From positions 1 through 64,000 of the forward strand of contig JBEKKX010000007.1 in assembly GCA_050010515.1 (NCBI GenBank): DNA of 64,000 nt, given 5' to 3'. Positions 1 to 64,000 of the stretch are shown here, piece by piece. Made by a program: the position numbers and the translations under genes. Under the pieces are notes generated by a model. That model made no database searches and was not told the DNA's origin. It saw only the letters and a list, made by a program, of their open reading frames with translations. The stretch is from Candidatus Bathyarchaeia archaeon. Its GTDB lineage: Archaea; Thermoproteota; Bathyarchaeia; Bathyarchaeales; Bathycorpusculaceae. Numbering within the stretch: the first letter of the stretch is position 1; the number at the start of each line of letters is the position of its first letter.

Positions 1-109
1 CCATCGATTCACCATTTTTCAACAAAGCTAAAATTCGCCTATCAAAAGAGTCCATAATAGACCTATAATAGCGAAAGAAGGATAAAAACCATTTTAGACC
101 AATTTAGCA

Positions 110-738
110 ACGGGCTGGCGCGATTCTTGCAGAACATGCGACGCATGTAAAGACGGTCTTGAGCAATACTGCGAAAATGGTGCTACGGTAACCTTCAATT
201 CCAAAGACAAATATGGAGATATAACAAAAGGCGGATTTTCAAACAACATCGTTGTAGATCAAGATTTTGTCCTTAGGATACCGCCAAAAATAGACCCTGC
301 AACTGCTGCTCCGCTTTTGTGCGCTGGAATCACAACATATTCGCCATTAAGACACTGGAAGGTTGGAAAAGGACAAAAGGTAGGCATTGTAGGTCTTGGC
401 GGGCTTGGTCACATGGCACTGAAATTCGCACACTTATTCGGTGCCTACACAGTCCAATTCACGACATCTCCTAATAAAGCGCAGGATGCAAAGAAACTGG
501 GTGCTGATGAGGTAATATTATCAACAGATCGGGAGCAGATGAAGAAACACGCAGGAACATTTGATTTTATTTTAGATACAGTAAGTGCGAAACATGATTT
601 CAACGCTTTAGTTGGAATGCTTAAAAGAGATGGCATCTCGTGCTTGTGGGTTTGCCTCCGGATGCACCGAACGTAATTCCGTTCCAACTTATTTTCAAAA
701 GACGATCAATCGCTGGTTCGCTTGTTGGCGCGCGCTAG
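110..738 (+). pseudogene. Zn-dependent NAD(P) alcohol dehydrogenase (AdhC/YahK-like) remnant
   Basis: Reads DSCRTCDAC...PLLCAGITTYSPL...GLGGLG. There is no start (in-frame TAG at 95-97). A frameshift near 640 is followed by VLVGLP...RRSIAGSLVG in another frame, then TAG at 736-738. Confidence 0.8.
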
Positions 739-783
739 GCTTAAATAAGCTTTATTTTATGAAATAATCCCAAATGAAGGTTT

Positions 784-861
784 TGGTGCTCCGGCCGGGA
801 TTTGGACCCGGGTCACCGGCTCGAAAGGCCGGAATACTTGACCGGACTATACTACCGGAGC
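784..861 (-). tRNA. tRNA-Glu(TTC), CCA encoded
   Basis: The reverse complement folds as a cloverleaf GCTCCGG...CCGGC-CTTTCGA-GCCGG...CCGGAGC-A-CCA. The T-loop reads TCCAAAT. Confidence 0.92.
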
Positions 862-947
862 CCTTTGTTTAAAAACATCAAGCTGAATGCTTTTTCACTC
901 GAATAAACCTTACCCTTCAAGAATCGGGCTTTTAGCTAGCTTGCGCT

Positions 948-1478
948 TTATTTTTTTGGCTTTTTTGGCTTAAACAAAAATCCAGTTATTTGCTCAACAA
1001 GCTTGCCCTGGTTCTTGGCCGTTTTCTCGAGTTCCTCTATTCTTTTTTCTAGGTCGTTTGAGATGATTTTGCCTTCGATTCTGTTTGCTGAGCGGAACAT
1101 TAGCAGCATTTTGAAAACTTCTGAAATTGCTTTTTCTTGCTCGTCAACGGATGCGGGTTTTGTTCCAGCAATAATGGATAACTGGTCCACATAGTGTTCT
1201 TTAATTTTTAATTCCGCGTTAACGGAGGGGTCGGTTGGAAACGCAATGCTAAACGGCGTCTTCTTCGCTAGTTCCGCCGCGGTTGGAAAGCGGATTATGA
1301 TGTCTCCTCTAATCCATGAAGAAACAAATTCAGTGACGAATTTTCGGATCTCTTTTTGGCTGAAAAGGGTAGAGGGTTCTGTTTTTGGTTCAGTTTTCCT
1401 TTTGATTCTTACGTTTATGACTTTTTTGTCTGAGTTGTTTTCCATTATATTCCCCTTCACAGCCTTCGAGTTCTTCAC
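948..1478 (-). CDS. hypothetical protein with C-terminal coiled coil
   Basis: 176-aa ORF downstream of the HD gene; no family recognised. Confidence 0.65.
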   Translation of the reverse strand: MKNSKAVKGNIMENNSDKKVINVRIKRKTEPKTEPSTLFSQKEIRKFVTEFVSSWIRGDIIIRFPTAAELAKKTPFSIAFPTDPSVNAELKIKEHYVDQLSIIAGTKPASVDEQEKAISEVFKMLLMFRSANRIEGKIISNDLEKRIEELEKTAKNQGKLVEQITGFLFKPKKPKK

Positions 1479-1514
1479 TTTTCTTCTTAAGCGTGACTAG
1501 TATTTAAGAAAGCG

Positions 1515-2801
1515 TTAAAAAGAGATTTTTGCTGCAGACGGAATTTTCCCCAAGATTTTCGCTGTTGCCCTCTCTACTTTTTCACGTTCAGCTGCATCAG
1601 TGTAAACACGTAGTATATTCATGAAGCCTTTGAGTGTTTCGAAAATCTTTGAAATCTCACTTAGCCGCTGCGGAGTTTTGTCGCCCGCTTGGCTTCTTGT
1701 GAAAACAGGAATCTCCATAGACTCCATAAGTACCGCATGATGGTAAGGTACAGATGGCACCGTGGGCACGTCAATTATCACTGATTCAATACCTACACCT
1801 GCTTCCTTAGCAATTTCACTTTGCATTTGGCGCCTGTATGATTCGCGACCGAAAATATTGGAGATCATTGTGTCCTTCTCGTAGAAAGTCCGTTCATAGG
1901 CGCACTTTAGCATTCTGCGTCTTTCTAGATTGCCAATTATTCCTTTAGATGCTTTACAGTTTTTTAGGGCTGACCAGACGGTGTAGTCATCCAGCGCCAA
2001 ATAGTCTTCAGGCGTCTTAAACGCCGTTAACCCTAACTCGCCGTTTGCTTTTTCCATGGCGGTTGCCAGCATAATCTGCGCTGCTCTGCCAACACGGTGA
2101 AAATAAATGCTTTTAAACGATTCAATCCTAGCAATCATGAACGCTTCCAACGCTGATAATGCGCCTAGTTCGACGGCTAGATTTTCGCCTAAAACATCAA
2201 GCGCATGTATAAGACGGAAAACATCGATGAAACCGTACTCGGCGCCCGTGTGGTAGGTATCTCGGACGATGAAGTCCTGTTTGTCAACGTCCACGGCGCT
2301 GCTTATTATCTGGTCAAGAAACGCTTTGCCAGGTTTATGGAGTTTCCCAACGGCGAGTCCAGCTACCTCTTTAGGCTTGTAACCCATCTTTGATAGTTTA
2401 TCGCCTACTTCGCTCTTCTCGATAATCCATGAAGTGATGTCTTCATGCGTTTTTTCCAAGTATTTTATCAGCAATTGCTCAAAAACATGCGAGAAAGGTC
2501 CATGTCCAGCGTCATGGAGCAACGCTGAAATTCTGCACATGTCCACTTCTTCATCATTTACGACGCGTGAAATGTTAGGGTTTTCCAAAACTTTGCCTGC
2601 CAAGTACATGACGCCGACGCAGTGTTCGAAACGTGTGTGGTTGGCTCCTGGGTAAACGTACTCTGAACCTGCCAGCTGTCGCAGTCGCCTGAGCCGCTGC
2701 ATCGGATACGAATCAATAATGTTTTTTTCTGCTTCGGTAATGTACACGTACCCATGTACGGGATCCTTTATTTCTCCCCAGTAAGCCTTAGGCACAAGCA
2801 A
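1515..2801 (-). CDS. HD-superfamily phosphohydrolase (dNTPase/SAMHD1-like, COG1078)
   Basis: Motifs DPVHG, QRLRRLRQL, HTRFEHCVG, LHDAGHGPFSH, DVDKQD; divergent from tmk. Confidence 0.92.
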   Translation of the reverse strand: MLVPKAYWGEIKDPVHGYVYITEAEKNIIDSYPMQRLRRLRQLAGSEYVYPGANHTRFEHCVGVMYLAGKVLENPNISRVVNDEEVDMCRISALLHDAGHGPFSHVFEQLLIKYLEKTHEDITSWIIEKSEVGDKLSKMGYKPKEVAGLAVGKLHKPGKAFLDQIISSAVDVDKQDFIVRDTYHTGAEYGFIDVFRLIHALDVLGENLAVELGALSALEAFMIARIESFKSIYFHRVGRAAQIMLATAMEKANGELGLTAFKTPEDYLALDDYTVWSALKNCKASKGIIGNLERRRMLKCAYERTFYEKDTMISNIFGRESYRRQMQSEIAKEAGVGIESVIIDVPTVPSVPYHHAVLMESMEIPVFTRSQAGDKTPQRLSEISKIFETLKGFMNILRVYTDAAEREKVERATAKILGKIPSAAKISF

Positions 2802-2873
2802 GCCTCACAGTTTGTAAGTTATATTTATCTATCTCCCTATAATGTCTAACGCTAACCAGCCGAGTTGAAAAAC

Positions 2874-3473
2874 ATGGGCAAGAACGGCGTTTTCATCTGC
2901 ATCGAAGGCTTAGACGGAAGCGGAAAAACCACACAGGCAGAACTACTTACCGAAAGGCTGTCCAAAAGCTACAATGCAGTTTACACTTCAGAGCCCAGCC
3001 ATGGCAAAACGGGCACTTTCATCCGAGAATGCTGCCTTTACGAAGAAAAACGGTTGCCAACAGCCGCTGAAGCATTACTATTTGCCGCAGACCGCATAGA
3101 GCACGTAGAAAACGAGATAAAACCAGCTTTAGCCGAAGGGAAACTGGTAATCTGCGACCGCTACATTTACTCTTCTTTAGCCTACCAAGGCAGCGCAGGA
3201 TTAAGCTTAGCTTGGATCAAGAAAATTAACTCTTACGCCTTGCAACCTGATTTCGCAGTTTTTATCGATGTGCCTCCTGAACGTGTGCTGGAACGTTTGC
3301 AACGAAAGAAGTCTGTGATGGAAACCCTAGAAATACAGCAGAAAGTTCGAGGAGTCTACCTTAAGTTCGTTAAGAAAGGTGAGCTCATCCTCATCGACGG
3401 CGATAAGCCTGAGGATGAAGTAGCTGATGCTTTGTACTCAAAAGTTTTGAGCTTACTTCAAGCTTCAAAGTAG
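2874..3473 (+). CDS. tmk: thymidylate kinase
   Basis: IEGLDGSGKTT P-loop and DRYIYSSLAYQG. Confidence 0.95.
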   Translation: MGKNGVFICIEGLDGSGKTTQAELLTERLSKSYNAVYTSEPSHGKTGTFIRECCLYEEKRLPTAAEALLFAADRIEHVENEIKPALAEGKLVICDRYIYSSLAYQGSAGLSLAWIKKINSYALQPDFAVFIDVPPERVLERLQRKKSVMETLEIQQKVRGVYLKFVKKGELILIDGDKPEDEVADALYSKVLSLLQASK

Positions 3474-3506
3474 CGCTTGAAAAAATGAAAGTAAAATTTT
3501 TGGGCT

Positions 3507-4607
3507 TTAGTCTTCTCTCCATTTGAACAGTCTGATGGCTGCAACGAAGATGATGATGGTTATGACCGCGACGACTGCGAGGTCGATTGCCGCTCCCATG
3601 TAGTTTGCGTAGACCATTACGTTGTTTAATCCTTCAATGACGTAGAACAGTGGCAGCACGTGAGCGATGGTCTGTAAGTATTGTGGCATGATGCTGATTG
3701 GGAAGAACGTGCCTGAGAGGAACATCATTGGAAAAGTCACTATGTTGCCTATTACACCTGCCGTCTCCGGGTTCTTTGTCACTGTTCCGACAAGCATGCC
3801 GAGTGAAGCAAAAAGCGTTGGGCCGATAAGCAGGAAGGGTATGAGCCAAGGGGTCAATGCGATGTTTGCGCCGTACAGCAAGATTCCAACGGCTACCATC
3901 AACACGAAGCTTATTGTGGTCAAAACAATGTACCAAAGTATCTTTGACGCTAGCCACTCCATTTTTGTCAGCGGCGTCAGCGAAAGCTGCTTGAACAGTT
4001 TGGTCTTCTTGTAGTCTGAGGAAATATTAACCAAGCTGAACATTGGGCTTATAAGTATGGCGAAACCTATCAAGCCTGGAACAAGAAAATCAATGTATTT
4101 TGTCTGATGAATGTTAACCGTAGTCGGGGTTATGCCGAGGATGGGTACCGCGTTCTGCTTGTAATAGTTAAGGTTGAAGTAGTTTATGACTCCGTTCACC
4201 GTTCCGCTTACGATGCCGCTTGTGCTTGACGTCGGGTTCCCGTAAACTGTCACGTTCACTGGGTGACCCGCCAAGTAGTCAGCGGAGAAGTTTTTAGGTA
4301 TTACGATGCCGTCAGATGTTGAATGAGCAGCAAGGTACTTCGAGAAGTCCTGCGTAGGACTCACCGTTATTACCCTGATTGTGCTTGAACTGTTAAGCGC
4401 AGCTAAAAACTGAGTTGAAACAGGTCCATTGTCTTGGTTTTGGGTATAAACATTAATTACTCCTGAACTGTTGCTTGAAAAAATAGCGCCGAAAATCAAG
4501 ATTAATATGACTGGAAATATCAGTCCGAAGAAAAGGCCAAATCTGTTTCTCAGGTACCCGCGGCTAAAGACCTTGAAATCTGCTAGAATTCTTTTTCCAC
4601 TAGACAT
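3507..4607 (-). CDS. ABC-2 type transporter permease
   Basis: Multiple TM helices, YIDFLVPG and FLSGTFFP; overlaps the ATPase gene. Confidence 0.9.
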   Translation of the reverse strand: MSSGKRILADFKVFSRGYLRNRFGLFFGLIFPVILILIFGAIFSSNSSGVINVYTQNQDNGPVSTQFLAALNSSSTIRVITVSPTQDFSKYLAAHSTSDGIVIPKNFSADYLAGHPVNVTVYGNPTSSTSGIVSGTVNGVINYFNLNYYKQNAVPILGITPTTVNIHQTKYIDFLVPGLIGFAILISPMFSLVNISSDYKKTKLFKQLSLTPLTKMEWLASKILWYIVLTTISFVLMVAVGILLYGANIALTPWLIPFLLIGPTLFASLGMLVGTVTKNPETAGVIGNIVTFPMMFLSGTFFPISIMPQYLQTIAHVLPLFYVIEGLNNVMVYANYMGAAIDLAVVAVITIIIFVAAIRLFKWRED

Positions 4608-5562
4608 CTTTCAGTCCCTCCCCGTGTTCATGCTCATCTAATATTTCGCCATGTTCACTTAACTTTCTGCTGACAAGCTTAACGAAAACGTCGTCTAAGC
4701 TGTCACGGCGCGTCTGGATTTCTCCCCAGTCCATTTTTGACTGTTCAGCGGCAGCCAAAGCCGCGAGCGCATCAATTTTCTGTTTAATCGGTACGCTGAT
4801 TATTCCTCTGGAGTTGTCGTAATCGACGTGTAATTCTGTATTTGCTTTAATGTACCTAGCCAATTGTTCGGACCCGCGGATTTCAAGTCTTTCTCCCGAG
4901 CCGTGATGCTCAATGATTTCGTCGCTTGTTCCCATAGCCACAATTTTCCCATGATCCATGATGGCTACTCTGTCGGATAACTGCTGTGCCTCATCTAAGT
5001 AGTGGGTTGTTAAAATGATTGTTTTACCCTTAGCTTTCAATCCGCGGATGACATCCCAGATTGCTCTTCTAGCGTTCGGGTCCAGTCCAGTGGTGGGCTC
5101 GTCAAGAAATAGCAGTTCAGGCGTTCCCACAAGCGAAAGAGCAAGTCCCATCTTCTGTTTTTGCCCGCCAGAAAGGCTGTCAAAATTGGTTTTAGCTGAA
5201 TCCTCAAGCAAAACTTCTTTCAGAATTTCATCGGGGTTGACTTTAATGTCAAACAGATCCGCGTAGTAAATTATTGCTTCTCTAGGGGTTACTTTCTCAA
5301 TAAAATTAAACTCTTGAGGTATGACGCCGATTTTCTTGTGAAGTTCATAACCGTTTTTCCATGGGTCAAGACCAAGAACTTTCACGTCGCCTCCGTCCTT
5401 TTCTCTCAAGCCTTCTAAAATTTCTATGGTGGTGGTTTTGCCTGCGCCGTTTGGACCCAGAAGCCCGAAAACTTCACCTTTGTTAACTGTGAATGAGATG
5501 TCATCTACAGCTTTCAAGTCTCCATAGCATTTCTTGAGAGCAGAAACTTCAATTGGAATCAA
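4600..5562 (-). CDS. ABC transporter ATP-binding protein
   Basis: GPNGAGKTT, LSGGQ, LFLDEPTTGLD. Confidence 0.95.
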   Translation of the reverse strand: MIPIEVSALKKCYGDLKAVDDISFTVNKGEVFGLLGPNGAGKTTTIEILEGLREKDGGDVKVLGLDPWKNGYELHKKIGVIPQEFNFIEKVTPREAIIYYADLFDIKVNPDEILKEVLLEDSAKTNFDSLSGGQKQKMGLALSLVGTPELLFLDEPTTGLDPNARRAIWDVIRGLKAKGKTIILTTHYLDEAQQLSDRVAIMDHGKIVAMGTSDEIIEHHGSGERLEIRGSEQLARYIKANTELHVDYDNSRGIISVPIKQKIDALAALAAAEQSKMDWGEIQTRRDSLDDVFVKLVSRKLSEHGEILDEHEHGEGLKDV

Positions 5563-5695
5563 CTAAATTTTGCTCCTGTTTTCTTGGTTCTTTTGTGAGT
5601 CTGCCTTTTTCTGTTGGTTCGCTTTTACGGAATTACTGTTGTTAGAAATATGGCTTTCGGATATAGAGTTAATTTCTCCCTCATTAGTCTTTACA

Positions 5696-6199
5696 TTATG
5701 AAAGGGTTTTTTTCAAAATTTTCCTGTTTGAGGCTTCATTTGTTTTGTTAAAGATGAACAGTGTTAAATCTTCTGGCGATATGTATCTTGGCCCTTTTTT
5801 GTGGAAAACTTGAATTTCCAAAATGTCTCTGTTGTATACAGTTCGGAGAAGGTAATAATCAAATTTTAGCGCGCTCTTTTTTTCTCCCTTGTAGTAACGT
5901 ATGGCGCAGAAGAAATCCATTGTACGCAAATTCTCTTTTCCCAGCAGGTTTCGTACTTTTTTTACCTCTTCCTCATCAACGTAGTTGAAGCCTTCAGCGT
6001 CCGCCAAACCGAACTCGAAAATTAATTTACATTCAGGTATAGTTGGGTTAGCGGCTTCTTCAAAACTGAATTCCTTTCTGTTTATTTCATAAAGAACTTG
6101 GATTAGCCTTTGTTGAAGTTGTTTGCTTGAGAGAGTTGAATTAAAGCTCTCAACCATGTGAATGTTTAAGGGGAAATTTTCATAAAAACCCAGTGTCAA
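5696..6199 (-). CDS. hypothetical protein
   Basis: 167-aa ORF co-oriented with its neighbours. Confidence 0.7.
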   Translation of the reverse strand: MTLGFYENFPLNIHMVESFNSTLSSKQLQQRLIQVLYEINRKEFSFEEAANPTIPECKLIFEFGLADAEGFNYVDEEEVKKVRNLLGKENLRTMDFFCAIRYYKGEKKSALKFDYYLLRTVYNRDILEIQVFHKKGPRYISPEDLTLFIFNKTNEASNRKILKKTLS

Positions 6200-6211
6200 G
6201 ATAAGTCCCGC

Positions 6212-6574
6212 TCAGGCTTTCTTCATATTCTTAATCTTTTCCAGACTGTTTAGTAATTCAGATAGTGCAACGCTGAGTTTTTGCAGTTCTTCTAAGTCTT
6301 CGGTTTTTTCGATTTTGCCTTGTAATTCTTGCATCTTCGCTAAGAGTGTTGCTTCGAGTTTATCGTAGGCTGTGCTGGCTGCGGCTTGCTTTGGCGGTTC
6401 TTCGCCTTCTTTAACTATTACTACTTTTTTTTCATCATTTGCGCACCATAACGTGCCATCTTTTAGTCTGAAGAGTGGGGAAGCGCAGACCGGGCATGAC
6501 AGGTCGGTTAAAGTGTCGCCTTGCCTTAGCAAGTCAGCCATGCGTTTAATAGGTGTGTTTTCTTTTTCTTGCAA
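6212..6574 (-). CDS. UPF0148 / Sjogren autoantigen p27-family Zn-ribbon protein
   Basis: MADLLRQG-x-TL, CPVCASPLF and a coiled-coil tail. Confidence 0.85.
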   Translation of the reverse strand: MQEKENTPIKRMADLLRQGDTLTDLSCPVCASPLFRLKDGTLWCANDEKKVVIVKEGEEPPKQAAASTAYDKLEATLLAKMQELQGKIEKTEDLEELQKLSVALSELLNSLEKIKNMKKA

Positions 6575-6652
6575 TTAGAACCCCAAAGTAAATACGTATC
6601 AATTGCTTATATAAGCAGTTACTGCGTGACGTGCAGTAGGCAGTGCCGATTT

Positions 6653-6931
6653 ATGGTTCGAAAGAAAAAAGCTGAAGAATACGAAGCTAAGATTAAGCAA
6701 GCGTTAGTAGTGCTTGGAGAGGTCTCTGAGGACAGCACAACGCCAAGAAACATCAGGCGTTCCGCAAAAGACGCTATGAATTCCCTGCAAAGCTCTGAAT
6801 ATACGCCTGCAGTGAGAGCTTCAAACGCAGTGTCGCTTCTGGATGAAATTTTGCAAGACCCAAACATGCCGCCCTACACGCGGGTAAAACTTTGGAACGT
6901 TATGAGTTTTATTGAAGCAATAAAAGACTAG
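6653..6931 (+). CDS. UPF0147 family protein
   Basis: DSTTPRNIRR and DPNMPPYTR; probable ATG at 6653. Confidence 0.88.
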   Translation: MVRKKKAEEYEAKIKQALVVLGEVSEDSTTPRNIRRSAKDAMNSLQSSEYTPAVRASNAVSLLDEILQDPNMPPYTRVKLWNVMSFIEAIKD

Positions 6932-6983
6932 TCAGTCTTCAAACTTTTTGTTTTCAATTATTTTCTTAAGAAGTTAGCATCGC

Positions 6984-7484
6984 TCACGCTTGCTTCTTAG
7001 TACCAGTTAGTTGTTTTGCCAGTTTCTTTGCTTCCTTATATGAGTAAGCGCAATGTATGCAGCAGAACGCTGTCTCTCTGCCATCGATGACTTCTCGGTA
7101 GCCGCCTTCATAGACTTTGCATCCACAGTGGGCGCAAACGTAAAGGCTTGGTTCAATAGCGATTGCTACTAGCTCGGCAAAGCGCTTGAAAAGATCAGTG
7201 CATAATTCTCTGCCTGCCTGTGTTAGTTCGAAGATTTTTCTTTCTTTCTCGCCTACCGGTTTTATTGTGTGTTTAACTAAGCCTTTTTCTTCTAGTTGCT
7301 GCAGGAACGGGTAAACTAGGCTTGGGCTCACTTCTTTTTTGACTCTTTTTCTGAATCTGCTGATTATGCTGTAGCCGTGTGAGGGTCCCTCGTACAGTAT
7401 GGTGAGTATGTAGAAGCGTGAGAAGTCGGAGATTAATTCATCTATGTTTTCGGATTGTGTCTTACTGGACATGTTTTTCTTCAT
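6984..7484 (-). CDS. PadR-family regulator with C-terminal TRASH/YHS-like metal-binding domain
   Basis: HGYSII...VYPFLQQLEEKG...FELTQAG, followed by CAHC...FCCIHC. Confidence 0.85.
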   Translation of the reverse strand: MKKNMSSKTQSENIDELISDFSRFYILTILYEGPSHGYSIISRFRKRVKKEVSPSLVYPFLQQLEEKGLVKHTIKPVGEKERKIFELTQAGRELCTDLFKRFAELVAIAIEPSLYVCAHCGCKVYEGGYREVIDGRETAFCCIHCAYSYKEAKKLAKQLTGTKKQA

Positions 7485-7645
7485 GCACTATTGGAGTTTT
7501 TGTTATTATAAATGTTCTTTAATATAATTTGAAAATACCTGTGCAATTCCCAAAAAACCATCGGCAATCTGCTTCCATAATTAATGCACTAACAAATATA
7601 TGGCACCTGTTACATGTAGTTCTGGGTTCCACGGGGGCAGTGCCT

Positions 7646-9028
7646 ATGAAATATGACGTAATAATCGTGGGTGCAGGACCAGCAGGCATCTTCTCAGCGC
7701 TAGAACTAACAGAGAAAACAAACTTAAACGTCCTGATACTCGACAGAGGACCCGACATAGACAAACGCAAATGCCCATCCAGCCGAGGGCTCGAATGTGT
7801 CCATTGTGAACCATGCTCAGTTCTTTCAGGCTGGGGTGGAGCAGGCGCTTACAGTGACGGAAAACTAACTTTGTCAACAGAGGTTGGCGGTTGGCTAAAC
7901 CAGTACGTTTCAACCAAAGAGCTCCAGGCGCTGGTGAAATACGTAGATAGCATCTACCTAAAATTCGGGGCAAGCGAGCAAGTTTACGGTGGAGATAGCG
8001 AAAAAGTAGATGAAATCGAACGTCAAGCGTCGCTTGCGGGTTTGAAGCTTATCAGGCAAGAAGTTCGCCACATGGGCACAGAAAAATGCCTAGAAACGCT
8101 ACATCGAATGCGTAAAGAACTTAACGGCAAAATCACTTTCCGACCAAAAACAGATGTGAAAGGCTTAATCGCTGAAAACCACCTCATCCAAGGAGTGGAA
8201 ACAGTAGACGGCGAAAAAATCATAGGCAAATACGTCATAATTGCTCCTGGCAGAAGCGGAGCAGAATGGCTCCAAACAGAGGCTCAGGTCCGAGGATTAA
8301 AAACCATAAACAACCCAGTTGACATCGGCGTACGCGTTGAAGTTTTAGCTTCAGTCATGGAAAACCTGACCAAAGAGCTTTACGAGCCAAAACTAGTTTA
8401 TTACTCACGACTTTTCGACGATCAAGTCCGCACTTTCTGTGTGTCACCTTACGGCGAAGTCACTACGGAATCATACGATGGCGTCTTAACCGTTAACGGC
8501 GGAAGCTACGCTGAAAGAAAAACCGACAACACAAACTTCGCCATTCTAGTCAGCACCTCCTTCACAGAACCTTTCAAAGAACCTATTGCTTACGGCAAAT
8601 ATGTTGCCAGACTTTCAAACCTCTTAAGCGGAGGAGTAATGGTTCAGCGGTTAGGCGATTTGGTTACTGGACGCCGCTCAACTCCCGAACGCCTTTCCAG
8701 AAGCTTGGTTGTACCAACTTTGAAGAACGCCACGCCAGGCGATTTAAGCTTCGTTTTGCCCTACCGTTATTTAGCAGACATACGTGAGATGCTTCAAGCC
8801 TTAGACGTGATAGCGCCAGGAATCCACTCAAGAGATACCTTGCTCTACGGCATAGAAGTCAAGTTTTACTCTTCACACTTGCAACTAAGCAATGCGTTGG
8901 AAACAAAAATCCAAAACATGTTCACCATCGGCGACGGTGCAGGTGTGACACGCGGTTTAATTCAGTCTTCAGCTTCAGGCGTCATAGTCGCTAGAGAAAT
9001 TCTGAAACGTGAACATTTGGGGGCTTAA
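7646..9028 (+). CDS. FAD-dependent oxidoreductase (COG2509-like)
   Basis: YDVIIVGAGPAG, GWGGAGAYSDGKL, GDGAGVTRGL; probable ATG at 7646. Confidence 0.9.
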   Translation: MKYDVIIVGAGPAGIFSALELTEKTNLNVLILDRGPDIDKRKCPSSRGLECVHCEPCSVLSGWGGAGAYSDGKLTLSTEVGGWLNQYVSTKELQALVKYVDSIYLKFGASEQVYGGDSEKVDEIERQASLAGLKLIRQEVRHMGTEKCLETLHRMRKELNGKITFRPKTDVKGLIAENHLIQGVETVDGEKIIGKYVIIAPGRSGAEWLQTEAQVRGLKTINNPVDIGVRVEVLASVMENLTKELYEPKLVYYSRLFDDQVRTFCVSPYGEVTTESYDGVLTVNGGSYAERKTDNTNFAILVSTSFTEPFKEPIAYGKYVARLSNLLSGGVMVQRLGDLVTGRRSTPERLSRSLVVPTLKNATPGDLSFVLPYRYLADIREMLQALDVIAPGIHSRDTLLYGIEVKFYSSHLQLSNALETKIQNMFTIGDGAGVTRGLIQSSASGVIVAREILKREHLGA

Positions 9029-9030
9029 AC

Positions 9031-9777
9031 TTGACTAATGTAGCTCAAGAAATCAAGTGCAGTCACTGCGGCGCTCCAGTTGAGTTTAAACCAGGAGAAA
9101 TAATTGCTACCTGCAAATACTGCGGCTTCAACACTGTCATCGAGACGGGGCAAGCATTCACGTTTGAGCATTCGCTTATTCTCAACAGGTTTGACCTAAA
9201 AAGTATAGACGAGCCGATTCAGGATTGGATGCGCGGCGGCTTCTTGAAACCAGGTGACCTCGCTAGGAAATCAAAGATTGCTGAGCGAGACTTGGTTTAT
9301 TTGCCATTTTGGGTGGTTTCAGTGGAGGCTAAAAGCACTTACAAGGGCATATTCGAACGCATAGCTCCAGCAATCGTTAAAGAGGGCACAATCTCCAAGG
9401 AATATGAGTGGCTGGTTTTGGCACGTGAAGCTTCCGGTTTCCCGACACGTGAATACTTGGTTCCTTTGGAAGGGAAAATCCCCTTCGACTTCCGCAAAAT
9501 CGAAGGCTTTGCCAAGCTATTAAACAGTGAAATGGACCGTGATGCTGCTTTAGAAATTGCCAAGCAACAAATCGAGGATCACCATCGCTTTCTTCTCGAG
9601 CAAGACGTGGATAAAATAGTCGAGATAAAAACCGAAGTCACCGCCAAACAAGAGGTCTATTTGCATGCGCCCATCTGGTTCATCAAATATGAATACAAAG
9701 GCAAAGTTTACCAGTTGATAATCGAAGGAACCGGTGGAACAGCCCTGAAGGGTGATATTCCCTCTTCAAGATTCTAA
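9031..9777 (+). CDS. Zn-ribbon protein (YdjG-like)
   Basis: CSHCGA...CKYCG, YLPFW and PIWFIKYEYKG motifs. Confidence 0.75.
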   Translation: MTNVAQEIKCSHCGAPVEFKPGEIIATCKYCGFNTVIETGQAFTFEHSLILNRFDLKSIDEPIQDWMRGGFLKPGDLARKSKIAERDLVYLPFWVVSVEAKSTYKGIFERIAPAIVKEGTISKEYEWLVLAREASGFPTREYLVPLEGKIPFDFRKIEGFAKLLNSEMDRDAALEIAKQQIEDHHRFLLEQDVDKIVEIKTEVTAKQEVYLHAPIWFIKYEYKGKVYQLIIEGTGGTALKGDIPSSRF

Positions 9778-9851
9778 GCTTGATATGTTCTAACAAACTT
9801 TAAAAGCGACCTTTTATAATCAACGAATAATAAAAAAGGCGGATATGTAAA

Positions 9852-10388
9852 ATGAGCGATACAAACGATGAATTATCAAACGTTCAAGGTCAAATGTCCC
9901 TCCCTGAGAAGATAGCCGCGTTTGTTCCAGGTTTCCGCGGTTACAAAGAGAAGGAACTGCGCCGCGAAAGCGATAGGCTGATCAGGAATCACCTGTACCT
10001 GAAACTGTCTATTGAAAAGACAGATTTGAGGGAAATTGAGCAGAAGTTGGCTGACCGCCGCTACTTCGATGTCCTGACAGACATGGATCGCCTATTAGCT
10101 AAGATGGATCGTGTTGTTGAGAAAATTAATCATGCCTCTTACGGGTACAGCGGGTTCTTTGACGCTGTCAAAGTCAGAGAAGAAAATCTTGACCATATGA
10201 TAGATTTCGATAATAAGCTTCTAGACGGAATAAACGCATTGACAACTGAAATCGACGCTTTCAAAGCAGATTTAGCCAGCGGCGTAACCACGAACCTGAA
10301 AACCAGGGTTCAGAATGTAACTGACAAACTTGAAAGTTTAGAAAACACGTTTGATCAACGTAATGAAGTAATCTTAGGAGCGAGTTAA
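9852..10388 (+). CDS. conserved helical hypothetical protein
   Basis: PGFRGYKEKELRRESD and ASYGYSGFFD; ends 1 nt before the SPFH gene. Confidence 0.75.
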   Translation: MSDTNDELSNVQGQMSLPEKIAAFVPGFRGYKEKELRRESDRLIRNHLYLKLSIEKTDLREIEQKLADRRYFDVLTDMDRLLAKMDRVVEKINHASYGYSGFFDAVKVREENLDHMIDFDNKLLDGINALTTEIDAFKADLASGVTTNLKTRVQNVTDKLESLENTFDQRNEVILGAS

Positions 10389-10389
10389 A

Positions 10390-11379
10390 ATGCCGCAAGT
10401 AATAGAATGGACAAATGCAGGCCCAGACGCCATAGTTTGGAGGTACCCAAATGAAGATATCACATGGGGTGCCCAACTTGTCGTGCATGAGTATGAGATG
10501 GCAGTGTTCTTCAGGGATGGCAAAGCCTATGACGTTTTCAATGCTGGCAGGCACACGCTGACAACGTTGAATCTGCCTTTGCTTACAAGTTTGCTAACGC
10601 GTATAGCAGGGTTCGGTAGCAACAAGCCGTTTAAAGCGATGGTCATCTACATCGCTACTAAAGTTTTCAATGGCAAATGGGGTACAAGTGCACAAACTAC
10701 AGAGCTGGCTCCACTTAAAGTGTTTGGGCAATTCCTGTTCAAAATCGAAGATGCATCGCTGTTCGTGAATGAGGTTGTAGGTGGACAAAATGCTTTCGAC
10801 ACCGACGGTGTCAACGACTTTCTCCGAGGCTTCCTAAATGAAAAGATAATTGCAGAACTCTCTCACTACGACTTGATTACAGTCTTTACTAGGCTCCAAG
10901 AGACCTCTATTATTGTTAAGAACACGGTCTTAGACTACTTCAAACGCTTAGGCATCGAACTAACAGACTTACGTTTCGAAGGCATCGACACCACACCTGA
11001 GTACCGTGAACGGCTGTTTTGGCTTAAAACTGGAAGCACCCCAGCAGACACAGTCTTGCGCATGGAAACAGTGAAGAGTGCAGCGGCATCACTAGGAGCA
11101 TCAGGCGGTGGCGGCGGCGGAGCAGGCTTAGGCACAGGCATGGTGCTCATACCTCAAATTATGAATTCAGCAGGTCAAGTTCAGGCACAAGCACCTACAG
11201 CTGCCCTTGTGATATGTCCTAAATGCGGCGCGCATGTTCCAGCTACATCCAAGTTTTGCCCTGAATGCGGAACTACTCTCACGCCTCCATCAGCTGCCAC
11301 AATAAATTGCCCGAAATGCGGCCACTCGATCCCTGCGAGCTCCAAGTTCTGTCCCGAATGCGGCGCAACAATATCATAG
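10390..11379 (+). CDS. SPFH (band 7)-domain protein with double zinc ribbon (YdjI-like)
   Basis: GAQLVVHEYEMAVFFRDGK and two CPKCG...FCPECG repeats. Confidence 0.88.
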   Translation: MPQVIEWTNAGPDAIVWRYPNEDITWGAQLVVHEYEMAVFFRDGKAYDVFNAGRHTLTTLNLPLLTSLLTRIAGFGSNKPFKAMVIYIATKVFNGKWGTSAQTTELAPLKVFGQFLFKIEDASLFVNEVVGGQNAFDTDGVNDFLRGFLNEKIIAELSHYDLITVFTRLQETSIIVKNTVLDYFKRLGIELTDLRFEGIDTTPEYRERLFWLKTGSTPADTVLRMETVKSAAASLGASGGGGGGAGLGTGMVLIPQIMNSAGQVQAQAPTAALVICPKCGAHVPATSKFCPECGTTLTPPSAATINCPKCGHSIPASSKFCPECGATIS

Positions 11380-11391
11380 GATGGCAGGGTA

Positions 11392-11739
11392 ATGTCTGAA
11401 AGTAGACGACAACTGCTCTCAATAGGCGCTTTATTCATAATCGCAGTAGTCGCCATACTTCTTTATGCGGCAAAGTTAATCGGTCCATGGCTAAACATTT
11501 TTCCCACAATCTTCATTCTGTTCGGGGCATGGGAACTGGTTATGGCATTTATGCGTGCTCAAAGCCCTCAGAAATACGAGCGCACACCATTCGGTACATT
11601 GGAGATGGGTATAATTATCGTGGCTTTAGGCGTCGCTTGGCTCGTTTACAGCACAAACTGGCTTTACTCCCTTGCCTTGCTAATTCTTGTGCTCGGCGCG
11701 ATAGCCATCGCTTCGGCTCTAAGGCGAAAGAAACCTTAA
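11392..11739 (+). CDS. small 4-TM membrane protein
   Basis: Four hydrophobic segments and a basic C-terminus. Confidence 0.75.
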   Translation: MSESRRQLLSIGALFIIAVVAILLYAAKLIGPWLNIFPTIFILFGAWELVMAFMRAQSPQKYERTPFGTLEMGIIIVALGVAWLVYSTNWLYSLALLILVLGAIAIASALRRKKP

Positions 11740-11803
11740 GCCATTTTTCTCTAAACATTTTTCTATCTCAATGTGCAGTCACAATGGCAGAAGGCTCGAA
11801 GCT

Positions 11804-13405
11804 ATGACTGAAGAGATTATCGGGCGTGGCACATGGTACGACATGATGGCCAAGAAAGTAATCGACAGGGAGCGCCAGCTAGGCAGAAACATGGGTAAAA
11901 TCAGAACTGAGATGGGTCTTGGCGCCTCTGGTTTTCCGCACATCGGCAGCTTAGGTGATGCTGCACGCTCGTATACTGTTACGCTTGCTTTGAAGGGTTT
12001 AGGTTTCGATTCTGAGTTGGTTGCTTACTGCGACGACAAGGATGGCTTACGGAAAGTTCCGGTTGGGTTATCAAAAGATTTGGAGAAGTATCTTGGTTAC
12101 CCAGTGTCCAGTATTCCTGACCCGTTTGGTTGCCATGAAAGCTACGGTAAACACATGAGCTCGCTTCTGCTTGAATCCCTGGACAAGTGCGAGATAGAAT
12201 ACCGCTATTTTTCAGCTAAGGAAGTCTACGAGAAAGGTTTACTGTTAAACGAGATTAGAACCATTCTGTCCAATGCCAAGGCAGTAGGCGAAATTGTTAA
12301 AGAAGAAGTTGGTCAAGAACGCTACACTGAAGTCTTGCCTTTCTTCCCAGTCTGCCGCAACTGCGGGCGCATCTATACCACAAAAGCCTACAAGTTCGAC
12401 CCAAAAACTGACAAGGTCCTCTACAAATGCGAAGGCTTAGAGATACGTGATAGACTCATCGAGGGCTGTGGCTATGAAGGCGAAGCAGACATAAGTAAAG
12501 GTGAGGGAAAATTAACTTGGAAAGGTGAATTCGCCGCCCGCTGGAAAGCGCTGGACATACGGTTTGAAGCTTACGGAAAAGACATCGCTGACTCAGTAAA
12601 AATCAACGACCGAATATGCCGCGAAGTCCTATGTTTTGAGCCGCCTTCACACGCAAAATACGAAATGTTCCTCGATAAAAGCGGAAAGAAAATATCCAAA
12701 TCAGCTGGCAACGTTTTCACGCCGCAAGTGTGGTTCCGTTACGGTTCTCCTCAGTCGCTGCTTTTGCTGATGCTTAAACGGTTTGTTGGGACACGAAACT
12801 TGGACATGTCAGATATTCCACTGTACATGAATGAGCTTGATTTCCTCGAAGACGTGTATTTCGGCAAAAAACAAACCAGCGAAAAAGAAGCCACGAAGCT
12901 TAGGGGTTTGTTTGAGTACTGCTATGTCCTGAAGCCGCCAGCTAAGCCAAGCGTTCACGTGCCCTATAATTTGATGGCGTTTCTGGTTAAAATGGCGCCT
13001 AAAGAATGCGTAAACGATTATGTGGCTGAGAAACTGCAAAGCTACGGTTACCTACAAAAGGGTCAAGCCTTAGATGCTAATTTGAAACAGCGTATTGAGT
13101 ACACTTTGAATTGGATCAGAGATTTTGAAGAAATCAGAGAAACAGATGTCACTCTAACAAGCGAAGAGAAAAAAGCAATCAGTGAGTTAATCACAGAACT
13201 GGAAACTGAAGAAGAACCAGATAAAATTCAAAACGCCATCTTTAACGCTGCAAAAAACAACGGCATACAGCCCAGCGGCTTCTTCAAAACGCTATACAAG
13301 ATTTTGATGGGTGCACCGCAGGGTCCACGTTTAGGTCCATATGTACTTGCCATGGGCAAACAAAACGTCATAGCCGCTCTCAAAAGGGTCGTAAGCAAAA
13401 GTTAG
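11804..13405 (+). CDS. lysS: lysine--tRNA ligase, class I
   Basis: PHIGS (HIGH-like), KISKS (KMSKS-like), QGPRLG; probable ATG at 11804. Confidence 0.95.
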   Translation: MTEEIIGRGTWYDMMAKKVIDRERQLGRNMGKIRTEMGLGASGFPHIGSLGDAARSYTVTLALKGLGFDSELVAYCDDKDGLRKVPVGLSKDLEKYLGYPVSSIPDPFGCHESYGKHMSSLLLESLDKCEIEYRYFSAKEVYEKGLLLNEIRTILSNAKAVGEIVKEEVGQERYTEVLPFFPVCRNCGRIYTTKAYKFDPKTDKVLYKCEGLEIRDRLIEGCGYEGEADISKGEGKLTWKGEFAARWKALDIRFEAYGKDIADSVKINDRICREVLCFEPPSHAKYEMFLDKSGKKISKSAGNVFTPQVWFRYGSPQSLLLLMLKRFVGTRNLDMSDIPLYMNELDFLEDVYFGKKQTSEKEATKLRGLFEYCYVLKPPAKPSVHVPYNLMAFLVKMAPKECVNDYVAEKLQSYGYLQKGQALDANLKQRIEYTLNWIRDFEEIRETDVTLTSEEKKAISELITELETEEEPDKIQNAIFNAAKNNGIQPSGFFKTLYKILMGAPQGPRLGPYVLAMGKQNVIAALKRVVSKS

Positions 13406-13858
13406 CAGTTTAGGATTAAATTTCTTTTTTGAATTACAAAACTGTATGCTATGACCAGCATAAAAAGGGTTGTTTGAGAAGTTGATTTACCCGCAGGGCT
13501 GCCGCTTTTTGCTAGTTGAACAACCAAGCAAAAAGCATACCCCTCTTTAGGATAACAATATTGCGTTACCCTACCGATACCTCAATTTTAGACATAGTTT
13601 TTATTAGCTAAAATTGACCGACGAATGTTACATGAAAACTATAACTAATATTGGCACAACTAGTTTTAACGCTGCTCTTGCCAAATTGCTTTTCCCGTTC
13701 CGCATTTCTTTAATTAGTTAAAAGGCTTTTGGCAGCCACAATGCTGCCATTATGCAACCAAAGTTTGATTTTAATTAGACCAAAAGGCTTAACTTATCTT
13801 TTTCTCTAATAATACTTAGAGAATTGAGTTTTTTAGGCTTTGTTGGAGGAATTTATGG

Positions 13859-15490
13859 TTGAGTTATCAAAAAACTCTACCAAACATAAAACCAAAAAAA
13901 GAAACGCCCAAAGTAAACGTTAAAGAAGATAAAACCCCAAATTATACTTCTGCATCTTGCGATTTAGCTTTAGATAAAGAACGGCTAAAAAATATTTTAG
14001 AAAATATTCCTTCGGCTGTGATGGTTATTGAAAAGCCTGAGGGCAAAGTAACCTACGCCAATAAAAGGGCTATTGAGCTTAATGGCATAAACCCGTGTGG
14101 GCTCGAATTAAAGAATCTTGCAGTAAAGATATACAATCTGGATGGTAAGATTTGCCCAACCGAAGAACTGTATACATACAGAGCACTGTTTAAAGAAGAA
14201 ACAATGCGTAACGCACCGCCGCAAATTATTGAGCACATTAATGGAAAACGTTTTATAGTAAACGTAAGTGCAAAACCGCTCTACGATAAAGAAGGCAAAG
14301 CCAATGCTGCCGTAACTATTTTTGACGACGCAACTGAACGCGTCAAAATTCAAGAGGCACTTAAAGAAAGCGAAGAGAGGTTAAAAATGGCGCAGAGGAT
14401 TGCTCATGTAGGAAATTGGGAGTACTATGTTAAAGAAGATAGGGCAATTTGGTCTGAAGAGCTATTTCGCATATTTGGCTTAAAACCACAACGGTATGGC
14501 CCAAATACCACTTATTATGTCGCTCGAATTTATCCGCAAGACAGGGAAGCAATAAACAAAATAATGGAGCAAATGCTGTTTAAAGGTGTGATTTCTAAAG
14601 CAAGTTTCGATTACCGAATTATTAGAGAAGATGGCTCGGTTCGCACTATACATTCTGAACGGATGATCAGAGAAGTTGATGATGATAAAAAGCCAAAAAG
14701 GCTAGTCGGGGTAGAACAGGACATAACTGAGCGCAAGCAAATAGAGCAAAAACTTGGAGAACATACCAAGAATTTAGAAAAGCTTGTTGAAGAAAGAACA
14801 AAACAACTGAAAGATGCTGAACGCTTAGCCACTATTGGACAAACCGCAGGTATGATTGGCCATGATATTCGTAACCCACTGCAAGCTATTGTCGGAGAAC
14901 TGTTTTTGATAAAACAAGATGTCGATAGTTCACCCGATAGCCAATTCAAAAGAAATACGCAAGAAAGTTTAGGTACTATACAAGAGCAAATAGATTACAT
15001 AAACAAGATTGTTTCTGACTTGCAAGATTACGCAAGACCCCTCAAACCTGAACTGGTTGAAGTTGACCTTCGCCGTGTCATTCCGCAACTGCTTTCAACA
15101 GTGAATGTACCAAACAATATTCACGCTTTTGCAGAATGCGATAAGAAATTATCAAAACTGAATTTAGACTTAACTTTCCTAAAACGCATCCTTGTAAACC
15201 TTGTAACAAACGCTATTCAAGCCATGCCAAACGGGGGCAAACTAAAAATAAGAACTTTTGAGGAAGGTGATAATGTTTTCATAATCACTGCGGATACTGG
15301 CGTTGGAATTCCAGACGAAATAAAACCAAAAATCTTCCAGCCACTCATGACCACCAAATCTAAAGGGCAAGGCTTCGGATTAGCCGTTGTTAAACGCTTA
15401 GTTGAGGCACAGGGCGGCACAATAACTTTTGAAAGCAGAGTTGGCAAAGGAACAAAATTCAAAATAACCTTCCCTAAACAAACAAAATAA
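13859..15490 (+). CDS. PAS-domain sensor histidine kinase
   Basis: Two PAS domains, H-box GHDIRNPL, N-box NLVTNAIQA, DTGVG, GQGFGL. Confidence 0.93.
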   Translation: MSYQKTLPNIKPKKETPKVNVKEDKTPNYTSASCDLALDKERLKNILENIPSAVMVIEKPEGKVTYANKRAIELNGINPCGLELKNLAVKIYNLDGKICPTEELYTYRALFKEETMRNAPPQIIEHINGKRFIVNVSAKPLYDKEGKANAAVTIFDDATERVKIQEALKESEERLKMAQRIAHVGNWEYYVKEDRAIWSEELFRIFGLKPQRYGPNTTYYVARIYPQDREAINKIMEQMLFKGVISKASFDYRIIREDGSVRTIHSERMIREVDDDKKPKRLVGVEQDITERKQIEQKLGEHTKNLEKLVEERTKQLKDAERLATIGQTAGMIGHDIRNPLQAIVGELFLIKQDVDSSPDSQFKRNTQESLGTIQEQIDYINKIVSDLQDYARPLKPELVEVDLRRVIPQLLSTVNVPNNIHAFAECDKKLSKLNLDLTFLKRILVNLVTNAIQAMPNGGKLKIRTFEEGDNVFIITADTGVGIPDEIKPKIFQPLMTTKSKGQGFGLAVVKRLVEAQGGTITFESRVGKGTKFKITFPKQTK

Positions 15491-15575
15491 CACACGCCAT
15501 CTTAAACCACTATTTTTAAGTTTAAGCAAATTATTTACTATTCTGCCCTCATTTTCTGGGTACAAAACAAGCGTT

Positions 15576-15601
15576 GGGCTCGTCGTCTAGTACGGATTAT
15601 G
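15576..15601 (+). repeat. 26-bp copy of the 5' end of tRNA-Arg(GCG) (att-like scar)
   Basis: GGGCTCGTCGTCTAGTACGGATTATG is identical to 17248-17273. Confidence 0.9.
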
Positions 15602-15716
15602 CCATCGCTGGCGATATCGCCATACGCTAATTTCTCTGCGGCTTTTCTCTCTTTTTTTGCCTTCTTAATTTTAAGGGGTTCTCTGATGACCAGCGCGCTT
15701 TGATGATTTTGGATAG

Positions 15717-17006
15717 CTAGCCTTGTAGAATTTTCCCGTTTATTCTCTTCTTTTTTGCGACGATTACAGCAAATGCAGCACATGCCATAATGGCAACTAA
15801 TGAAAAATCGAGCGCTTGGTTAGGAAACTCTGGAATTGTTGGGGAAGGCACGGGTGGGGATGGTTGAGGAACCGTAATTGCACCAAAAGCGTATACGCTG
15901 TCGTCGTTTGAGCCGACGTAGACCACGCCGTTGGCAACCGCAGGAGAAGAATCTACAAGATTAACGGTCCCGTAAGTCCATATTGTGGTGCCTGTTGTAG
16001 CGTTCAAAGCGTAAACATTGTCGTCGTCTGAGCCAACGTAGACTATGCCGTTGGCGACCGCGGGAGAAGACTCTACCTGGTTACTTGTGGGGTAGCTCCA
16101 TATTTTGCTGCCTGTTGCGGCGTTTAAAGCGTACACGTTGTAGTCTTCTGAGCCAATGTAGACCACACCATTGGCAACGGCGGGACAAGAATCCACATAA
16201 TTGCCTGTGCCGAAGTTCCATATTTTGCTGCCTGTTGCGGCATTCAAAGCGTATACGCTGTTGTCGTCTGAGCCAACGTAGACTATGCCGTTGACAACTG
16301 CAGGAGAGGAATCCACTTCGTCGCCGGTTTCATAACTCCATATTTTGCTGCCTGTTGCGGCATTCAAAGCGTAAACATAGTCGTCTTCTGAACCAACGTA
16401 AACCACACCATTAACAACCGCGGGAGACGAGACCACGGAACTACCTGTGCTGTAGCTCCATATTTTTGTGCCTGTTGCGGCGTTTAAAGCGTAAACCTTG
16501 TTGTCGTCTGAGCCGATGTAGACTATGCTGTTGACAACTGCAGGGGAAGACTCCACCTTGTCGCCGGTTGTGTAACTCCATATTTTGGTACCGGTAGTAG
16601 CGTTTAAAGCGTAAACCTTGTGGTCCTCTGAGCCAACGTAGACTATGCCGTTGGCGACTGCAGAGGAAGAATCCACAGAACCGCCGGTCTTGTAACTCCA
16701 GATGTATACACCGGTTGCAGCGTTCAAAGCGTAAACATAGTGGTCATCTGAGCCAACATAAACCACCCCGTTTATAACAGCAGGAGAAGAATAATCTATA
16801 GAATTGCCGGTCGGGTAACTCCATAGGAGTTGGTTTGTAAGTGGCGCTGTTGAAGTGGAGTAGCCTGTGTGCGTTAGGTCATGACGGAATGTGGGCCACC
16901 AGTCCACCGTAGATTGTTGCGCCTTCACTTTTGGCGCGAAAACTGAAAACATCGATAAACACAAAAGCCCTATAAGGATCACAATTAGTATTCTCTTCAT
17001 TTCCAT
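15717..17006 (-). CDS. secreted PQQ-like beta-propeller repeat protein with PEF-type C-terminal anchor
   Basis: Signal peptide, about eight SSPAVxNGxVYVGSxD..VYALNAxTG..IW repeats, then IPEFP, a TM segment and a basic tail. Confidence 0.92.
   Translation of the reverse strand: MEMKRILIVILIGLLCLSMFSVFAPKVKAQQSTVDWWPTFRHDLTHTGYSTSTAPLTNQLLWSYPTGNSIDYSSPAVINGVVYVGSDDHYVYALNAATGVYIWSYKTGGSVDSSSAVANGIVYVGSEDHKVYALNATTGTKIWSYTTGDKVESSPAVVNSIVYIGSDDNKVYALNAATGTKIWSYSTGSSVVSSPAVVNGVVYVGSEDDYVYALNAATGSKIWSYETGDEVDSSPAVVNGIVYVGSDDNSVYALNAATGSKIWNFGTGNYVDSCPAVANGVVYIGSEDYNVYALNAATGSKIWSYPTSNQVESSPAVANGIVYVGSDDDNVYALNATTGTTIWTYGTVNLVDSSPAVANGVVYVGSNDDSVYAFGAITVPQPSPPVPSPTIPEFPNQALDFSLVAIMACAAFAVIVAKKKRINGKILQG
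15880..16830. repeat. 120-bp tandem coding repeats (propeller blades)
   Basis: Near-identical 40-codon units are visible at the DNA level. Confidence 0.85.
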
Positions 17007-17247
17007 CCATCTTCAAGAAATTCGCGGTTAACTTACTTACCCAAAATAAGCTTTTAAAATTTTCCATTTAGAACACCCGAGTTGCTGAAGTTCTGCGTTC
17101 AGATGGCTGCTTTTTTTTGCAGACGCTTAAAGAAAACGGAGCGAGACCAGGCGAGCATGGAGAATCGGATAAGGATGGCGTGAGCCTTTTCAGGAAACTT
17201 AAATAGCAGTATCGCCATGTCCGTAATTCATCCAAAACCATGGGAAA

Positions 17248-17323
17248 GGGCTCGTCGTCTAGTACGGATTATGACACCGGCCTGCGGAGCCGGAGGTCCT
17301 GGGTTCAAATCCCAGCGGGCCCG
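17248..17323 (+). tRNA. tRNA-Arg(GCG); integration target (contains attL)
   Basis: Cloverleaf GGGCTCG/CGGGCCC with anticodon arm CCGGC-CTGCGGA-GCCGG and TTCAAAT. This copy has no encoded CCA. Confidence 0.95.
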
Positions 17324-17549
17324 TTATTCTTTTGCTTAAATCAGCTTGATTTGCGCTCGGATTGCCATTACTAAAATCTGTAACGGCGTTACAATTTTCC
17401 GTAACGCTTAGCCCAGCGCCCTGAAGCAACGTCGCCTCGTCGCGCAGTTGTGCGCTTTTAGCCTTTATACGGCAACGTAGCACACGGCCGTAAGCTTTGT
17501 CAAATTTTTCAGGGGACTTTATGAATTCAAGTTCTACTTTGCTTAACAT
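17259..17549 (-). CDS. Int(N): N-terminal fragment of split SSV1-type integrase
   Basis: Reads through the att as GPLGFEPRTSGSAG, the same peptide that starts Int(C). The two halves join in frame to give 386 aa. Confidence 0.88.
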   Translation of the reverse strand: MLSKVELEFIKSPEKFDKAYGRVLRCRIKAKSAQLRDEATLLQGAGLSVTENCNAVTDFSNGNPSANQADLSKRITGPLGFEPRTSGSAGRCHNPY

Positions 17550-17675
17550 GCTTTCGCCTTAAAGTCTTAAAGGTTGGCTCACACTTAAAGCTTACCGTAT
17601 AAATTATCAGATGAATTATAGCATAAAATTTATAACTGCCTAAGCCTTTAAGCATTTAAGCGCTATAAAGCATTG

Positions 17676-17804
17676 TCCGGTGAATATTCACCGTGCAAAA
17701 GCATGGCCCAGTTGCATGATTCCACGGTGATTGAACACCGTACAAACAGACATACGTGCAACGGGCTTTAAATCAAAGCCCTTCCACGGTGATCGAACAC
17801 CGTG
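17676..17804. repeat. palindrome cluster 1 (3 x CACGGTG-N6-CACCGTR)
   Basis: Copies at about 17677 (spacer AATATT), 17723 (ATTGAA) and 17785 (ATCGAA). Confidence 0.9.
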
Positions 17805-17850
17805 TAGGACTGGAGCCGGGCTCAAAAGCGCGTAATGGAGTAGACTAAGA

Positions 17851-18012
17851 ATGCGAGAAGCAATAGGCAAGTTAACGTGTGGCCCTAAGAGTCGTACGGG
17901 CATACTGTACATTCCATCCGACTTGATGGTTGACAGTGCGTTTCCGTTTCAAGCGCCTGCAAAACTCAAGGTGATAATTGAGGGTGATAAGCTGATTATC
18001 GAAAAAGCTTAG
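17851..18012 (+). CDS. AbrB/MazE-like small DNA-binding protein (53 aa, absent from ORF track)
   Basis: Hand translation MREAIGKLTCGPKSRTGILYIPSDLMVDSAFPFQAPAKLKVIIEGDKLIIEKA fits the swapped-hairpin pattern (LYIP...LKVIIEGDKLIIEK). Confidence 0.7.
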   Translation: MREAIGKLTCGPKSRTGILYIPSDLMVDSAFPFQAPAKLKVIIEGDKLIIEKA

Positions 18013-18299
18013 GCTGAGCGAGAGTTTAGGAGCTCTAAAAAGTGTGATAATGCTCACCACTAAGTTAATATAAGCGCTAAACATGCAAATTCTTAGGGCT
18101 AAAAAAAAATTAACTGAAAGGTGTATGAGTTTTGATGCATTGTAAGTATTTGAACAGAATATTCCCTCGATGTTGGCTATCCGATTTTAACGCCTTAGAG
18201 GAGGGAAAGCAGTAATGCTTGGTCTGAACCTGACTCCGGAACAAAAGTTCTGCAAGCCAGCGGAAAGCAAACGCTTGAACGGGGAGAAGGTGCCATAAC

Positions 18300-19109
18300 A
18301 TGGCTAACAAATGGCACATGAGGATAATCAGTCCTAAGCCGAATGGACTTAAAGGCATAGAGCTCGCAACGGATGACGAGCTTAAAGAGATTAAACCATA
18401 TTTGGCAAAATTGAACATTCCATATGATGGCAACCAGATTTTCTATAACCTAAATCCAAAACCCGAAGAAAGCAAAGTTCTTGAGGACAAGTTTCCAGAG
18501 TTTAAAGCTGAAGTTCAAGAATACGGCTTTCTATCGCCTGCTGTGATGATTATTGAAGCATACGTTAACTTTTTTATGACCCGCTACGAACGCGAGGACC
18601 CAAAACTGAGAGACGACGCTGAGTGGCAGAAAAAACTTAAGCAGCAAAGGGATGGATTAAAGGCAGAAAAAGCGTTTGATTTAATCTTGCAGGGTATGGC
18701 TTTGCCCTTTAATTATCTAGAGCCTATAACTGATTGGCGCAAAGGTCATGGAGCACCGTTTCCTCAAACAAGCGATTTTTATGTGCCAGCACTTGGAAAA
18801 CTTGAGGTTAAAAGTGTTACCAGATGGAGTGGTGAAAATAGAGTCAACGTTAACAAGGCAGAGTGGTTTGATGCGGCGCCAAATTACTTGGTTGCTCTCA
18901 CTCACATAGGTGGAAAATTTGTTATGCTTTGCGGAGCGATGCGTTTTTCTGAAGTTAATAGCTATGCTGGCGGACCTTTTGACATTGCCACGAGCAAGCC
19001 TTTTCTAAGCATACCCCTTGAAGACCTTACAATTACAGCTATGAGATTGTACCAAGTTTTGTTTGACGTGGAGATTAGACTTGACAAGTTGGATAAAGTC
19101 CAAATTTGA
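18300..19109 (+). CDS. putative PD-(D/E)XK restriction-like nuclease
   Basis: GLKAE...SDF...LEVKS motif arrangement. Confidence 0.65.
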   Translation: MANKWHMRIISPKPNGLKGIELATDDELKEIKPYLAKLNIPYDGNQIFYNLNPKPEESKVLEDKFPEFKAEVQEYGFLSPAVMIIEAYVNFFMTRYEREDPKLRDDAEWQKKLKQQRDGLKAEKAFDLILQGMALPFNYLEPITDWRKGHGAPFPQTSDFYVPALGKLEVKSVTRWSGENRVNVNKAEWFDAAPNYLVALTHIGGKFVMLCGAMRFSEVNSYAGGPFDIATSKPFLSIPLEDLTITAMRLYQVLFDVEIRLDKLDKVQI

Positions 19110-19197
19110 ATTTGCCCAATAGCTGAATTAGCGTTAAAGTTAAGCATGCCTTTAGAAGAACAAGGTTTTAAGCGTACATGCGTCAGCAACTATTAGT

Positions 19198-19813
19198 CTA
19201 TCCAGTAGAATCGGGGTACACGTTGAATATAACATTGCATGGCGGAAATTGGTTATATTCATCAATTGGATAATAGCGCCAAGGTAGGTCCAAGGGTAGG
19301 ACTATTGTGCCGTTTGCTGATAACACAGCAGTTGAGTGAGCATAACTTGGGTCTACTTCAAAGTAATAATCTCCATACGATAAAGGTACCGTATAATTTG
19401 AAGATGTAATTTGTGTTAAAGTCGTCTCATATGAGTCATTATACATTGTTAAAGTTACGGCCGCATTACCCACACCGGTGTTATTTGCTGCGTACAGTAA
19501 GTGACCGTAGATAACATACTCAGCAATATAATATGAACCATAAGCTTCCATTGTTATATTTTCTGCAGTAATAGGTGTAACGTTAACAGTGCCAAATACA
19601 ACTTGATTGGAAAATGGAAGTGTGGGTGTTAAGTACGGTGTTGGCGTGGACAAGAGTGTTGGCGTGGGAGTGGGCTTTATAACATCTACATTATTGACAT
19701 TTTGAGCATGCGAGTTAAATGTTAAGCCCGATTACACCTGCAGAGCACACAATCGCAATTAATGCGGTGATGCATACGTACATGAGGCGACTGCGCTTTG
19801 GGCTATTCAACAC
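19198..19813 (-). pseudogene. membrane-anchored/secreted protein with PT linker, frameshifted near 19728
   Basis: The leader MLNSPKRSRLMYVCITALIAIVCSAGVIG is out of frame by one base with LTFNSHAQ...KPTPTPT and the 19198-19653 ORF. Confidence 0.65.
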
Positions 19814-19996
19814 GCTACACCTTTACTTGCTTTAACAGCTAAGTTAGCGCTTCCTGCTTAAAGCATTTGGGTTCGAAGCGCTTTTGCACATTAGGCTTTA
19901 AAATAGGCTCAGACTGCAAATCCCTCGCTTGTTGTCTGCGAGTACGCCATAAGATACAGCATATAGCAAATTAGCTTAAAGGTGCATACGCATTTC

Positions 19997-20098
19997 CACG
20001 GTGTTCAATCACCGTACAAAAGCATAGCTTCCAATGGGTAAAGCGCTACAGATGCACGGTGAATATTCACCGTAAGGTCATGGAGTACACCGTACAAA
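19997..20098. repeat. palindrome cluster 2
   Basis: Copies at 19997 (TTCAAT) and 20055 (AATATT), plus a half-site CACCGTACAAA at 20088. Confidence 0.9.
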
Positions 20099-20156
20099 GG
20101 GGCAAAGCGCTGCAGAACCAAGCGATGGTCGAATTGGCTGTTAACCTTGAGCCCAG

Positions 20157-20918
20157 TTGGCTTACTCAATTATTCGACAGAATTTTCGGTATGGAATTTT
20201 ACTAAGAAAGCATGTAAGCGACAAAACCCTATTAAGTCCAAACATATTATATTGTAAAACTATCATACTTGCCTACAAGGCGAGACTGTTGATAGACGCA
20301 AAAATTAAAGAACTTCTGGGTTTTGATATCGATACTCCGGACAAAAAAGTTTTAGCTGCTTGGAAGGCTGCTTCATCGCGGGTATGCAAACCTTGTTGGG
20401 AACTCAAATATTGCCCATACGGACCCTTTGTTGAGGAGTCGCCATTGCTACCTCCATTACGCGAGGAAATGGTTAAAGAGATTAAGTATCTAAAAAATTG
20501 TCTCAAAACAGGTAAAATGGCTGATGGAAAGCCCTTAGATGTAAAGCGCAAAAAAATCTTCCAAGACGAGATAGATGGATTCAAACCTGAGGATTACCCA
20601 GAAAAAATTCCACAAGAAATTTTAGAATCAAGCTGCAACGTCTTTGGTCATATATGTCCTGTAGTATTTGTTGCTGAGGGATTCACTGAAACTTCTGAAA
20701 ATCGTAGAACTGGAAGATACATACCTTTTAAGGTAAAAATGCGTGTAGCTCGAAGGGATAATTATGTTTGCCAAGAATGTAAACACCAGCTTTTAGATGA
20801 CGAATTAGAATTTGACCATATAATACCTGTTTCAAAGGGAGGCAGTTCAGAGGAACACAATATTCGATTGACCTGCTATGACTGTAACCGAGACAAATTG
20901 GACAGAGTAGACCTCTAA
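20157..20918 (+). CDS. HNH endonuclease with Cys-rich N-terminal domain
   Basis: CQEC...EFDHIIPVSKGG...HNIRLTCYDCN; N-terminal CKPCWELKYCPYG and CNVFGHICP. The real start may be TTG at 20289. Confidence 0.9.
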   Translation: MAYSIIRQNFRYGILLRKHVSDKTLLSPNILYCKTIILAYKARLLIDAKIKELLGFDIDTPDKKVLAAWKAASSRVCKPCWELKYCPYGPFVEESPLLPPLREEMVKEIKYLKNCLKTGKMADGKPLDVKRKKIFQDEIDGFKPEDYPEKIPQEILESSCNVFGHICPVVFVAEGFTETSENRRTGRYIPFKVKMRVARRDNYVCQECKHQLLDDELEFDHIIPVSKGGSSEEHNIRLTCYDCNRDKLDRVDL

Positions 20919-21000
20919 CCGAACTTAATCACTTAGAAACACTCTTCTCAATCAATCTTGAGTTAATATCTTAAAGCCTCTAAAGGCATAGTTTGCTCTA

Positions 21001-21214
21001 CACGGCGTTTGAAGGCCGTAACGGGCACGTCAAGTTTAAGCACCGTGTCATAATACATTAAAGGGCGAAACGTGCGTCTGCAGTTTGTCTGGATAACGGT
21101 GGTACGCTTCCTCACGGTGTTCAATCGCCGTAAAAGCAGCTTTATTTGGGCTCTGATTGGCATTAACCTTCAAGCAGACGGCGCTATGCTTCTGCGCGGT
21201 GTTCGATCACCGTG
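21001..21214. repeat. palindrome cluster 3
   Basis: Copies at 21001 (degenerate), 21113 (TTCAAT) and 21195 (TTCGAT), plus a half-site CACCGTG at 21041. Confidence 0.85.
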
Positions 21215-21332
21215 GAATTGTGCAAGGTAAGCTATTAGCTTAGGCTTGCTTTGAACGTGACCTGACCAAATAATCGGCATACTTGCCATAAAACTTGTCC
21301 GCCTGTCAGCTGATCACTGCACTAAGATTATC

Positions 21333-21378
21333 TGTGTACACACAGTTTACACAAAAAACTTATATGTGTAAACACAGT
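21333..21378 (+). promoter_or_regulatory. TATA box flanked by operator-like repeats
   Basis: TGTGTACACACAGT (21333) and TGTGTAAACACAGT (21365) surround AAAAA-CTTATAT, upstream of the RHH gene. Confidence 0.65.
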
Positions 21379-21406
21379 ACACACATATTCAGAGAAGCGA
21401 TTGCTA

Positions 21407-21859
21407 ATGCCAAAAAACATTACACTCTCAATGCCCGATGACGTGGCTGCGGATATGGAAGCCATGCCTGAAGTAAATTGGTCAGCTGTAGCGAAGGGAA
21501 GCATTAAGACGTACATTGAAGCTCGGAAAAAACCCGATATCACACCATTAATTGAAAACCTTCTGCGACAGAAAACCGAAGAATACGTTAACGGAAGAAA
21601 AAAGGCAGACGAGATCGCTGAAAAGTCAGGATATCGATTCGTAGACATAATCGTACGCAAATGCTTTACAAAATCTTCAGAGATCCACGACATGGAAGAA
21701 CAAAACTACCCACCATGGGAAATACCAGATCTTGATCAAGAATTTGAAAAAATACTACTCGACCTCAAGGTAATCACAACGGAAGCTTCAGGAGAGTTCT
21801 TAAAAGGCATTAGGGAGCGATTAATCGAGATATATCACGTGCTCAACCAGCAAGAATAA
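21407..21859 (+). CDS. ribbon-helix-helix (CopG/VapB-antitoxin-like) protein
   Basis: MPKNITLSMPDDV...EVNWSAVA...I RHH pattern. Confidence 0.75.
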   Translation: MPKNITLSMPDDVAADMEAMPEVNWSAVAKGSIKTYIEARKKPDITPLIENLLRQKTEEYVNGRKKADEIAEKSGYRFVDIIVRKCFTKSSEIHDMEEQNYPPWEIPDLDQEFEKILLDLKVITTEASGEFLKGIRERLIEIYHVLNQQE

Positions 21860-21860
21860 T

Positions 21861-21940
21861 GGATGGATAGCTTAGCACGGACTTAAAGCACCCGCCCGCT
21901 AAGCGGAAGACCGTGGGTTCAAATCCCACCCCATCCACCA
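21861..21940 (+). tRNA. element-encoded atypical tRNA, anticodon GCT, short variable loop, CCA encoded
   Basis: GGATGGA-TA-GCTT-AGCACGGACTTA-AAGC-A-CCCGC-CCGCTAA-GCGGA-AGACC-GTGGG-TTCAAAT-CCCAC-CCCATCC-A-CCA. Confidence 0.75.
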
Positions 21941-21964
21941 ATTTAATACTATTAGTCTGTTTAA

Positions 21965-22903
21965 TTAATAAGTTTTTGATCCAGTCTCTGGAACTGGAGG
22001 CTTATTTGTAGTGGTATCCGATTGCATTTTCAGCCTTAAGCTTGTTAAGTACTCAGTATATTTACCGTAGAACTTATCCGCTTGTCGCCTTAGCACCATA
22101 TAATGCTTTGCACCTATGCGCTTTGGCACCCTGCCTTCAATAAAGTCTGCAACGCTTTCTGGAACCTCAAGCTCAACCATCTTGTCAAAGGCGAACTTGC
22201 GCAGATATTTGGGTGCAATCGCCTTATGCTTCCTGCAGCGATGTGCCGCTGTTCCGGGTCTAAACGCTTTTTCTGAGACTTGGCTCAACAGCTTAAAGGT
22301 GTACTCGGTAAAGTATCCGTAGAACGCTTGCTTGTTGCCCCTAAAAGCTCCAATCTCAACGCGGTAAAATCCATTAACCGTCGCAACCTTGTCAGCCTCA
22401 AATTCGCTTATCACCTTAAGCGCCTCGACTAAACGCAACCCGGAGTCAACCAGAAGGTTATACAGAGCCCAATACTTTAGGGTCGCATTTTTGATTGAGC
22501 TTAGGGAGCGTACAATCTCTGGCTCGTCTGGAACTTTAAGGTCTATTCCGGTGCAATTAGCTTTAGGCAGCGATTTTCTGAGAATGTTGACTACCCAGTC
22601 ATCATATCCGAGCGCTTCCAAATAATTAAAGAGAACTCGGAAGCCAAGCCAAAGGTTACGCCTACCTTTCTTAACCTTACTGAAGATACCAATAACATCT
22701 TGGGGATAATTTATCACCTTAAAGTGCCAGTCAAGATAGCGAAGAATATCAGTGATGTAGGTTGAGCTATAGCTTTGAGAATCCAAATATTGCCTAAAGC
22801 CCTGTCGCAAATCAGCCCAAATCAAGCTTATTTTTAAATTCTGAGCGCTTTTGACGCCTGCGGAGCCGGAGGTCCTGGGTTCAAATCCCAGCGGGCCCGC
22901 CAT
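21965..22903 (-). CDS. Int(C): catalytic fragment of SSV1-type tyrosine integrase
   Basis: DSGLRLVE (R), PKYLRK (K-x-x-R), IEGR and AKHY (catalytic Y); begins in attR. Confidence 0.93.
   Translation of the reverse strand: MAGPLGFEPRTSGSAGVKSAQNLKISLIWADLRQGFRQYLDSQSYSSTYITDILRYLDWHFKVINYPQDVIGIFSKVKKGRRNLWLGFRVLFNYLEALGYDDWVVNILRKSLPKANCTGIDLKVPDEPEIVRSLSSIKNATLKYWALYNLLVDSGLRLVEALKVISEFEADKVATVNGFYRVEIGAFRGNKQAFYGYFTEYTFKLLSQVSEKAFRPGTAAHRCRKHKAIAPKYLRKFAFDKMVELEVPESVADFIEGRVPKRIGAKHYMVLRRQADKFYGKYTEYLTSLRLKMQSDTTTNKPPVPETGSKTY
22856..22899 (+). repeat. attR: 44-bp copy of tRNA-Arg 3' half, followed by CCA
   Basis: Exact match to 17280-17323. Confidence 0.95.
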
Positions 22904-23002
22904 CTTCCCATAAAAAACTAATTTTTTCAGGGATTCAATTAAAAAGTAATTTAGCCTTTTTGAGCGCTAAAATTAAAATGTTAAAGAAACGGTTAAGGGT
23001 TT

Positions 23003-23680
23003 TTATTCTCTGCTTGAGAGTATCAGGATGTAGTCTGCTGTGTCTGCGCACATGTCTGATGCTTGCTCGATGAATTCTATCAGGTCGTCGAATATTACCA
23101 TGGCTCCGCAGTTTATGTTTGCGCCGTATTTCACGAATAAGCTTTTAGTTTTAAGGTATTCAACGTCTATTGCGTGTTCTATTTCGCCGACTTTTTTTGC
23201 TTCATTTATGGCTTCTGTTGGGTTTGATGAGATTTTTTCTATGCTGTTTCTTAATGTCTGTGCTGTTTCCACAAGTTTTCCAGTCATGAAAACGGTTTTT
23301 TCGCATAGCTCTTGTGGGATTTCAGCCTCAGAGAGCATTTCAAGGCATCTTGCAGCATCTTTAGTGTGGTCTGCCAGTGTATCTAACCGTTTAACAAGGT
23401 GTAAGAGGTCTTCGCGGTAATCGGCTACAAGAGCTGCACCCTTGGATAACTCCATGAAGACGTCTGTTCGAAGCTGGTCAACGCCTTCCTCAGTTTTATA
23501 TAAGTTTTCAATATACTTTTGTGCTTCTTTAAAGTTTTTTTCTGAAAAGCTTTTGGTTGCTTTATGCAACCATGTTACAGTATCAAAAGCCTTTGTTATT
23601 TGATCATGAGCAAGTTCTAATCCTCTGGTTTTACGGCGCTGCTCAAACCAATCGTAACTTTTTTTTTCCACTCTCATCAC
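23003..23680 (-). CDS. DUF47 / PhoU-like phosphate transport regulator
   Basis: E..D-RTD, REDL..LD.LAD and E...D.CADTAD helical repeats. Confidence 0.85.
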   Translation of the reverse strand: MMRVEKKSYDWFEQRRKTRGLELAHDQITKAFDTVTWLHKATKSFSEKNFKEAQKYIENLYKTEEGVDQLRTDVFMELSKGAALVADYREDLLHLVKRLDTLADHTKDAARCLEMLSEAEIPQELCEKTVFMTGKLVETAQTLRNSIEKISSNPTEAINEAKKVGEIEHAIDVEYLKTKSLFVKYGANINCGAMVIFDDLIEFIEQASDMCADTADYILILSSRE

Positions 23681-23798
23681 TACTGTTACATTATTGAATG
23701 GGTTTCAGATATAACCCTTCTCTTAATACCGCATCCAAAGATAACTTTAACATACTTGTCTTTTCTTGCGAAATGCTTACTTTTTAGGGATGTCACGC

Positions 23799-23885
23799 TT
23801 AGCATGCATCAATCGCCAAGAGCCAATCCACAAGATCACTCTTTTTAGCTTGTGATTGCCTTTTGCTGCCTGCTTTTCCCTTCAC
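23799..23885 (-). CDS. putative 28-aa microprotein
   Basis: GTG start preceded by a GAGGGGGT SD-like sequence; MKGKAGSKRQSQAKKSDLVDWLLAIDAC. Confidence 0.35.
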   Translation of the reverse strand: MKGKAGSKRQSQAKKSDLVDWLLAIDAC

Positions 23886-23927
23886 ATTTTACCCCCTCAA
23901 TCAACTATTAAGACGCTTAACCATGCA

Positions 23928-23999
23928 TTACACATGGATGAAGTACCATGGCGCTTCGAGTTCTGTGCATCGTTTTTTTGCTTTCTTCTTCTGCTGCAT
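23928..23999 (-). CDS. putative 23-aa microprotein
   Basis: MQQKKKAKKRCTELEAPWYFIHV, with a TATA-rich region upstream. Confidence 0.3.
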   Translation of the reverse strand: MQQKKKAKKRCTELEAPWYFIHV

Positions 24000-24093
24000 G
24001 GCACTCTTATGTAGTCAATCTTTTTTTGCCTTATTTATGCTATCCAAATAGTATATAGAGAGTAACCTAGTCTATATATTGCAGACTTTTATG

Positions 24094-25020
24094 TTAGTCT
24101 TCCAGAACAGTCTTCGCCAACCGCACTTTATCTTCTAAACTCTTCATCACGGTATCTGTCACTTTCACCTTGATTCCAAGCTGTTCTATCTGGTTCTTCT
24201 CCCCAGCATCCTTAATGTCAATCACAAAAGTATCAAGAAAATCCGCATAAAGCTTAGCAACAGAAAACGCTGAAACCTCAAAACCTAAACCACGCAGCAG
24301 TTTATCTGCAGGACCCTTAATCGGAGCACCAGCAACTATTGGACTAACCCCGACAACTTTGGCACTTGTCCTCTTCAATGCGTCTCTTATTCCATCAACC
24401 GAGAGAATGGTGCCAATGCTAACCACCGGATTGCTTGGACAAAGAACAACCATTTCCGCATCAACAATTGAATCTACAGCTTTAGGCGAAGGTTTCGCGT
24501 GAGCAGCGCCAGCAGCGCCAACAAATTCTACACCTAAAACCTTATCCTTGGCTTGTCTTTTAACAAAATATTCTTCGAAATGAACTAACCCTTCCTCGAT
24601 TTTTATCCAAGTCTCAAACTTATCATCCGTCATTGGCAAAATGGTAACCTTAAGCCCTAAGGCATGGCAAATCTCGTCGGTCACCTGCGAGAGCGTGAAA
24701 CCTTTGTTTAACAAATTCGTCCGAAAAATATGAGTTGCAAAATCCTTATCACCCAAACTAAACCATGTTTCTAAGCCCAATTTTTTGATCATTTCGAGAC
24801 ACTGAAACGTGTCGCCTTTTATTCCCCAACCTTTTTCCTCGTCAACGATACCTGCTAAAGTGTACGCTACAATGTCGATGTCCGGCGAAATGTGCAAACC
24901 GAACATTTCAATGTCGTCGCCAGTATTCACAATTACCGATAAATCTTCCTCTTTAACAAGTCTCGTTAAGCCAGTGAGAAATCTGGCGGCGCCAACCCCA
25001 CCTGCTAAAGCCGTAATCAT
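24094..25020 (-). CDS. cofD: 2-phospho-L-lactate transferase (F420 biosynthesis)
   Basis: LAGGVGAARF, NTGDD, SPDID, PSNPVVSI, GPADK. Confidence 0.93.
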   Translation of the reverse strand: MITALAGGVGAARFLTGLTRLVKEEDLSVIVNTGDDIEMFGLHISPDIDIVAYTLAGIVDEEKGWGIKGDTFQCLEMIKKLGLETWFSLGDKDFATHIFRTNLLNKGFTLSQVTDEICHALGLKVTILPMTDDKFETWIKIEEGLVHFEEYFVKRQAKDKVLGVEFVGAAGAAHAKPSPKAVDSIVDAEMVVLCPSNPVVSIGTILSVDGIRDALKRTSAKVVGVSPIVAGAPIKGPADKLLRGLGFEVSAFSVAKLYADFLDTFVIDIKDAGEKNQIEQLGIKVKVTDTVMKSLEDKVRLAKTVLED

Positions 25021-25039
25021 AAACTTTCATACCATCGAG

Positions 25040-25504
25040 TTAATGGTTGTGTTTTTCTGAAACCCAATATTCAACGGCAGAACCTTTTGCATCAACGATG
25101 CGTTCTTTTTTGAAAACCGGTGCTTCGCTTTTGTACCTTTCTACAGCTTCTCGCAGGACTGGAAAAATATCTGTTCGGTGAGAACCAGCAACTGCAACAT
25201 AAACTAAATCGTCTCCAACATTGAATTCGCCGAGTAAATGGTGAATTTGAACGTTAACTATTCCTGGCTTTTGGGATAAATCATTACATATTTTGCCTAA
25301 GACTTGATTGGCTTTTTCTTCATAAGCTTCAAGTTGGAGTTTTTCAACTTTTTGCCCCTTGAAAGTTTCCCCTCGAACTACACCTATAAAAAGCCCTATC
25401 GCCCCAGCTTTGTGGTAATTGGGGTCTTTTTTAATGTTGTCGATAGTGTCTTGAACCGTAAAGGTTCCCTTTTCATGAACTCCCGCCTTTGCCGACAAAT
25501 ACAA
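25040..25504 (-). CDS. moaE: molybdopterin synthase catalytic subunit
   Basis: GAIGLFIGVVR, LEAYE, GSHR, PVFKKE. Confidence 0.9.
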   Translation of the reverse strand: MYLSAKAGVHEKGTFTVQDTIDNIKKDPNYHKAGAIGLFIGVVRGETFKGQKVEKLQLEAYEEKANQVLGKICNDLSQKPGIVNVQIHHLLGEFNVGDDLVYVAVAGSHRTDIFPVLREAVERYKSEAPVFKKERIVDAKGSAVEYWVSEKHNH

Positions 25505-25596
25505 TGCACCCTTAAAGTTTCATTAAAGAAATTTTTAGATTATCGTTTCTAAAGTATTTTGCCCTAAAAAAGAAGAATTTGAAAATAAAGAATGGG

Positions 25597-26235
25597 TTAT
25601 GCTTCAGCTTGAACTACTGGAGCTGCTTGGGCTTCTTGCGTTTGCGCCTGCGCTTGTGGCTGCGCTATTAGTTTGGATTTTCTTATGCCAACATGTCTTA
25701 ATGGCGCCACTTCTTTAGCTTGGTTGTAGATGTCTGAAGCAATTTTGCCGAGAACCATTTCTTGAACGAACTGATCAAGCGATAACGCAATGGCTTTTTC
25801 GTGGATTGTTTTCTCCATTATTTTGCGGATTATCTTTTCTTGAGACGTTTTTATTCTTGAAAGCGTCAGCGCTGAAACTGCAATTCTAAGCTTGAATCCG
25901 TCTTTTGTGGTTAGGTTGATTAATGCATCAACTTTTGTTGTTCTTCTTCTAACCAAGCTTCGAAGGTAATCTCGCGAGTACTCATGGCCTTTAAAGAGCG
26001 TTTTGGCGGTTTTTCCGTCAACCTCGTTTATTTGGAAAAACATTTTCAGGTAATGGTGGGAAAAGTCGCTTGTTATATCATATAAGGTTGTTTCAACAAC
26101 TCTGCCGATTAGTTGTTCCGGTTCTTGCGCTGGTATGGAACCTAACTCATAGTTGCCAAAGAAGGACGGCGCAACAACCATGTACCATCCCTTTCCACGC
26201 CACTTATCACGTATATGTTTTGTTTTTGAAGACAA
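25597..26235 (-). CDS. rps3ae: 30S ribosomal protein S3Ae
   Basis: DKWRGKGWY, RDYLRSLVRR, IRKSKL. Confidence 0.95.
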   Translation of the reverse strand: MSSKTKHIRDKWRGKGWYMVVAPSFFGNYELGSIPAQEPEQLIGRVVETTLYDITSDFSHHYLKMFFQINEVDGKTAKTLFKGHEYSRDYLRSLVRRRTTKVDALINLTTKDGFKLRIAVSALTLSRIKTSQEKIIRKIMEKTIHEKAIALSLDQFVQEMVLGKIASDIYNQAKEVAPLRHVGIRKSKLIAQPQAQAQTQEAQAAPVVQAEA

Positions 26236-26285
26236 ATTTATTTCTCCAAGCGTGCCTCAACATTCTCAAGGAAATATTAAAAGGT

Positions 26286-27575
26286 TTAGCGTTTTTTGTC
26301 AATTTTTTCTTTGTTGCCCATGTATTTTTTCAAAGCACTTGGTATGTTAATTGTGCCGTCTGCTTGCTGATTGTTTTCTAGTATGGCAACTATAGTTCTG
26401 CCTGAAGCTACGGCTGTCGAGTTTAATGTATGAACAAATCCTTTCGGCGGTGCGCCCTCCTTTTCCCTGTAACGAATGCCTAAACGCCTTCCTTGATAAT
26501 CAGTACAGTTGCTGCACGAAACAACTTCGCGGTACCCATTTTGCGCTGGCATCCAAGCTTCAATATCGTATTTTTTAGCTGCTACGGTTCCAATGTCGCC
26601 TGTGCAAACGTTGACAACACGGTATGGCAATTCAAGCTTTTGAAGCAGTTCCTCAGCGTTCTGCAGCAGTTCCTCATGTAGCTTAGTTGAGTCTTCTGGC
26701 TTGCAAAAGATGAATTGTTCGATTTTGTTGAATTGGTGGGTTCGGAATATTCCTCTTGTGTCTTTGCCGTGTGCGCCCGCCTCTTTTCTAAAGCATGTGC
26801 TTATTCCAGCAAGTTTTAGCGGCATGTCCTGTTCTTTTAACACTTCGTTCATGTACATTGCAGCCATAGGATGCTCAGAAGTGGCGATTAAGTATAGGTC
26901 TTCGTTTTCCACTTTATAGAGAACATCAGCAAAGTCTCCAAGTGCCGTTACGCCTTCATATGCTTCACGCTTCATCAAATACGGCGGAATGATCGGCGTG
27001 TAGCCCTTTTTTGTTAGTTCCTCTATAGCGAAGCTCATCAGCGCCATGTCTAATTGTGCGACTTGGTTTTTTAGGTAGAAGAATCTTGCGCCAGATATTT
27101 TTCCAGCTCTTTCCATGTCAATCTGGTCTAATTCTAAGGCTAAGTCGATATGATTTTTTATTGGAAAATTAAATTTTGGGATTGTTCCCCAAGTTTTTAC
27201 TTGCACATTGTCGTTAGAGTCTTTTCCAAGTGGAACACTTTCATCCAGCAGGTTCGGAAGCTGCATGAGGTAGTCATGGGTTTTCTGTTCTTGTTGGGTT
27301 ACTTGCTTTTCGATGTGGGTTATTTTTTCATCGATATCCTGTGCCCTCTCGACTTCGCTGTCGGCTTCCTTGCCAGCTTTTTTTAGTTTGGCGATTTCTA
27401 TGGTTACCTGCTTTCGGTTGTGACGCAGCTCGTTTAGTTTAGTGAGGTTAAATCGCCATTCCTTGTCAACAGCAATTAAATCCTCTAGCATTTGGGTGGT
27501 TTCAGGGTTGCCACGCTTTTCCAAATTATTTTTTACTAGCTCGGGGTTTTCACGGATAAGCTTGATATCTAACAT
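26286..27575 (-). CDS. serS: serine--tRNA ligase
   Basis: MLDIKLIRE, LIATSE, FRKEAG, HQFNKIE, HTLNST. Confidence 0.96.
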   Translation of the reverse strand: MLDIKLIRENPELVKNNLEKRGNPETTQMLEDLIAVDKEWRFNLTKLNELRHNRKQVTIEIAKLKKAGKEADSEVERAQDIDEKITHIEKQVTQQEQKTHDYLMQLPNLLDESVPLGKDSNDNVQVKTWGTIPKFNFPIKNHIDLALELDQIDMERAGKISGARFFYLKNQVAQLDMALMSFAIEELTKKGYTPIIPPYLMKREAYEGVTALGDFADVLYKVENEDLYLIATSEHPMAAMYMNEVLKEQDMPLKLAGISTCFRKEAGAHGKDTRGIFRTHQFNKIEQFIFCKPEDSTKLHEELLQNAEELLQKLELPYRVVNVCTGDIGTVAAKKYDIEAWMPAQNGYREVVSCSNCTDYQGRRLGIRYREKEGAPPKGFVHTLNSTAVASGRTIVAILENNQQADGTINIPSALKKYMGNKEKIDKKR

Positions 27576-27752
27576 TGTTCTCACACGGAGTAATTCTCTA
27601 ACTAACAAAATTAGCTATTTAACTTTGCGATACGGTAGCGGGTGCCTAAGTGCTAGTAGAATACGTAAAGATATAAAATTTCCGCGAGAATTTATTTAAA
27701 AAATAAAAGAAGGTTTGAAGTGGTTTCTTGGTTTTGTTGGTTGTGTCCAGTT

Positions 27753-28040
27753 TTACTTTTTGCTTAGCGTTATCTCCATCGTCGAAACCATTCTGGACTT
27801 ATTCTCTCCCTCACGTGGTGGCATCTCAGCCGTTCCAATAGCGATTTTGGCAACTTTGAGCTCTTTAATGAACCTGTTTCTTGTTATCTCAGCGACATCA
27901 ACAGCGGTAGTTATGGCTTGGCCTCGAGCTTTCAAAGTGACTTCTTTCATGGTTCCTGAGGAGAAGCTTGTTATGATTGCCAGAACATAGTTCATTGGAG
28001 GTTTATTCCCGACGAAGATAACGTCTGAATTTTCAGTCAT
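27753..28040 (-). CDS. albA: DNA/RNA-binding protein Alba
   Basis: IFVGNKPPMNYVLA and LKARGQAITTAVDVAE. Confidence 0.95.
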   Translation of the reverse strand: MTENSDVIFVGNKPPMNYVLAIITSFSSGTMKEVTLKARGQAITTAVDVAEITRNRFIKELKVAKIAIGTAEMPPREGENKSRMVSTMEITLSKK

Positions 28041-28229
28041 TTTCTTTACTCCTTTTGTGTTTGCTTTGTGTAACGTCACTGTTACTTGCGTTTGACTAGT
28101 AACGGAAACGTTACTGCCCCACTAATACGAGTTCTTCCTAATAAGTCCATTGAAAAACCGTCTATATGAAAAATTGTTCAACATTTGATGGCAACCTAAC
28201 TGGAAAGGCTTTTTTACACCCGACCCATA

Positions 28230-28868
28230 ATGAGCTTTAACACTCAACAAGCTCAGGATGTTAACTTGCTAACTAAACTGAAGAAAAAAGTTCAGCAAAT
28301 GCTAACTTCACAAGCAATAGCCGCACATAAAATAGGCTTAACTCCAAACAAAGTAAGCCTCATCGGATTCATACTAGCTGTCGCATCAGCCGGCGCATAT
28401 GCAATGGCTCCAAGGTACCAGTGGCTTCTTCTTTTGGCAACAGTTTTGCTTTTAGCGTCAGGATTCTGCGACACACTTGACGGCATCATCGCCAGAACTT
28501 TTCAGCAGGTAACAGTGTTCGGAGGCTTCTTCGATTCCGTTCTTGACAGGTATGCAGATGCAATAGTATACGCCGCCATAATAATCGCTGGATTATGCAA
28601 TCAAGTTTGGGGCTTAGCGGCTTTGGCTGGTTCAATACTGGTAAGTTATAGTAGAGCAAGAGCGGAAGCAGCAGGCATAAAAATGGAGTCAGTTGGTTTC
28701 GCTGAAAGAGCTGAACGCATGCTTATTCTAGCCGCTGTCAGCATAATCGCGTTTTTCTGGCTACCAGCCTTGGGTTATGGTATAGCCTTGTTAGCGGTGC
28801 TTTCAAACTTTACCGTTATACAAAGAGCATTTCACGTTTACAAGGAATTAAAGAAAAAAACAGTATAA
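28230..28868 (+). CDS. CDP-alcohol phosphatidyltransferase (archaetidylinositol-phosphate synthase-like)
   Basis: TPN and DTLDGIIAR...GGFFDSVLDRYAD. The start may be TTG at 28266. Confidence 0.9.
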   Translation: MSFNTQQAQDVNLLTKLKKKVQQMLTSQAIAAHKIGLTPNKVSLIGFILAVASAGAYAMAPRYQWLLLLATVLLLASGFCDTLDGIIARTFQQVTVFGGFFDSVLDRYADAIVYAAIIIAGLCNQVWGLAALAGSILVSYSRARAEAAGIKMESVGFAERAERMLILAAVSIIAFFWLPALGYGIALLAVLSNFTVIQRAFHVYKELKKKTV

Positions 28869-28873
28869 GCTAC

Positions 28874-29164
28874 TTAGTATCTTCTTTTGGCCCGTGAGTG
28901 ACGCTCACTTTCGGCTCTAACATTAACGATTCCACGGTGAACGGCACAGGATATGCAGTAGTATTTCGTGTCCACCCACGAAGCTAGAAACGTGCCTTTC
29001 TGCCTAAGCTCCTTAGCTAACTGAGGCTCAACAAACGACACACGACGAGTATTTCTCTTTGCCTTATCACGCGGCACCATGGCTCCACAATTAGCGCATT
29101 GAACAAGGCTGCTGCTTCCTTTGTTTCCTTTCGATCTTCCTCGGCTCTTTCGCTTAGATGGCAA
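28874..29164 (-). CDS. rps26e: 30S ribosomal protein S26e
   Basis: MPSKRKSRGR, CANCG..VPRDKA, YCISCAVH. Confidence 0.95.
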   Translation of the reverse strand: MPSKRKSRGRSKGNKGSSSLVQCANCGAMVPRDKAKRNTRRVSFVEPQLAKELRQKGTFLASWVDTKYYCISCAVHRGIVNVRAESERHSRAKRRY

Positions 29165-29214
29165 TTATTTTTAACCTCTTTCTCTCTTATTTTCCAAATA
29201 TGCATTAACCTATC

Positions 29215-30102
29215 TTATATATATGCTCTTAACTTTAAGATAGAAGCAATGTTAGCTTTTTTATTTATTTGAGGGATAATTTTTCCATCAGGCGATGTCA
29301 TTAAGGTTGTAACTCCCGGTCCGTGTCCTGCTGTAACACAGTTTGTGTGGATTACTACGCCTACTGAAACAGCGCCTTGGCGGTAAATTCTACCAAACGA
29401 GTGGTCCGCGTCAATAATAGCTACTAAATCGCCAATCCTTAAACTTTCAAGCCCATATTGCTCAACGACTCCCTCATCGAACAATTGAATATCATAATCA
29501 CCCGAGTTAACCTGGTTAGCTCCTAAACCTGAACCCATTATGGCTGCTGGCACAATATGCGTAACAGGCACCTCAAGTTTGTCACCCTTCGGTTCGATAC
29601 TCCAAGCATCAAGCAACGCTGGATCCATATTCAAGACTTTAATTTCTTGGAAATCAACCAGTTTTAAACCCACACCGAAAGCTTTCACCAGAATCCTATC
29701 TCCAAGCACAAGCTTCTCCAATACCTCAGAGGGAAAATCAAGCAGCACATGCTCGATTCCACCGTGTTTGCCTGTGACAGTTCCCTCAGCGCCCTTAGCG
29801 TCACCGTTAACTACGGTAGCTTTGTTTCCAACGCATGATAGCACATTGAGCGCGGTATTAGCAGCTTGACCTGAGCGGGCATCGTTTTCCTTGTTTTCAA
29901 CGCTAACGCCCGGCTCCACATGGTCAGCTTCCCAACCGCATGCTGGATCGCCGACTCTTAGATTATACGTTATGCCGCCTACTCCAGGCAAAACCAAGGG
30001 TTTCCCTGTTGCTGAGACATTGTAAACTGATCTGATTATTGGGCTGGCTATTTCACCCATGACTGATATTTTTATGAGTTTTTCAGCGTTTGTTCTAAAC
30101 AT
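29215..30102 (-). CDS. DUF4438-family protein
   Basis: GGITYN, ADHVEPGVS, GKHGGIEH, GHGPG. Confidence 0.8.
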   Translation of the reverse strand: MFRTNAEKLIKISVMGEIASPIIRSVYNVSATGKPLVLPGVGGITYNLRVGDPACGWEADHVEPGVSVENKENDARSGQAANTALNVLSCVGNKATVVNGDAKGAEGTVTGKHGGIEHVLLDFPSEVLEKLVLGDRILVKAFGVGLKLVDFQEIKVLNMDPALLDAWSIEPKGDKLEVPVTHIVPAAIMGSGLGANQVNSGDYDIQLFDEGVVEQYGLESLRIGDLVAIIDADHSFGRIYRQGAVSVGVVIHTNCVTAGHGPGVTTLMTSPDGKIIPQINKKANIASILKLRAYI

Positions 30103-30249
30103 AAGTATTACTCATCAGGCATTTGTCCTATCTCAAAGGAGTCTAATAAAACTTTACAGAAACACTCCTTTCCGTTTAAGCAAATCTTAAATTATGCGGC
30201 TCTTTATTGTTGCAGTAAGCTAACCTCATTTAAAATTGTCAGAGGGAAA

Positions 30250-30834
30250 TTGGCGATGTCTGAAATCGGATTAAGAACAAAAATGCTAGTAAAAGACGTA
30301 ATGAGCAGCCCAGTTGTAACCCTGGATGAAAATGAAGCTTCAAACAAAGTTGCATTTTTCATGGACAAGAACGATTTAGGCTGCGTAATAGTTACAAATA
30401 GCGTTGGAAATTCAATCGGCATCATTACCGAGCGAGACTTAGTGATTCGGGTTTTAGCAAAAAACCTCAAACCTGATACAGTTAAAGCCAAAGAAATCAT
30501 GACAACCCCTCTGGTAACAATTGAACCTGATGCGGCAATAACTGAAGCGGCGCGCCGAATGAACAGGCTAGATATCAGACGACTCGGCGTTATTTACAAA
30601 GGCAACCTTGTCGGAATAATCTCAAGCAAAGACATCCTTGGCGTAATGCCTGAACTGATAGAAATAATCCAAGAAAGATCACGCATTGAAGATGCAAACC
30701 GAACTGAAGAAACCGAAGAGGCACCTGTGTCAGGATACTGCGACCGCTGCAACACCTATTCTGAAAGCCTTAAGGAAAGAAACGGACAAAACATCTGCGA
30801 CGAATGTCGAATAGAACTAGAGCAAGAAAAATAA
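30250..30834 (+). CDS. CBS-pair protein with C-terminal Zn ribbon
   Basis: GIITERD, GIISSKD, GYCDRC...CDEC. Confidence 0.9.
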   Translation: MAMSEIGLRTKMLVKDVMSSPVVTLDENEASNKVAFFMDKNDLGCVIVTNSVGNSIGIITERDLVIRVLAKNLKPDTVKAKEIMTTPLVTIEPDAAITEAARRMNRLDIRRLGVIYKGNLVGIISSKDILGVMPELIEIIQERSRIEDANRTEETEEAPVSGYCDRCNTYSESLKERNGQNICDECRIELEQEK

Positions 30835-31108
30835 TATTTTCTTTTTAAGCTTGTTCTTTCCATAAATCGATGAACACGAAATTTTAGCTTTATTCAATAC
30901 GTTTTAAATAGCTTTGAGTTGTTCCCCTAAGCAAACTTCTTTGATCATATTTGAAATTGGTTCTCAGGCAGGTGAGAACTTCTCCAACAGAACCTATCTG
31001 GGCGATAAAATCGCTTCTTAAACACCAACCTAAACTGTCATTGCGTGGCACTAAAAATAAACTTTAATTAGCAAACCACTCGCTATTCACTGTAGACCGT
31101 GAACTGAT

Positions 31109-32458
31109 TTGATTGTTGATTCTGTCCTAACAAACGCCAAAGCCTACCTCAACGACCAAATTGTCGATTGCAGCATAGCCATTGAAGAAGGCAAAATCTT
31201 CAAAATTGGCAAAGAAACTCAAATGCCAACCGCTGACCAAAAAACTAATCTAAAAAATCTTCTAGTCCTGCCAGGCTTGATAGATGAGCATGTTCACCTG
31301 CGGGACGAGGGAAAAGCGTACAAAGAAGACTTCCAAACAGGAACAGCCGCCGCAGCCGCTGGGGGCTTCACCACAGTCTTAGACATGCCTAACAACGAAC
31401 CAGTAACAATGAGCCTGGAAACTTTAAGGAACCGCATGGCAATCGCCGAAAGAAAAGTTCTCGTTAACGTAGGATTCTATTCTGAATTTCCAAAAAAATT
31501 GGCCGAAGCAAAAGGCATCATTTCCGAAGGGGCAGTAGGCTTCAAGCTTTTCATGGGTTGCCAAATCGGCGGATTAAACATAGATGACGACCAAGCCTTA
31601 CATGACGCATTCAAAGAAGTCGCCGAGGTGAACGTGCCACTGGCGGTGCATGCTGAAGACAAAGCATTGCTTACAAAAAACGAAGGGAACCTTAAGCAAG
31701 CCAAAAAAAGCAACACTGCCGCTTTTCAAGAGGCACATTCAGAAACAGTTGAACTAAAAGCCATCGAACGCCTACTAAAAATAAGTGCGCAAACTGATGT
31801 GCGGTTGCATTTTTGTCATGTTTCAACTGAAGAGGGCTTAAACGCCATTGTTGAAGCAAAAAAATCTGGAAGAAAAGTAACATGTGAAGTTACCCCTAAC
31901 CACCTATTATTATCAACTGCTGATTTGGAACATTACGGGCAATTGCTGATTATGACGCCCCCGCTTCGCAGCAAAAATCATGTTGAAGCGTTATGGAAAG
32001 GTTTGGAAGCAGGTTGGATTGATGCTTTAGGTTCAGACCATGCGCCGCATGCTTTAAGCGAGAAGTCCGCAAGCAGCGTTTGGAATGTTAAAGTTGGCGT
32101 GCCCGGTCTAGAAACCACATTGCCCCTTATTTTGATGCTTGTAAAGAAGAATCGGTTGTCCTTAGCTCAAGCGGTTCAGCTTCTAGCGGAGAAACCAGCA
32201 GAGATTTACCGTTTGAATGACCGTGGTCACTTGGAGCAGGGAAAGAATGCAGATTTAACTGTAGTAGATTTTAACCGCAAATTCAAAATTGATGCTTCAA
32301 AATTCAAGTCCAAAGCGAAATATTCCCCGTATGACGGGTGGGAAGTTCAAGGTAAGCCAGTAAAGACCTTTGTTAACGGATTGTTAGTTTTCGATGAGGA
32401 GGGGGAAATAGTTGCTAAAGCGGGTAGCGGCTCAATTGTTCGGAGAGGCAACGTGTGA
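31109..32458 (+). CDS. pyrC: dihydroorotase
   Basis: PGLIDEHVHLR, DMPN, HAED, SDHAPH. Confidence 0.88.
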   Translation: MIVDSVLTNAKAYLNDQIVDCSIAIEEGKIFKIGKETQMPTADQKTNLKNLLVLPGLIDEHVHLRDEGKAYKEDFQTGTAAAAAGGFTTVLDMPNNEPVTMSLETLRNRMAIAERKVLVNVGFYSEFPKKLAEAKGIISEGAVGFKLFMGCQIGGLNIDDDQALHDAFKEVAEVNVPLAVHAEDKALLTKNEGNLKQAKKSNTAAFQEAHSETVELKAIERLLKISAQTDVRLHFCHVSTEEGLNAIVEAKKSGRKVTCEVTPNHLLLSTADLEHYGQLLIMTPPLRSKNHVEALWKGLEAGWIDALGSDHAPHALSEKSASSVWNVKVGVPGLETTLPLILMLVKKNRLSLAQAVQLLAEKPAEIYRLNDRGHLEQGKNADLTVVDFNRKFKIDASKFKSKAKYSPYDGWEVQGKPVKTFVNGLLVFDEEGEIVAKAGSGSIVRRGNV

Positions 32459-32943
32459 AGTTCATAGTGGATGCTATGCTGGGAAAACTGGCACGTTGGC
32501 TACGTATGTTGGGCCACGACGTCATATACTCCACTCAGCTGAGTGATTCTGGGCTTCTTGAACTGGCAAAAAAGGAAAACCGCGTTTTATTAACTAAAGA
32601 TTTAGAGCTTTACCAACGTGCCATCGCCAAAGGCATAGATGCCCTCTACCTTGAAGGCAAATCGGAATCCGAACGGCTGGCAGAAGTTGCCAAGCGATAC
32701 AGCTTAACATTGGAGATAGATATGGAAAAGTCCCATTGTCCAGTATGCAACACAAAACTTAAGGCTACGCCAAAAGAGCAACTTTCAGGTGAACTAGAGA
32801 AAAACACGTTCACTTATTACGATAAGTTTTGGAAATGCCCAAATTGCGGGCAAGTCTACTGGCAAGGAGCACACTGGAAACAAATCAGCAATACCCTTAA
32901 AGAAGCGCAAGCAAAACTGGAAAAATTAAAAGAAAAAAATTGA
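32455..32943 (+). CDS. Mut7-C RNase (PIN-like) domain protein
   Basis: DAMLGKLARWLRMLG, CPVCN, CPNCGQVYWQGAH. Confidence 0.92.
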   Translation: MKFIVDAMLGKLARWLRMLGHDVIYSTQLSDSGLLELAKKENRVLLTKDLELYQRAIAKGIDALYLEGKSESERLAEVAKRYSLTLEIDMEKSHCPVCNTKLKATPKEQLSGELEKNTFTYYDKFWKCPNCGQVYWQGAHWKQISNTLKEAQAKLEKLKEKN

Positions 32944-32952
32944 AGCTTAAGT

Positions 32953-33195
32953 TTAAGTTAGCCATTTTAATGGAATATCTTGATAAGTTCCGTCTGGCAA
33001 TGTCCTTCTGATAGTTATCGGTAGTATTCTAGCCTCAAGTTCTTTTAGAGCGATGTCAATCGGGTTTGTATTTTCACTTGCATCCACCAAAATCGGTGCT
33101 CCCATCGAGATTTGAAGCGCTCTAGCTCCAACTATTCTTGCTTTCTCAAAGCGAGTAAGTTTTGGTGGTCCAACAGTTATTTTTTGTTCTGACGT
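32953..33195 (-). CDS. rpoK: RNA polymerase subunit K (Rpo6), ACG start (absent from ORF track)
   Basis: Hand translation [33 protein letters not shown]...[13 protein letters not shown]. There is no ATG/GTG/TTG before the conserved core. Confidence 0.92.
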
Positions 33196-33198
33196 ATT

Positions 33199-34881
33199 TT
33201 AATACTCTCCAGCGCCTGGATATCCGCCCATACCGCCCATACCGCCCATGCCACCCATGCCGCCTCTTGGTGGAGTTGGTGGTCCCTTCATTTTGCCAGA
33301 GGCAATAACATCGTCAATTTTGAGTATCATGGATGCTGCTTCGGTTGCTGATTTGATTATTTGTTTTTTGACTGAGAGCGGTTCAAAAATGTTTACTTTT
33401 GACATATCCTGGATTTTTCCTTCTAGGACTTCTATGCCAGCCCAGGTTTCTCCTTTTTCGTGCCTAGCTCGTAATTCTGAAAGTATGTCGATTGGGTCTA
33501 AGCCAGCGTTTTCAGCAAGCGTTACAGCTATCGATTCGAGGGCTTCTGCGAATACTCTGACTGCAAGTTGCTCTCTTCCAGGCATGGTTTCAGCATATTT
33601 TCTGAGTGCACTTGCCATTTCAAGTTCTGGAGCACTTCCTCCAGCCACGATTTTTGGCTCTTGGATTAGGTCTCTGATAACGCAGAGTGCATCGTGGATC
33701 GAGCGTTCTGCCTCTGCAGCCATACGTTGAGTTCCAGCCCTAATCAAGATGGTGACTGCTTTGGGGTTCTTGCAGCCTTCAATGAAAGTCATCTTGTCGT
33801 CGCCAATTCTGCGCTCTTCCACTAAAGCAGCATACCCGAGGTCTGATGGAGAAATGTCATCCAAGCTAGATACTATTTTTCCGCCCGCGGCTTTTGCAAG
33901 TTTTTCCATATCGGATTTTTTGGCTCTTCTAATGGCGATTATTCCTTTTCTGGCAAGGAAATGCTGAGCCATGTCATCTATGCCTTTTTGGCAGACGACT
34001 ACGTTTGCGCCTGAAGCTAAAATTTTGTTAGTCATGTCTTTTAGCATAGTTTCTTCTTGCTTGAGGAACGCTTCAATCTGGTCAGGGCTTTCAATGTTTA
34101 TTTTAGCGTCTAACTCGGGTTTTTCAATCTCTAACGAAGTATCGATTAATGCAATTTTTGCGTTCTCTACTCGCTTGGGCATTCCTGAGTGGACAATTTC
34201 TTTGTCTAAAACTATGCCGTTTATTAGGGTGGTGTCTATGAGGGATTCGCCTGTTTTCTTTTCAACTTTTACGTCGTCAACATCTGCCTTGTAGACTCCG
34301 TCGTGTTTTTCGGCGACTGCCAGCATTGCCTTAACAGCTAAATCCGCTAAGTAATCTTTGTATTCAGCAACGATTTTGCTTCCCATCGATGTTGTTGCAG
34401 CCTTCTTCAGGTAGTCCTGAGATTTCAGGTCTACGGGTATAGCTATTTTTTCAAGGGTTTCTAGCGCTTTTTCAGCTGCCATCCTATAACCATCAATTAT
34501 GATTGTTGGGTGAATATTTTTGTCAATTAATTCTTCTGCTCTGTTGAGAAGTTCGCCTGCAATTATAACTGCAGACGTTGTTCCATCGCCAGCTTCGTTG
34601 TCTTGTGTCTTTGCAACTTCCACCATCATTTTGGCTGCTGGATGCTGAATATCCATCTCATCTAAGATGGTTCGGCCATCGCTTGTTATTGTGGTGTCTC
34701 CGAAGCTGTCAACTAACATTTTATCCATGCCTTTTGGGCCTAAAGAGCTTCGGATACTTTCAGCTACAACTTTAACGGCAGTTATGTTTCCGTGTTGTGC
34801 TTCTCTTCCACGGGACCTGTTTGAACCTTCTTTCAAAACGAGAACAGGTATTCCTCCCGCTTGTGTTGGAAATGATGACAA
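33199..34881 (-). CDS. ths: thermosome (group II chaperonin) subunit
   Basis: [16 protein letters not shown] and a GGM tail. Confidence 0.96.
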
Positions 34882-35033
34882 ATCAAGTAATCTCCTTTAA
34901 TGCGAACAACAACAAAATGTTACTAGCCATATAAGTTTTTCTAGTCAGTGCATAATTAATACTGCTTAGGCTAGCGTTTTTTGCATCATTTATTCTGTTT
35001 TTATAGTTTTCTTTGTTTCATTTTTGCCTGAGG

Positions 35034-35537
35034 TTAGTAGACTGAAACTTTGGCTATTCCGGGTATTTTCAGTATTTCAGGGATTAGTTCTCCTGGGATT
35101 TTTTTCTCAACTATCAAAGTGAGTTTTGGTTCCGGTGAGAGTTCTGGGTCATCTACGATAGCTTGCCTGATGCTTAATCCTGCCCTGTTGAGAATCATGG
35201 CTGCGTTGGATAAGATTCCTGGCGATTTTGCGTTTACAGGGGTTATTTCTAAGACTCCGAGGTTGATGTGTTTGGCGATTTCTTTTAGTGAATGCCCTGC
35301 TGGACGTATTTCTTCAAAAATCAATTTGAGTTCTGGGCTGGCTTTGATTGTGTTTAATGTTTCGTTTACTGTTCGTCGGTCTACTCCGGCGGCTCTTGCT
35401 ATGCGTACTGGTGGGATTTCGATTTGGTTTAGGTGTATTTTGTTGTCTTGGATGCTTAATCCGTTTTCTATTAAGACGCGTGCTACTTTGAGTCGTTCAG
35501 GGTATTGTTGCAGTTGAGTTTTTATGTTGTTCCACAT
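35034..35537 (-). CDS. TrpY-like HTH-ACT amino-acid regulator (COG2150)
   Basis: IARAAGVDRRTV HTH, ACT-like PGILS...SIRQAIVDDP; divergent from trpB2. Confidence 0.8.
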   Translation of the reverse strand: MWNNIKTQLQQYPERLKVARVLIENGLSIQDNKIHLNQIEIPPVRIARAAGVDRRTVNETLNTIKASPELKLIFEEIRPAGHSLKEIAKHINLGVLEITPVNAKSPGILSNAAMILNRAGLSIRQAIVDDPELSPEPKLTLIVEKKIPGELIPEILKIPGIAKVSVY

Positions 35538-35606
35538 TTTCTTTCGCTTTTGTATGTTTTTGTTCGTCTAAGTATAAATGTGTTGTTTAATGGTCACGGT
35601 GTTTGA

Positions 35607-35652
35607 TGGACAAATCTGTACACAAAAGCCTTAAATAAAACTTAAACGTACA
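35607..35652. promoter_or_regulatory. TRP-box-like operators around trpB2 TATA
   Basis: TGGACA-N4-TGTACA (35607-35622) and CGTACA (35647) flank CTTAAATA. Confidence 0.55.
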
Positions 35653-35685
35653 TTTCATAGCTTTAAAGATAAAAAGGCGAAAGAA

Positions 35686-37098
35686 ATGCCAAATAGAAAA
35701 ATCTTACTTAAAGAAGATGATATACCAAAGCAGTGGTATAACATAGTTCCCGACTTGCCTAGGCCGCTCCCACCATTCATTGATGCAGCAACAAAACAGC
35801 CAGGAGTCGGAATTGTCCCACGAATATTCCCAAAAGCAATTATCGGTCAAGAAATAAGCCAAGAACGATGGATAGACATACCTGAAGAAGTCCGAGAAGT
35901 CTACAGAATGTGGAGACCATCACCACTTTTCAGAGCTATCGGTCTAGAAAAAGCACTAAAAACGCCAGCAAAAATCTACTACAAATACGAAGGTGTGAGC
36001 CCTGCTGGAAGCCACAAACCAAACACTGCCGTACCCCAAGCATACTACAACATGAAAGAAGGCACAAAACGCCTATCAACAGAAACAGGCGCAGGCCAAT
36101 GGGGATCAGCCTTAGCATTTGCAGCCATGATATTCGGGCTCAAAGCTACAGTTTACATGGTTCGTGCAAGTTATGACCAGAAACCCTACCGAAAGATGAT
36201 GATGAACGCATTCGGCGCAGAATGTTTTGCTAGCCCAAGTAGCAGAACAGAGGCGGGAAGAAAAATCCTCGCTGAAGACCCAGACAACAAGGGCAGCCTC
36301 GGCATAGCTATCAGCGAAGCCGTCGAAGACGCTCTCGTCAACGAGGAAGAAACCAACTATGCCATAGGCAGCGTCTTCAACCACGTATGCTTACACCAGA
36401 CAGTTGAAGGATTAGAAGCAAAAAAACAACTTGAAATGGTTGACGATTATCCTGATGTGGTTTACGGTTGTATAGGCGGAGGCAGCAGCTACTCCGGACT
36501 TATGTGGCCCTTCTACCACGACAAGGTCGCCAAGAAAGCACCTAAAGAAACCAAATTCGTCGCCACCGAAGCCACCGCATGCCCCAAAGTCACCAAGGGA
36601 TGGTACCAGTATGACCACGGCGACACCGCAAAACTAACACCGCTGGTTCCCATGCACACTATAGGTCACGACTTCATTCCAGCGCCCATACATGCAGGCG
36701 GGCTCCGCTACCACGGCATCGCCCCAACCATAAGCGTGCTTGTTCAAGAAAAGCAAATGACAACAGAAGCATTCAACCAGCTAGAAGTCTTTGATGCAGC
36801 TAAACTTTTCATTCAAACAGAAGGCATCATCCCAGCGCCCGAGCCATCACACGCAATCAAAGGCGCCATTGACGAAGCTCTACGATGTAAAAAGACAGGT
36901 GAAGCAAAAACCATCCTGTTCGTGCTCTGTGGACACGGCTACTTTGACATGGCGGCGTACGACGAATACTTCAGCGGCAAACTGCAACCATACGAGTACC
37001 CGACTGAGAAAGTCGAGGAATCAATGAAGAAACTGCACAAGCTGTACCCGTGGCTAGACGAGGTTAACAAGAAATACATAAGCTGCGAACCACTCTAA
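35686..37098 (+). CDS. trpB: TrpB2 (tryptophan synthase beta-like PLP enzyme)
   Basis: [34 protein letters not shown]. Confidence 0.93.
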
Positions 37099-37178
37099 AT
37101 CACATTCCCTCGTTTTCCCTTATTCTTTTATTCTTCTTTTTATCTTAGCTAGCTTAATACTAACTTAGGTTATTCTTA

Positions 37179-38315
37179 TTGAACGCTCCTGAAAAAACTC
37201 TGCCAACAAAAACAATTGGATTCATCGTAAACCCTATTGCTGGAATGGGCGGAGCCGTCGGATTAAAAGGAACAGACGGCAAAACTATCCTAAACAAAGC
37301 TATATCTTTGGGCGCTAAACCCATAGCGTCACAAAGAGCGGAAACGTTCCTCTCAGAACTGTATCCAGCAAACAAAAGCCTACGCCTAATTGTTGGCGCT
37401 GGCAACATGGGTGAAGCTGAAGCTAAAAAATGTGGGTTCAAATTTGAGGTTAGGGGCGAAAGCAAAAGCGAGACCACTTCGCAAGATACGCAAAATATCG
37501 CTAAAGAAATGGCGAAGGCTGGTGTTGATTTGCTTGTTTTCTGTGGCGGCGACGGAACAACCCGCGACATACTAAACGCCGTTGGCTTGAAGGTTCCTGT
37601 GCTTGGGGTTCCAACAGGTGTCAAAATGCATAGCGCTATTTTTGCCGTAACTCCTCAAGCAGCCGCAAGAGTAGCCGTCCAGTACCTGTGGGGTGGATTG
37701 CCGCTGCGAGAAGCGGAAGTTATGGATGTGGATGAGCAAGCCTTCAGGGAAGGTCGCCTTTCTGCCGAACTTTACGGATACATGCTCAGCCCATTTGAAC
37801 CTCACTTGATTCAGGGGAACAAACTTGAAAGCCCAATGACTGAGAATGAAGTGCGCAATCAAGCGGCAATAGCAATTTACTTCATTGAAGAAATGAAACC
37901 AGACATCATTTACATTATAGGTCCAGGAACAACCACTCGCACAATCGGTGATCTTTTAGACCAGAAAAAAACGTTGTTAGGAGTAGACCTCTTTCAAGGC
38001 AAGAGAATAATTGCAAGCGACGCAAACGAAAAACAAATATTGGAAGCCACAAAAGGACAAGCTGCTAGGATAATTGTGACGCCGATTGGGGGGCAAGGCT
38101 TCATTTTTGGCAGAGGAAACCAGCAGATAAGCTCCAAAGTAATCCGTCAAGTAGGCTTAGACAACATTGTTGTGGTTGCGACTAAAAGCAAATTAGACAG
38201 GTTGAAAAGTTTAAGGGTTGATACTGGCGACCTAGAGCTGGATAAAGATCTTAGAGCACATGAAATCAACGTCGTAATCGACTACAAAAGCATACAAAAA
38301 ATGGCTGTTGAATAA
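37179..38315 (+). CDS. ATP-NAD kinase family protein (COG3199)
   Basis: NPIAGMGG, GGDGT, GVKMHS, GRGNQQ. Confidence 0.88.
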   Translation: MNAPEKTLPTKTIGFIVNPIAGMGGAVGLKGTDGKTILNKAISLGAKPIASQRAETFLSELYPANKSLRLIVGAGNMGEAEAKKCGFKFEVRGESKSETTSQDTQNIAKEMAKAGVDLLVFCGGDGTTRDILNAVGLKVPVLGVPTGVKMHSAIFAVTPQAAARVAVQYLWGGLPLREAEVMDVDEQAFREGRLSAELYGYMLSPFEPHLIQGNKLESPMTENEVRNQAAIAIYFIEEMKPDIIYIIGPGTTTRTIGDLLDQKKTLLGVDLFQGKRIIASDANEKQILEATKGQAARIIVTPIGGQGFIFGRGNQQISSKVIRQVGLDNIVVVATKSKLDRLKSLRVDTGDLELDKDLRAHEINVVIDYKSIQKMAVE

Positions 38316-38390
38316 TCGTATTACTATTAATAGTCGGAAAAAATGAAATAGTAGCACGTGACCAGTATCCTAACAAAATGAGGCTAAAAA

Positions 38391-39494
38391 ATGATACCGA
38401 TCAACATGCCGAAAATCGGCGAAGAAGAAGTTCAAGCGGTAGTTAAAGTTCTGCGAAGCGGAATGTTAACAAGCGGGCTTGGAGCTGGCCCAATGGTAAC
38501 AGGGTTCGAGAAAAATTTTGCCCAATTCGCTGGCGTGAAGCATGCTGTAGCGGTTAACACTGGTACTGCCGCCTTGCACTCTGCCATTGTAGCCGTTGGT
38601 ATAAAGCAAGGTGATGAAGTTATTTTGCCCAGCTTCACCTTCGTAGCCACTGCTGAAGCTGTCGTGTTAGCTGGCGGAAAACCAGTTTTCACTGATATTG
38701 ATGCTGAAACTTACAATCTCTCGCCCAGTGCGGCTGAAAAGTCAATAACAAAAAAGACTAAGGCTATACTGCCCGTGGACTTGTACGGTTTTTCAGCTGA
38801 CATGAAAACTATAAGGGAAATCGCCGAGAAGCATGAGTTAGCATTGATTGAGGATGCTGCCCAAGCGCATGGAGCAACATACGCTGGAAAACCTGCGGGA
38901 AGCTTTGCTGATGCCGCCTGCTGGAGCTTATACGCAAGCAAAAACATAACCGCAGGCGAAGGCGGAGTGATCACAACAAACAACGACCAAATAGCTGAAA
39001 CATTGCGGATGATTAGGACTCATGGAGAAAAAGCAAAGTACGCATCACTTATTCTTGGAAACAACTATCGCATGTCCGAAATACAAGCTGCAATAGGTAA
39101 CGTGCAACTGGAAAAGCTGCCGTCTTTTTTGGCTAAACGCCGCCAAAACGCGCAACAACTAACAAAAATCTTGGAAAAAAATAGCAGGCTTATTTTACCC
39201 TGTGAGTCAAAAGATCGACAGCACAGCTGGTACCTATACACCGCGAGACTGAAGGACGGCACAGAATCAGAACGGAACAAGATTGTGGATGAACTAAAGA
39301 AAAAAGGGGTTGGCGCCGAAGTTTATTACGTTAACCCTGTTCATCAGATGCCGTTTTACCGCGAAAACTTTGGAAGCGCTAAATTGCCTGAAACGGATAA
39401 AGCGTCGAAACAGGTTTTCTCTTTGCCAATTCATCCAGGAGTCACAGCTGAACAAGTTGATTATATAGGAAAAACTCTTCTAAGCCTCTTATAA
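38391..39494 (+). CDS. DegT/DnrJ/EryC1/StrS aminotransferase
   Basis: GTAALH, EDAAQAHGA, SLYASKNITAGEGG. Confidence 0.93.
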   Translation: MIPINMPKIGEEEVQAVVKVLRSGMLTSGLGAGPMVTGFEKNFAQFAGVKHAVAVNTGTAALHSAIVAVGIKQGDEVILPSFTFVATAEAVVLAGGKPVFTDIDAETYNLSPSAAEKSITKKTKAILPVDLYGFSADMKTIREIAEKHELALIEDAAQAHGATYAGKPAGSFADAACWSLYASKNITAGEGGVITTNNDQIAETLRMIRTHGEKAKYASLILGNNYRMSEIQAAIGNVQLEKLPSFLAKRRQNAQQLTKILEKNSRLILPCESKDRQHSWYLYTARLKDGTESERNKIVDELKKKGVGAEVYYVNPVHQMPFYRENFGSAKLPETDKASKQVFSLPIHPGVTAEQVDYIGKTLLSLL

Positions 39495-39618
39495 CCAGAT
39501 TGGCGCTGGGTTTGTGCGATTTGCCGCGTTGCCAACTGTAAGAGTTAAATTGAACGTTGCGTTATGAATAGCCTGTTCTGTGGGGTTTATTAGATTTTAT
39601 TAAAGGAGTATGAAGTAG

Positions 39619-40008
39619 TTGAGTAATGAAGCAGCAGACGTTTCCCGTATAAAAGTTAAGTTTGTCATAGAAGGCTTAGGTGAAGCTGAAGGTGAATTAG
39701 TCAGGTTTTTAGCGCCAAGAACCATTGACACGATCGTTCGGAAGCTTCCAGTTGAAGGCAGAGCTGCATTATGGAAAGAAGAAGTTTATTTTGAAATACC
39801 AATTAAAATGGGTGAAGAAAAAGCTAAGCCCACTGTGGAAACTGGCACTATCGCTTTTTGGCCTATGGGCAGCGCTTTGTGCGTATTTTATGGCAAGTCA
39901 CAGCCCTATAGTTCCGTGAGCATACTTGGCAAAATAACAAGTAATTTGGATGTTTTTAAGCAAGTTAAAAGTGGAATAACGATAAAGGTTGAATTGTTAA
40001 CGGCTTAA
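39619..40008 (+). CDS. cyclophilin-like fold protein (DUF369-like)
   Basis: WKEEVYF and GTIAFWPMGSALCVFYG. Confidence 0.8.
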   Translation: MSNEAADVSRIKVKFVIEGLGEAEGELVRFLAPRTIDTIVRKLPVEGRAALWKEEVYFEIPIKMGEEKAKPTVETGTIAFWPMGSALCVFYGKSQPYSSVSILGKITSNLDVFKQVKSGITIKVELLTA

Positions 40009-40487
40009 AAGGCTAATGAACTCTCTTTCCACAGTTGAAGCAGCCGTTCGCATTCTTCTTTTACTTTTTTGTCGCCGCTTTTATCCTTTAAAACCTGCAG
40101 GAACTCAACACGTTTAGCAACTGAGCGTTTTTCCGCGTTGCCGCCATAGTATAGTTCACCTTCCAAGTACTCTTTCATGTGATAGGCTTTTTGGATGAAT
40201 AGGCTAGCGGCGTCAACGGGGTTTTCTACAGCGAACTTGTTTGCCCAGATGGCTACTTCTGTTTCGCGCAATTGAGTTATGCCGTCGATTTCCATTATTT
40301 TCCTAATGTAAGCTCTTAAAAACTCGAAGTAACCTGCCGTTTTGATTAGTTCAAGGGCTTGGTTGATTTTTTCTTTAAAGTCTGGTGAGCCTTCAATTGT
40401 TAGGTTGTGTTTGTAGCCTGTATCGATTAGCTCTTTAGCGGTTTTTACTTCTTCAACTGTGTAAACTCTTTCTGGAAATTCTGCCAT
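40005..40487 (-). CDS. hypothetical protein
   Basis: Probable start at MAEFPERV (40487); the longer track ORF overlaps rps25e. Confidence 0.7.
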   Translation of the reverse strand: MAEFPERVYTVEEVKTAKELIDTGYKHNLTIEGSPDFKEKINQALELIKTAGYFEFLRAYIRKIMEIDGITQLRETEVAIWANKFAVENPVDAASLFIQKAYHMKEYLEGELYYGGNAEKRSVAKRVEFLQVLKDKSGDKKVKEECERLLQLWKESSLAF

Positions 40488-40545
40488 ATGAAAACTAACT
40501 CCGAATCTAGATAAGATTAGAATAAATAATTGGTCGTTAGCAAGT

Positions 40546-40872
40546 TTAGCTTGCTGCAGGCTTGTAGATTTTGAGGTTATGGCTTCCGGAGACGAGTTGA
40601 ACTGCACCGTTTGCTTCAAGTTGTTCTAAGAAGTCTTTGGCTGTGCTAATTCGAATGTTATATCTTGTAGCTACAGCGTATGGCGTTAGAACGTTCATTT
40701 TCTTTATTTCGCCGACGATTTTTTCGTTTTTTGCGTCTGGAGCCATTATTCCTGTAGCTCTTCTTTCTTTTGGCGGTCCAGCTTTCTCTTTCTTCTTAGC
40801 TTCTTTCGTCTCGTCTTCTTTGACCTGCTGCTTCTCCATCTGCTTTATGCCGACCTTCTTTTTTCCACCCAT
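40546..40872 (-). CDS. rps25e: 30S ribosomal protein S25e
   Basis: MGGKKK, LTPYAVATRYNIRISTAK..L..L, IY. Confidence 0.9.
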   Translation of the reverse strand: MGGKKKVGIKQMEKQQVKEDETKEAKKKEKAGPPKERRATGIMAPDAKNEKIVGEIKKMNVLTPYAVATRYNIRISTAKDFLEQLEANGAVQLVSGSHNLKIYKPAAS

Positions 40873-40906
40873 AATTTTCACTTTACTTTTTTTTGGTTCT
40901 CAACAT

Positions 40907-42397
40907 CTAGAATGGCTGACTTATTTCAACGTTATGTTTTTCTTTCCACTCTTTGATTGGAATGCCAAGTTTCTTTTCAACTTCAGTCCTGTGAATGGAG
41001 TTCATGGTACAGAATGGAATTATACGCCCATCTGGCACGGCATAGTGAATTAGGCAGCGTTGTACTCTTTCAAGGTCAAAATTATATGGGTCCATGAAAT
41101 GCATGGATGAAAGCAGAATTGCCTTTCTTTGCAGGTCGCCGAGGGATTTGTAATCGCCATTTGTTATTACGCCTAAAACGTACTTTCTTAAGAAACCGAA
41201 TTTTACATGACGCATTGAAGTAACCAAGTACAGTTTAGCCTTGTTCTTGCTTCCCTTTGACGCGGTTACGTAGACTTTGTTCATTACCCCGATGAATTTG
41301 TCGATGTTTCCGTAGCGCGTGATTGGAACGATTTTTCCCTTTTCAATTAAAAGGTAAGTTGCCATACCGCAGTGCGGATGCGCAGTGAACTCTAAATATC
41401 GCCTGTCTTTTAGTGCGCCAACGGCTTTTGAAACTGGCACAACCGTGGGCACGGGGTAAAAGTCTGAAACTTTTATTACTCCGTTTGTTTGCTCTTCAAC
41501 TTTTTTCATGAAGTCCGGGATTGTAATACGCATTTTTTCGCGATCTTTCTGTGGCAATCGCCCGCAGAGGCTGACTGGTTGAACGTTTACGCATCTTACC
41601 ACGTCGAAGTTTTTGGCAGCAAAATTGATTATGTCGCCAAGTTGGTGATCATTAACCCCTTTCACCAATGTGACGACTAATACTATGCTGTCTATTCCTG
41701 CTTGGCGAAGGTTTTCGATTGCCTTCATTTTTATGTCAAGAAGATCTACTCCACGAATGAACTTGTAAACGTCAGGTGTTAACCCGTCGAACTGCAGGTA
41801 AATGGTGCTTACTCCCGCCTCTTTGAGGTCTCGACAGTAATCTACGCTTTGCGAAAGTCGAAGACCGTTCGTATTAATCTCCACGTGGCTGAAGCCGAGC
41901 TCTTTTGCTTTTCGAACAAAGTCGAAGAGGTCTTTGCGTATCGTGGGTTCTCCACCAGAGAACTGAAGCGCCGTGGCTGGCACTGGCTTGTTGGCTCGAA
42001 GGTTCTCTAGCATTCCAGTGATTTGCTCTTCAGTAGGTTCATAAACGTATCCTGCCGCTGAGGCGTTCGCGAAGCAAATAGGGCAGGTAAGGTTGCACCT
42101 GTTTGTGACATCGATTATTGCGAGGGCGGTGTGAGATTTGTGTTCGGGGCAAATGCCGCAGTCGTATGGGCACCCGTTCTTTTTCTCGGTTCGAGGGTTG
42201 CTTACTCCTTCGCCGTCATAGCGGAATTTTTCTGCCCGCATGTATTGATCATAATCCGACCAGTAAAGTTCTTGAAAAGCCCCATGCTCAGCGCACTCTT
42301 TTTTGATAAAGACTTTGCCCTCGTCTTCAAAAATGGTTGCATCTATAACCTTTAGGCATTCAGGGCAAATGCTTCTTGTGGTTTTGATATCTTTCAA
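40907..42397 (-). CDS. tes: radical SAM tetraether lipid synthase (MJ0619 family)
   Basis: N-terminal CPEC...C.EHG, CPYDCGIC.EH, CNLTCPICFA, HPHCG, RC.IHY...IPFC. Confidence 0.88.
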   Translation of the reverse strand: MKDIKTTRSICPECLKVIDATIFEDEGKVFIKKECAEHGAFQELYWSDYDQYMRAEKFRYDGEGVSNPRTEKKNGCPYDCGICPEHKSHTALAIIDVTNRCNLTCPICFANASAAGYVYEPTEEQITGMLENLRANKPVPATALQFSGGEPTIRKDLFDFVRKAKELGFSHVEINTNGLRLSQSVDYCRDLKEAGVSTIYLQFDGLTPDVYKFIRGVDLLDIKMKAIENLRQAGIDSIVLVVTLVKGVNDHQLGDIINFAAKNFDVVRCVNVQPVSLCGRLPQKDREKMRITIPDFMKKVEEQTNGVIKVSDFYPVPTVVPVSKAVGALKDRRYLEFTAHPHCGMATYLLIEKGKIVPITRYGNIDKFIGVMNKVYVTASKGSKNKAKLYLVTSMRHVKFGFLRKYVLGVITNGDYKSLGDLQRKAILLSSMHFMDPYNFDLERVQRCLIHYAVPDGRIIPFCTMNSIHRTEVEKKLGIPIKEWKEKHNVEISQPF

Positions 42398-42482
42398 TTT
42401 TTTTGCCTTCTTGCATCTAAACGTTTTTCGAAGTGCTTAAGAGCATAAGTGTTGATAATAAGGTTTCCAAACGTTTCCTAAG

Positions 42483-43253
42483 GTGATTGAGGGGGAAAAG
42501 ATGTCAATTAACGAGAACACTCGGGCTACTTTGCGAGAAATGGGCCTAAACGCCTACGAAATTGATGCTTACATAGTTTTGCTGGAAGGGGGGCAAATGA
42601 CAGCGATGGAGATAAGCCAAGAAGCCAAAGTGCCCTACAGCAAAATGTATGAAGTACTCAACTCGCTTAAAGAAAAGGGCTGGATTAAAAGCAGCGAAAG
42701 CCGACCATTCAAGTACTATCCAGTACCGCCACTCGAAGCAACAAGGTTCACGAAGTTGCGGCTGGAAGACAAATACTTGAACTGGGAAAACACCGTTGCT
42801 CAAGAACTACAGCCCCTATATGAAAAACGAGAACTCGTTGAGCGACCAGACATGCTGATACTGCGCGGGCAACAAGCAGTTTTAACTAAGGTTGAAGTGG
42901 TTCTAAAGAACGCTACAAAAGAAATCGTGATTGCAGCACCAGAATTCGCAAAACCAATAATCGCCATGGTTGAACCGTTGCTGGGGAGCGGTTTGAAGAA
43001 AACGGTCAGGGTTAAGCTTATGGCGGCGGGAAAAAAGGAAGATTGGCTTTTCATAAAAAAATACCCTGGCTTAAGTGAGCTGCGAATCAGAGATCATATG
43101 TTCGGCGGCGGCATAATTGCTGACGGCAAAGAAGCCATGCTTTTCCTAGGGGAAGACAAACCAAGCCTCGTTATATGGAGCAATCACGTAGGCTTGATAG
43201 GTTTCGCGCGAGAATACTTCCAGTTCCTCTGGGACTCCTCAGCAACCGCTTAA
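42483..43253 (+). CDS. TrmB-family transcriptional regulator
   Basis: GLNAYE..AY and VPYSKMYEVLNSLKEKGW. Confidence 0.9.
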   Translation: MIEGEKMSINENTRATLREMGLNAYEIDAYIVLLEGGQMTAMEISQEAKVPYSKMYEVLNSLKEKGWIKSSESRPFKYYPVPPLEATRFTKLRLEDKYLNWENTVAQELQPLYEKRELVERPDMLILRGQQAVLTKVEVVLKNATKEIVIAAPEFAKPIIAMVEPLLGSGLKKTVRVKLMAAGKKEDWLFIKKYPGLSELRIRDHMFGGGIIADGKEAMLFLGEDKPSLVIWSNHVGLIGFAREYFQFLWDSSATA

Positions 43254-43398
43254 AAAAAGCCTTTCACTCTTAACAAAAACTAAACTGCCTGCCATAATAA
43301 AGCGCTTTATTCAAGGAGGCTAAAGTTCCTTCCGAGCACTGGAGCGCAAACAACTTTAACAAAAAAGAAGAAAAGGGAGAGAACTTGTTATTAGATTA

Positions 43399-43620
43399 CT
43401 ATTTTCCCATGACTTTTCTAGCGGCGATCTCTATATCTTCTGCTTTGATGGTTTTTCTTCCAGCATGCATAGCATAATCCAGTGCTTCTTTAGCAATCTT
43501 TACGCCGATTTCTTCAAGTGCCTTTGCAAGTTCCTTTGCTGCTGCTTCGCTCACCCTGTCAGCACCGGCTTTCTTACATAACCTGTGCATGGGAGCTACG
43601 GCTATTTCTAATTCAGTCAT
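43399..43620 (-). CDS. archaeal histone (HMf-like)
   Basis: [16 protein letters not shown]...[11 protein letters not shown]. Confidence 0.95.
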
Positions 43621-43744
43621 AACGACTACTCCTAGCCTCTTTTTCTTTTTAAAGAAATATTTAACCTTTGTTATCGCTTTTTCCTCTAAATATTGGCTTA
43701 CATGGAACTTGATTTAAACAAAGAAAATTATAAAACGTCCAATC

Positions 43745-44539
43745 GTGATAATAGCGCTGAGAAAAATGAAGCTAATAGACGCCCACATCCACCTCTCCGA
43801 CGCAGATTACAACGGTCACATTGATGAATTGATAGCGGATGCAAAAAACGCAGGCGTAACAGCACTTGTAACAAATTCAATTGATTTAAAAACCTGTCAA
43901 AGCGACCTTAAGCTAGCAGAAAAATACCCAGACTTAGTTTATCCCGCTTTAGGGATTCACCCATGGAACGTAAACGTTCTTAAAGAAAATGAACTTGAAG
44001 AAACTATAGATTTAATTCAAAAACAAAAAAACGCAGTTAAAGCCATAGGTGAAATCGGCTTAGACTGCAAGTATGAAACCATTTGGGAAAAACAAACGAT
44101 GGTTTTCGACGAAATGCTTCATCTTGCCGAATCGCTTGACCTTCCAGTAATTATACATTCACGCGGAACAACCGACAAAGTAGTAGACATGCTTCCCTCA
44201 TACCATCTTAAGCGGGTGCTGCTGCATTGGTTTAGCTACCCGATGAGCGCACTTTATAGAGCTATGGACAATGGATACTTTATCACTGAAGGTCCGCCAG
44301 CAACCTATTCTAACGGCATCCGCGAAGTCATAGAGAAAGTGCCACTAACAAACCTTTTAACAGAAACGGATGGTCCAGTGACATATTGGAAAAGCCCTTA
44401 CAATGGACAATTAACCAAGCCTTCATTCATACGTAACGTAGTTGAAGCAGTAGCTGAAATCAAGAAAATGCAAGTTGATAACGTTGCCGAGCAAATAGCA
44501 AAAAACTTTGAAGTTTTCTTCAACATAAAACTAACTTAA
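43745..44539 (+). CDS. tatD: TatD-family hydrolase
   Basis: DAHIH, GIHPW, GEIGLD, IHSR, ETDGP. Confidence 0.92.
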   Translation: MIIALRKMKLIDAHIHLSDADYNGHIDELIADAKNAGVTALVTNSIDLKTCQSDLKLAEKYPDLVYPALGIHPWNVNVLKENELEETIDLIQKQKNAVKAIGEIGLDCKYETIWEKQTMVFDEMLHLAESLDLPVIIHSRGTTDKVVDMLPSYHLKRVLLHWFSYPMSALYRAMDNGYFITEGPPATYSNGIREVIEKVPLTNLLTETDGPVTYWKSPYNGQLTKPSFIRNVVEAVAEIKKMQVDNVAEQIAKNFEVFFNIKLT

Positions 44540-44700
44540 CTCTTTACTTTACCCTCAACAGTTTACCTCACGATTTATCGGTCAGTTAAAAGGCTTAATT
44601 AATAAGCGTAAACTTAAATTAAACTTATCATCTATTGAGAATTGTTCCTACGTTTTCAAGCGTCGGACACTAAAACATTGATGACTCGAGGAATTGAAAT

Positions 44701-44934
44701 TTGGGAAAAGTTAAGACTGACCAGGTTAAACGAGCCGGCAAAACACTAATGGAACGTTTTCCAGAAAAATTTACCAACAAATTTGACGAGAACAAGCGTT
44801 TAGTTGACTCTTTAACGCAGGGAACAACCACGCGAGTGAGAAATCAGATTGCTGGATACATAACCCGCACCTTATCATCAGCTCAAGCTAACTCTTCAAC
44901 TGATTCTGCCGTTGAAGAAGAAGAACCAGAATAA
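44701..44934 (+). CDS. rps17e: 30S ribosomal protein S17e
   Basis: MGKVK, FDENK, RNQIAGYIT. Confidence 0.95.
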   Translation: MGKVKTDQVKRAGKTLMERFPEKFTNKFDENKRLVDSLTQGTTTRVRNQIAGYITRTLSSAQANSSTDSAVEEEEPE

Positions 44935-44960
44935 ACAGTCAATTTAGGATAAGAAACCTC

Positions 44961-45338
44961 ATGATGGATGAATATAGGAAAGGATGGGCACTAAGGTACC
45001 TTCGTGAAGCAAAAGCCGAATTGGAAGCTGCGCGAAAAATACCTTACATGGCACCAGGCTTGGTTTTGGAAGCAATCAGAAAAGCACGAAACGCCATATA
45101 CTACAGTTTTGGGGAACCCGCCTTCATAGAAATACTCCTCCGAGAAGAGGTAATGAAAAACCCGCTTACGAATGATTCAATTCTGCGTTTTCTAATTGAA
45201 CTCGAAAGCGTCATACAACAAATATCACAATTAGAAGAAGTAAACAGTGACGCAATGATGAAACAGGCCGATTCAATCGTTGAAATAGCAACCGACATCG
45301 TAGAAACATTAACAGAAGAAAGATTCCAAAACTTTTAA
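44961..45338 (+). CDS. HEPN-like helical protein
   Basis: W..RYLREAKAELEAA N-terminal pattern. Confidence 0.5.
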   Translation: MMDEYRKGWALRYLREAKAELEAARKIPYMAPGLVLEAIRKARNAIYYSFGEPAFIEILLREEVMKNPLTNDSILRFLIELESVIQQISQLEEVNSDAMMKQADSIVEIATDIVETLTEERFQNF

Positions 45339-45392
45339 GCTTAAACTAAAAAGCGCACAAAAAATTTTTAACCAAAAATAATTTATAAACAT

Positions 45393-45692
45393 ATGAACGG
45401 AAGAAAACAAATGCCCTTAACGTTAAAGTTCATCGGTGCACTTCGGCAAATTTCAGGAAAAACACAATTAACTGTTAACTTCCAAGAAGGAATGTCACTA
45501 AAAGACTTAATAACAAAAATCAGCCGAGAAATGCCACAGCTAGATAAAACCTTCAGCGACCAACTCAATGATTCGAGATCAAACGCACTGGTGCTCATTA
45601 ATGGCAGGGAAATCAGTGTTCTAAACGGTTTAGAAACCAAATTAAATGAAGGAGACGAAATCGTCTTTATCCCAGTCGTTCATGGCGGTTAA
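45393..45692 (+). CDS. MoaD/ThiS/SAMP ubiquitin-like protein
   Basis: LVLING, EGDEIVFIP and a C-terminal GG. Confidence 0.92.
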   Translation: MNGRKQMPLTLKFIGALRQISGKTQLTVNFQEGMSLKDLITKISREMPQLDKTFSDQLNDSRSNALVLINGREISVLNGLETKLNEGDEIVFIPVVHGG

Positions 45693-45698
45693 CTCTAA

Positions 45699-46478
45699 AT
45701 GATAACTTTGACTAGCGACTTTGGGCTAAAAGACCCTTACGTTGCAGAAATGAAAGGAGTAATTTTAACCATAAACCCAAAAGCAATGCTAATCGACATA
45801 ACACACGAAGTTGAAAAATTTAACATTCGAATGGCTGCTTTCATGTTGGCGTCGGCTACACAATACTTTCCACAAGGCACCATTCACTTGGCAGTTGTAG
45901 ACCCAGGGGTTGGCGCACAAAGACGCGCCATATTAATACAGACTAAGAAGAGCTTTTTTGTTGGACCTGATAATGGCATTTTGATTTTAGCCGCCCAAAA
46001 TCAGGGTATTGAACATGTATACCAGCTTACAAATCACATGTTTATGCTTGATAAAATTTCCAGCACGTTCCATGGCAGAGACATTTTTGCGCCAGCAGCA
46101 GCTCACTTAGACAAAGGAATACAGCCAAGAGAATTTGGACCAGAAATAAAAGACCTAACCAAACCTGAATTCGTCTCTGTCAAACAAACAAGTAGCTCTC
46201 TAATCGGCGAAGTCATGCACATAGACGGCTTCGGCAACATAATAACTAACATAAACGAAAAATACATGGTCCAAAACCATGCTGAAAAAGTCAACGTAGA
46301 TTTACTTGACATTTCGCTAAAACTTACGCTCGGCAAAACCTACGCCGAAACAAAGCCTAAAGAACCTATTGCTCTAATTGGAAGCCATGGTTTCGTGGAG
46401 ATAGCCCTAAACCAAGGTAACGCAGCGGAAAAGTTTCATGCGAAAGCTGGAGATAAAATCGTAGTTACGGCTGCTTAA
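45699..46478 (+). CDS. SAM hydroxide adenosyltransferase (DUF62)
   Basis: TSDFG, VVDPGVG, GPDNG, TFHGRDIFAP. Confidence 0.93.
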   Translation: MITLTSDFGLKDPYVAEMKGVILTINPKAMLIDITHEVEKFNIRMAAFMLASATQYFPQGTIHLAVVDPGVGAQRRAILIQTKKSFFVGPDNGILILAAQNQGIEHVYQLTNHMFMLDKISSTFHGRDIFAPAAAHLDKGIQPREFGPEIKDLTKPEFVSVKQTSSSLIGEVMHIDGFGNIITNINEKYMVQNHAEKVNVDLLDISLKLTLGKTYAETKPKEPIALIGSHGFVEIALNQGNAAEKFHAKAGDKIVVTAA

Positions 46479-47448
46479 AACTGTCTACAACTTTTTCGAT
46501 TACATCAACAGGGTCCTCTAATTTTGCTAGCTCGCTTTGCACATCGAATCTTTTGCCAAGATACTTCTTCGCATACCCAAGCACTTCTTGCTCTGTTGTA
46601 GCAAAAAGTGGAAAGCCTTTCTTAGTCAGATACGCGTTAACGTAAGTTTTAGCCATATCAGAAATAGCTATGCTGGGAACACCTTGAAGGGCTGCTTCCC
46701 TCGCGATAGTTCCTCCATAACTGACAACCAAATCAGCATTCGCAACCAACCTTGCTGAATCCACAAAGCTTTCCTTAACTCCGAACGTTTTGCCTTGGCC
46801 GCTGTATCTTTGGATAAAATGTACATTCCCCAACTTGGAAAGTTTGTCTGCAAGGACCTGTGCAACATCTTGCTTTCCCCTTGCATAGGCTGCTTTTGTT
46901 TCGATTTGTCTAATAACTATCAAAGGCTTCTCTAACCCCTCAATTTTTGAAGGCTTAAAATCCTTGATCCAGGCAACTTCGTCTACTCCTTTGAACTGGG
47001 CAATATTTTTGGCGCAATGTTCCTTCACAAAACGCTTAGGCAAAGCCTCAGACACAACAACCGTGTGCGCAAAAGGTATCGTTAGCCTGTTGACCGCTGT
47101 AGCGTAAGGTGTATCGGCCGTCAAAATTATTGGGATTCCTAAACCAAAAGCGGTTCGGCAAAGCTCAACCGATTGATGCGCTATGGCAATGTCCGGAGGA
47201 TCATCCTTGAAGAGCTTAGAAAACTCTATTATTCGTTCAGCGCTCTCTTCCAGCCTTGAGAAAAGCGTTGACGGGTTGTATTTGCCCACGACGATAGGTT
47301 TTTCTCCAAGAATCTTCGCTAAAGGTAACGTGTCGGGGTGCTCACGGGTTGTAAAAACAAACTCGTGCCCTGATTTCCTAAGGCGCTGTGCAATAGCTGT
47401 GCCATACCTGACATGCTTGCCGGTGCAGGCGTCATACCATATTTTCAT
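46465..47448 (-). CDS. DUF354 glycosyltransferase-like protein
   Basis: MKIWYD...KHV and GGTIAREAALQGVP. Confidence 0.85.
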   Translation of the reverse strand: MKIWYDACTGKHVRYGTAIAQRLRKSGHEFVFTTREHPDTLPLAKILGEKPIVVGKYNPSTLFSRLEESAERIIEFSKLFKDDPPDIAIAHQSVELCRTAFGLGIPIILTADTPYATAVNRLTIPFAHTVVVSEALPKRFVKEHCAKNIAQFKGVDEVAWIKDFKPSKIEGLEKPLIVIRQIETKAAYARGKQDVAQVLADKLSKLGNVHFIQRYSGQGKTFGVKESFVDSARLVANADLVVSYGGTIAREAALQGVPSIAISDMAKTYVNAYLTKKGFPLFATTEQEVLGYAKKYLGKRFDVQSELAKLEDPVDVIEKVVDSFKQP

Positions 47449-47957
47449 TTGTTCACCTTGCGTTTTGCCGCTATGAAACCGTCGCGTTTTGCTTCATATT
47501 CTTCTAAAGTCATTACCACAGTAGCTGGAACGCCGGTTGCCACTGTTCTCGGAGGCACATTTTTGGTGACGACGCTTCCTCCGCCAATCACGGCTTTCTC
47601 TCCTATAGTCACGTCTGGTAGTACGGTGACGCCTCCGCCGATTACAGCGTTGTCTTTGATGATTGGTGGCGTCATGAAAGAGCTCTTTGGATACTTGTCA
47701 TTTAGAAGTGAACTGTTGGGAGCGATAAACACGTTGTTGCCCAGTACGCAGCCGTTCGAAATGGTTACGTGCGCTTGTATATTGCAGTTTTTGCCTAAAA
47801 CTACGTTTTTGCCTATATCACAAAAGCTTCCGATGATGGTTCCGTCGCCGATTTTTGTGTTATCGCCTATTACAACATAATTCCAAATGGCGACGTTTTT
47901 GCCTATTTCTACGTTGGCGCCTGTAACTATGCCCGTGCCCTTCTTTGGATTCAGCAT
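47445..47957 (-). CDS. hexapeptide-repeat acyltransferase (WbpD-like)
   Basis: IG-x-N hexapeptide repeats, NDKYP, GGSVVTKNV. Confidence 0.9.
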   Translation of the reverse strand: MLNPKKGTGIVTGANVEIGKNVAIWNYVVIGDNTKIGDGTIIGSFCDIGKNVVLGKNCNIQAHVTISNGCVLGNNVFIAPNSSLLNDKYPKSSFMTPPIIKDNAVIGGGVTVLPDVTIGEKAVIGGGSVVTKNVPPRTVATGVPATVVMTLEEYEAKRDGFIAAKRKVNK

Positions 47958-48014
47958 AAACTGTTCTTTCGGGCTCCAGATTTAAATAGTTTAACTTTAA
48001 TTTGACTTCCAACG

Positions 48015-48908
48015 ATGGAGGCAAGCGTGTTGACTAAAGAGACAGTTCTGATTATAGGTTTAGGCGAAATCGGACACACCCTTTTTGCGTTGTTTAATGA
48101 TGCGAAAAAGAGTTTTGATGTTTACGGCTTGGATTTGGATCAAACAAAAATGCAAGAGCTGGGTCAAAGCAGAAAAAATGTTCCAGACCGAATAGACACA
48201 ATGCACATTTGTCTTTCATGCAGTAATCAACAAAACTTTGCAGACATAACTGTTGGCTACGTTGAAGAGTTTAAGCCAAAACTCACAATCATTGACAGCA
48301 CTGTTCCTCCGGGAACAACAATGAAAGTTGCTCAAAGATGCAAGTGTCTTGTGGCGCATTCGCCATCGCGCGGCGTGCATAAAAGTGCTGTGTATATGAA
48401 GTGGGAAATGAGGCGTTGGACCAAATATGTGGGCGGCGCGAACCCGGAGGCCGCAAAAGCAGCACGTGCCCATTTTGAGAAAATAGGCCTAAAAGTAAAG
48501 GTTCTCAAAAGCTGTACTGAAACGGAGTTGGCTAAGCTTTTTGAGACTACATATCGCGCCTGGATGATTGCATGTTTTCAAGAGATGCATCGCATTTCCA
48601 AGGCTTTTGGCGCTGATTTTGACGAAACAGTTGATTTCATTGAGGATACCCATCGTTTGAGGTTTGATAGGCCTGTTATGTTTCCAGATGTGATTGGGGG
48701 TCACTGCTTGATACCGAACACTGAATTGCTGTTGAAGGCTTATGACTCAGAGTTTTTGCGGCTGATTTTGAAGTCGAATGAGAAACGAAAAAAAGAAGTT
48801 GAAGACAAAACGGTTAAAGCGGAAGTTCAGAAAGTTGCAGCGAGAGCTGAAGCTTTAGAGAAAGAACTTACAGGGCAAAAGAGCAGGTCTCAAAAAGAAT
48901 GCGCATAA
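48015..48908 (+). CDS. UDP-sugar/GDP-mannose dehydrogenase family, short form
   Basis: IGLGEIG, STVPPGT, ELAKL.E, GGHCL. Confidence 0.85.
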   Translation: MEASVLTKETVLIIGLGEIGHTLFALFNDAKKSFDVYGLDLDQTKMQELGQSRKNVPDRIDTMHICLSCSNQQNFADITVGYVEEFKPKLTIIDSTVPPGTTMKVAQRCKCLVAHSPSRGVHKSAVYMKWEMRRWTKYVGGANPEAAKAARAHFEKIGLKVKVLKSCTETELAKLFETTYRAWMIACFQEMHRISKAFGADFDETVDFIEDTHRLRFDRPVMFPDVIGGHCLIPNTELLLKAYDSEFLRLILKSNEKRKKEVEDKTVKAEVQKVAARAEALEKELTGQKSRSQKECA

Positions 48909-48949
48909 CCTATTCCGATAGTATTTTTTACTTGGAAAGCCGCTTTAAT

Positions 48950-49678
48950 CTATAGTTTCTCTGCCACTAACTCTTTTGCCCAACCAGCTATAAACTCAAC
49001 ATTAAGCTTAGACAAATACCAAAATGTCTTAACGCTAAGATTAATTAATGCTGCAAACGGCGTAAAAATGAACCTAGCAACCATTCGTCTAACAAGCTGA
49101 AAAACAGTAAAGTGACCATACCGCCTATACGCTATACCAATTGTAACATAGTTCTTGGATGAGCCAAGGTGGGTTGCGCCGAGAAATGGGAGAACTCTCC
49201 AGCGGTATCCTGCTTTTTCCACGTATCTTTTCAAATACTGGTCTTCACCAAAGAATAATGCTGGCGGATTGTAACTCTCCATTAATTTACGGCGTATAAT
49301 TATGTTGTTGATGTGTGGGGAAGTGTCTATCTTGTTTAGTTTAACCACAGTTCCAACCATGCGGTCATAGGCGGCAACATGCTTGTTCTTATGAACTGCC
49401 ACTGTTCCTATAGCGCCGACGTTGGGCGCAATCTTTGCGGTAACTTGTTGCAACCAATTTTTCGGCAAAAGCATGTCATCATCGACCATTGCGACCCATT
49501 CAGTTTTAGCTTTCAAAACAGCTCTTTTTCGTGCAGTGCTTAGTGGTCGTTCTCTTGTGATTATTATTTGCCCAGCGCATGGCATATGCTCTAGAATGTG
49601 AAGCAAGCTGTCGTTTGGTTTGTCCCTTGTAGGGATAACAAAATCGACTTTTATGTTCGCTTCTGAGCATAATGGCAT
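48950..49678 (-). CDS. glycosyltransferase family 2
   Basis: VIPT, MVDDD, GED. Confidence 0.85.
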   Translation of the reverse strand: MPLCSEANIKVDFVIPTRDKPNDSLLHILEHMPCAGQIIITRERPLSTARKRAVLKAKTEWVAMVDDDMLLPKNWLQQVTAKIAPNVGAIGTVAVHKNKHVAAYDRMVGTVVKLNKIDTSPHINNIIIRRKLMESYNPPALFFGEDQYLKRYVEKAGYRWRVLPFLGATHLGSSKNYVTIGIAYRRYGHFTVFQLVRRMVARFIFTPFAALINLSVKTFWYLSKLNVEFIAGWAKELVAEKL

Positions 49679-49756
49679 AGTGCATAATGGTTTTTTCGGC
49701 AGATAAATAGTTTATCAATTTGGGGACCTGCGTAATATAAAGCTAAAGAATTTATT

Positions 49757-50614
49757 TCATTGGCTGATTTTTTTAGAGCTTGTACCGTGTATATATCCTA
49801 AGAGCCAACATAATCTGATGATAGGATAGCTTAGCATCAATCTGGAATCATGCATTCTTAGAGCCATCTTAAAACTTGAAATTGGAGATTTAGCAAATCT
49901 AAGAAGGAGAGAACTTAGGTTTTCGTTTTCATATAAACTGAGGCTTTTGAGACGACTGTAAATTTGAGGTAAACTGGAGCCGTAAAAGTAATAATGTTTA
50001 AACTCATTCAAAAGGCCGCCATAATGTAAATGTAAACTTTTAACATTATAATCCACCAACCATTTATATCCCTTTGAATCAAGCAAATGGAAAACAAAGG
50101 TATCGATACCAGCAAAATTTACCTTTGGAAATCCTCCAATAGACCTTAAAGCCTCTGTATTCCAAATCGTATTATCTAATGTTTTTCCATAACCACCGTA
50201 AAAATCAATATCTTTCCTAGTTAACTGATAAGGTTCAACACTAAAGCAAAAATTATTTCTAGGAAGGAAACGCAGTCCACAAGCTGCACCAACACCTTCT
50301 TTATTCAAAATTAAAGCAGAAACTTTATTCCACCAATTACTGGACAAAAATACGTCTTGTTCAAAACTGCAAAAATAACTAGTTTGGATATGTTTAAGCG
50401 CTGTGTTCGCGGCGTCACTTATCCCTTTGCCTTCATTCTTTATAACATTCCAACCATATTTTCTTGCAACAGTAACTGTATTATCTTTACTACCATCATC
50501 AACAATCAATCTTTGATTAACAATATCTTTAGGGATAATCTCATTAATGCGGCTAAGGACGAGTGGTAAAGTTTTTTCACCGTTTAAAGTCCACATTACC
50601 AAATCAACTTTCAA
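49757..50614 (-). CDS. glycosyltransferase family 2
   Basis: VDDGSKDNT, EQD, IGGF; AT-rich. Confidence 0.88.
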   Translation of the reverse strand: MKVDLVMWTLNGEKTLPLVLSRINEIIPKDIVNQRLIVDDGSKDNTVTVARKYGWNVIKNEGKGISDAANTALKHIQTSYFCSFEQDVFLSSNWWNKVSALILNKEGVGAACGLRFLPRNNFCFSVEPYQLTRKDIDFYGGYGKTLDNTIWNTEALRSIGGFPKVNFAGIDTFVFHLLDSKGYKWLVDYNVKSLHLHYGGLLNEFKHYYFYGSSLPQIYSRLKSLSLYENENLSSLLLRFAKSPISSFKMALRMHDSRLMLSYPIIRLCWLLGYIHGTSSKKISQ

Positions 50615-50818
50615 TCCTTATCCTCCCCTAACAGGATATCACAGAAAAATCTGAGATGTGACTTTATTAATCTTCTTGTAATTACGTGGTGCCACACTCA
50701 AATTCGTTAGGCTCTGTTATTACTTGTTAATGTAAGCTTATAAGTGAAACCTCCTTAGGGTTAAGCTAAAATAACGATATCTAATAATCAAGAAAGTACG
50801 AGAATAGGCGGGAGTAAC

Positions 50819-51952
50819 TTGGCAAAATTCCTTGTAGTTCACCCATACTTAGACATTTACGGCGGAGGCGAAAGAGTTTGCCACAACGTAATCAAAACAT
50901 TAGTCGCTCACGGTCAAAACGTGGAATTGTTAACTTTTGATTTTGAAGCTGACCGGTATAGGGAGATTGTAGGCGAAGACTTTCCTCAAAGCGTCATTAT
51001 TCATTCTTTGGGAAAAAGAATTGAGGTTGAGCCACCATTCACCATCTATAAAAGGCGTCGCAGTTTTGTAAAATTACTAAAAAAGTATAGAGATAGCTTA
51101 GAATATGACTACTTGTTTTCCACGCAGTCATCCGCCCCGTTTGAACCTGTTTTCCTAAATAAGGCCAAAAAGAACATTGCTTATGTTCACTTTCCAGAAA
51201 TACACTTCGACTATGGCAGGGCTAGGCTGAGAAGGAGACTTTACCTCTGGCTGTTTAAGAAGTGGGTTGAACAAGGAATAAGTAAACTTGACATGGTTTT
51301 CTGCAACAGCAACTATACCAGAGAAATGATTGAACGTTACTGGAAAAGTCACGGTGTAAAAGACCCAATTGTTGTTTACCCACCTGTAAACTTGGATAAT
51401 TTTTGGTGCGATAAGCCACTATCGGAGAGACGTAAAAGAGTAATCTACGTCGCTCGTTTTATTCCAGTGAAAAGGCATGAAATCATGAAAAAGTTAGCCG
51501 CTGATTTGCCATCATACGAGTTTGTAAGCGTTGGCGGATTAATCGAGGCAGAAAAAGGCTGGTTTAACAAATTCTCAGAAAACTTGCCCCAAAACTATGC
51601 TTTGAAGACTAACTTGCCTGGACAAGACTTAGTCAAAATGCTTCATGACTCCCGAGTGTACGTGCATTTAATGGAGGGAGAACACTTCGGCATAGCACCA
51701 ATAGAAGGGCTAGCAAGCGGATGCTTAACGTTGGTGCATAACAGTGGGGGAATGGAAGAATTTATTCCAGAAGAATTCCGTTGGCAGAGCTACGATGATT
51801 TGAAAGAAAAAATTGTGAGATGCATGGAGTCAACAGAGCAAAGCGTGGAGTGGGAAAGAAAGCGAAAGGAATTATGGAGCAAAATTTCAGTTCTGAATCC
51901 AGAAAGCTTCCAAAATAGTATTTGGTCTCATGTGCAAACGTTAATCAGTTAA
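50819..51952 (+). CDS. glycosyltransferase family 4 (Alg11-like)
   Basis: GGGERV, YVHFP, NSNYT, EHFGIAPIEG. Confidence 0.9.
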   Translation: MAKFLVVHPYLDIYGGGERVCHNVIKTLVAHGQNVELLTFDFEADRYREIVGEDFPQSVIIHSLGKRIEVEPPFTIYKRRRSFVKLLKKYRDSLEYDYLFSTQSSAPFEPVFLNKAKKNIAYVHFPEIHFDYGRARLRRRLYLWLFKKWVEQGISKLDMVFCNSNYTREMIERYWKSHGVKDPIVVYPPVNLDNFWCDKPLSERRKRVIYVARFIPVKRHEIMKKLAADLPSYEFVSVGGLIEAEKGWFNKFSENLPQNYALKTNLPGQDLVKMLHDSRVYVHLMEGEHFGIAPIEGLASGCLTLVHNSGGMEEFIPEEFRWQSYDDLKEKIVRCMESTEQSVEWERKRKELWSKISVLNPESFQNSIWSHVQTLIS

Positions 51953-52049
51953 ATTTTATTTTTCCATCACGCATGTTAGCAAGCTATGACAAGAACTTTA
52001 AGTCGCATAATGGCAGAGGGTTTATAACTAAAATAGCATTTTCCCTTAG

Positions 52050-53573
52050 TTGGCAAATGAAGAAGCAATGATAAAGCTAAGAATCGACGTAGATTACCCT
52101 TACCCATCGAGGGCTAAAAGCTTTCTTTACCTAGCTTTAGGAATCAAAAAAAGAAAAAGTAAAGATTACCTGAAAAACGCTCGAGTCATTGCTAAAATGA
52201 TTAACGAATCGCCAAAAGAAGTTATGGCTTACTGGTTCTTTACTCCATACACAATCCCAGACAAAAAACTGCTCGACTTGCTGAATCCAGACAGGCATGA
52301 GGTAGCTCTACACGTTGCAAACGACCCATATCGCGAATGGAAAATCTTAGAAAATGAAACCAACCGAACGGTAAAGTACTATACCATTCATGGAACCTCA
52401 CGGTTACTTGCCCAGTTGTTGTGGGGACGAAAAATTGGGCAAAAGCAAGCTAAGGTTCCCAGCGATTTCCCGTTAACATCCTTCCAGGAAAACGTTATTC
52501 CCACAAAAAGTTTAGACTTTAGAAGCTATAGCCCGCGCGCTTTAGACGTCGTTAAAAAAGAAGCAGAAGAATTTATTAATCAAAATTACGTGTTGTCTAT
52601 TCATCCTGAATGGCTCTTTAAAAAGGAGAAAAAAAACCGTAGAGGACCATTTTATCGTGTATTAAAGAGTATTTTAGAAGTGGATAAGGACCTTGAAACT
52701 TTACGGATAAGAAAGAAAGTTTTCTTCAAAATAGCCCATGACATAAAAGAGTACGAAAAAAATATTGTTTCCACGGACGAGTTCATTGAGAAGCTAGGCG
52801 AAAGAGACATAGATATTTTCACTTTCCTTGACAGAAAATGGTGTTGCCCAATTCCTAATCCGCCAAGCACTTGGATTAAAAGCGAAGATAACGTTGGCTT
52901 GCTTGAAATAAAAGACTATGACGCTTGGTGGAGCGACATTGGAAAGAAAACTCGCAATATGGTTCGGCGGGCAGAGAAAAGCGGCATAAACGTGGCCGTC
53001 ATCCAGCCAAACGAGAAATTCGCTGAAGGCATATGGAAAATTTACAATGAAACCCCGATAAGGCAAGAGCGAGCTTTCCCTCACTATGGTGAGCCTCTTC
53101 AAACAGTCACTGGAAACATGTTTAAAGCCCAAAACTCCACATTCATCGGTGCATTTTTGCAAGAAGAGCTTGTAGGATTCATCCAAATAACCTACGGAGA
53201 CAGCATAGCTATCATTTCTCAGATTCTTTCGATGCAGAAGCACTGGGATAAAGCAGTAAACAATGCGCTTCTTGCTAAAGCGGTCGAAGTCTGCGCGTCC
53301 AAAGGCGAGCGGTGGCTAATGTATGGGCGAATAGGCAATCACCCGTCGCTTGATAGATTTAAAGAAAGCAATGGGTTTGTCAAGTTCCCAATAACACGTT
53401 ACTACGTACCTATAACATGGAAAGGCAAAGTTGCTATACGCTTAGGATTGCACAGGGAGTTTAAAGATGCCTTGCCACAGCCGCTTAAGGGTCCGCTTAT
53501 TCCAGTCTTTAACTGGGCGAGCAGAAATAAAATGCGATTCAAACATGGCTTAGTCAAACAAGTAAAAAGCTGA
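52050..53573 (+). CDS. polysaccharide-deacetylase-like domain fused to GNAT/FemAB-like domain
   Basis: RIDVDY, HEVALH, IHG and IHPEW, then KKTRNMVRRAEKSG...YG...SLDRFKESNGF. Confidence 0.7.
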   Translation: MANEEAMIKLRIDVDYPYPSRAKSFLYLALGIKKRKSKDYLKNARVIAKMINESPKEVMAYWFFTPYTIPDKKLLDLLNPDRHEVALHVANDPYREWKILENETNRTVKYYTIHGTSRLLAQLLWGRKIGQKQAKVPSDFPLTSFQENVIPTKSLDFRSYSPRALDVVKKEAEEFINQNYVLSIHPEWLFKKEKKNRRGPFYRVLKSILEVDKDLETLRIRKKVFFKIAHDIKEYEKNIVSTDEFIEKLGERDIDIFTFLDRKWCCPIPNPPSTWIKSEDNVGLLEIKDYDAWWSDIGKKTRNMVRRAEKSGINVAVIQPNEKFAEGIWKIYNETPIRQERAFPHYGEPLQTVTGNMFKAQNSTFIGAFLQEELVGFIQITYGDSIAIISQILSMQKHWDKAVNNALLAKAVEVCASKGERWLMYGRIGNHPSLDRFKESNGFVKFPITRYYVPITWKGKVAIRLGLHREFKDALPQPLKGPLIPVFNWASRNKMRFKHGLVKQVKS

Positions 53574-53587
53574 ACCTGCGTAGGCGC

Positions 53588-53857
53588 CTAAAGTAGAAGA
53601 TTGGTAAGGAGATTATTCAGTTCTTGCTTGTTCTTGATGCTTCTAAAAATAGCTTTTCCGCTTGAGTAGAGGCGGAAAGAAGTGTCCTGAAACGTTAATT
53701 CAAAAATTATCCCAGCTATAGTATTTTTCAATTGGGCTTTTTTTAAAATACGTGCGATGGCTTCATCCTTCTTGTCGTACTTGAAAACTACTATGACGTC
53801 TTTTTCTTCACCACATGTTCCTTCAATTCGGGCCACGTAATCTTCAACGGTTGCCAT
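53588..53857 (-). CDS. small conserved protein coupled to sufS
   Basis: Its ATG overlaps the sufS stop; contains TCG and LYSSGKAIF. Confidence 0.7.
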   Translation of the reverse strand: MATVEDYVARIEGTCGEEKDVIVVFKYDKKDEAIARILKKAQLKNTIAGIIFELTFQDTSFRLYSSGKAIFRSIKNKQELNNLLTNLLL

Positions 53858-55089
53858 TAAAAATGTTCGATCTCCTTTAAAACTTCAACGAAACGGTCAA
53901 TTTCTTCGCGTGTGTTATAAATGTAAAAGCTTGCTCGGTCAGAGGAGTGCAGTTTTAGAACTTGTTGATGCAGCGGCTGTGCGCAATGATAACCGCTCCG
54001 TATCATTATTCCGTAATTGTCACAGATGAGTGCAACATCATGTGACGATAATCCTTTAACGCTGAAAGGTATTATGCCGCATTTCTTGGAAAGGTCGAGA
54101 GAACCATGAATCGTAACTTTACTGCATTCTTGCATGCGTTCAACTGCATACTTAGTTAACGCTTTCTCGTGGCTTAGCACCTCGTCCATGCCAATAGCTT
54201 CAAGATACTTTACGGCTTCTGCTAAGCCAACGGCGCCGCCAACGTTAGGGGTGCCTGCTTCAAACTTCCACGGCGAGTCATTCCATATTATGCTGCAGCC
54301 TTTGCCTTGGCTAAACTCCACTTCCTTTACCATTTCTCCCCCACCTTGGAATGGCCCCATCTTCTCAAGCAGTTCCTTTTTTCCATAAAGCACTCCTATA
54401 CCTGTGGGTCCAAGCATTTTATGTCCAGAAAAAGCCAGAAAATCCATATCCAAATCCTGAACATTAACCGCCAAGTGCGGCGCTGACTGTGCGCCATCAA
54501 CCAGCATTAACGCGCCATTGTCATGTGCAACTTTTGCAATTCGTTTGACATCGTTAATTATGCCTGTAACGTTTGAAACATGGCTTAAGCAGGCAATCTT
54601 TGTTTTGCTTGAAAATTTGCTTTCAAAATCATCGTAATCTAATGTGCCGTCAGCATTTACATTGGCATATTTTATTGTGAAACCCTTTAGTTTAGAGATG
54701 ATTTCCCAGGGAACAATATTGCTATGATGCTCCATTAGGGAAACTAAAACTTCGTCGTCCTTGCGTAGGTTGCTTAGCCCCCAAGAATACGCAACTAAGT
54801 TGATGGCTTCCGTTGTACCCCTAACAAAAACAAGTTCTGAAGACTCTTTGGCGTTGATGAATTTTGCGATTTTTTCCCGTGACTTCTCATAAAAATCCGT
54901 TGCCTCCAATGACAGGGTATGGACTGCTCTGTGCACGTTGCCGTTGTGGTTTTCATAGAAGTCGCTTATGGCGTCTATTACTTGGCGGGGTTTCTGGGTG
55001 GTTGCTGCATTGTCAAAATAAATTAGGGGATTGTTATTTATTTGGCGTTTTAATATTGGAAAATCTTGACGAATCGCTTGGGTGTCCAC
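53857..55089 (-). CDS. sufS: cysteine desulfurase, SufS type
   Basis: DNAATTQKP, EHHSN, DGAQ, FSGHKMLGPTG, RSGYHCAQP. Confidence 0.95.
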   Translation of the reverse strand: MDTQAIRQDFPILKRQINNNPLIYFDNAATTQKPRQVIDAISDFYENHNGNVHRAVHTLSLEATDFYEKSREKIAKFINAKESSELVFVRGTTEAINLVAYSWGLSNLRKDDEVLVSLMEHHSNIVPWEIISKLKGFTIKYANVNADGTLDYDDFESKFSSKTKIACLSHVSNVTGIINDVKRIAKVAHDNGALMLVDGAQSAPHLAVNVQDLDMDFLAFSGHKMLGPTGIGVLYGKKELLEKMGPFQGGGEMVKEVEFSQGKGCSIIWNDSPWKFEAGTPNVGGAVGLAEAVKYLEAIGMDEVLSHEKALTKYAVERMQECSKVTIHGSLDLSKKCGIIPFSVKGLSSHDVALICDNYGIMIRSGYHCAQPLHQQVLKLHSSDRASFYIYNTREEIDRFVEVLKEIEHF

Positions 55090-55091
55090 GA

Positions 55092-55598
55092 TTACTTCTC
55101 TGCCTCTATCTTTAGCCTCTTAGACAGCATCTTTGCCAGCTCTTCTTCTTCCAGCGCCTGTTTTTCTTCAAAAGTGTGTTCCGCAGGCATCCAACTGGGT
55201 GCGGCTGCGCCTTTTTCTTTGTAGTATTGCCTGATTGCACGTTTTAGGGCGCCTACGGCTAGGACTCCGCAGTGGAATTTGACGCTTGGTAAGCCGCCGA
55301 TTTCCTCAGTTACTTTCTTCCAAGTTATGTCTTTCCATGCAGCTTCAAGGCTTAAGCCCTTAACCATTTCTGTAACTATGCTGGATGTGGCAATGTTTGC
55401 TGCGCAACCGTAACTTTCGAAACTTGCCCTCTCAATTATGTCTTGGCTGCTTATTTTTAGGTAGAAGGTTATCATGTCTCCGCAGGCTGGGTTTCCAGCG
55501 ACTGCTACGACAGTGGCATCTTCCATTTTTCCCAGATTCTTGGGGTTTCTGAATAAATCCATCACTTTTGGGTTGTAAGGTAGTGGTATACGCGACAC
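55092..55598 (-). CDS. iscU: IscU/NifU-type Fe-S scaffold
   Basis: GNPACGD, GCAANIA, KFHC. Confidence 0.92.
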   Translation of the reverse strand: MSRIPLPYNPKVMDLFRNPKNLGKMEDATVVAVAGNPACGDMITFYLKISSQDIIERASFESYGCAANIATSSIVTEMVKGLSLEAAWKDITWKKVTEEIGGLPSVKFHCGVLAVGALKRAIRQYYKEKGAAAPSWMPAEHTFEEKQALEEEELAKMLSKRLKIEAEK

Positions 55599-55600
55599 TT

Positions 55601-56824
55601 TTAATCAACTCCTGTTGAGCCAACTATCCCTCTTATTCGATTCACACCTGTTGGTAGAACTTTCAAAACGTAAGCTATATCCTCTTCTGTAAGATAACGC
55701 GTAGTTTTCATGAGTATACTGCCGTGTGCTTCACTGAATCTGCGGCCAATGGCGACAAGAACGTGGCTTGGCTGAAGCAGTCTTCGGCTGCACGCGCTGC
55801 CGCTGGAAACGTAAACTCCTTTGAGGCTTAACTCGATGGTTAGTGCTTCACCTTCAGCGCGTAGAATGCTGACGTTGGCGTTGTCAGGCGACCGCTTATC
55901 GCCTTTTGGACCATTAAAACGCAGGTCGGTGAGTTCGCTAAATATGCCGTCAACAAGCTTATCGCGTAACATTCGCATCTTAGCGGTGTTTGCTTCGAAG
56001 TTTTGGAATGCAAGCTCCGAAGCTTTTGTGAAACCGACGATTAATGGGGTGTTTTCGATTCCTGGCCAAAGCTTCTGTGTTCCAATTTGCCCTTCGAGAA
56101 TACGTTCCATGTTTATGCCGTCTCGCATGTACATTGCTCCCATGCCGCGTGGACCTTGAATCTTGTAGCTGCTGATTGTGGCTAAGTCTACCTTTAGGTT
56201 TTGCACATTAAAGGGAATTCTGCCATAAGCGTCAGAAGCGTCTGTGTGGAAGAGTGCTTGCGGGTTTTTGGCTTTAACAATGTCAACAGCTTCCTTAATC
56301 GGCTGCACTGTCCCAATCTCGTTGTTCACGGCTGAAACGCTGACAAGTATGGTTTCGTTGTCAACTGCTTCTTTGAGTTTTTCAAGGTTGATGAACCCTT
56401 CTTGGTCAACTGGGATTTTTGTGGTTGTGAAACCGAACTTCTGCATCATCTCAGCAACCTGCAACACGTTGATTGGTTCGATTTCGGATATGATGATTTT
56501 TTTGCCTTTGCTTTTTTGGGCGAAGGCTGAGCCCATGATGGCTAGGTTGTTTGCTTCTGTTTCGCTTGGTGTGAAAGTGATTTCTTCAAGGATTTTTGCG
56601 CCAATGGTCTTGCTGATTTTCTGGAAACTGTTCATTATTACTTCGAAGGCTTCCCAGCCGGGTTTGTGGGTTAATGTGGGGTTGCCGTAGGCTTTCTGGT
56701 TAAAGTAGGGCAGCATAGCGTCCACTATTTCTTGGGGAACTATGCTGGAGTTCTCGTTGTCAAGGTAAACTTCGTGTGTTATACCTTCATGCAGTTTAAG
56801 GAGTTCTTTCACGTTTTCAACCAT
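55601..56824 (-). CDS. divergent NifS/IscS-like cysteine desulfurase
   Basis: NNEIGTVQP, HTDA, SSYKIQGP, SSGSACS, PSHVL. Confidence 0.85.
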   Translation of the reverse strand: MVENVKELLKLHEGITHEVYLDNENSSIVPQEIVDAMLPYFNQKAYGNPTLTHKPGWEAFEVIMNSFQKISKTIGAKILEEITFTPSETEANNLAIMGSAFAQKSKGKKIIISEIEPINVLQVAEMMQKFGFTTTKIPVDQEGFINLEKLKEAVDNETILVSVSAVNNEIGTVQPIKEAVDIVKAKNPQALFHTDASDAYGRIPFNVQNLKVDLATISSYKIQGPRGMGAMYMRDGINMERILEGQIGTQKLWPGIENTPLIVGFTKASELAFQNFEANTAKMRMLRDKLVDGIFSELTDLRFNGPKGDKRSPDNANVSILRAEGEALTIELSLKGVYVSSGSACSRRLLQPSHVLVAIGRRFSEAHGSILMKTTRYLTEEDIAYVLKVLPTGVNRIRGIVGSTGVD

Positions 56825-56943
56825 ACAGTATCCTCCTGTTTTATGGGATAAGATAACTCATCACCTTGCTAGTATCTAGTTCAAGTAAAAAAACCTAACC
56901 ACTACTCAGTTTTTGTTCTCAATTGCTGTTGAATTACTTTAAC

Positions 56944-57369
56944 CTAGCAGATTGAATCTAGACCGCTTACTGCCTTTGCGTATGAGACAAGGTCTGGAGT
57001 ATCCAATTGGTCTAATGTTTTGATTTGTTTTTGAAGTTTGTTAATCAAGCCATTGGCATCATGATTAAGCTTCTGGAAAAGTTCTTTACCTTTTTCAGTA
57101 AGAAAATAATCGTACCTATACGAATTATAACCAGTTGCAGTTACAGTCTCTTTTAACAGCTTTACGCCGACGAGAGTGTTTATTGTTTCTGAGAGTTCTT
57201 CCGAATAAGGCCCGTAAAAGTATGACTTGTACTCAAATGTGAAAGGTATTTTTGATTTGTATTTAAGTACGCAAATTTCTTTTTGAATGCGTGTTCTGCC
57301 TGTAATTTTGTTGTTTTTGTGCGCACCGAAAACAGCAATCAAGAGTGCTATATCGCTATTGGCTGTCAA
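56944..57369 (-). CDS. YwgA/SocA(Panacea)-like winged-helix protein
   Basis: GRTRIQK, YFYGPYSEEL, YFLTEKG; overlaps the HD gene by ATGA. Confidence 0.75.
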   Translation of the reverse strand: MTANSDIALLIAVFGAHKNNKITGRTRIQKEICVLKYKSKIPFTFEYKSYFYGPYSEELSETINTLVGVKLLKETVTATGYNSYRYDYFLTEKGKELFQKLNHDANGLINKLQKQIKTLDQLDTPDLVSYAKAVSGLDSIC

Positions 57370-58676
57370 ATTTTAATCCCTTCAATGATTTGTTTTAAAG
57401 TTGTATTTATTATTTCTTGTTGCACTGGATCTTTTATTTTTGGGTCTGAGTAAATTTTTATTCTGCTTCGACTTTGTATCGCTCCAACTATACTGGATTT
57501 CTTGCGTAATTCTATATACTCGCCAGTTTCTACGTCTTGTTTATCAATTTGTATTTCGCTTGGTGCTTTGCTGGTTATGATGTCGCATATGTATTCATAT
57601 TCTGTCTTGTTGTGTTGTTCATTGAATTGTTTTGAGATCTTATCGCTTAATTCGTTAGATTTTTCTGTTTTTTTCAGCCCTTGCACAAATTCAGGGCTCA
57701 TTTGAAAATGCTCTTGATCTAATTCTTCGTCAAATAATGCGTTGTATACCTTGCCTGCTTTGATATTTGCAACTAATTCAGCGGATTTTCCACCAATGTT
57801 TGTTAAAACATTTAATAATTCATCGTCGTTTAATTCCAAAAATTTTTTAGTATCCTTAAACCTATCGATTATTTTTGAGTCAGTTTTGTTGAGAAGAATA
57901 GCTTTTTCGAGCATTTTTTCGGCTATGCGCGAGTCTTGAACATGATAAACAAGGTCATACATACTTTTCCAAATTACTAGGAATAGTTCAGTTGTAACAA
58001 TTGCCTGTTGGCTATCTTCTAAGCCGAGTTTACATTTGTTGAGGCATTCTTCGTCTCCTAAAATATTGTATGAACTTAAGAAATAATCAAGGTCAAAACT
58101 ATATTTGAGACCAACATGATAAGCGTCTCTTAATAGATAATCAAGTTTGTCTATGTCAAGTGGTCCGCTTATGATTTGAGAAAGGAACGGATAGTCATGT
58201 TTGCCTTGGACTAATTTTATTACCTGATTTTTATCAATCCAATTACCGAGATCAGACGGCAAAGCATTTAGAATTATATCTTCTGCTAAGTCCTCATGTG
58301 ACTTTCCTGAAATTTCTTTCATTGCATAATCGACTGCGTGAGAAAATGGGCCATGTGCAATATCATGTAAGAAGCCTGCCGCTATGAGTTCTTCCTCATT
58401 AGTTTTGAGATTTTTTTCTATAACGCGCTTATTTTTTTCACTCATTTTATAAATTAGTAAACTGTTGATTTTTTTTGCTAAGTACATAACACCTAGTGCA
58501 TGGGAGTACCGGGTATGAATTGCGCCTGGAAAGTCTATGTACGCTTTTAGACCAAGTTGTCTTATGAATAGCATTCTTCTTACAGCAGGTTCTTCTTTTA
58601 TCTTCACGAGCCATGGTGGAAGTTCTATTTTGCCAGCGATGGGGTCTGGAACTACGTGGACTCTTTGACTTGACAT
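57366..58676 (-). CDS. HD-domain phosphohydrolase (dNTPase-like), second paralog
   Basis: IRQLG, HTRYSHALG, LHDIAHGPFSH, DIDKLDYLLRD; AT-rich. Confidence 0.9.
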   Translation of the reverse strand: MSSQRVHVVPDPIAGKIELPPWLVKIKEEPAVRRMLFIRQLGLKAYIDFPGAIHTRYSHALGVMYLAKKINSLLIYKMSEKNKRVIEKNLKTNEEELIAAGFLHDIAHGPFSHAVDYAMKEISGKSHEDLAEDIILNALPSDLGNWIDKNQVIKLVQGKHDYPFLSQIISGPLDIDKLDYLLRDAYHVGLKYSFDLDYFLSSYNILGDEECLNKCKLGLEDSQQAIVTTELFLVIWKSMYDLVYHVQDSRIAEKMLEKAILLNKTDSKIIDRFKDTKKFLELNDDELLNVLTNIGGKSAELVANIKAGKVYNALFDEELDQEHFQMSPEFVQGLKKTEKSNELSDKISKQFNEQHNKTEYEYICDIITSKAPSEIQIDKQDVETGEYIELRKKSSIVGAIQSRSRIKIYSDPKIKDPVQQEIINTTLKQIIEGIKI

Positions 58677-58947
58677 GATGACTATTTTCTTGCTTTTGCC
58701 TAATCAATTTTTGCTATTATAGCAAAGGTTCAATCGTGAGGTAGGTTCTTTACCTGAGGTCTTTTATAAAGGCAGAAGTACCGATACAAATTGTAGCCAT
58801 TAAATCACTAATGGTGACCACAAGTAACCAAAAATTACTAATTTGTTTTTTCAATAGAACAAGACATCATCGGGCAAAAAACCATCAAGTTACTAAAAAA
58901 CTCTAATAACCCACGCAAACCCATACACACTAACAACTAACATCCTA

Positions 58948-61191
58948 ATGGCGAATACCTTGAAGATTGCAGAGTTGCCCGTTCCAGAACAAGTCAAAGA
59001 AATACTGCTTAACTTGGGAATTACAGAGTTGTTTCCGCCTCAAGAAGAAACCATACGGGCAGGAGTGCTAGACGGCAAAAACATTGTTTTAGCTAGCCCA
59101 ACCGCTTCGGGCAAAACTTTGATTGCTGAACTCTGCGCTCTCAAGCATGTGCTGGAGAAAAATGGCAAAGTAATTTACCTCTCGCCGCTCCGAGCCTTGG
59201 CAAGTGAAAAGTTTGAGGAATTCAGAAAATACTCATCTATCAGGAAGGCGGATGGCAGAAAAGTTGCTGTTGGCATTAGCACGGGCGACTTTGACACTGC
59301 TGACAATTGGCTTGAACGCTATAATATTATTGTTTGTACTAATGAGAAGGCTGATTCGCTTCTGCGGCACCGTGCCAAATGGATGGATGACATCTCGCTG
59401 GTTGTGGCGGATGAGGTTCACCTTTTAAACGATGCGGGGCGTGGTCCAACTCTTGAGGTGGTGTTGGCTAGGTTGCTGCAGGTTAATCCTGACATTCAGG
59501 TTTTAGCGTTAAGCGCCACAATAAACAACGTGGACGAAATCGCATCATGGTTGAAAGCCAACTACGTCGTGACTGAGTGGCGTCCAGTCTTGCTTAAGGA
59601 AGGCGTGATTTTGAATGAGGAAATCCAGTACAGGGATGGTGACGCAAGAAAAATAGAAAAGAAAACGCGCTACCCCACCGTAAACCTTGTTTTAAACACG
59701 CTAAAGACTGGTGGGCAAGCCCTCGTTTTTGCTTCAACAAGAAAAAACTCTGTTTCAGCCGCAAAAACCATTGCCCAACACACAAACGAAGTCTTATCCA
59801 AGCCTATGAAGCGAACGCTGGAGCATGAAGCAGAAAAAATCCTGTCTGCAGGCGAGCGGACCCAAATCAGCGAAACCCTCGCTGAGCTTGTTCGGTGCGG
59901 CACAGCTTTTCACCATGCCGGCTTAGTAGGGGTACATCGTAAGCTGATTGAGGATTCGTTTAAGGAGGGAAAAATCAAAGTGTTGACTGCCACGCCTACG
60001 TTAGCGTTCGGTGTTAACCTTCCTGCACGCACGGTTATTATTCAGGATTACAGGCGTTTTGAGCCAGGCTATGGGAATTACCCGATCAGTGTGTTGGAGT
60101 ATAAGCAAATGGCGGGCAGGGCTGGGAGACCAAAATATGACAAGGTAGGCGAATCGATTCTTATCGCCAAAACCTCGGATGAAGCTGACTATTTGATGGA
60201 AGGCTATGTTTTGGCTAAGCCTGAGCGGATTTGGTCTAGGCTGGGGGTTGAAAAAATAATCCGAGGACACGTGTTGGCCACTGTCGCTTCAGATTTTGCT
60301 CATTCAGAGAATGGTATTTACGAGTTCTTCGGCAAAACCTTCTACGCTTACCAATACGACGTGAAAGCAATCAAGGGCATCATTGGTAAAATCCTAAAGT
60401 ACCTCTATGACGAGCAAATGATTGATTTCAGCGGAGACAACATCTACGCAACAAAGTTTGGGAAACGAGTAAGCGAACTCTACATTGACCCACTCTCAGC
60501 AGTTGTAATCCGCGACGCACTAAGAAACAAACCTGCTTACCTAACAGATTTCGGTCTGCTTCATTTGATTTCTCACACCCCTGACATGGGGCCAGTAATG
60601 AGACCCTACGCACGAGAGTGTGATGCTTTGGCGGTTCAGCTTGAAGAGCACAAAGACGAATTGTTCACTGAAGTTCCAAACGAGTGGGGCGACCACTTTT
60701 CATACGAGGAGTTCCTTGGCGAAATCAAAACGGCGCTGGTGATGAAGAGTTGGATTGAGGAAGTCAGCGAAGAAAAACTCATTGAGCAGTTTAACGTACA
60801 ACCCGGCGACCTATATCGGACTATTGAGAATGCGAAGTGGCTGCTTCACGCCACAGATGAATTGGCTCAGCTTTTCAAGGAAAAAGAAGTTTTGCCGCTA
60901 ACTAACGAGCTGGTGGAGAGGGTTTCTAAAGGCATAAAGAAAGAGCTATTGCCCATTGTCCGGCTGGAAGGGGTGGGCAGAGTCCGCGGACGCATAATGT
61001 ATAACGCAGGATACCAAACCATCGAAGATATAAAGCATGCATCAGTTGAGGACTTGACTAATTTGCCGCTTGTGGGGCCAAGGTTGGCTAAGAAAATTAA
61101 GGAACAAGTCGGCGGATTCGTTAAAAAGGACACATGGGAAAAGCTTGACAAAGAGCAAGAATTTAAGCAAAGGGCGCTTTCAGATTTTTAG
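58948..61191 (+). CDS. hel308: Ski2-like DNA helicase Hel308
   Basis: PTASGKT, DEVH, SAT, HHAGL, QMAGRAGR and a C-terminal HhH. Confidence 0.95.
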   Translation: MANTLKIAELPVPEQVKEILLNLGITELFPPQEETIRAGVLDGKNIVLASPTASGKTLIAELCALKHVLEKNGKVIYLSPLRALASEKFEEFRKYSSIRKADGRKVAVGISTGDFDTADNWLERYNIIVCTNEKADSLLRHRAKWMDDISLVVADEVHLLNDAGRGPTLEVVLARLLQVNPDIQVLALSATINNVDEIASWLKANYVVTEWRPVLLKEGVILNEEIQYRDGDARKIEKKTRYPTVNLVLNTLKTGGQALVFASTRKNSVSAAKTIAQHTNEVLSKPMKRTLEHEAEKILSAGERTQISETLAELVRCGTAFHHAGLVGVHRKLIEDSFKEGKIKVLTATPTLAFGVNLPARTVIIQDYRRFEPGYGNYPISVLEYKQMAGRAGRPKYDKVGESILIAKTSDEADYLMEGYVLAKPERIWSRLGVEKIIRGHVLATVASDFAHSENGIYEFFGKTFYAYQYDVKAIKGIIGKILKYLYDEQMIDFSGDNIYATKFGKRVSELYIDPLSAVVIRDALRNKPAYLTDFGLLHLISHTPDMGPVMRPYARECDALAVQLEEHKDELFTEVPNEWGDHFSYEEFLGEIKTALVMKSWIEEVSEEKLIEQFNVQPGDLYRTIENAKWLLHATDELAQLFKEKEVLPLTNELVERVSKGIKKELLPIVRLEGVGRVRGRIMYNAGYQTIEDIKHASVEDLTNLPLVGPRLAKKIKEQVGGFVKKDTWEKLDKEQEFKQRALSDF

Positions 61192-62528
61192 TTCTTAGCT
61201 TTAGCAAATTTTTCAGCCTGTTTAACTGCCGTGCCCAAATAGTTCTTCGGGTTTAATGCTTCATCTATCTCTTTTTCGCTTAATTTGCTGCTTACGAATT
61301 TGTCTTGTAGGAGAACTTGCTTGAAGTCCCGCTTTTCCAGCGCACTTTGAATTGTCAGTTTCCTCAGTAACTCGTGTGCTTCTTGCCTGTTCACGCTTTT
61401 CTTTGTCAACGCCATCATTACGGCTTCCGACATGGCGCGTCCCTGCGTCAACGATAGATTCTGCAGCATCCGCTGGCTATCGACCCGCAGGTTAGCGATA
61501 ATATTGCACATTAAGTTGAGCATGTAATCAAGAAGAATATTCGATTCTGGCAGAATGAAGCGTTCAGCTGAGGATTGTGTTAAATCTCGCTCATTCCACG
61601 TAATCATGTCTTCCAACGCGGGAGTGCTGAGGCTTCGGACGATTCTGGCTAAACCGCAAACTCTCTCGCATGTTTCAGGGTTCTGTTTATGCGGCATCGT
61701 GGAGCTGCCGACCTGCTTGTTAGCTTCAAACGCCTCAGAGAGCTCGCCGATTTCGGGTCTTTGGAGTTCCCGTATCTCGGTTGCAAAATTCTCCAGCGAA
61801 GAAGCAACCATCGCGTAGGTGCATACAAGTTCAGCGTAACGGTCTCTCTGAACAATCTGGGTCGATATCTCTGCTGCATGAAGACCAAGCCGTTTCATTA
61901 CAAGCTCCTGAATCACCTCGGCATGCTCACCTAAACCAGCTTGCGTACCTACTGCGCCGCTTATTTTTCCCACTAAGACGCGTTTTTTGCACTCGTTTAA
62001 CCGTTCAATGTGCCTGTTAACCTCGTAGCCCCAAACCGCAAACTTAAAGCCCAAAGTAATCGGCAAGGCGTGTTGCCCGTGGGTTCTGCCGATCATTATC
62101 GTTCCTTTATGCTGAGCCGCTTGCTTTTTCAATATTTCCTTCAAATCGGATAGCTTTTTCTCGATAAGCCCTAAAGCATCCTTTAGCTGCAACGCGTTAG
62201 CTGTATCAACGATGTCGTAGCTTGTTGCACCCAAATGTACGTAGGCGCCGCTTGGACCACAAACCTCTGAGAGCGCACGAACAAGCGAGGCAATATCATG
62301 CTTTATCTCTTTTTCAATAGCTTTTACTCGTTCAACTTTAACGTGCTTGGTGGAAGCCATGGAGGCGATTTTTTCAGCGTCTTTCTTTGGAATATTGCCA
62401 ACTTCAGCATGGGCTAAAGCTAAGGCAGATTCAACATCAAGCAGTTTCTGAACTCGGGTTTCTTCTTCGAAGATTTTTAGCATCTCTGGCGTTCCGTAAC
62501 GACCAGTATCTATGGGTAGTATGGGCAA
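61188..62528 (-). CDS. purB: adenylosuccinate lyase
   Basis: HLGATSYD, GRTHGQHA, GSSTMPHKQNP. Confidence 0.95.
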   Translation of the reverse strand: MPILPIDTGRYGTPEMLKIFEEETRVQKLLDVESALALAHAEVGNIPKKDAEKIASMASTKHVKVERVKAIEKEIKHDIASLVRALSEVCGPSGAYVHLGATSYDIVDTANALQLKDALGLIEKKLSDLKEILKKQAAQHKGTIMIGRTHGQHALPITLGFKFAVWGYEVNRHIERLNECKKRVLVGKISGAVGTQAGLGEHAEVIQELVMKRLGLHAAEISTQIVQRDRYAELVCTYAMVASSLENFATEIRELQRPEIGELSEAFEANKQVGSSTMPHKQNPETCERVCGLARIVRSLSTPALEDMITWNERDLTQSSAERFILPESNILLDYMLNLMCNIIANLRVDSQRMLQNLSLTQGRAMSEAVMMALTKKSVNRQEAHELLRKLTIQSALEKRDFKQVLLQDKFVSSKLSEKEIDEALNPKNYLGTAVKQAEKFAKAKN

Positions 62529-62623
62529 GTTGGTGTTTCCTCAAAGTTAAGGATATACACATTAAAGATTAATGTTTTACCAATGCTATTGCAGAATGTA
62601 TGCAGTATTGAGTGTGTAAATGT

Positions 62624-64000
62624 ATGAAAGTAACTCTGGCAGTATTAGACAAACACGGCGATAATGTAGTTGACCGGGTTCTTGAAGTGCTCAGTGCGCT
62701 CGGTGATGGGCAGTTTTCACATTTTGGGTTAGTTTCACCGAAGAAGAGTGTTTTTGAGAAAAGCCTTGGCATTCTACGGAGACAGGGCTTAGGTTCATCA
62801 ACCTTAGTCGGCTATGTTTCCTCGAAACCTACTTCGGCGAGCGGTTATGAGTTTTTGCAGTTGGATGATGCAGCACTTGTTTTTGAAGGCAGAGTCTACT
62901 CGCCTATACCAAAAGCCGCTGTCATGGAACAGGTTGCCAAGGAACCGCTCCATTGCGAAACACTCCTGCAAACACTAATCGCGAACGCGGATGGCGATTA
63001 TTCGTTTCTAATGCTAAAAGACAGTTGGATTGCGGCTGGAAGAGACCCAGTTGGAGTTCAACCGCTCTATTACGGGGAAAACCAAAGCGTTGCCGCCATT
63101 GCTACAAACCGAAAAGCATTATGGAAACTGGAAATAGAAAACCCCATATCTTTTCCGCCAGGAAACATAGTCTTTGTGAATCGTGAGGGCTTCCAGTTCA
63201 AACCCGTCAAAACGCCAACTTACACAGAGCCTACGCCGATAACGTTGGATGAGGCAGCAAAGAGGCTTCAAGCCCTTCTTGAAGAATCAATCCGCAGGCG
63301 CATACATGACGTGAAGGAGGTTGCGGTCGCGTTTTCAGGGGGATTAGACAGCAGCTTAGTCGCTTATTTGGCAAGTAAGCTTGGAGTGAAAGTTAACCTG
63401 CTTCACGTAAGCATGGAAAACCAAGCTGAAACCGAAGAAGCAATTGAGGCATCAAACGAATTGAATCTGCCCCTACAGGCGCATTTATTCAAGGATTCTG
63501 ACGTGGAAAAAACCTTGCCCAAAGCAGTAGCACTAATTGAGGAGCCTGACCCGATTAAAGCCAGCGTCGGCTTGCCGTTTTATTGGGCAGCAGAAAAAGC
63601 GGCTGAAGCAGGCTTCCGGGTGATGTTGGCTGGGCAGGGTGCGGATGAACTGTTCGGAGGCTACCAACGCTACGTCAACGAGTACTGCAAAGAGGGAAGC
63701 GAAAAAGTCCGAAAAACAATGTTCAACGATGTGGTTAGGATTCATGAGAGCAATCTTGAGCGCGACCTCAAAATCACCGCTTTCCATGATGTGGAACTGC
63801 GTTTGCCCTTTGCATCATTTGAGCTTGCAGAGTTTGCATTAAGCTTACCGATTGAGTGCAAAATGGAACAGAAACCCGACACTCTACGAAAGCTCGTTTT
63901 AAGAAAGGTCGCGTTGAACGCTGGCATGCATAGCTCAATGGTGGATAAACCCAAGAAAGCAGTGCAGTACTCTACCGGCATAAACAATGCGATAAAAAGA
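62624..64000 (+). CDS. asparagine synthase-family protein (runs off window)
   Basis: Hand translation: RDPVGVQPLYY, AFSGGLDSS, GQGADELFGGY; absent from the ORF track, consistent with no stop inside the window. Confidence 0.85.
   Translation, partial: MKVTLAVLDKHGDNVVDRVLEVLSALGDGQFSHFGLVSPKKSVFEKSLGILRRQGLGSSTLVGYVSSKPTSASGYEFLQLDDAALVFEGRVYSPIPKAAVMEQVAKEPLHCETLLQTLIANADGDYSFLMLKDSWIAAGRDPVGVQPLYYGENQSVAAIATNRKALWKLEIENPISFPPGNIVFVNREGFQFKPVKTPTYTEPTPITLDEAAKRLQALLEESIRRRIHDVKEVAVAFSGGLDSSLVAYLASKLGVKVNLLHVSMENQAETEEAIEASNELNLPLQAHLFKDSDVEKTLPKAVALIEEPDPIKASVGLPFYWAAEKAAEAGFRVMLAGQGADELFGGYQRYVNEYCKEGSEKVRKTMFNDVVRIHESNLERDLKITAFHDVELRLPFASFELAEFALSLPIECKMEQKPDTLRKLVLRKVALNAGMHSSMVDKPKKAVQYSTGINNAIKR

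Follow-up and report, generated by a model that had tools for sequence, protein, structure and literature searches.

The 3' part of a tRNA-Arg(GCG) gene was found twice in the window, by which the whole 64-kb stretch of DNA analysed is meant, as an exact 44-nt direct repeat (17280-17323 and 22856-22899) with a start-to-start distance of 5576 nt. Two ORFs, Int(N) and Int(C), each read through this repeat. Int(C) matched both the archaeal phage integrase profile PF16795 (1.2e-31, model positions 3-160 of 161) and phrog_5127 of PHROGs (2e-44). Being of the archaeal SSV integrase family, with the att site inside the int ORF, the integrase is of the SSV type. Upon integration its gene is split at its own internal att site, and excision would be expected to rebuild an int ORF of about 386 aa. 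The same layout, with a split int and att copies in a tRNA gene, was present in L005, L007, L009, L013, L018, L021, L054, L077 and L079, and homologues of Int(N) were found at the far end of the relatives' elements. No att-att joint was seen in the contigs of four runs, from which rare forms drop out. A search of Pfam, PHROGs, NCBIfam and PADLOC recognised the integrase and the HNH domain as the sole items, and no replication or capsid gene came up in either Pfam or PHROGs. Genes for virions, conjugation or replication were not recognisable beside the integrase, and the 5,576-bp region in tRNA-Arg(GCG) is classed as a cryptic integrated element with an SSV-type ("suicidal") integrase. The first-pass annotation had described a minimal integrative element of this size in tRNA-Arg, with a split SSV-type integrase and no replication or capsid gene, and all of this was borne out. 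The host is a peat-dwelling Bathyarchaeia archaeon with a genome of 2.38 Mb, from the same GTDB genus as the MAG Candidatus Bathycorpusculum sp.

Table 1. Features of the integrated element and its insertion site (window coordinates)
Feature	Position	Strand	Basis and remarks
Host tRNA-Arg(GCG), complete	17248..17323	+	Rfam 59.2 bits; its 3' 44 nt (17280-17323) are the attL copy of the att core
Int(N), 5' part of split SSV-type int gene	17259..17549	-	96-aa ORF
Palindrome cluster 1	17667..17810		Sites 17678-17693, 17724-17741, 17785-17804
AbrB/MazE-like protein, 53 aa (backbone)	17851..18012	+	Homologues of 45-83% identity in six other loci
PD-(D/E)XK nuclease-fold protein, 269 aa (backbone)	18300..19109	+	Residues and predicted fold; rare family
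Secreted/anchored protein gene, frameshift-broken	19198..19783	-	Signal-peptide piece 19718-19783; body ORF 19198-19653 (frame open to 19731)
Palindrome cluster 2	19987..20100		Sites 19998-20015, 20056-20073; lone half-site 20087-20098
Conserved block of about 75 nt, readable as 26-codon micro-ORF	20125..20205	+	Common to L048, L039, L018 and L007 (two copies in L007)
HNH endonuclease gene, maximal ORF	20157..20918	+	PF01844, 9.8e-12
Palindrome cluster 3	21103..21220		Sites 21114-21131 (1 mismatch), 21196-21213
Relic of second integrase gene, last 21 codons and stop	21240..21305	-	Nucleotide homology to L048 remnant, extending to 21317
Separate inverted repeat flanking TATA-like TTATAT	21330..21388		Directly upstream of the RHH gene
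152-aa protein, likely N-terminal ribbon-helix-helix (RHH)	21401..21859	+	Atlas score 0.94 to RHH_12 cluster (lead)
Element-borne tRNA, anticodon GCU, short variable loop	21861..21937	+	53.4 bits; encoded CCA directly after
Int(C), catalytic part of split integrase	21965..22903	-	312-aa ORF and profile matches
attR copy of the 44-nt att core	22856..22899	+	Exact repeat

Several gene assignments of the first-pass annotation were upheld, namely the HNH nuclease, the internal tRNA and the PD-(D/E)XK nuclease. The family of the latter has invariant residues E123, D159, E169 and K171, and the AF2 model (pLDDT 86) gave I-Ssp6803I, HincII, SSV1 D212 and Hjc as top PDB matches, which are weak (best E 0.06) but consistent. 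The AbrB-like call is kept tentatively, as AbrB/MazE-like: three of the seven family members matched PF04014 (MazE_antitoxin; best 2.3e-4), the window copy itself giving no match. Likewise, the RHH call on the 152-aa protein, which had no match in Pfam, stands as a lead from its Atlas score. The inverted repeat ahead of this gene is probably the gene's own operator. The ORF that had been read as a surface protein is indeed of the secreted or anchored type, but it is not an intact gene, as a frameshift cuts off the signal peptide. Homology of the HNH protein to the copy in L039 begins at residue 38, and for this reason its true start probably lies near 20270-20290. The conserved block that overlaps the beginning of the maximal HNH ORF gave no signal of RNA structure. 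PADLOC returned no family for seven of the eight proteins and generic domain matches for the HNH protein, so that the suggestion of a defence-cassette carrier was not supported by this search.

The comparison with related elements separated a backbone from a variable part. The backbone consists of int, the AbrB/MazE-like gene and the PD-(D/E)XK nuclease gene, whereas the frameshifted secreted-protein gene, HNH, RHH and the tRNA make up the variable part. The AbrB-like and nuclease genes had previously been counted as cargo; they are neighbours in 6 of 10 complete related elements and are therefore assigned to the backbone. The two genes overlap by 4 nt in L009, are separated by 1-2 nt in L018 and L054 and by 288 nt in the window, and they have the layout of a type II toxin-antitoxin operon, in which a small antitoxin gene lies directly upstream. 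The relic of a second integrase gene next to cluster 3 shows 85.5% nucleotide identity to the int 3' end remnant of L048. Since the last 21 codons of this second integrase have been retained, the window element is considered a mosaic. The variation in gene content between conserved parts, as it had been anticipated, was confirmed among the relatives, in which palindromes recur at equivalent places.

The palindrome ACGGTG-N6-CACCGT is present in seven copies, in three clusters, all of them within the element. A search for CGGTG-N6-CACCG at up to one mismatch gave seven sites in the 64-kb window, at 17678/17725/17787, 19999/20057 and 21115/21197, all in the element, with a chance expectation of 0.69, and none of 100 shuffles reached this number. 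In the complete 2.38-Mb genome six exact sites were found, every one in the element. The clusters lie between the modules, as first described. Clusters 1 and 2 are located between divergent starts, those of int and abrB in the case of cluster 1. A TATA-like box at 17767 is followed by the third site of this cluster; in the host genome, TATA-like words peak 30-60 nt ahead of start codons. Cluster 3 is found between the HNH stop and the stop of the relic integrase. The arms are identical in 6 of the 7 copies and the 6-nt spacers differ. Spacers recur across clusters, as seen for AATATT (clusters 1 and 2), ATTGAA/TTCAAT (1, 2 and 3) and ATCGAA/TTCGAT (1 and 3).

In the relatives, the position of the palindromes is kept and the sequence is not. 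Between int and abrB there is one palindrome, and a slot next to the int 3' end is flanked by others. The first of these stands 37-72 nt ahead of the abrB start in the window, L018 and L007, at a distance of 128-139 nt from the start of int. The motif of the window was absent from a set of 10 relatives, and each element, including L077 and L007, has arms private to itself. L077 has 4 sites of its own type (0.01 expected), which are all the sites of its 3.0-Mb genome, and L007 has 3 (0 expected), again all those of its 2.7-Mb genome. Two sites were found in L018 (0 expected), and L039 has two lone half-sites. Between the window element and L018 the integrases are 90% identical at the amino acid level, the att is the same and the AbrB-like proteins are 83% identical, the nucleases are only 60% identical and the arms are unrelated; the palindrome block of 160 nt in the int-abrB interval was swapped as a unit.

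The locus is best explained as a cryptic integrated element of mosaic make-up, in which the palindromes are private operator-type sites of a protein that it encodes and genes are turned over by ordinary recombination. We consider the chances of this reading to be about even. The 18-26-bp palindromes would be double-strand binding sites for a dimeric protein of the element, and they may serve as operators of its transcription units and as roadblocks between convergent genes. Recognition of half-sites on duplex DNA fits, since the arms are constant, the spacers differ and lone half-sites are present. The arm sequence would have diverged separately in each related element, in the manner of phage immunity types. 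The AbrB-like protein and Int(N) are near-identical in elements with different arms, and the obvious regulator therefore cannot explain the specificity. The PD-(D/E)XK nuclease, alone or together with the AbrB-like protein, is the best candidate for the binder because it is the sole backbone protein that diverged in step with the arms. A pure promoter-operator role would not cover the counterparts of cluster 3, the L007 site at 10869 and the L077 sites at 9428 and 9449, which are located between convergent gene ends. Turnover of genes would come from ordinary recombination in backbone segments that are conserved, the int 3' end being one, and from single ORFs being gained or lost, and not from site-specific exchange at the palindromes.

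The nuclease could also act on the palindromes in another way. They may be its cleavage sites, in a restriction- or homing-like manner, with the AbrB/MazE-like protein restraining the enzyme; cutting might then start the replication of this Rep-less element or attack competing ones. The conserved E, D and ExK residues, the resemblance to palindrome-cutting type II enzymes and to a homing endonuclease, the antitoxin-toxin layout seen in the spacing of L009, L018 and L054, and the fact that the nuclease is the most diverged backbone protein all agree with this proposal. On the other hand, the fold matches are weak, neither a methylase nor any other means of self-protection was seen, the gene pair occurs in L009 and L054 without such a palindrome set, and the L009 homologue does not have the lysine of ExK. 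Cleavage of the palindromes is for these reasons regarded as unlikely.

The first-pass annotation had favoured the logic of integrons or pdif modules, that is, palindromes acting as site-specific recombination sites that delimit exchangeable cassettes. The slot beside the int 3' end is what lends it credit. It is bracketed by palindromes in four elements and holds a different gene in each of them: HNH in the window element, an FkbM methyltransferase in L018, a 159-aa zinc-ribbon protein in L007 and a 380-aa protein in L077. In L048 the slot seems to be empty, with two palindromes 210 nt apart and no gene in between. A 6-nt spacer between symmetric arms of 6-10 bp also resembles a Xer/dif core, and the recurrence of spacer types between clusters points in the same direction. 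However, with arms that differ between elements, as they do even for the 90%-identical integrases of the window and L018, sites of different elements could not pair. Nor do the sites travel with the gene: HNH is upstream of the nearest palindromes in the window, whereas in L039, where it abuts the int stop (33 bp), it is downstream of palindromes of another type. Homology was found to break off at the ends of ORFs or at the 3' end of int, which is conserved. HNH homology stops exactly at the ORF stop, and the region that varies between the window element and L018 has its limits at the 3' ends of the nuclease gene and of int and not at palindromes. Cluster 1 lies inside the invariant int-abrB backbone. 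Moreover, the orientations given by the flanks and by the spacers are in conflict among copies, and no joints at the palindrome clusters were seen in the contigs of four runs, in which rare forms are lost. The cassette interpretation is accordingly abandoned as the main one and given a small probability.

It seems improbable, too, that the clusters serve the excised circle as replication origins or partition sites, comparable to iterons or centromeres. No Rep gene was recognised, a pairing complex would be well served by several sites around a small circle, and iteron-like arrays occur in relatives, namely a 20-bp unit repeated seven times in tandem in L077 and three spaced repeats in L054. 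Yet the sites are scattered over three places and not concentrated beside AT-rich DNA, the contigs of the four runs showed no episomal form, and the iterons of L077 differ in sequence from its palindromes. Hairpins of RNA or single-stranded DNA, with arms free to change if pairing is kept (terminators between convergent genes, processing signals or single-strand origins), would account for arms that change on both sides with symmetry kept around a centre that is often ATCGAT, and for L007 copies flanked by T-runs and A-runs, one of them between convergent stops, but they are very improbable given that within an element it is the spacers and not the arms that vary, that lone half-sites exist, that stems are only 6-7 bp and that cluster 1 is upstream of both neighbouring genes.

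Some observations were counted against the preferred reading of private binding sites. Neither a TATA-like box nor a credible start was found near cluster 3. Palindromes that bracket a slot with differing genes are a prediction of cassettes, and arms with a 6-nt spacer (up to 10-6-10) would also fit the core site of a tyrosine recombinase. The three-position pattern is seen in only 4 of the 10 complete elements.

Integron attC and pdif sites are imperfect palindromes with a short central spacer that flank variable genes, with a tyrosine recombinase nearby. The present element is similar in having spacer-centred palindromes beside variable genes and a tyrosine recombinase gene nearby. It differs in that the sites do not travel with genes and are not common to elements, that one cluster belongs to the fixed backbone, and that no recombination product was seen in the contigs of the four runs, where rare forms drop out.

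Among elements with SSV-type integrases, pSSVi, at about 5.7 kb, is of similar size and likewise has a tRNA-Arg gene as its target. In the SSV-type "suicidal" integrase elements of Thermococcales and Sulfolobales, such as pT26-2, pSSVi and pXZ1, att is placed inside the int ORF, and integration into a tRNA gene leaves Int(N) and Int(C) pseudogenes; such integrases can be built from remnants of different origin (PMC7253208, PMC8371274). The window element shares the att site in int and the Int(N)/Int(C) arrangement, and its relic int 3' end fits the remnant-assembly model. In contrast, those elements mostly have recognisable replication proteins, which were not recognised here, and the hosts in the present case are mesophiles from peat and wetland.

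The 11-nt site bound by the SSV1 repressor F55 is found in several promoters, among them the one that drives the integrase operon (PMC9608457, PMC8371274). In both cases a short motif is repeated in a small archaeal element, and F55 is itself a small element-encoded binder acting at multiple promoters. Its sites are direct repeats bound by a known RHH protein, whereas here they are palindromes with a putative binder, and some of them are outside promoters.

A close match is offered by the cryptic integrated elements (CIE) of Thaumarchaeota, which are bounded by an integrase and lack identifiable genes for virions or conjugation and often one for replication as well; the described sizes begin at 2.6 kb, with four genes, and one CIE has an SSV1-like integrase that is split upon integration (PMC6563490). 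The window element resembles the CIE in its integrase boundary, its tRNA-gene site and its lack of recognised virion, conjugation and replication genes. Its Bathyarchaeia host class, its backbone of int, AbrB/MazE-like and PD-(D/E)XK genes and its element-private palindromes at equivalent positions set it apart, the latter two being absent from the passages of PMC6563490 that describe the CIE.

The element had been annotated in the first pass as an integration into tRNA-Arg with direct repeats (att) and a split integrase, and this anatomy was confirmed. An exact 44-nt direct repeat bounds the element, which measures 5,576 nt from repeat start to repeat start. The left repeat copy forms the 3' part of a complete tRNA-Arg(gcg) (Rfam 59.2 bits), and when the two ORFs, Int(N) and Int(C), are rejoined at the repeat a reading frame of about 386 aa is predicted. 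Int(C) matched the archaeal phage integrase family PF16795 (1.2e-31) and phrog_5127 (2e-44). The base composition was unremarkable, with a GC of 0.40-0.45 inside the element against 0.37-0.49 outside.

The HNH identity of one of the internal genes was clear (PF01844, 9.8e-12). The 269-aa nuclease had no match in Pfam, PHROG, NCBIfam or PADLOC; only 11 matching proteins were found among the 5.8 billion searched, and it was present in 3 of the 401 Bathyarchaeia genomes searched, all three of one genus. Its alignment retains E123, D159, E169 and K171. The AF2 model of the nuclease (pLDDT 86, pTM 0.86) had its best PDB matches among PD-(D/E)XK proteins throughout, namely I-Ssp6803I, HincII, SSV1 D212, Hjc, DpnI and NlaIV, all of them weak (best E 0.06). 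A sequence search of the PDB returned nothing useful for the nuclease or for the AbrB-like family. The 53-aa AbrB-like protein of the window had no match, and three of the seven family members matched MazE_antitoxin (PF04014, best 2.3e-4). The predicted complex of the nuclease with the AbrB-like protein scored 0.00, which is uninformative as to binding. For the 152-aa protein, an RHH-like nature is indicated by an Atlas lead only, with a score of 0.94 against a cluster in which 45% of the members carry RHH_12. The 151-aa ORF annotated as a surface protein has no signal peptide; since a 22-codon signal/anchor peptide stands just upstream in another frame, the gene is frameshifted. The suggestion that the element is a carrier of defence genes was not borne out, as no defence function was recognised.

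Searches with the integrase gave 10 loci from species genomes plus 34 from metagenome contigs; within the window's genus, 9 of 120 genomes contained it, including the genome of the window itself. The same element was recovered at two metagenome loci. L016 was identical, and L017 showed 47 differences, all to the left of the tRNA, with zero within 17248-23286; identity thus covers the element and 383 nt of right flank. The L017 differences (window 16500-17153) were distributed between a repeat-rich 429-aa gene (35) and the spacer before the tRNA (12); a hypervariable repeat gene, an assembly effect or a recent spread of the element are possible explanations. Ten distinct, complete att-bounded elements of 1.5-7 kb were obtained, and the integration targets among the relatives include tRNA-Arg, Glu, Gly and Ser. 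The AbrB-like gene occurs in seven of the ten and a nuclease homologue also in seven. Both had been regarded as cargo; they are adjacent in six elements (window, L018, L007, L009, L054 and L077) and therefore constitute backbone instead. The variable gene encodes an FkbM methyltransferase (2e-23) in L018, a 159-aa zinc-ribbon protein in L007 and a 380-aa protein in L077. In L021, a 4.3-kb relative in tRNA-Glu, a 597-aa protein stands in place of the AbrB-nuclease pair, and a 278-aa protein with a C-terminal HTH is also present. The 597-aa protein (1182-2975, also in L020) carries a polymerase-like DTDS motif, read by eye; it resembles family-B DNA polymerases by this motif, and NCBIfam gave no family match. 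The att-bounded element of L013 (9984-11585), in tRNA-Ser(tga), seemingly consists of the split integrase gene alone. No relative of the integrase or of the nuclease was found in the viral contigs searched.

Features of the window element and of related loci, with positions in the window or in the locus named
Locus	Feature	Position or length	Strand	Details	Expected copies
Window	Element	5576 bp
Window	Direct repeat, left and right	17280-17323; 22856-22899
Window	tRNA-Arg(gcg)	17248-17323
Window	Int(N)	17259-17549	minus	96 aa; ORF reads through left repeat
Window	Int(C)	21965-22903	minus	312 aa; ORF reads through right repeat
Window	Relic integrase end	21240-21305	minus	last 21 residues and stop of an integrase
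Window	Internal tRNA	21861-21940
Window	Palindrome cluster 1	17678/17725/17787		between int and abrB
Window	Palindrome cluster 2	19999/20057		before HNH
Window	Palindrome cluster 3	21115/21197		between HNH stop and relic int stop
Window	75-nt block	20125-20205
L005	Element	4114 bp
L005	Palindrome			6-nt ATATAT centre; 2 copies
L007	Element	4827 bp
L007	Palindrome			CTTATC-ATCGAT-GATAAG; 3 copies	0
L007	75-nt block	11556-11623; 13095-13161
L009	Element	2933 bp
L013	Element	1546 bp		integrase only
L018	Element	4406 bp
L018	Palindrome			GATACG-ATCGAT-CGTATC; 2 copies, and a different palindrome beside int stop	0
L018	75-nt block	2630-2704
L021	Element	4267 bp
L039	Palindrome			TGCTATC-ATCGAT-GATAGCA; 3 copies and two lone half-sites
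L039	75-nt block	1552-1637
L048	Palindrome			CTGGTG-ATCGAT-CACCAG; 2 copies
L048	75-nt block	8486-8602
L054	Element	5265 bp
L077	Element	6955 bp
L077	Palindrome			AAGGAAG-N5-CTTCCTT; 4 copies	0.01
L079	Element	6197 bp

The palindromes noted at first reading proved to be real. The motif CGGTG-N6-CACCG was found seven times at up to one mismatch, all within the element, against 0.69 copies expected, and none of 100 shuffles reached seven. No exact copy exists in the 2.38-Mb genome besides the six in the element. A pattern with a 7-nt spacer gave one unrelated match only, the actual spacer being 6 nt. The window motif was absent from ten relatives. In two other host genomes checked, all copies of the respective palindrome lay in the element (4/4 in 3.0 Mb and 3/3 in 2.7 Mb). 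A common layout was observed in four of the ten complete elements: the window, L018 and L007 each have one site in the int-abrB interval, and in these three and L077 further sites lie on both sides of the gene beside the int 3' end. In L079 a 25-36-nt unit is repeated at three places, L054 and L009 contain other repeats, and no repeats were seen in L013 and L021. Directly upstream of the AbrB-like gene of L077 (5477-5656) there are seven tandem 20-bp repeats, which differ from the palindromes of that element.

Within an element the arms are invariant while the spacers drift, and lone half-sites occur in the window as well as in L039. Together with the uniqueness per host genome, this points to half-sites on double-stranded DNA that would be recognised by a dimer. 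Three elements have a site 37-72 nt ahead of the abrB start, at a distance of 128-139 nt from where int starts. A TATA-like box at 17767 precedes one of the window's sites; TATA-like words of the host peak 30-60 nt before starts. The words enriched 20-60 nt before the 971 long ORFs of the genome are of the TAAATA, TTTATA and TTAAAT types, and the flank ATGCTTTT was discarded as a promoter box on this basis. The weak point of the protein-site reading is cluster 3: like the corresponding sites of L007 and L077, it is situated where two genes converge, with no TATA-like box close by, and for sites of this kind a putative roadblock or looping role can only be suggested.

The comparison of the window with L018 bears on the protein that reads the sites. 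The arms of both elements are unrelated, and the 160-nt palindrome block between int and abrB has been swapped as a unit, with conserved flanks. Since the AbrB-like protein (83% identical) and Int(N) (nearly the same) are almost unchanged though the arms differ, while the nuclease is only 60% identical, the nuclease is our best candidate for the palindrome binder. Being unique in each host genome, the private palindromes are clean probes for identifying whichever protein reads them. A wider reading would describe Rep-less Bathyarchaeia elements of three modules (int, the AbrB-nuclease pair and the variable gene), linked through palindromes recognised solely by the restriction-like nuclease of the element itself. 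The nuclease would cut or nick these junctions, held in check by its AbrB/MazE-like partner; such cuts would initiate replication of the circular form or promote the shuffling of modules between co-resident elements that share a palindrome type, and arms and nuclease would co-diverge into incompatibility types. Taken as a whole, this scheme is improbable.

The first-pass annotation had proposed that the palindrome clusters delimit exchangeable cargo, in the manner of integrons or pdif modules. The palindromes are built in a way that would suit a tyrosine recombinase, but the arms are private even in elements with 90%-identical integrases and a common att. The sites bracket a single slot with a different gene in each of four elements, and L048 resembles an empty slot; however, the HNH gene shared by the window and L039 (68% aa identity) is found on opposite sides of the palindromes in the two elements, preceding them in one and following them in the other. 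It is accompanied by different arm types, and the homology stops at the ORF end. Moreover, the region that varies between the window and L018 extends from the nuclease 3' end to the int 3' end, and the relic documents exchange at the int 3' end, a conserved stretch. The contigs of four metagenome runs contained neither an att-att joint nor a joint at any palindrome cluster, rare forms being invisible in contigs. Based on the private arms, the HNH placement, the breakpoints, the relic and the joint-free contigs, a cassette mechanism is considered unlikely.

The relic integrase end showed 85.5% nucleotide identity with the integrase remnant of L048 and, judged by eye, resembles the end of the window's int gene less closely. 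An integrase 3' end therefore lies on either side of the RHH gene and the internal tRNA, which makes the element a mosaic. In L005, a 94-aa integrase C-terminal remnant (8871-9155) lies immediately outside the att site; it is left over from a previous integration into this tRNA-Arg. In L048, a different 296-aa split-type integrase (7100-7990), its N-terminus also read from tRNA-like sequence, directly adjoins the remnant of a window-family integrase, and this site has been used repeatedly. According to a published model (PMC7253208), integrases of this type are put together from remnants that differ in origin, and the relic and the L005 tail fit it. The relic takes this 'hybrid integrase from pseudogenes' model beyond hyperthermophiles.

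A conserved block of about 75 nt adjoins the palindromes in the window, L048, L039, L018 and L007. Its ends are invariant, ATGGTCGAA and TTCGA within an A/T-rich stretch. A structured RNA was rejected (fold z-score 0.08; 0/8 predicted pairs covarying). The block forms a 26-codon ORF in three loci and the frame is stopped in 3/6 copies; a peptide gene is thus doubtful, and the block may be another protein-binding site.

The internal tRNA is real (53.4 bits), with anticodon GCU and a 5-nt variable loop, unlike serine tRNAs, which have a long variable arm. Its CCA is encoded, and two positions in its stems are mispaired. No second copy was found in the genome, the closest host genes being tRNA-Arg(TCG) (78%) and tRNA-Arg(CCT) (75%). 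In three metagenomes the contig depth over the tRNA bin exceeded that of the rest of the element, as if this segment were shared with other organisms. The window or part of it turned up in peat and wetland metagenomes of 19 studies, giving 20 rows, 5 of which are possible sources; no RNA run was among them. Assembly breaks at the att repeat; in run X4 one contig spans 17298-22885. The depth of this contig was 58 against 57.7 for the left flank, and in run X13 the values were about 6 and 6.06, depth not being equivalent to copy number.

Among the mobile DNA of archaea, small integrase-only elements are, to our knowledge, both the most frequent kind and the one least understood, and we know of nothing on the control and copying of those in Bathyarchaeia. 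The ten complete elements offer a compact, comparable set with a recurring three-gene backbone. Should the nuclease prove to read the palindromes, a mobile element would have a self-recognition system of a new kind; should a repressor read them, the family would provide a natural series of immunity types, which could be useful in developing genetic tools for a class of archaea that is uncultured.

The element is one of the cryptic integrated elements with a split integrase of the SSV type, a known class outlined in PMC6563490. Among the papers listed by literature searches, none dealt with such elements in Bathyarchaeia. The recurrence of an int, AbrB/MazE-like and PD-(D/E)XK backbone in one Bathyarchaeia genus is new, and so is its combination with private palindromes at equivalent positions. 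A precedent for a site repeated in the promoters of a small archaeal element is the F55 repressor of SSV1: according to excerpts of PMC9608457 and PMC8371274, this 55-aa protein binds an 11-nt site that recurs in several promoters, the integrase operon promoter among them.

Follow-up and report, generated by a model that had tools for sequence, protein, structure and literature searches.

The tRNA Gene and Its Carrier Element

The 64,000-nucleotide stretch of Candidatus Bathyarchaeia archaeon DNA that was analysed (hereafter, the window) contains at 21861–21940 on the forward strand a class-I tRNA gene, that is, one with a short variable arm, which was recognised by Rfam, by ARAGORN, by a model of its own family and by covariation. 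The Rfam tRNA model (RF00005, gathering score 29) matched 21861–21937(+) with 53.4 bits (E 1.2e-8), the family model R1 gave 92.8 bits, and ARAGORN reported a tRNA-Ser(gct) at 21865–21940 with the acceptor shifted. The acceptor stem is GGATGGA/CCCATCC with a mismatch at A7:C66, the D stem is GCTT/AAGC, and the D loop, AGCACGGACTTA, places A20 after G18G19. The anticodon stem, CCCGC/GCGGA, has a second mismatch at C27:A43 and closes the loop CCGCTAA (C32, C33, G34, C35, U36, A37, A38), whose anticodon at 21898–21900(+) pairs with AGC and AGU, both serine codons in the standard code. The variable loop is AGACC (5 nt), the T arm is GTGGG-TTCAAAT-CCCAC, and the gene ends with A73 and an encoded CCA. 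The initial annotation had described this cloverleaf with its encoded CCA, the anticodon GCT at 21898–21900, the 5-nt variable loop, C33 and the mismatches 7:66 and 27:43, and all of them could be read in the sequence. The minimum-energy fold of the sequence alone is not the cloverleaf; since the cloverleaf is supported by covariation (see below), we took this as usual for unmodified tRNA sequences.

The window tRNA is neither an assembly error nor a lone mutant. It was covered without any base difference in contigs from three of four public peat and wetland DNA runs (X5, X10, X12), and no variant within 21861–21940 appeared in any of the four, none of the pieces listed for the fourth run (X16) spanning the tRNA. 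An identical tRNA was found on two metagenome contigs (L353 and L401), and an exact search with the 80 nt in viral contigs gave no match.

The gene sits in a 5.6-kb insert, probably of the SSV type, adjoining a host tRNA-Arg(GCG) gene (17248–17323, +; 59.2 bits with Rfam, also detected by ARAGORN), which is the integration target. The 3′ part of this host tRNA forms a 44-nt attL (17280–17323, +), and an identical copy, attR (22856–22899, +), lies inside the 5′ end of an ORF at 21965–22903(−) that encodes the C-terminal catalytic part of an apparently split SSV-type tyrosine integrase (PF16795, E 1.2e-31; phrog_5127 integrase, E 2.1e-44). This ORF starts inside attR and is convergent with the tRNA. 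The direct repeats bracketing the insert and the apparent SSV-style split of the integrase bear out the earlier view of the tRNA as element-borne. A candidate for the N-terminal part of the integrase is the ORF at 17259–17549(−), which enters the att repeat within tRNA-Arg; the att geometry suggests this join. That ORF matched no Pfam family and resembles the C-terminal integrase ORF solely in att-encoded residues. The element also has an HNH endonuclease gene (20157–20918, +; PF01844, E 9.8e-12, and PHROG HNH families) and, at 21401–21859(+), ORF152, of no known family and with no match in Pfam or PHROG, whose stop codon ends 1 nt before the tRNA. Within the 3′ end of ORF152, 26–31 nt upstream of the tRNA, the motif ATATAT (21830–21835, +) may be an archaeal TATA box. 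Contigs of the public DNA runs contained neither an empty site nor a circular junction of the element, and no RNA run was found to include the stretch. The frequency of AGY codons was 27.6 per 1000 in the ORFs of the element and 19.1 per 1000 in flanking host genes; AGY is thus not depleted in the element, and there is no sign of its adapting to its own tRNA.

A Family of tRNAs with RCU Anticodons

The window tRNA has at least 61 distinct relatives. The counts given here refer to 70 family entries, 61 distinct sequences for covariation, 56 distinct sequences for the counts at single positions and 14 genome copies. Family membership was set by the anticodon together with the body, because R1 does not cleanly separate the family from ordinary Arg tRNAs (87 versus 89–96 bits). 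A loose GCTAA..T-loop pattern run on 120 genomes gave forward counts similar to those of its backward control, so only proven tRNAs were kept from its matches. The listed matches of a second pattern, a T loop plus RCTAA, in genome contigs were bacterial tRNA-Ser genes with GCTAA inside the long variable arm, and they were discarded.

The anticodon is ACU or GCU in 70 of 70 entries. The initial annotation had considered that homologues might carry a normal UCU or CCU, which would make the present copy a mutant or an error; neither anticodon occurs among these entries, although the metagenome search pattern allowed any base at position 34. The base there is always a purine; 44 of the 56 distinct sequences have A and 12 have G, so that the GCU of the window is the minority form of a mostly ACU family, and the change from A to G took place in more than one sublineage. 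This restriction to purines carries little weight as evidence, given that transitions are the most frequent substitutions and that the copies share a common origin. C35, U36, A37 and A38 are each invariant (56/56), as is A20 following G18G19; U8, A14, G15, G18, G19 and the T loop are kept in all or nearly all sequences, and position 73 is A in 32, G in 23 and U in one. The variable loop has 4-5 nt throughout. C33 is found in 13 of the 56 and recurs in several sublineages. Of the 61 sequences, 42 have an open 27:43 pair and hence an anticodon stem of 4 bp.

The cloverleaf is kept by compensatory changes, and the family is under structural selection. In the 14 genome copies, double changes were seen in 14 of 21 pairs and 89.5% of the cells were paired, versus 74.5% after shuffling; with 61 distinct sequences, the figures were 16 of 20 pairs and 94.7% versus 82.7%. 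None of 500 shufflings was as high in either set, and controls with slid alignments reached at most 55.8%. A candidate covariation between positions 16 and 34 was dropped, as hand counts in the 14 sequences gave 10 pairs with about 9 expected. Three diverged elements of the window type, with integrases 51–57% identical, have the tRNA right after an ORF152 homologue, with the CCGCUAA loop and with compensatory changes in the stems. The search for conserved copies in related elements, which had been proposed in the initial annotation, was thereby answered: elements with the same integrase family (L393, L423) keep the tRNA and its loop.

These data bear on the possibility that the gene is a pseudo-tRNA, a captured copy of tRNA-Arg whose anticodon has mutated and which mobile elements carry along as a passenger. 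Decayed copies are indeed visible (G371:C20, G359:C53, G086, G052, G118) and the gene is therefore dispensable in the chromosome; the family was present in no more than 11 of the 120 genomes of the genus, and the window copy has its two mismatches. A passenger of this kind would nevertheless hardly show compensatory changes in 16 of 20 pairs, invariant tertiary-interaction nucleotides and anticodon loop, and persistence on at least four unrelated gene backgrounds, and we consider it very unlikely. The earlier suggestion that the window tRNA might be a decaying copy is likewise improbable, given the strong covariation. What is carried by these mobile elements is a real, conserved and structurally selected tRNA family.

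Arginine and Serine Identity

The window tRNA is not a serine tRNA, because the variable loop has 4-5 nt in all 56 relatives. Archaeal tRNA-Ser has a long class II variable arm, as in the tRNA-Ser(GCU) of the host (G000:C5:16225-16309, 85 nt), and the window tRNA has 5 nt in its place. The current label "tRNA-Ser(GCU/ACU)" for such genes is almost surely wrong. The arginine identity set is described as A20, C35, U/G36 and A/G73 by Giege and Eriani 2023 (PMC9976931), a source that also presents archaeal identity determinants as poorly known. The window tRNA has A20, C35, U36 and A73, in line with the initial annotation, which had pointed to A20, C35 and U36 and to the missing long arm; its anticodon, GCU, is not one for an Arg codon (NCG or YCU). 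A20 is present in all five Arg tRNAs of the host, whose D loops are of the AGTACGGATTA / AGCACGGATTA type, so the likeness of the D loop to that of host tRNA-Arg, also noticed earlier, was found again. The host ArgRS, whose gene is located near 90 kb on G000:C1, contains the N-terminal, D-loop-binding Arg_tRNA_synt_N domain (65.9 bits).

Comparisons of the whole body point in the same direction. The best non-family blastn matches of the family in 401 genomes were tRNA-Arg(CCU), with 83–86% identity over about 65 nt, and those of the window copy were Arg(UCG), Arg(UCU) and Arg(CCU). As global identity to host tRNAs is inflated by targets with long arms, scores of the family model were used instead. 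On the host genome this model placed tRNA-Arg(CCU) first among normal tRNAs with 78.0 bits, whereas only one of the 33 matches scored below tRNA-Ser(GCU), which had 43.4 bits. The CU..CUAA loop that Arg(CCU) shares with the family contributes to its score. The "Arg-like body" of the initial annotation holds in that Arg(CCU) ranks first, but its margin over tRNA-Ile(GAU), at 75.0 bits, is small; the sequences thus suggest, with moderate strength, a body that resembles tRNA-Arg only modestly more than tRNA-Ile.

With the Arg identity set intact, it is conceivable that the molecule still serves AGA and AGG by unconventional wobble, through an unmodified A34 or G34 and the 4-bp stem; it would then be a backup beyond the reach of a nuclease or a modification dependence aimed at the U34 and C34 Arg tRNAs of the host. 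Unmodified A34 pairs with more than U in Mycoplasma and mitochondria, and the 27:43 pair is open in most of the family. A 4-bp anticodon stem also allows tRNA-Trp(CCA) to read UGA (PMC13092985). However, purine-purine is the least favoured wobble pairing, the host already has Arg(CCU) and Arg(UCU) genes, no nuclease was found, and 4-bp stems are ordinary, being reported for 5.6% of bacterial tRNAs (PMC13092985). We judge this function to be unlikely.

Neighbourhoods and the TGT-Fold Protein

The copies sit on varied mobile elements with at least four unrelated gene backgrounds. In the commonest neighbourhood, an IS6 transposase, a wHTH protein and a protein with the fold of tRNA-guanine transglycosylase (TGT) are followed by the tRNA; other copies lie downstream of the unrelated ORF152, ORF608 and ORF237. 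Pfam, PHROGs, PADLOC and NCBIfam gave nothing beyond weak HTH matches for ORF152, ORF269, ORF608 and ORF237. Among the neighbours of the window copy and of six other loci, Pfam detected no synthetase domain near the tRNA. A SerRS gene at 26286–27608 of the window lies beyond the element and belongs to the host.

In 30 of 65 metagenome loci the tRNA has a gene for an IS6-family transposase no more than about 2.3 kb away, and in several this gene follows about 120 nt downstream. Together with the 68% identity between the 3′ half of the window tRNA and the 44-nt att site of its element, this could mean that integrases or transposases use the tRNA as a secondary attachment site or a landing pad. 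Such an identity is ordinary between tRNAs, though, the tRNA falls outside the shared IS module, and an att site could do without a complete covarying cloverleaf and without a fixed anticodon, so that a landing pad appears extremely improbable.

The tRNA is always directly downstream of a protein gene on the same strand, at 1 nt in the window, 5–8 nt from ORF152 homologues in L353, L393, L401 and L423 (tblastn), 13–80 nt from ORF608 homologues and 14–111 nt from the TGT-fold gene. Taking this into account, the cloverleaf might act in cis as a signal for RNase P and RNase Z processing, or for stabilisation, at the 3′ end of the upstream transcript, with the anticodon being incidental. A processing signal would not, however, be expected to keep A20, C35-U36-A37-A38 and CCA invariant or nearly so over 56 sequences, and, as judged from their sequences, some of the copies seem to be preceded by their own TATA-like box. 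Such a role in cis is unlikely.

In 26 of 65 metagenome loci the TGT-fold gene (for example L274:8574–9926) precedes the tRNA on its strand. Divergent homologues stand about 620 nt from the tRNA in five more, and also in the genome loci G073, G131 and G090. An AF2 model of the protein built from 24 sequences reached pLDDT 87.9 and pTM 0.90 (an earlier one from 3 sequences, with pLDDT 38, was useless). The top 50 Foldseek matches of the model were all TGT (ArcTGT 1iq8, E 9.5e-8), and a PDB profile match to 1iq8 had E 5.7e-4. The zinc motif CxCxxC...H (C382, C384, C387 and H408) is invariant in 24 of 24 sequences. By its predicted fold and its zinc motif, the neighbour protein belongs to the tRNA-guanine transglycosylase superfamily.

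This association raises the possibility that the RNA is tRNA-shaped and does not decode: a decoy, sponge, substrate or cofactor of a tRNA-binding enzyme, with the anticodon loop as the surface recognised by the protein. The partner may be the TGT-fold protein, a host anticodon nuclease aimed at NCU loops, or ArgRS. The linkage between the tRNA and the TGT-fold gene, present in many relatives, holds even where the proteins are only about 25% identical. Of 56 sequences, 13 have C33 and 44 have A34; both features weaken decoding, and they are equally compatible with an RNA that is no decoder. A34 tRNAs are almost absent from archaeal genomes according to Wu et al. 2018 (PMC6000648), and phage tRNAs are described as countering tRNA-targeting defences (PMC10264068, PMC11555353). 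On the other hand, the link is not obligate: the genome of the window, 98.5% complete, gave no match to the TGT-fold gene, four of seven genomes of the genus having that gene lack the family tRNA in the flanks examined, and other copies follow the unrelated ORFs named above. Known TGTs exchange guanine, but in most of the tRNAs linked to the gene position 34 is A; the analysis identified no nuclease that cuts anticodons; and a decoy need not combine A20, a CCA encoded in the gene and a complete T arm of canonical form. We regard a non-decoding role as a serious alternative, though a less probable one than the dual-identity reading favoured below.

Discussion

Considering the arginine identity set, the purine at position 34 and the conservation of the family together, we tentatively favour, at somewhat less than even chances, a functional tRNA of dual identity that is charged by ArgRS and pairs with AGY codons. 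Such a tRNA would have descended from tRNA-Arg(YCU). The host arginyl-tRNA synthetase probably charges it, because the arginine identity set is kept, and it would pair with the serine codons AGU and AGC, because position 34 is a purine. If expressed from the mobile element, it would place some arginine at AGY codons; its recurrent oddities, namely A34 in the majority of relatives, C33 in roughly one in four and the open 27:43 pair with its 4-bp stem, would hold the decoding efficiency at a tolerable level. The small margin over tRNA-Ile, the undepleted AGY codons of the element and the decayed copies weigh against this reading. Transcription, charging with arginine, use by the ribosome and a benefit to the element are presumed in this model.

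A wider proposal, in which archaeal mobile elements carry dedicated arginine-accepting A34/G34 tRNAs for a deliberate, throttled recoding of AGU and AGC from serine to arginine, with the TGT-fold enzyme possibly tuning or using the tRNA, is speculative and in our opinion rather doubtful. If it were true, archaea would have their first encoded system of mistranslation, which would also be the first to spread by mobile elements; the element would profit from Ser-to-Arg noise throughout the proteome, for instance through host takeover, addiction or tolerance of stress.

Only a handful of natural tRNAs have a charging identity that conflicts with their anticodon, the Candida Ser/Leu case and the Streptomyces tRNAProX among them, and the nev-tRNAs of nematodes are another. 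As far as our literature search reached, none was found from archaea or from mobile elements. Against the near-absence of A34 in archaea, it is also striking that a whole archaeal family, mostly ACU, shares this base. Should the tRNA be charged with arginine, it would offer a natural, testable and horizontally carried Ser-to-Arg recoding, as well as a handle on what archaeal ArgRS reads. Should it be a non-decoder, it would represent a tRNA-shaped RNA of a new kind that partners proteins of mobile elements, among them an undescribed branch of the TGT superfamily.

Comparison with Known Systems

The closest parallel is tRNAProX (tRNAProA/N/T) of Streptomyces and Kitasatospora, described as tRNAs dedicated to mistranslation (Schuntermann et al. 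2023, PMC10404621; PMC11415595). Both are conserved families and not single mutants, and both combine the identity of one amino acid, here according to the identity elements in the sequence, with the anticodon of another. All tRNAProX are reported to have A34 and a non-U33, namely A33 (PMC11415595; PMC10404621); in the RCU family A34 is the rule as well, and position 33 departs from the universal U in many members. The tRNAProX genes are described as bacterial and chromosomal, with a dedicated ProRS paralogue adjoining and with mis-incorporation shown experimentally, whereas the RCU family, known from sequence alone, has an archaeal host and a mobile-element carrier and joins Arg identity to the AGY codons of serine. 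Unlike with tRNAProX, no synthetase paralogue was found beside the copies scanned, which speaks against the dual-identity reading.

In tRNA-Ser(CAG) of Candida, too, the anticodon is at odds with the charging identity, which for the RCU family is a predicted one, and a non-U33 is thought to limit decoding; G33 is reported to curtail it in the Candida tRNA (PMC11415595). The latter is a eukaryotic nuclear gene whose serine identity is independent of the anticodon, whereas Arg identity needs C35 and U36, and only position 34 is free.

By comparison with the archaeal tRNA-Arg(CCU/UCU), the RCU family has the same class-I body, D loop with A20, C32-U33-N-C-U-A-A loop and A/G73. It differs in having A or G and never C or U at position 34, a D stem GCUU and not GCUC, a 27:43 pair that is mostly unpaired, C33 in about a quarter of the sequences, and a location on mobile elements and not at a conserved chromosomal site. 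The open top pair of the anticodon stem is shared with the 4-bp-stem tRNA-Trp(CCA) (2026, PMC13092985), where, unlike in the RCU family, a correctly matched tRNA is described as reading the near-cognate UGA. Finally, the phage tRNAs that evade defence (van den Berg et al. 2023, PMC10264068; Azam et al. 2024, PMC11555353) are likewise borne by mobile elements and have unusual nucleotides in the anticodon loop. As described in these sources, they keep the match between anticodon and identity and replace host tRNAs, whereas the RCU anticodon belongs to the codon box of another amino acid.

Structure of the window tRNA

The gene at 21861-21940(+) encodes a tRNA by every test. The Rfam tRNA model scored 21861-21937(+) with 53.4 bits (threshold 29), ARAGORN labelled 21865-21940 as "tRNA-Ser(gct)", and the sequence, read against the family alignment, forms a standard class-I cloverleaf. 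The acceptor stem is GGATGGA/CCCATCC with A7:C66 unpaired, followed by U8; the D stem is GCUU/AAGC and its loop holds A14, G15, G18, G19, and then A20. The anticodon stem, CCCGC/GCGGA with C27:A43 unpaired, carries the loop C32 C33 G34 C35 U36 A37 A38 (anticodon 21898-21900), and the molecule continues with a 5 nt variable loop, the T arm GUGGG-UUCAAAU-CCCAC, A73, and an encoded CCA. This reading and the alignment confirmed all the sequence details of the initial annotation, among them the GCU anticodon, C33, and the two mismatches. A TATA-like ATATAT, read from the sequence, lies 26-31 nt upstream, and the gene is predicted from it to be transcribed.

It was also possible to see that GCTTAGC at positions 10-16 (21870-21876) is the exact complement of GCTAAGC at positions 34-40 (21898-21904); because of this complementarity, the D arm pairs with the anticodon in the single-sequence minimum-energy fold (-30.5 kcal/mol). 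ACU relatives mostly have GCTTAGT/ACTAAGC at these segments, and 16:34 covariation in the family showed no excess over expectation.

Relatives of the window tRNA

The window tRNA is neither an assembly error nor a singleton. Contigs of three of the four peat/wetland DNA runs compared (X5, X10, and X12) covered it without a differing letter, X16 had no spanning piece among those listed, and no variants within the tRNA were detected in any of the four; the stretch is present in 20 sequencing runs from 19 studies. By blastn and pattern searches, 12 clearly related copies were found in 11 of the 120 genomes of the genus, and the 401 genomes of the order gave further copies in three other genera of the same taxonomic family and one in another. 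Metagenome contigs were scanned with a pattern in which the D stem and the 3' strand of the anticodon stem were fixed, position 34 was free, and positions 32 and 33 were limited to pyrimidines. Among the 95 matches, 67 had a purine at position 34, and 65 of these fit the family model (R1) at E 1e-12 or better.

The remaining 28 matches, with C34 or U34, were sorted by eye from the sequences and rejected as family members: they are either tRNA-Arg(CCU/UCU) of bacterial type or incomplete copies resembling tRNA-Arg(CCU), and most of these incomplete copies adjoin a complete bacterial tRNA-Arg. By eye, none of the 28 had the family acceptor or T arm, and L340 (UCU) was the sole metagenome match among them with a family-like anticodon arm. 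Unrelated class-I GCU tRNAs with a short variable loop were also seen on bacterial genome contigs (L095, L104, L154, and L157) and viral contigs (L176, L177, L187, L196, and L219), one of them within a phage array of 28 tRNAs; "tRNA-Ser(GCU)" calls with a short arm may be more widespread on mobile elements.

The family was counted on 56 distinct sequences from 70 rows. Position 34 is A in 44 and G in 12, never U or C, that is, the family is mainly ACU and GCU is its minority anticodon. C35, U36, A37, and A38 are each present in all 56, as are U8, A14, G15, G18, G19, and A20. The variable loop has 5 nt in 48 sequences and 4 nt in 8, position 73 is A in 32, G in 23, and U in 1, and CCA is encoded in 44. 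Position 33 is U in 43 and C in 13 under a search pattern that limited 32 and 33 to pyrimidines; in the 14 genome copies, where 33 was unconstrained, U33 occurs 9 times and C33 5 times. C33 is found with A34 and with G34, across several acceptor-stem lineages. The 27:43 position is C.A in 27, A.A in 9, G.A in 3, and paired in 17, and 7:66 is A-U in 32, A.C in 14, and another pair in 10. Because they recur in these counts, the C33 and the two "mismatches" of the window tRNA are family traits.

An unlikely alternative is that the window tRNA is a pseudogene, and on this both pairing and decay were considered. The 14 genome copies showed changes on both sides in 14 of 21 pairs, with 89.5% of cells paired (shuffled mean 74.5%), and 61 distinct sequences showed them in 16 of 20 pairs, with 94.7% paired (shuffled mean 82.7%); in each set 0 of 500 shuffles was as high, a significance that is overstated because the sequences are related. 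The slid-partner control gave 37-56% paired. Pairing with the partner strand is complete or almost complete for acceptor stems as divergent as GCAUGGA, GCCGAGG, GGGGGCG, GCCCAGA, and GCCUCGU. Some copies are decaying, one by an anticodon-stem deletion (G371:C20) and others by multiple lesions (G359:C53, G086, G052, and G118), as expected for cargo of dying elements; no such lesions were found in the window copy.

Charging identity

Lacking the long variable arm, the defining feature of tRNA-Ser, the window tRNA cannot be a conventional serine tRNA. The host has an ordinary tRNA-Ser(GCU) with that arm (G000:C5:16225-16309), which scored 43.4 bits on the family model, second to last among 33 matches. 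By blastn, the top non-family matches in the 401 genomes were tRNA-Arg(CCU), with 83-86% identity over about 65 nt; those of the window copy were Arg(UCG), Arg(UCU), and Arg(CCU). Among normal host tRNAs the family model ranked Arg(CCU) first (78.0 bits), then Ile(GAU) (75.0), Gly(UCC) (70.9), Met (70.5), Arg(UCG) (66.9), and Arg(GCG) (66.5), so the lead of Arg, judged from the first two scores, is real but modest. The five host Arg tRNAs have D loops of the AGUACGGAUUA type.

In the account of Giege and Eriani 2023 (PMC9976931), A20, C35, U/G36, and A/G73 make up the arginine identity set of bacteria, plants, and mammals, A20 ranks among the most informative positions of archaeal tRNA genes, and archaeal Arg identity is described as experimentally not worked out. 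In our family A20, C35, and U36 are invariant (56/56) and A/G73 is present in 55/56, and this set of nucleotides is probably more telling for Arg than body similarity. To our knowledge, no synthetase other than ArgRS accepts a C35-U36 anticodon. The host ArgRS has the N-terminal domain, which is the D-loop binder of solved complexes.

Carrier element and host genome

The host genome (G000) comprises 66 contigs and is 98.5% complete. Identical direct repeats of 44 nt (17280-17323 and 22856-22899) flank a 5.6-kb insert next to the host tRNA-Arg(GCG) (17248-17323), whose 3' part is the first copy; the initial codons of an archaeal SSV-type integrase ORF (21965-22903, minus strand; PF16795, E 1.2e-31; phrog_5127) contain the second. 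Another ORF on this strand (17259-17549, minus) runs into the first repeat and matched no Pfam family. Repeats and ORF geometry suggest the classic case of an element whose integration splits its integrase gene, the second ORF being by geometry the putative other half of that gene. That the window tRNA is itself an att or landing site is an improbable alternative.

The element also encodes an HNH endonuclease (20157-20918), several further ORFs of no known family, and ORF152 (21401-21859), whose stop codon ends 1 nt before the tRNA; the tRNA and the integrase gene are convergent. A 33-nt palindromic repeat with the core CACGGTG..6 nt..CACCGTG has five intergenic copies within the element (17713-17745, 17775-17807, 19987-20019, 21103-21135, and 21185-21217); a regulator of the element may bind there, or they may form an origin.

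Two further repeats of tRNA-gene parts were observed in the host. At 15576-15607, 1.7 kb upstream of the real gene and beyond a PQQ beta-propeller gene, 32 nt repeat the 5' end of tRNA-Arg(GCG) with 94% identity; they may be the scar of an earlier rearrangement or integration. The 3' part of the host tRNA-Arg(CCU) (G000:C13:65623-65698) recurs ~19.5 kb downstream (about 85184-85230), an arrangement also present in G030 and G138, which suggests a second integrated element in G000.

Genomic neighbourhood and the TGT-fold protein

The family tRNA is tied to no single element type. Neighbours were counted at 65 metagenome loci (median length 4.9 kb, many therefore incomplete). A 450-aa protein gene lies 14-111 nt upstream of the tRNA on the same strand in 26 loci, and a divergent homologue about 620 nt away on the opposite strand in 5. 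A wHTH protein is present in 21 loci, in 16 before the 450-aa gene and in 5 next to the divergent homologue, close to the tRNA and on the other strand, and an IS6-family transposase (NCBIfam, 130.5 bits) occurs within about 2.3 kb of the tRNA in 30. ORF608 and ORF237 are each found upstream of the tRNA in 6 loci, and the integrase and ORF152 type of the window in 4, with the ORF152 homologue directly upstream of the tRNA.

The 450-aa family (L274:8574-9926, L276:3010-4356, L045:5599-6840, and 22 metagenome ORFs in the alignment) had no Pfam match. Its 24-member profile matches PDB 1iq8, the archaeosine tRNA-guanine transglycosylase (TGT), at E 5.7e-4, and the AF2 model from the same 24-member alignment was confident (pLDDT 87.9, pTM 0.90); the top 50 Foldseek matches of this model were all TGTs (1iq8 at E 9.5e-8, TM about 0.56-0.68). 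A CxCxxC...H zinc motif is invariant. These matches, the model, and the motif place the family in the TGT fold; it forms an undescribed branch, in which D107, P108, E314, and S439 are also invariant. The gene usually follows the wHTH gene, near the IS6 transposase, and is present in 7 of the 120 genus genomes.

The repeated position of so odd a tRNA just after a TGT-fold gene invites the idea, our main rival explanation, that both work together, with the tRNA as substrate, decoy, or cofactor. However, the gene is absent from the genome of the window, and four of the seven genus genomes that carry it show no family tRNA in the flanks examined. Known TGTs exchange guanine, and most linked tRNAs are A34, which also speaks against an obligate pair; the invariant G15 is a possible TGT site. 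Moreover, it is just as possible that the protein modifies DNA in the manner of DpdA, such modifiers being described in the papers cited as common mobile-element cargo (PMC6884629, PMC10164549). The tRNA always stands directly after a same-strand gene, which would fit another, less likely explanation, that it acts in cis as a signal to process the upstream mRNA.

Other observations concern the flanks. A hairpin with a ~12-bp stem ends 7 nt before the tRNA in L012 (about 9960-10025) and at equivalent places in L277, L278, and L049; compensatory changes were seen in one of the four loci (GGGAAAC/GTTTCCC vs GGATAAC/GTTATCC), and the hairpin may serve as a leader or in processing. L245, L246, L264, L044, and L002, whose contexts are otherwise unrelated, share a motif TCTCTTAAAAGGTTT located about 25-35 nt downstream of their tRNA; given its likeness to the GCTTAAAA box that precedes host tRNA genes, this motif may be the promoter of the next gene. 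One genome copy (G090:C5, ACU) is identical to that of an IMG/VR element (L197, 8855-9979), which encodes a TIR-domain protein, a ParB-like protein, DNA methyltransferases, and a GNAT/ABC-ATPase pair, a defence-island-like cargo.

Proposed mechanism and comparison with known systems

The window tRNA has the tested identity nucleotides of an Arg tRNA but does not read an Arg codon. The most economical reading would be that the family descends from a tRNA-Arg(YCU) whose position 34, the sole anticodon base that ArgRS would ignore, turned into a purine. Charged with Arg, the product would pair on the ribosome with AGU (A34) or AGU/AGC (G34), presumably with some benefit to the element, and A34, C33, and the open 27:43 pair might act as brakes that keep Ser-to-Arg substitution tolerable. 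A different, less likely proposal is that the tRNA is an AGR-reading backup through extended wobble.

The literature searched, subscription journals being mostly outside it, yielded no account of an Arg-like tRNA that is archaeal or element-borne and has an ACU or GCU anticodon. Archaeal A34 tRNAs are reported as nearly absent, 11 of 16 ANN types missing from all 167 genomes of that study (PMC6000648). On this reading, the family resembles natural "dual-identity" tRNAs already known, more closely in its details than was expected. In the reports cited, the tRNAProX of Streptomyces all have A34 and non-U33 (PMC11415595; PMC10404621), and decoding by the Candida Ser-tRNA(CAG) is limited by G33 (PMC11415595). 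Our family is not a member of tRNAProX, from which it differs in having no nearby synthetase paralogue, in the domain of life, and in the amino acid pair; the likeness would lie in the proposed way of working, in the prevalent A34, and in the non-U33 of some members.
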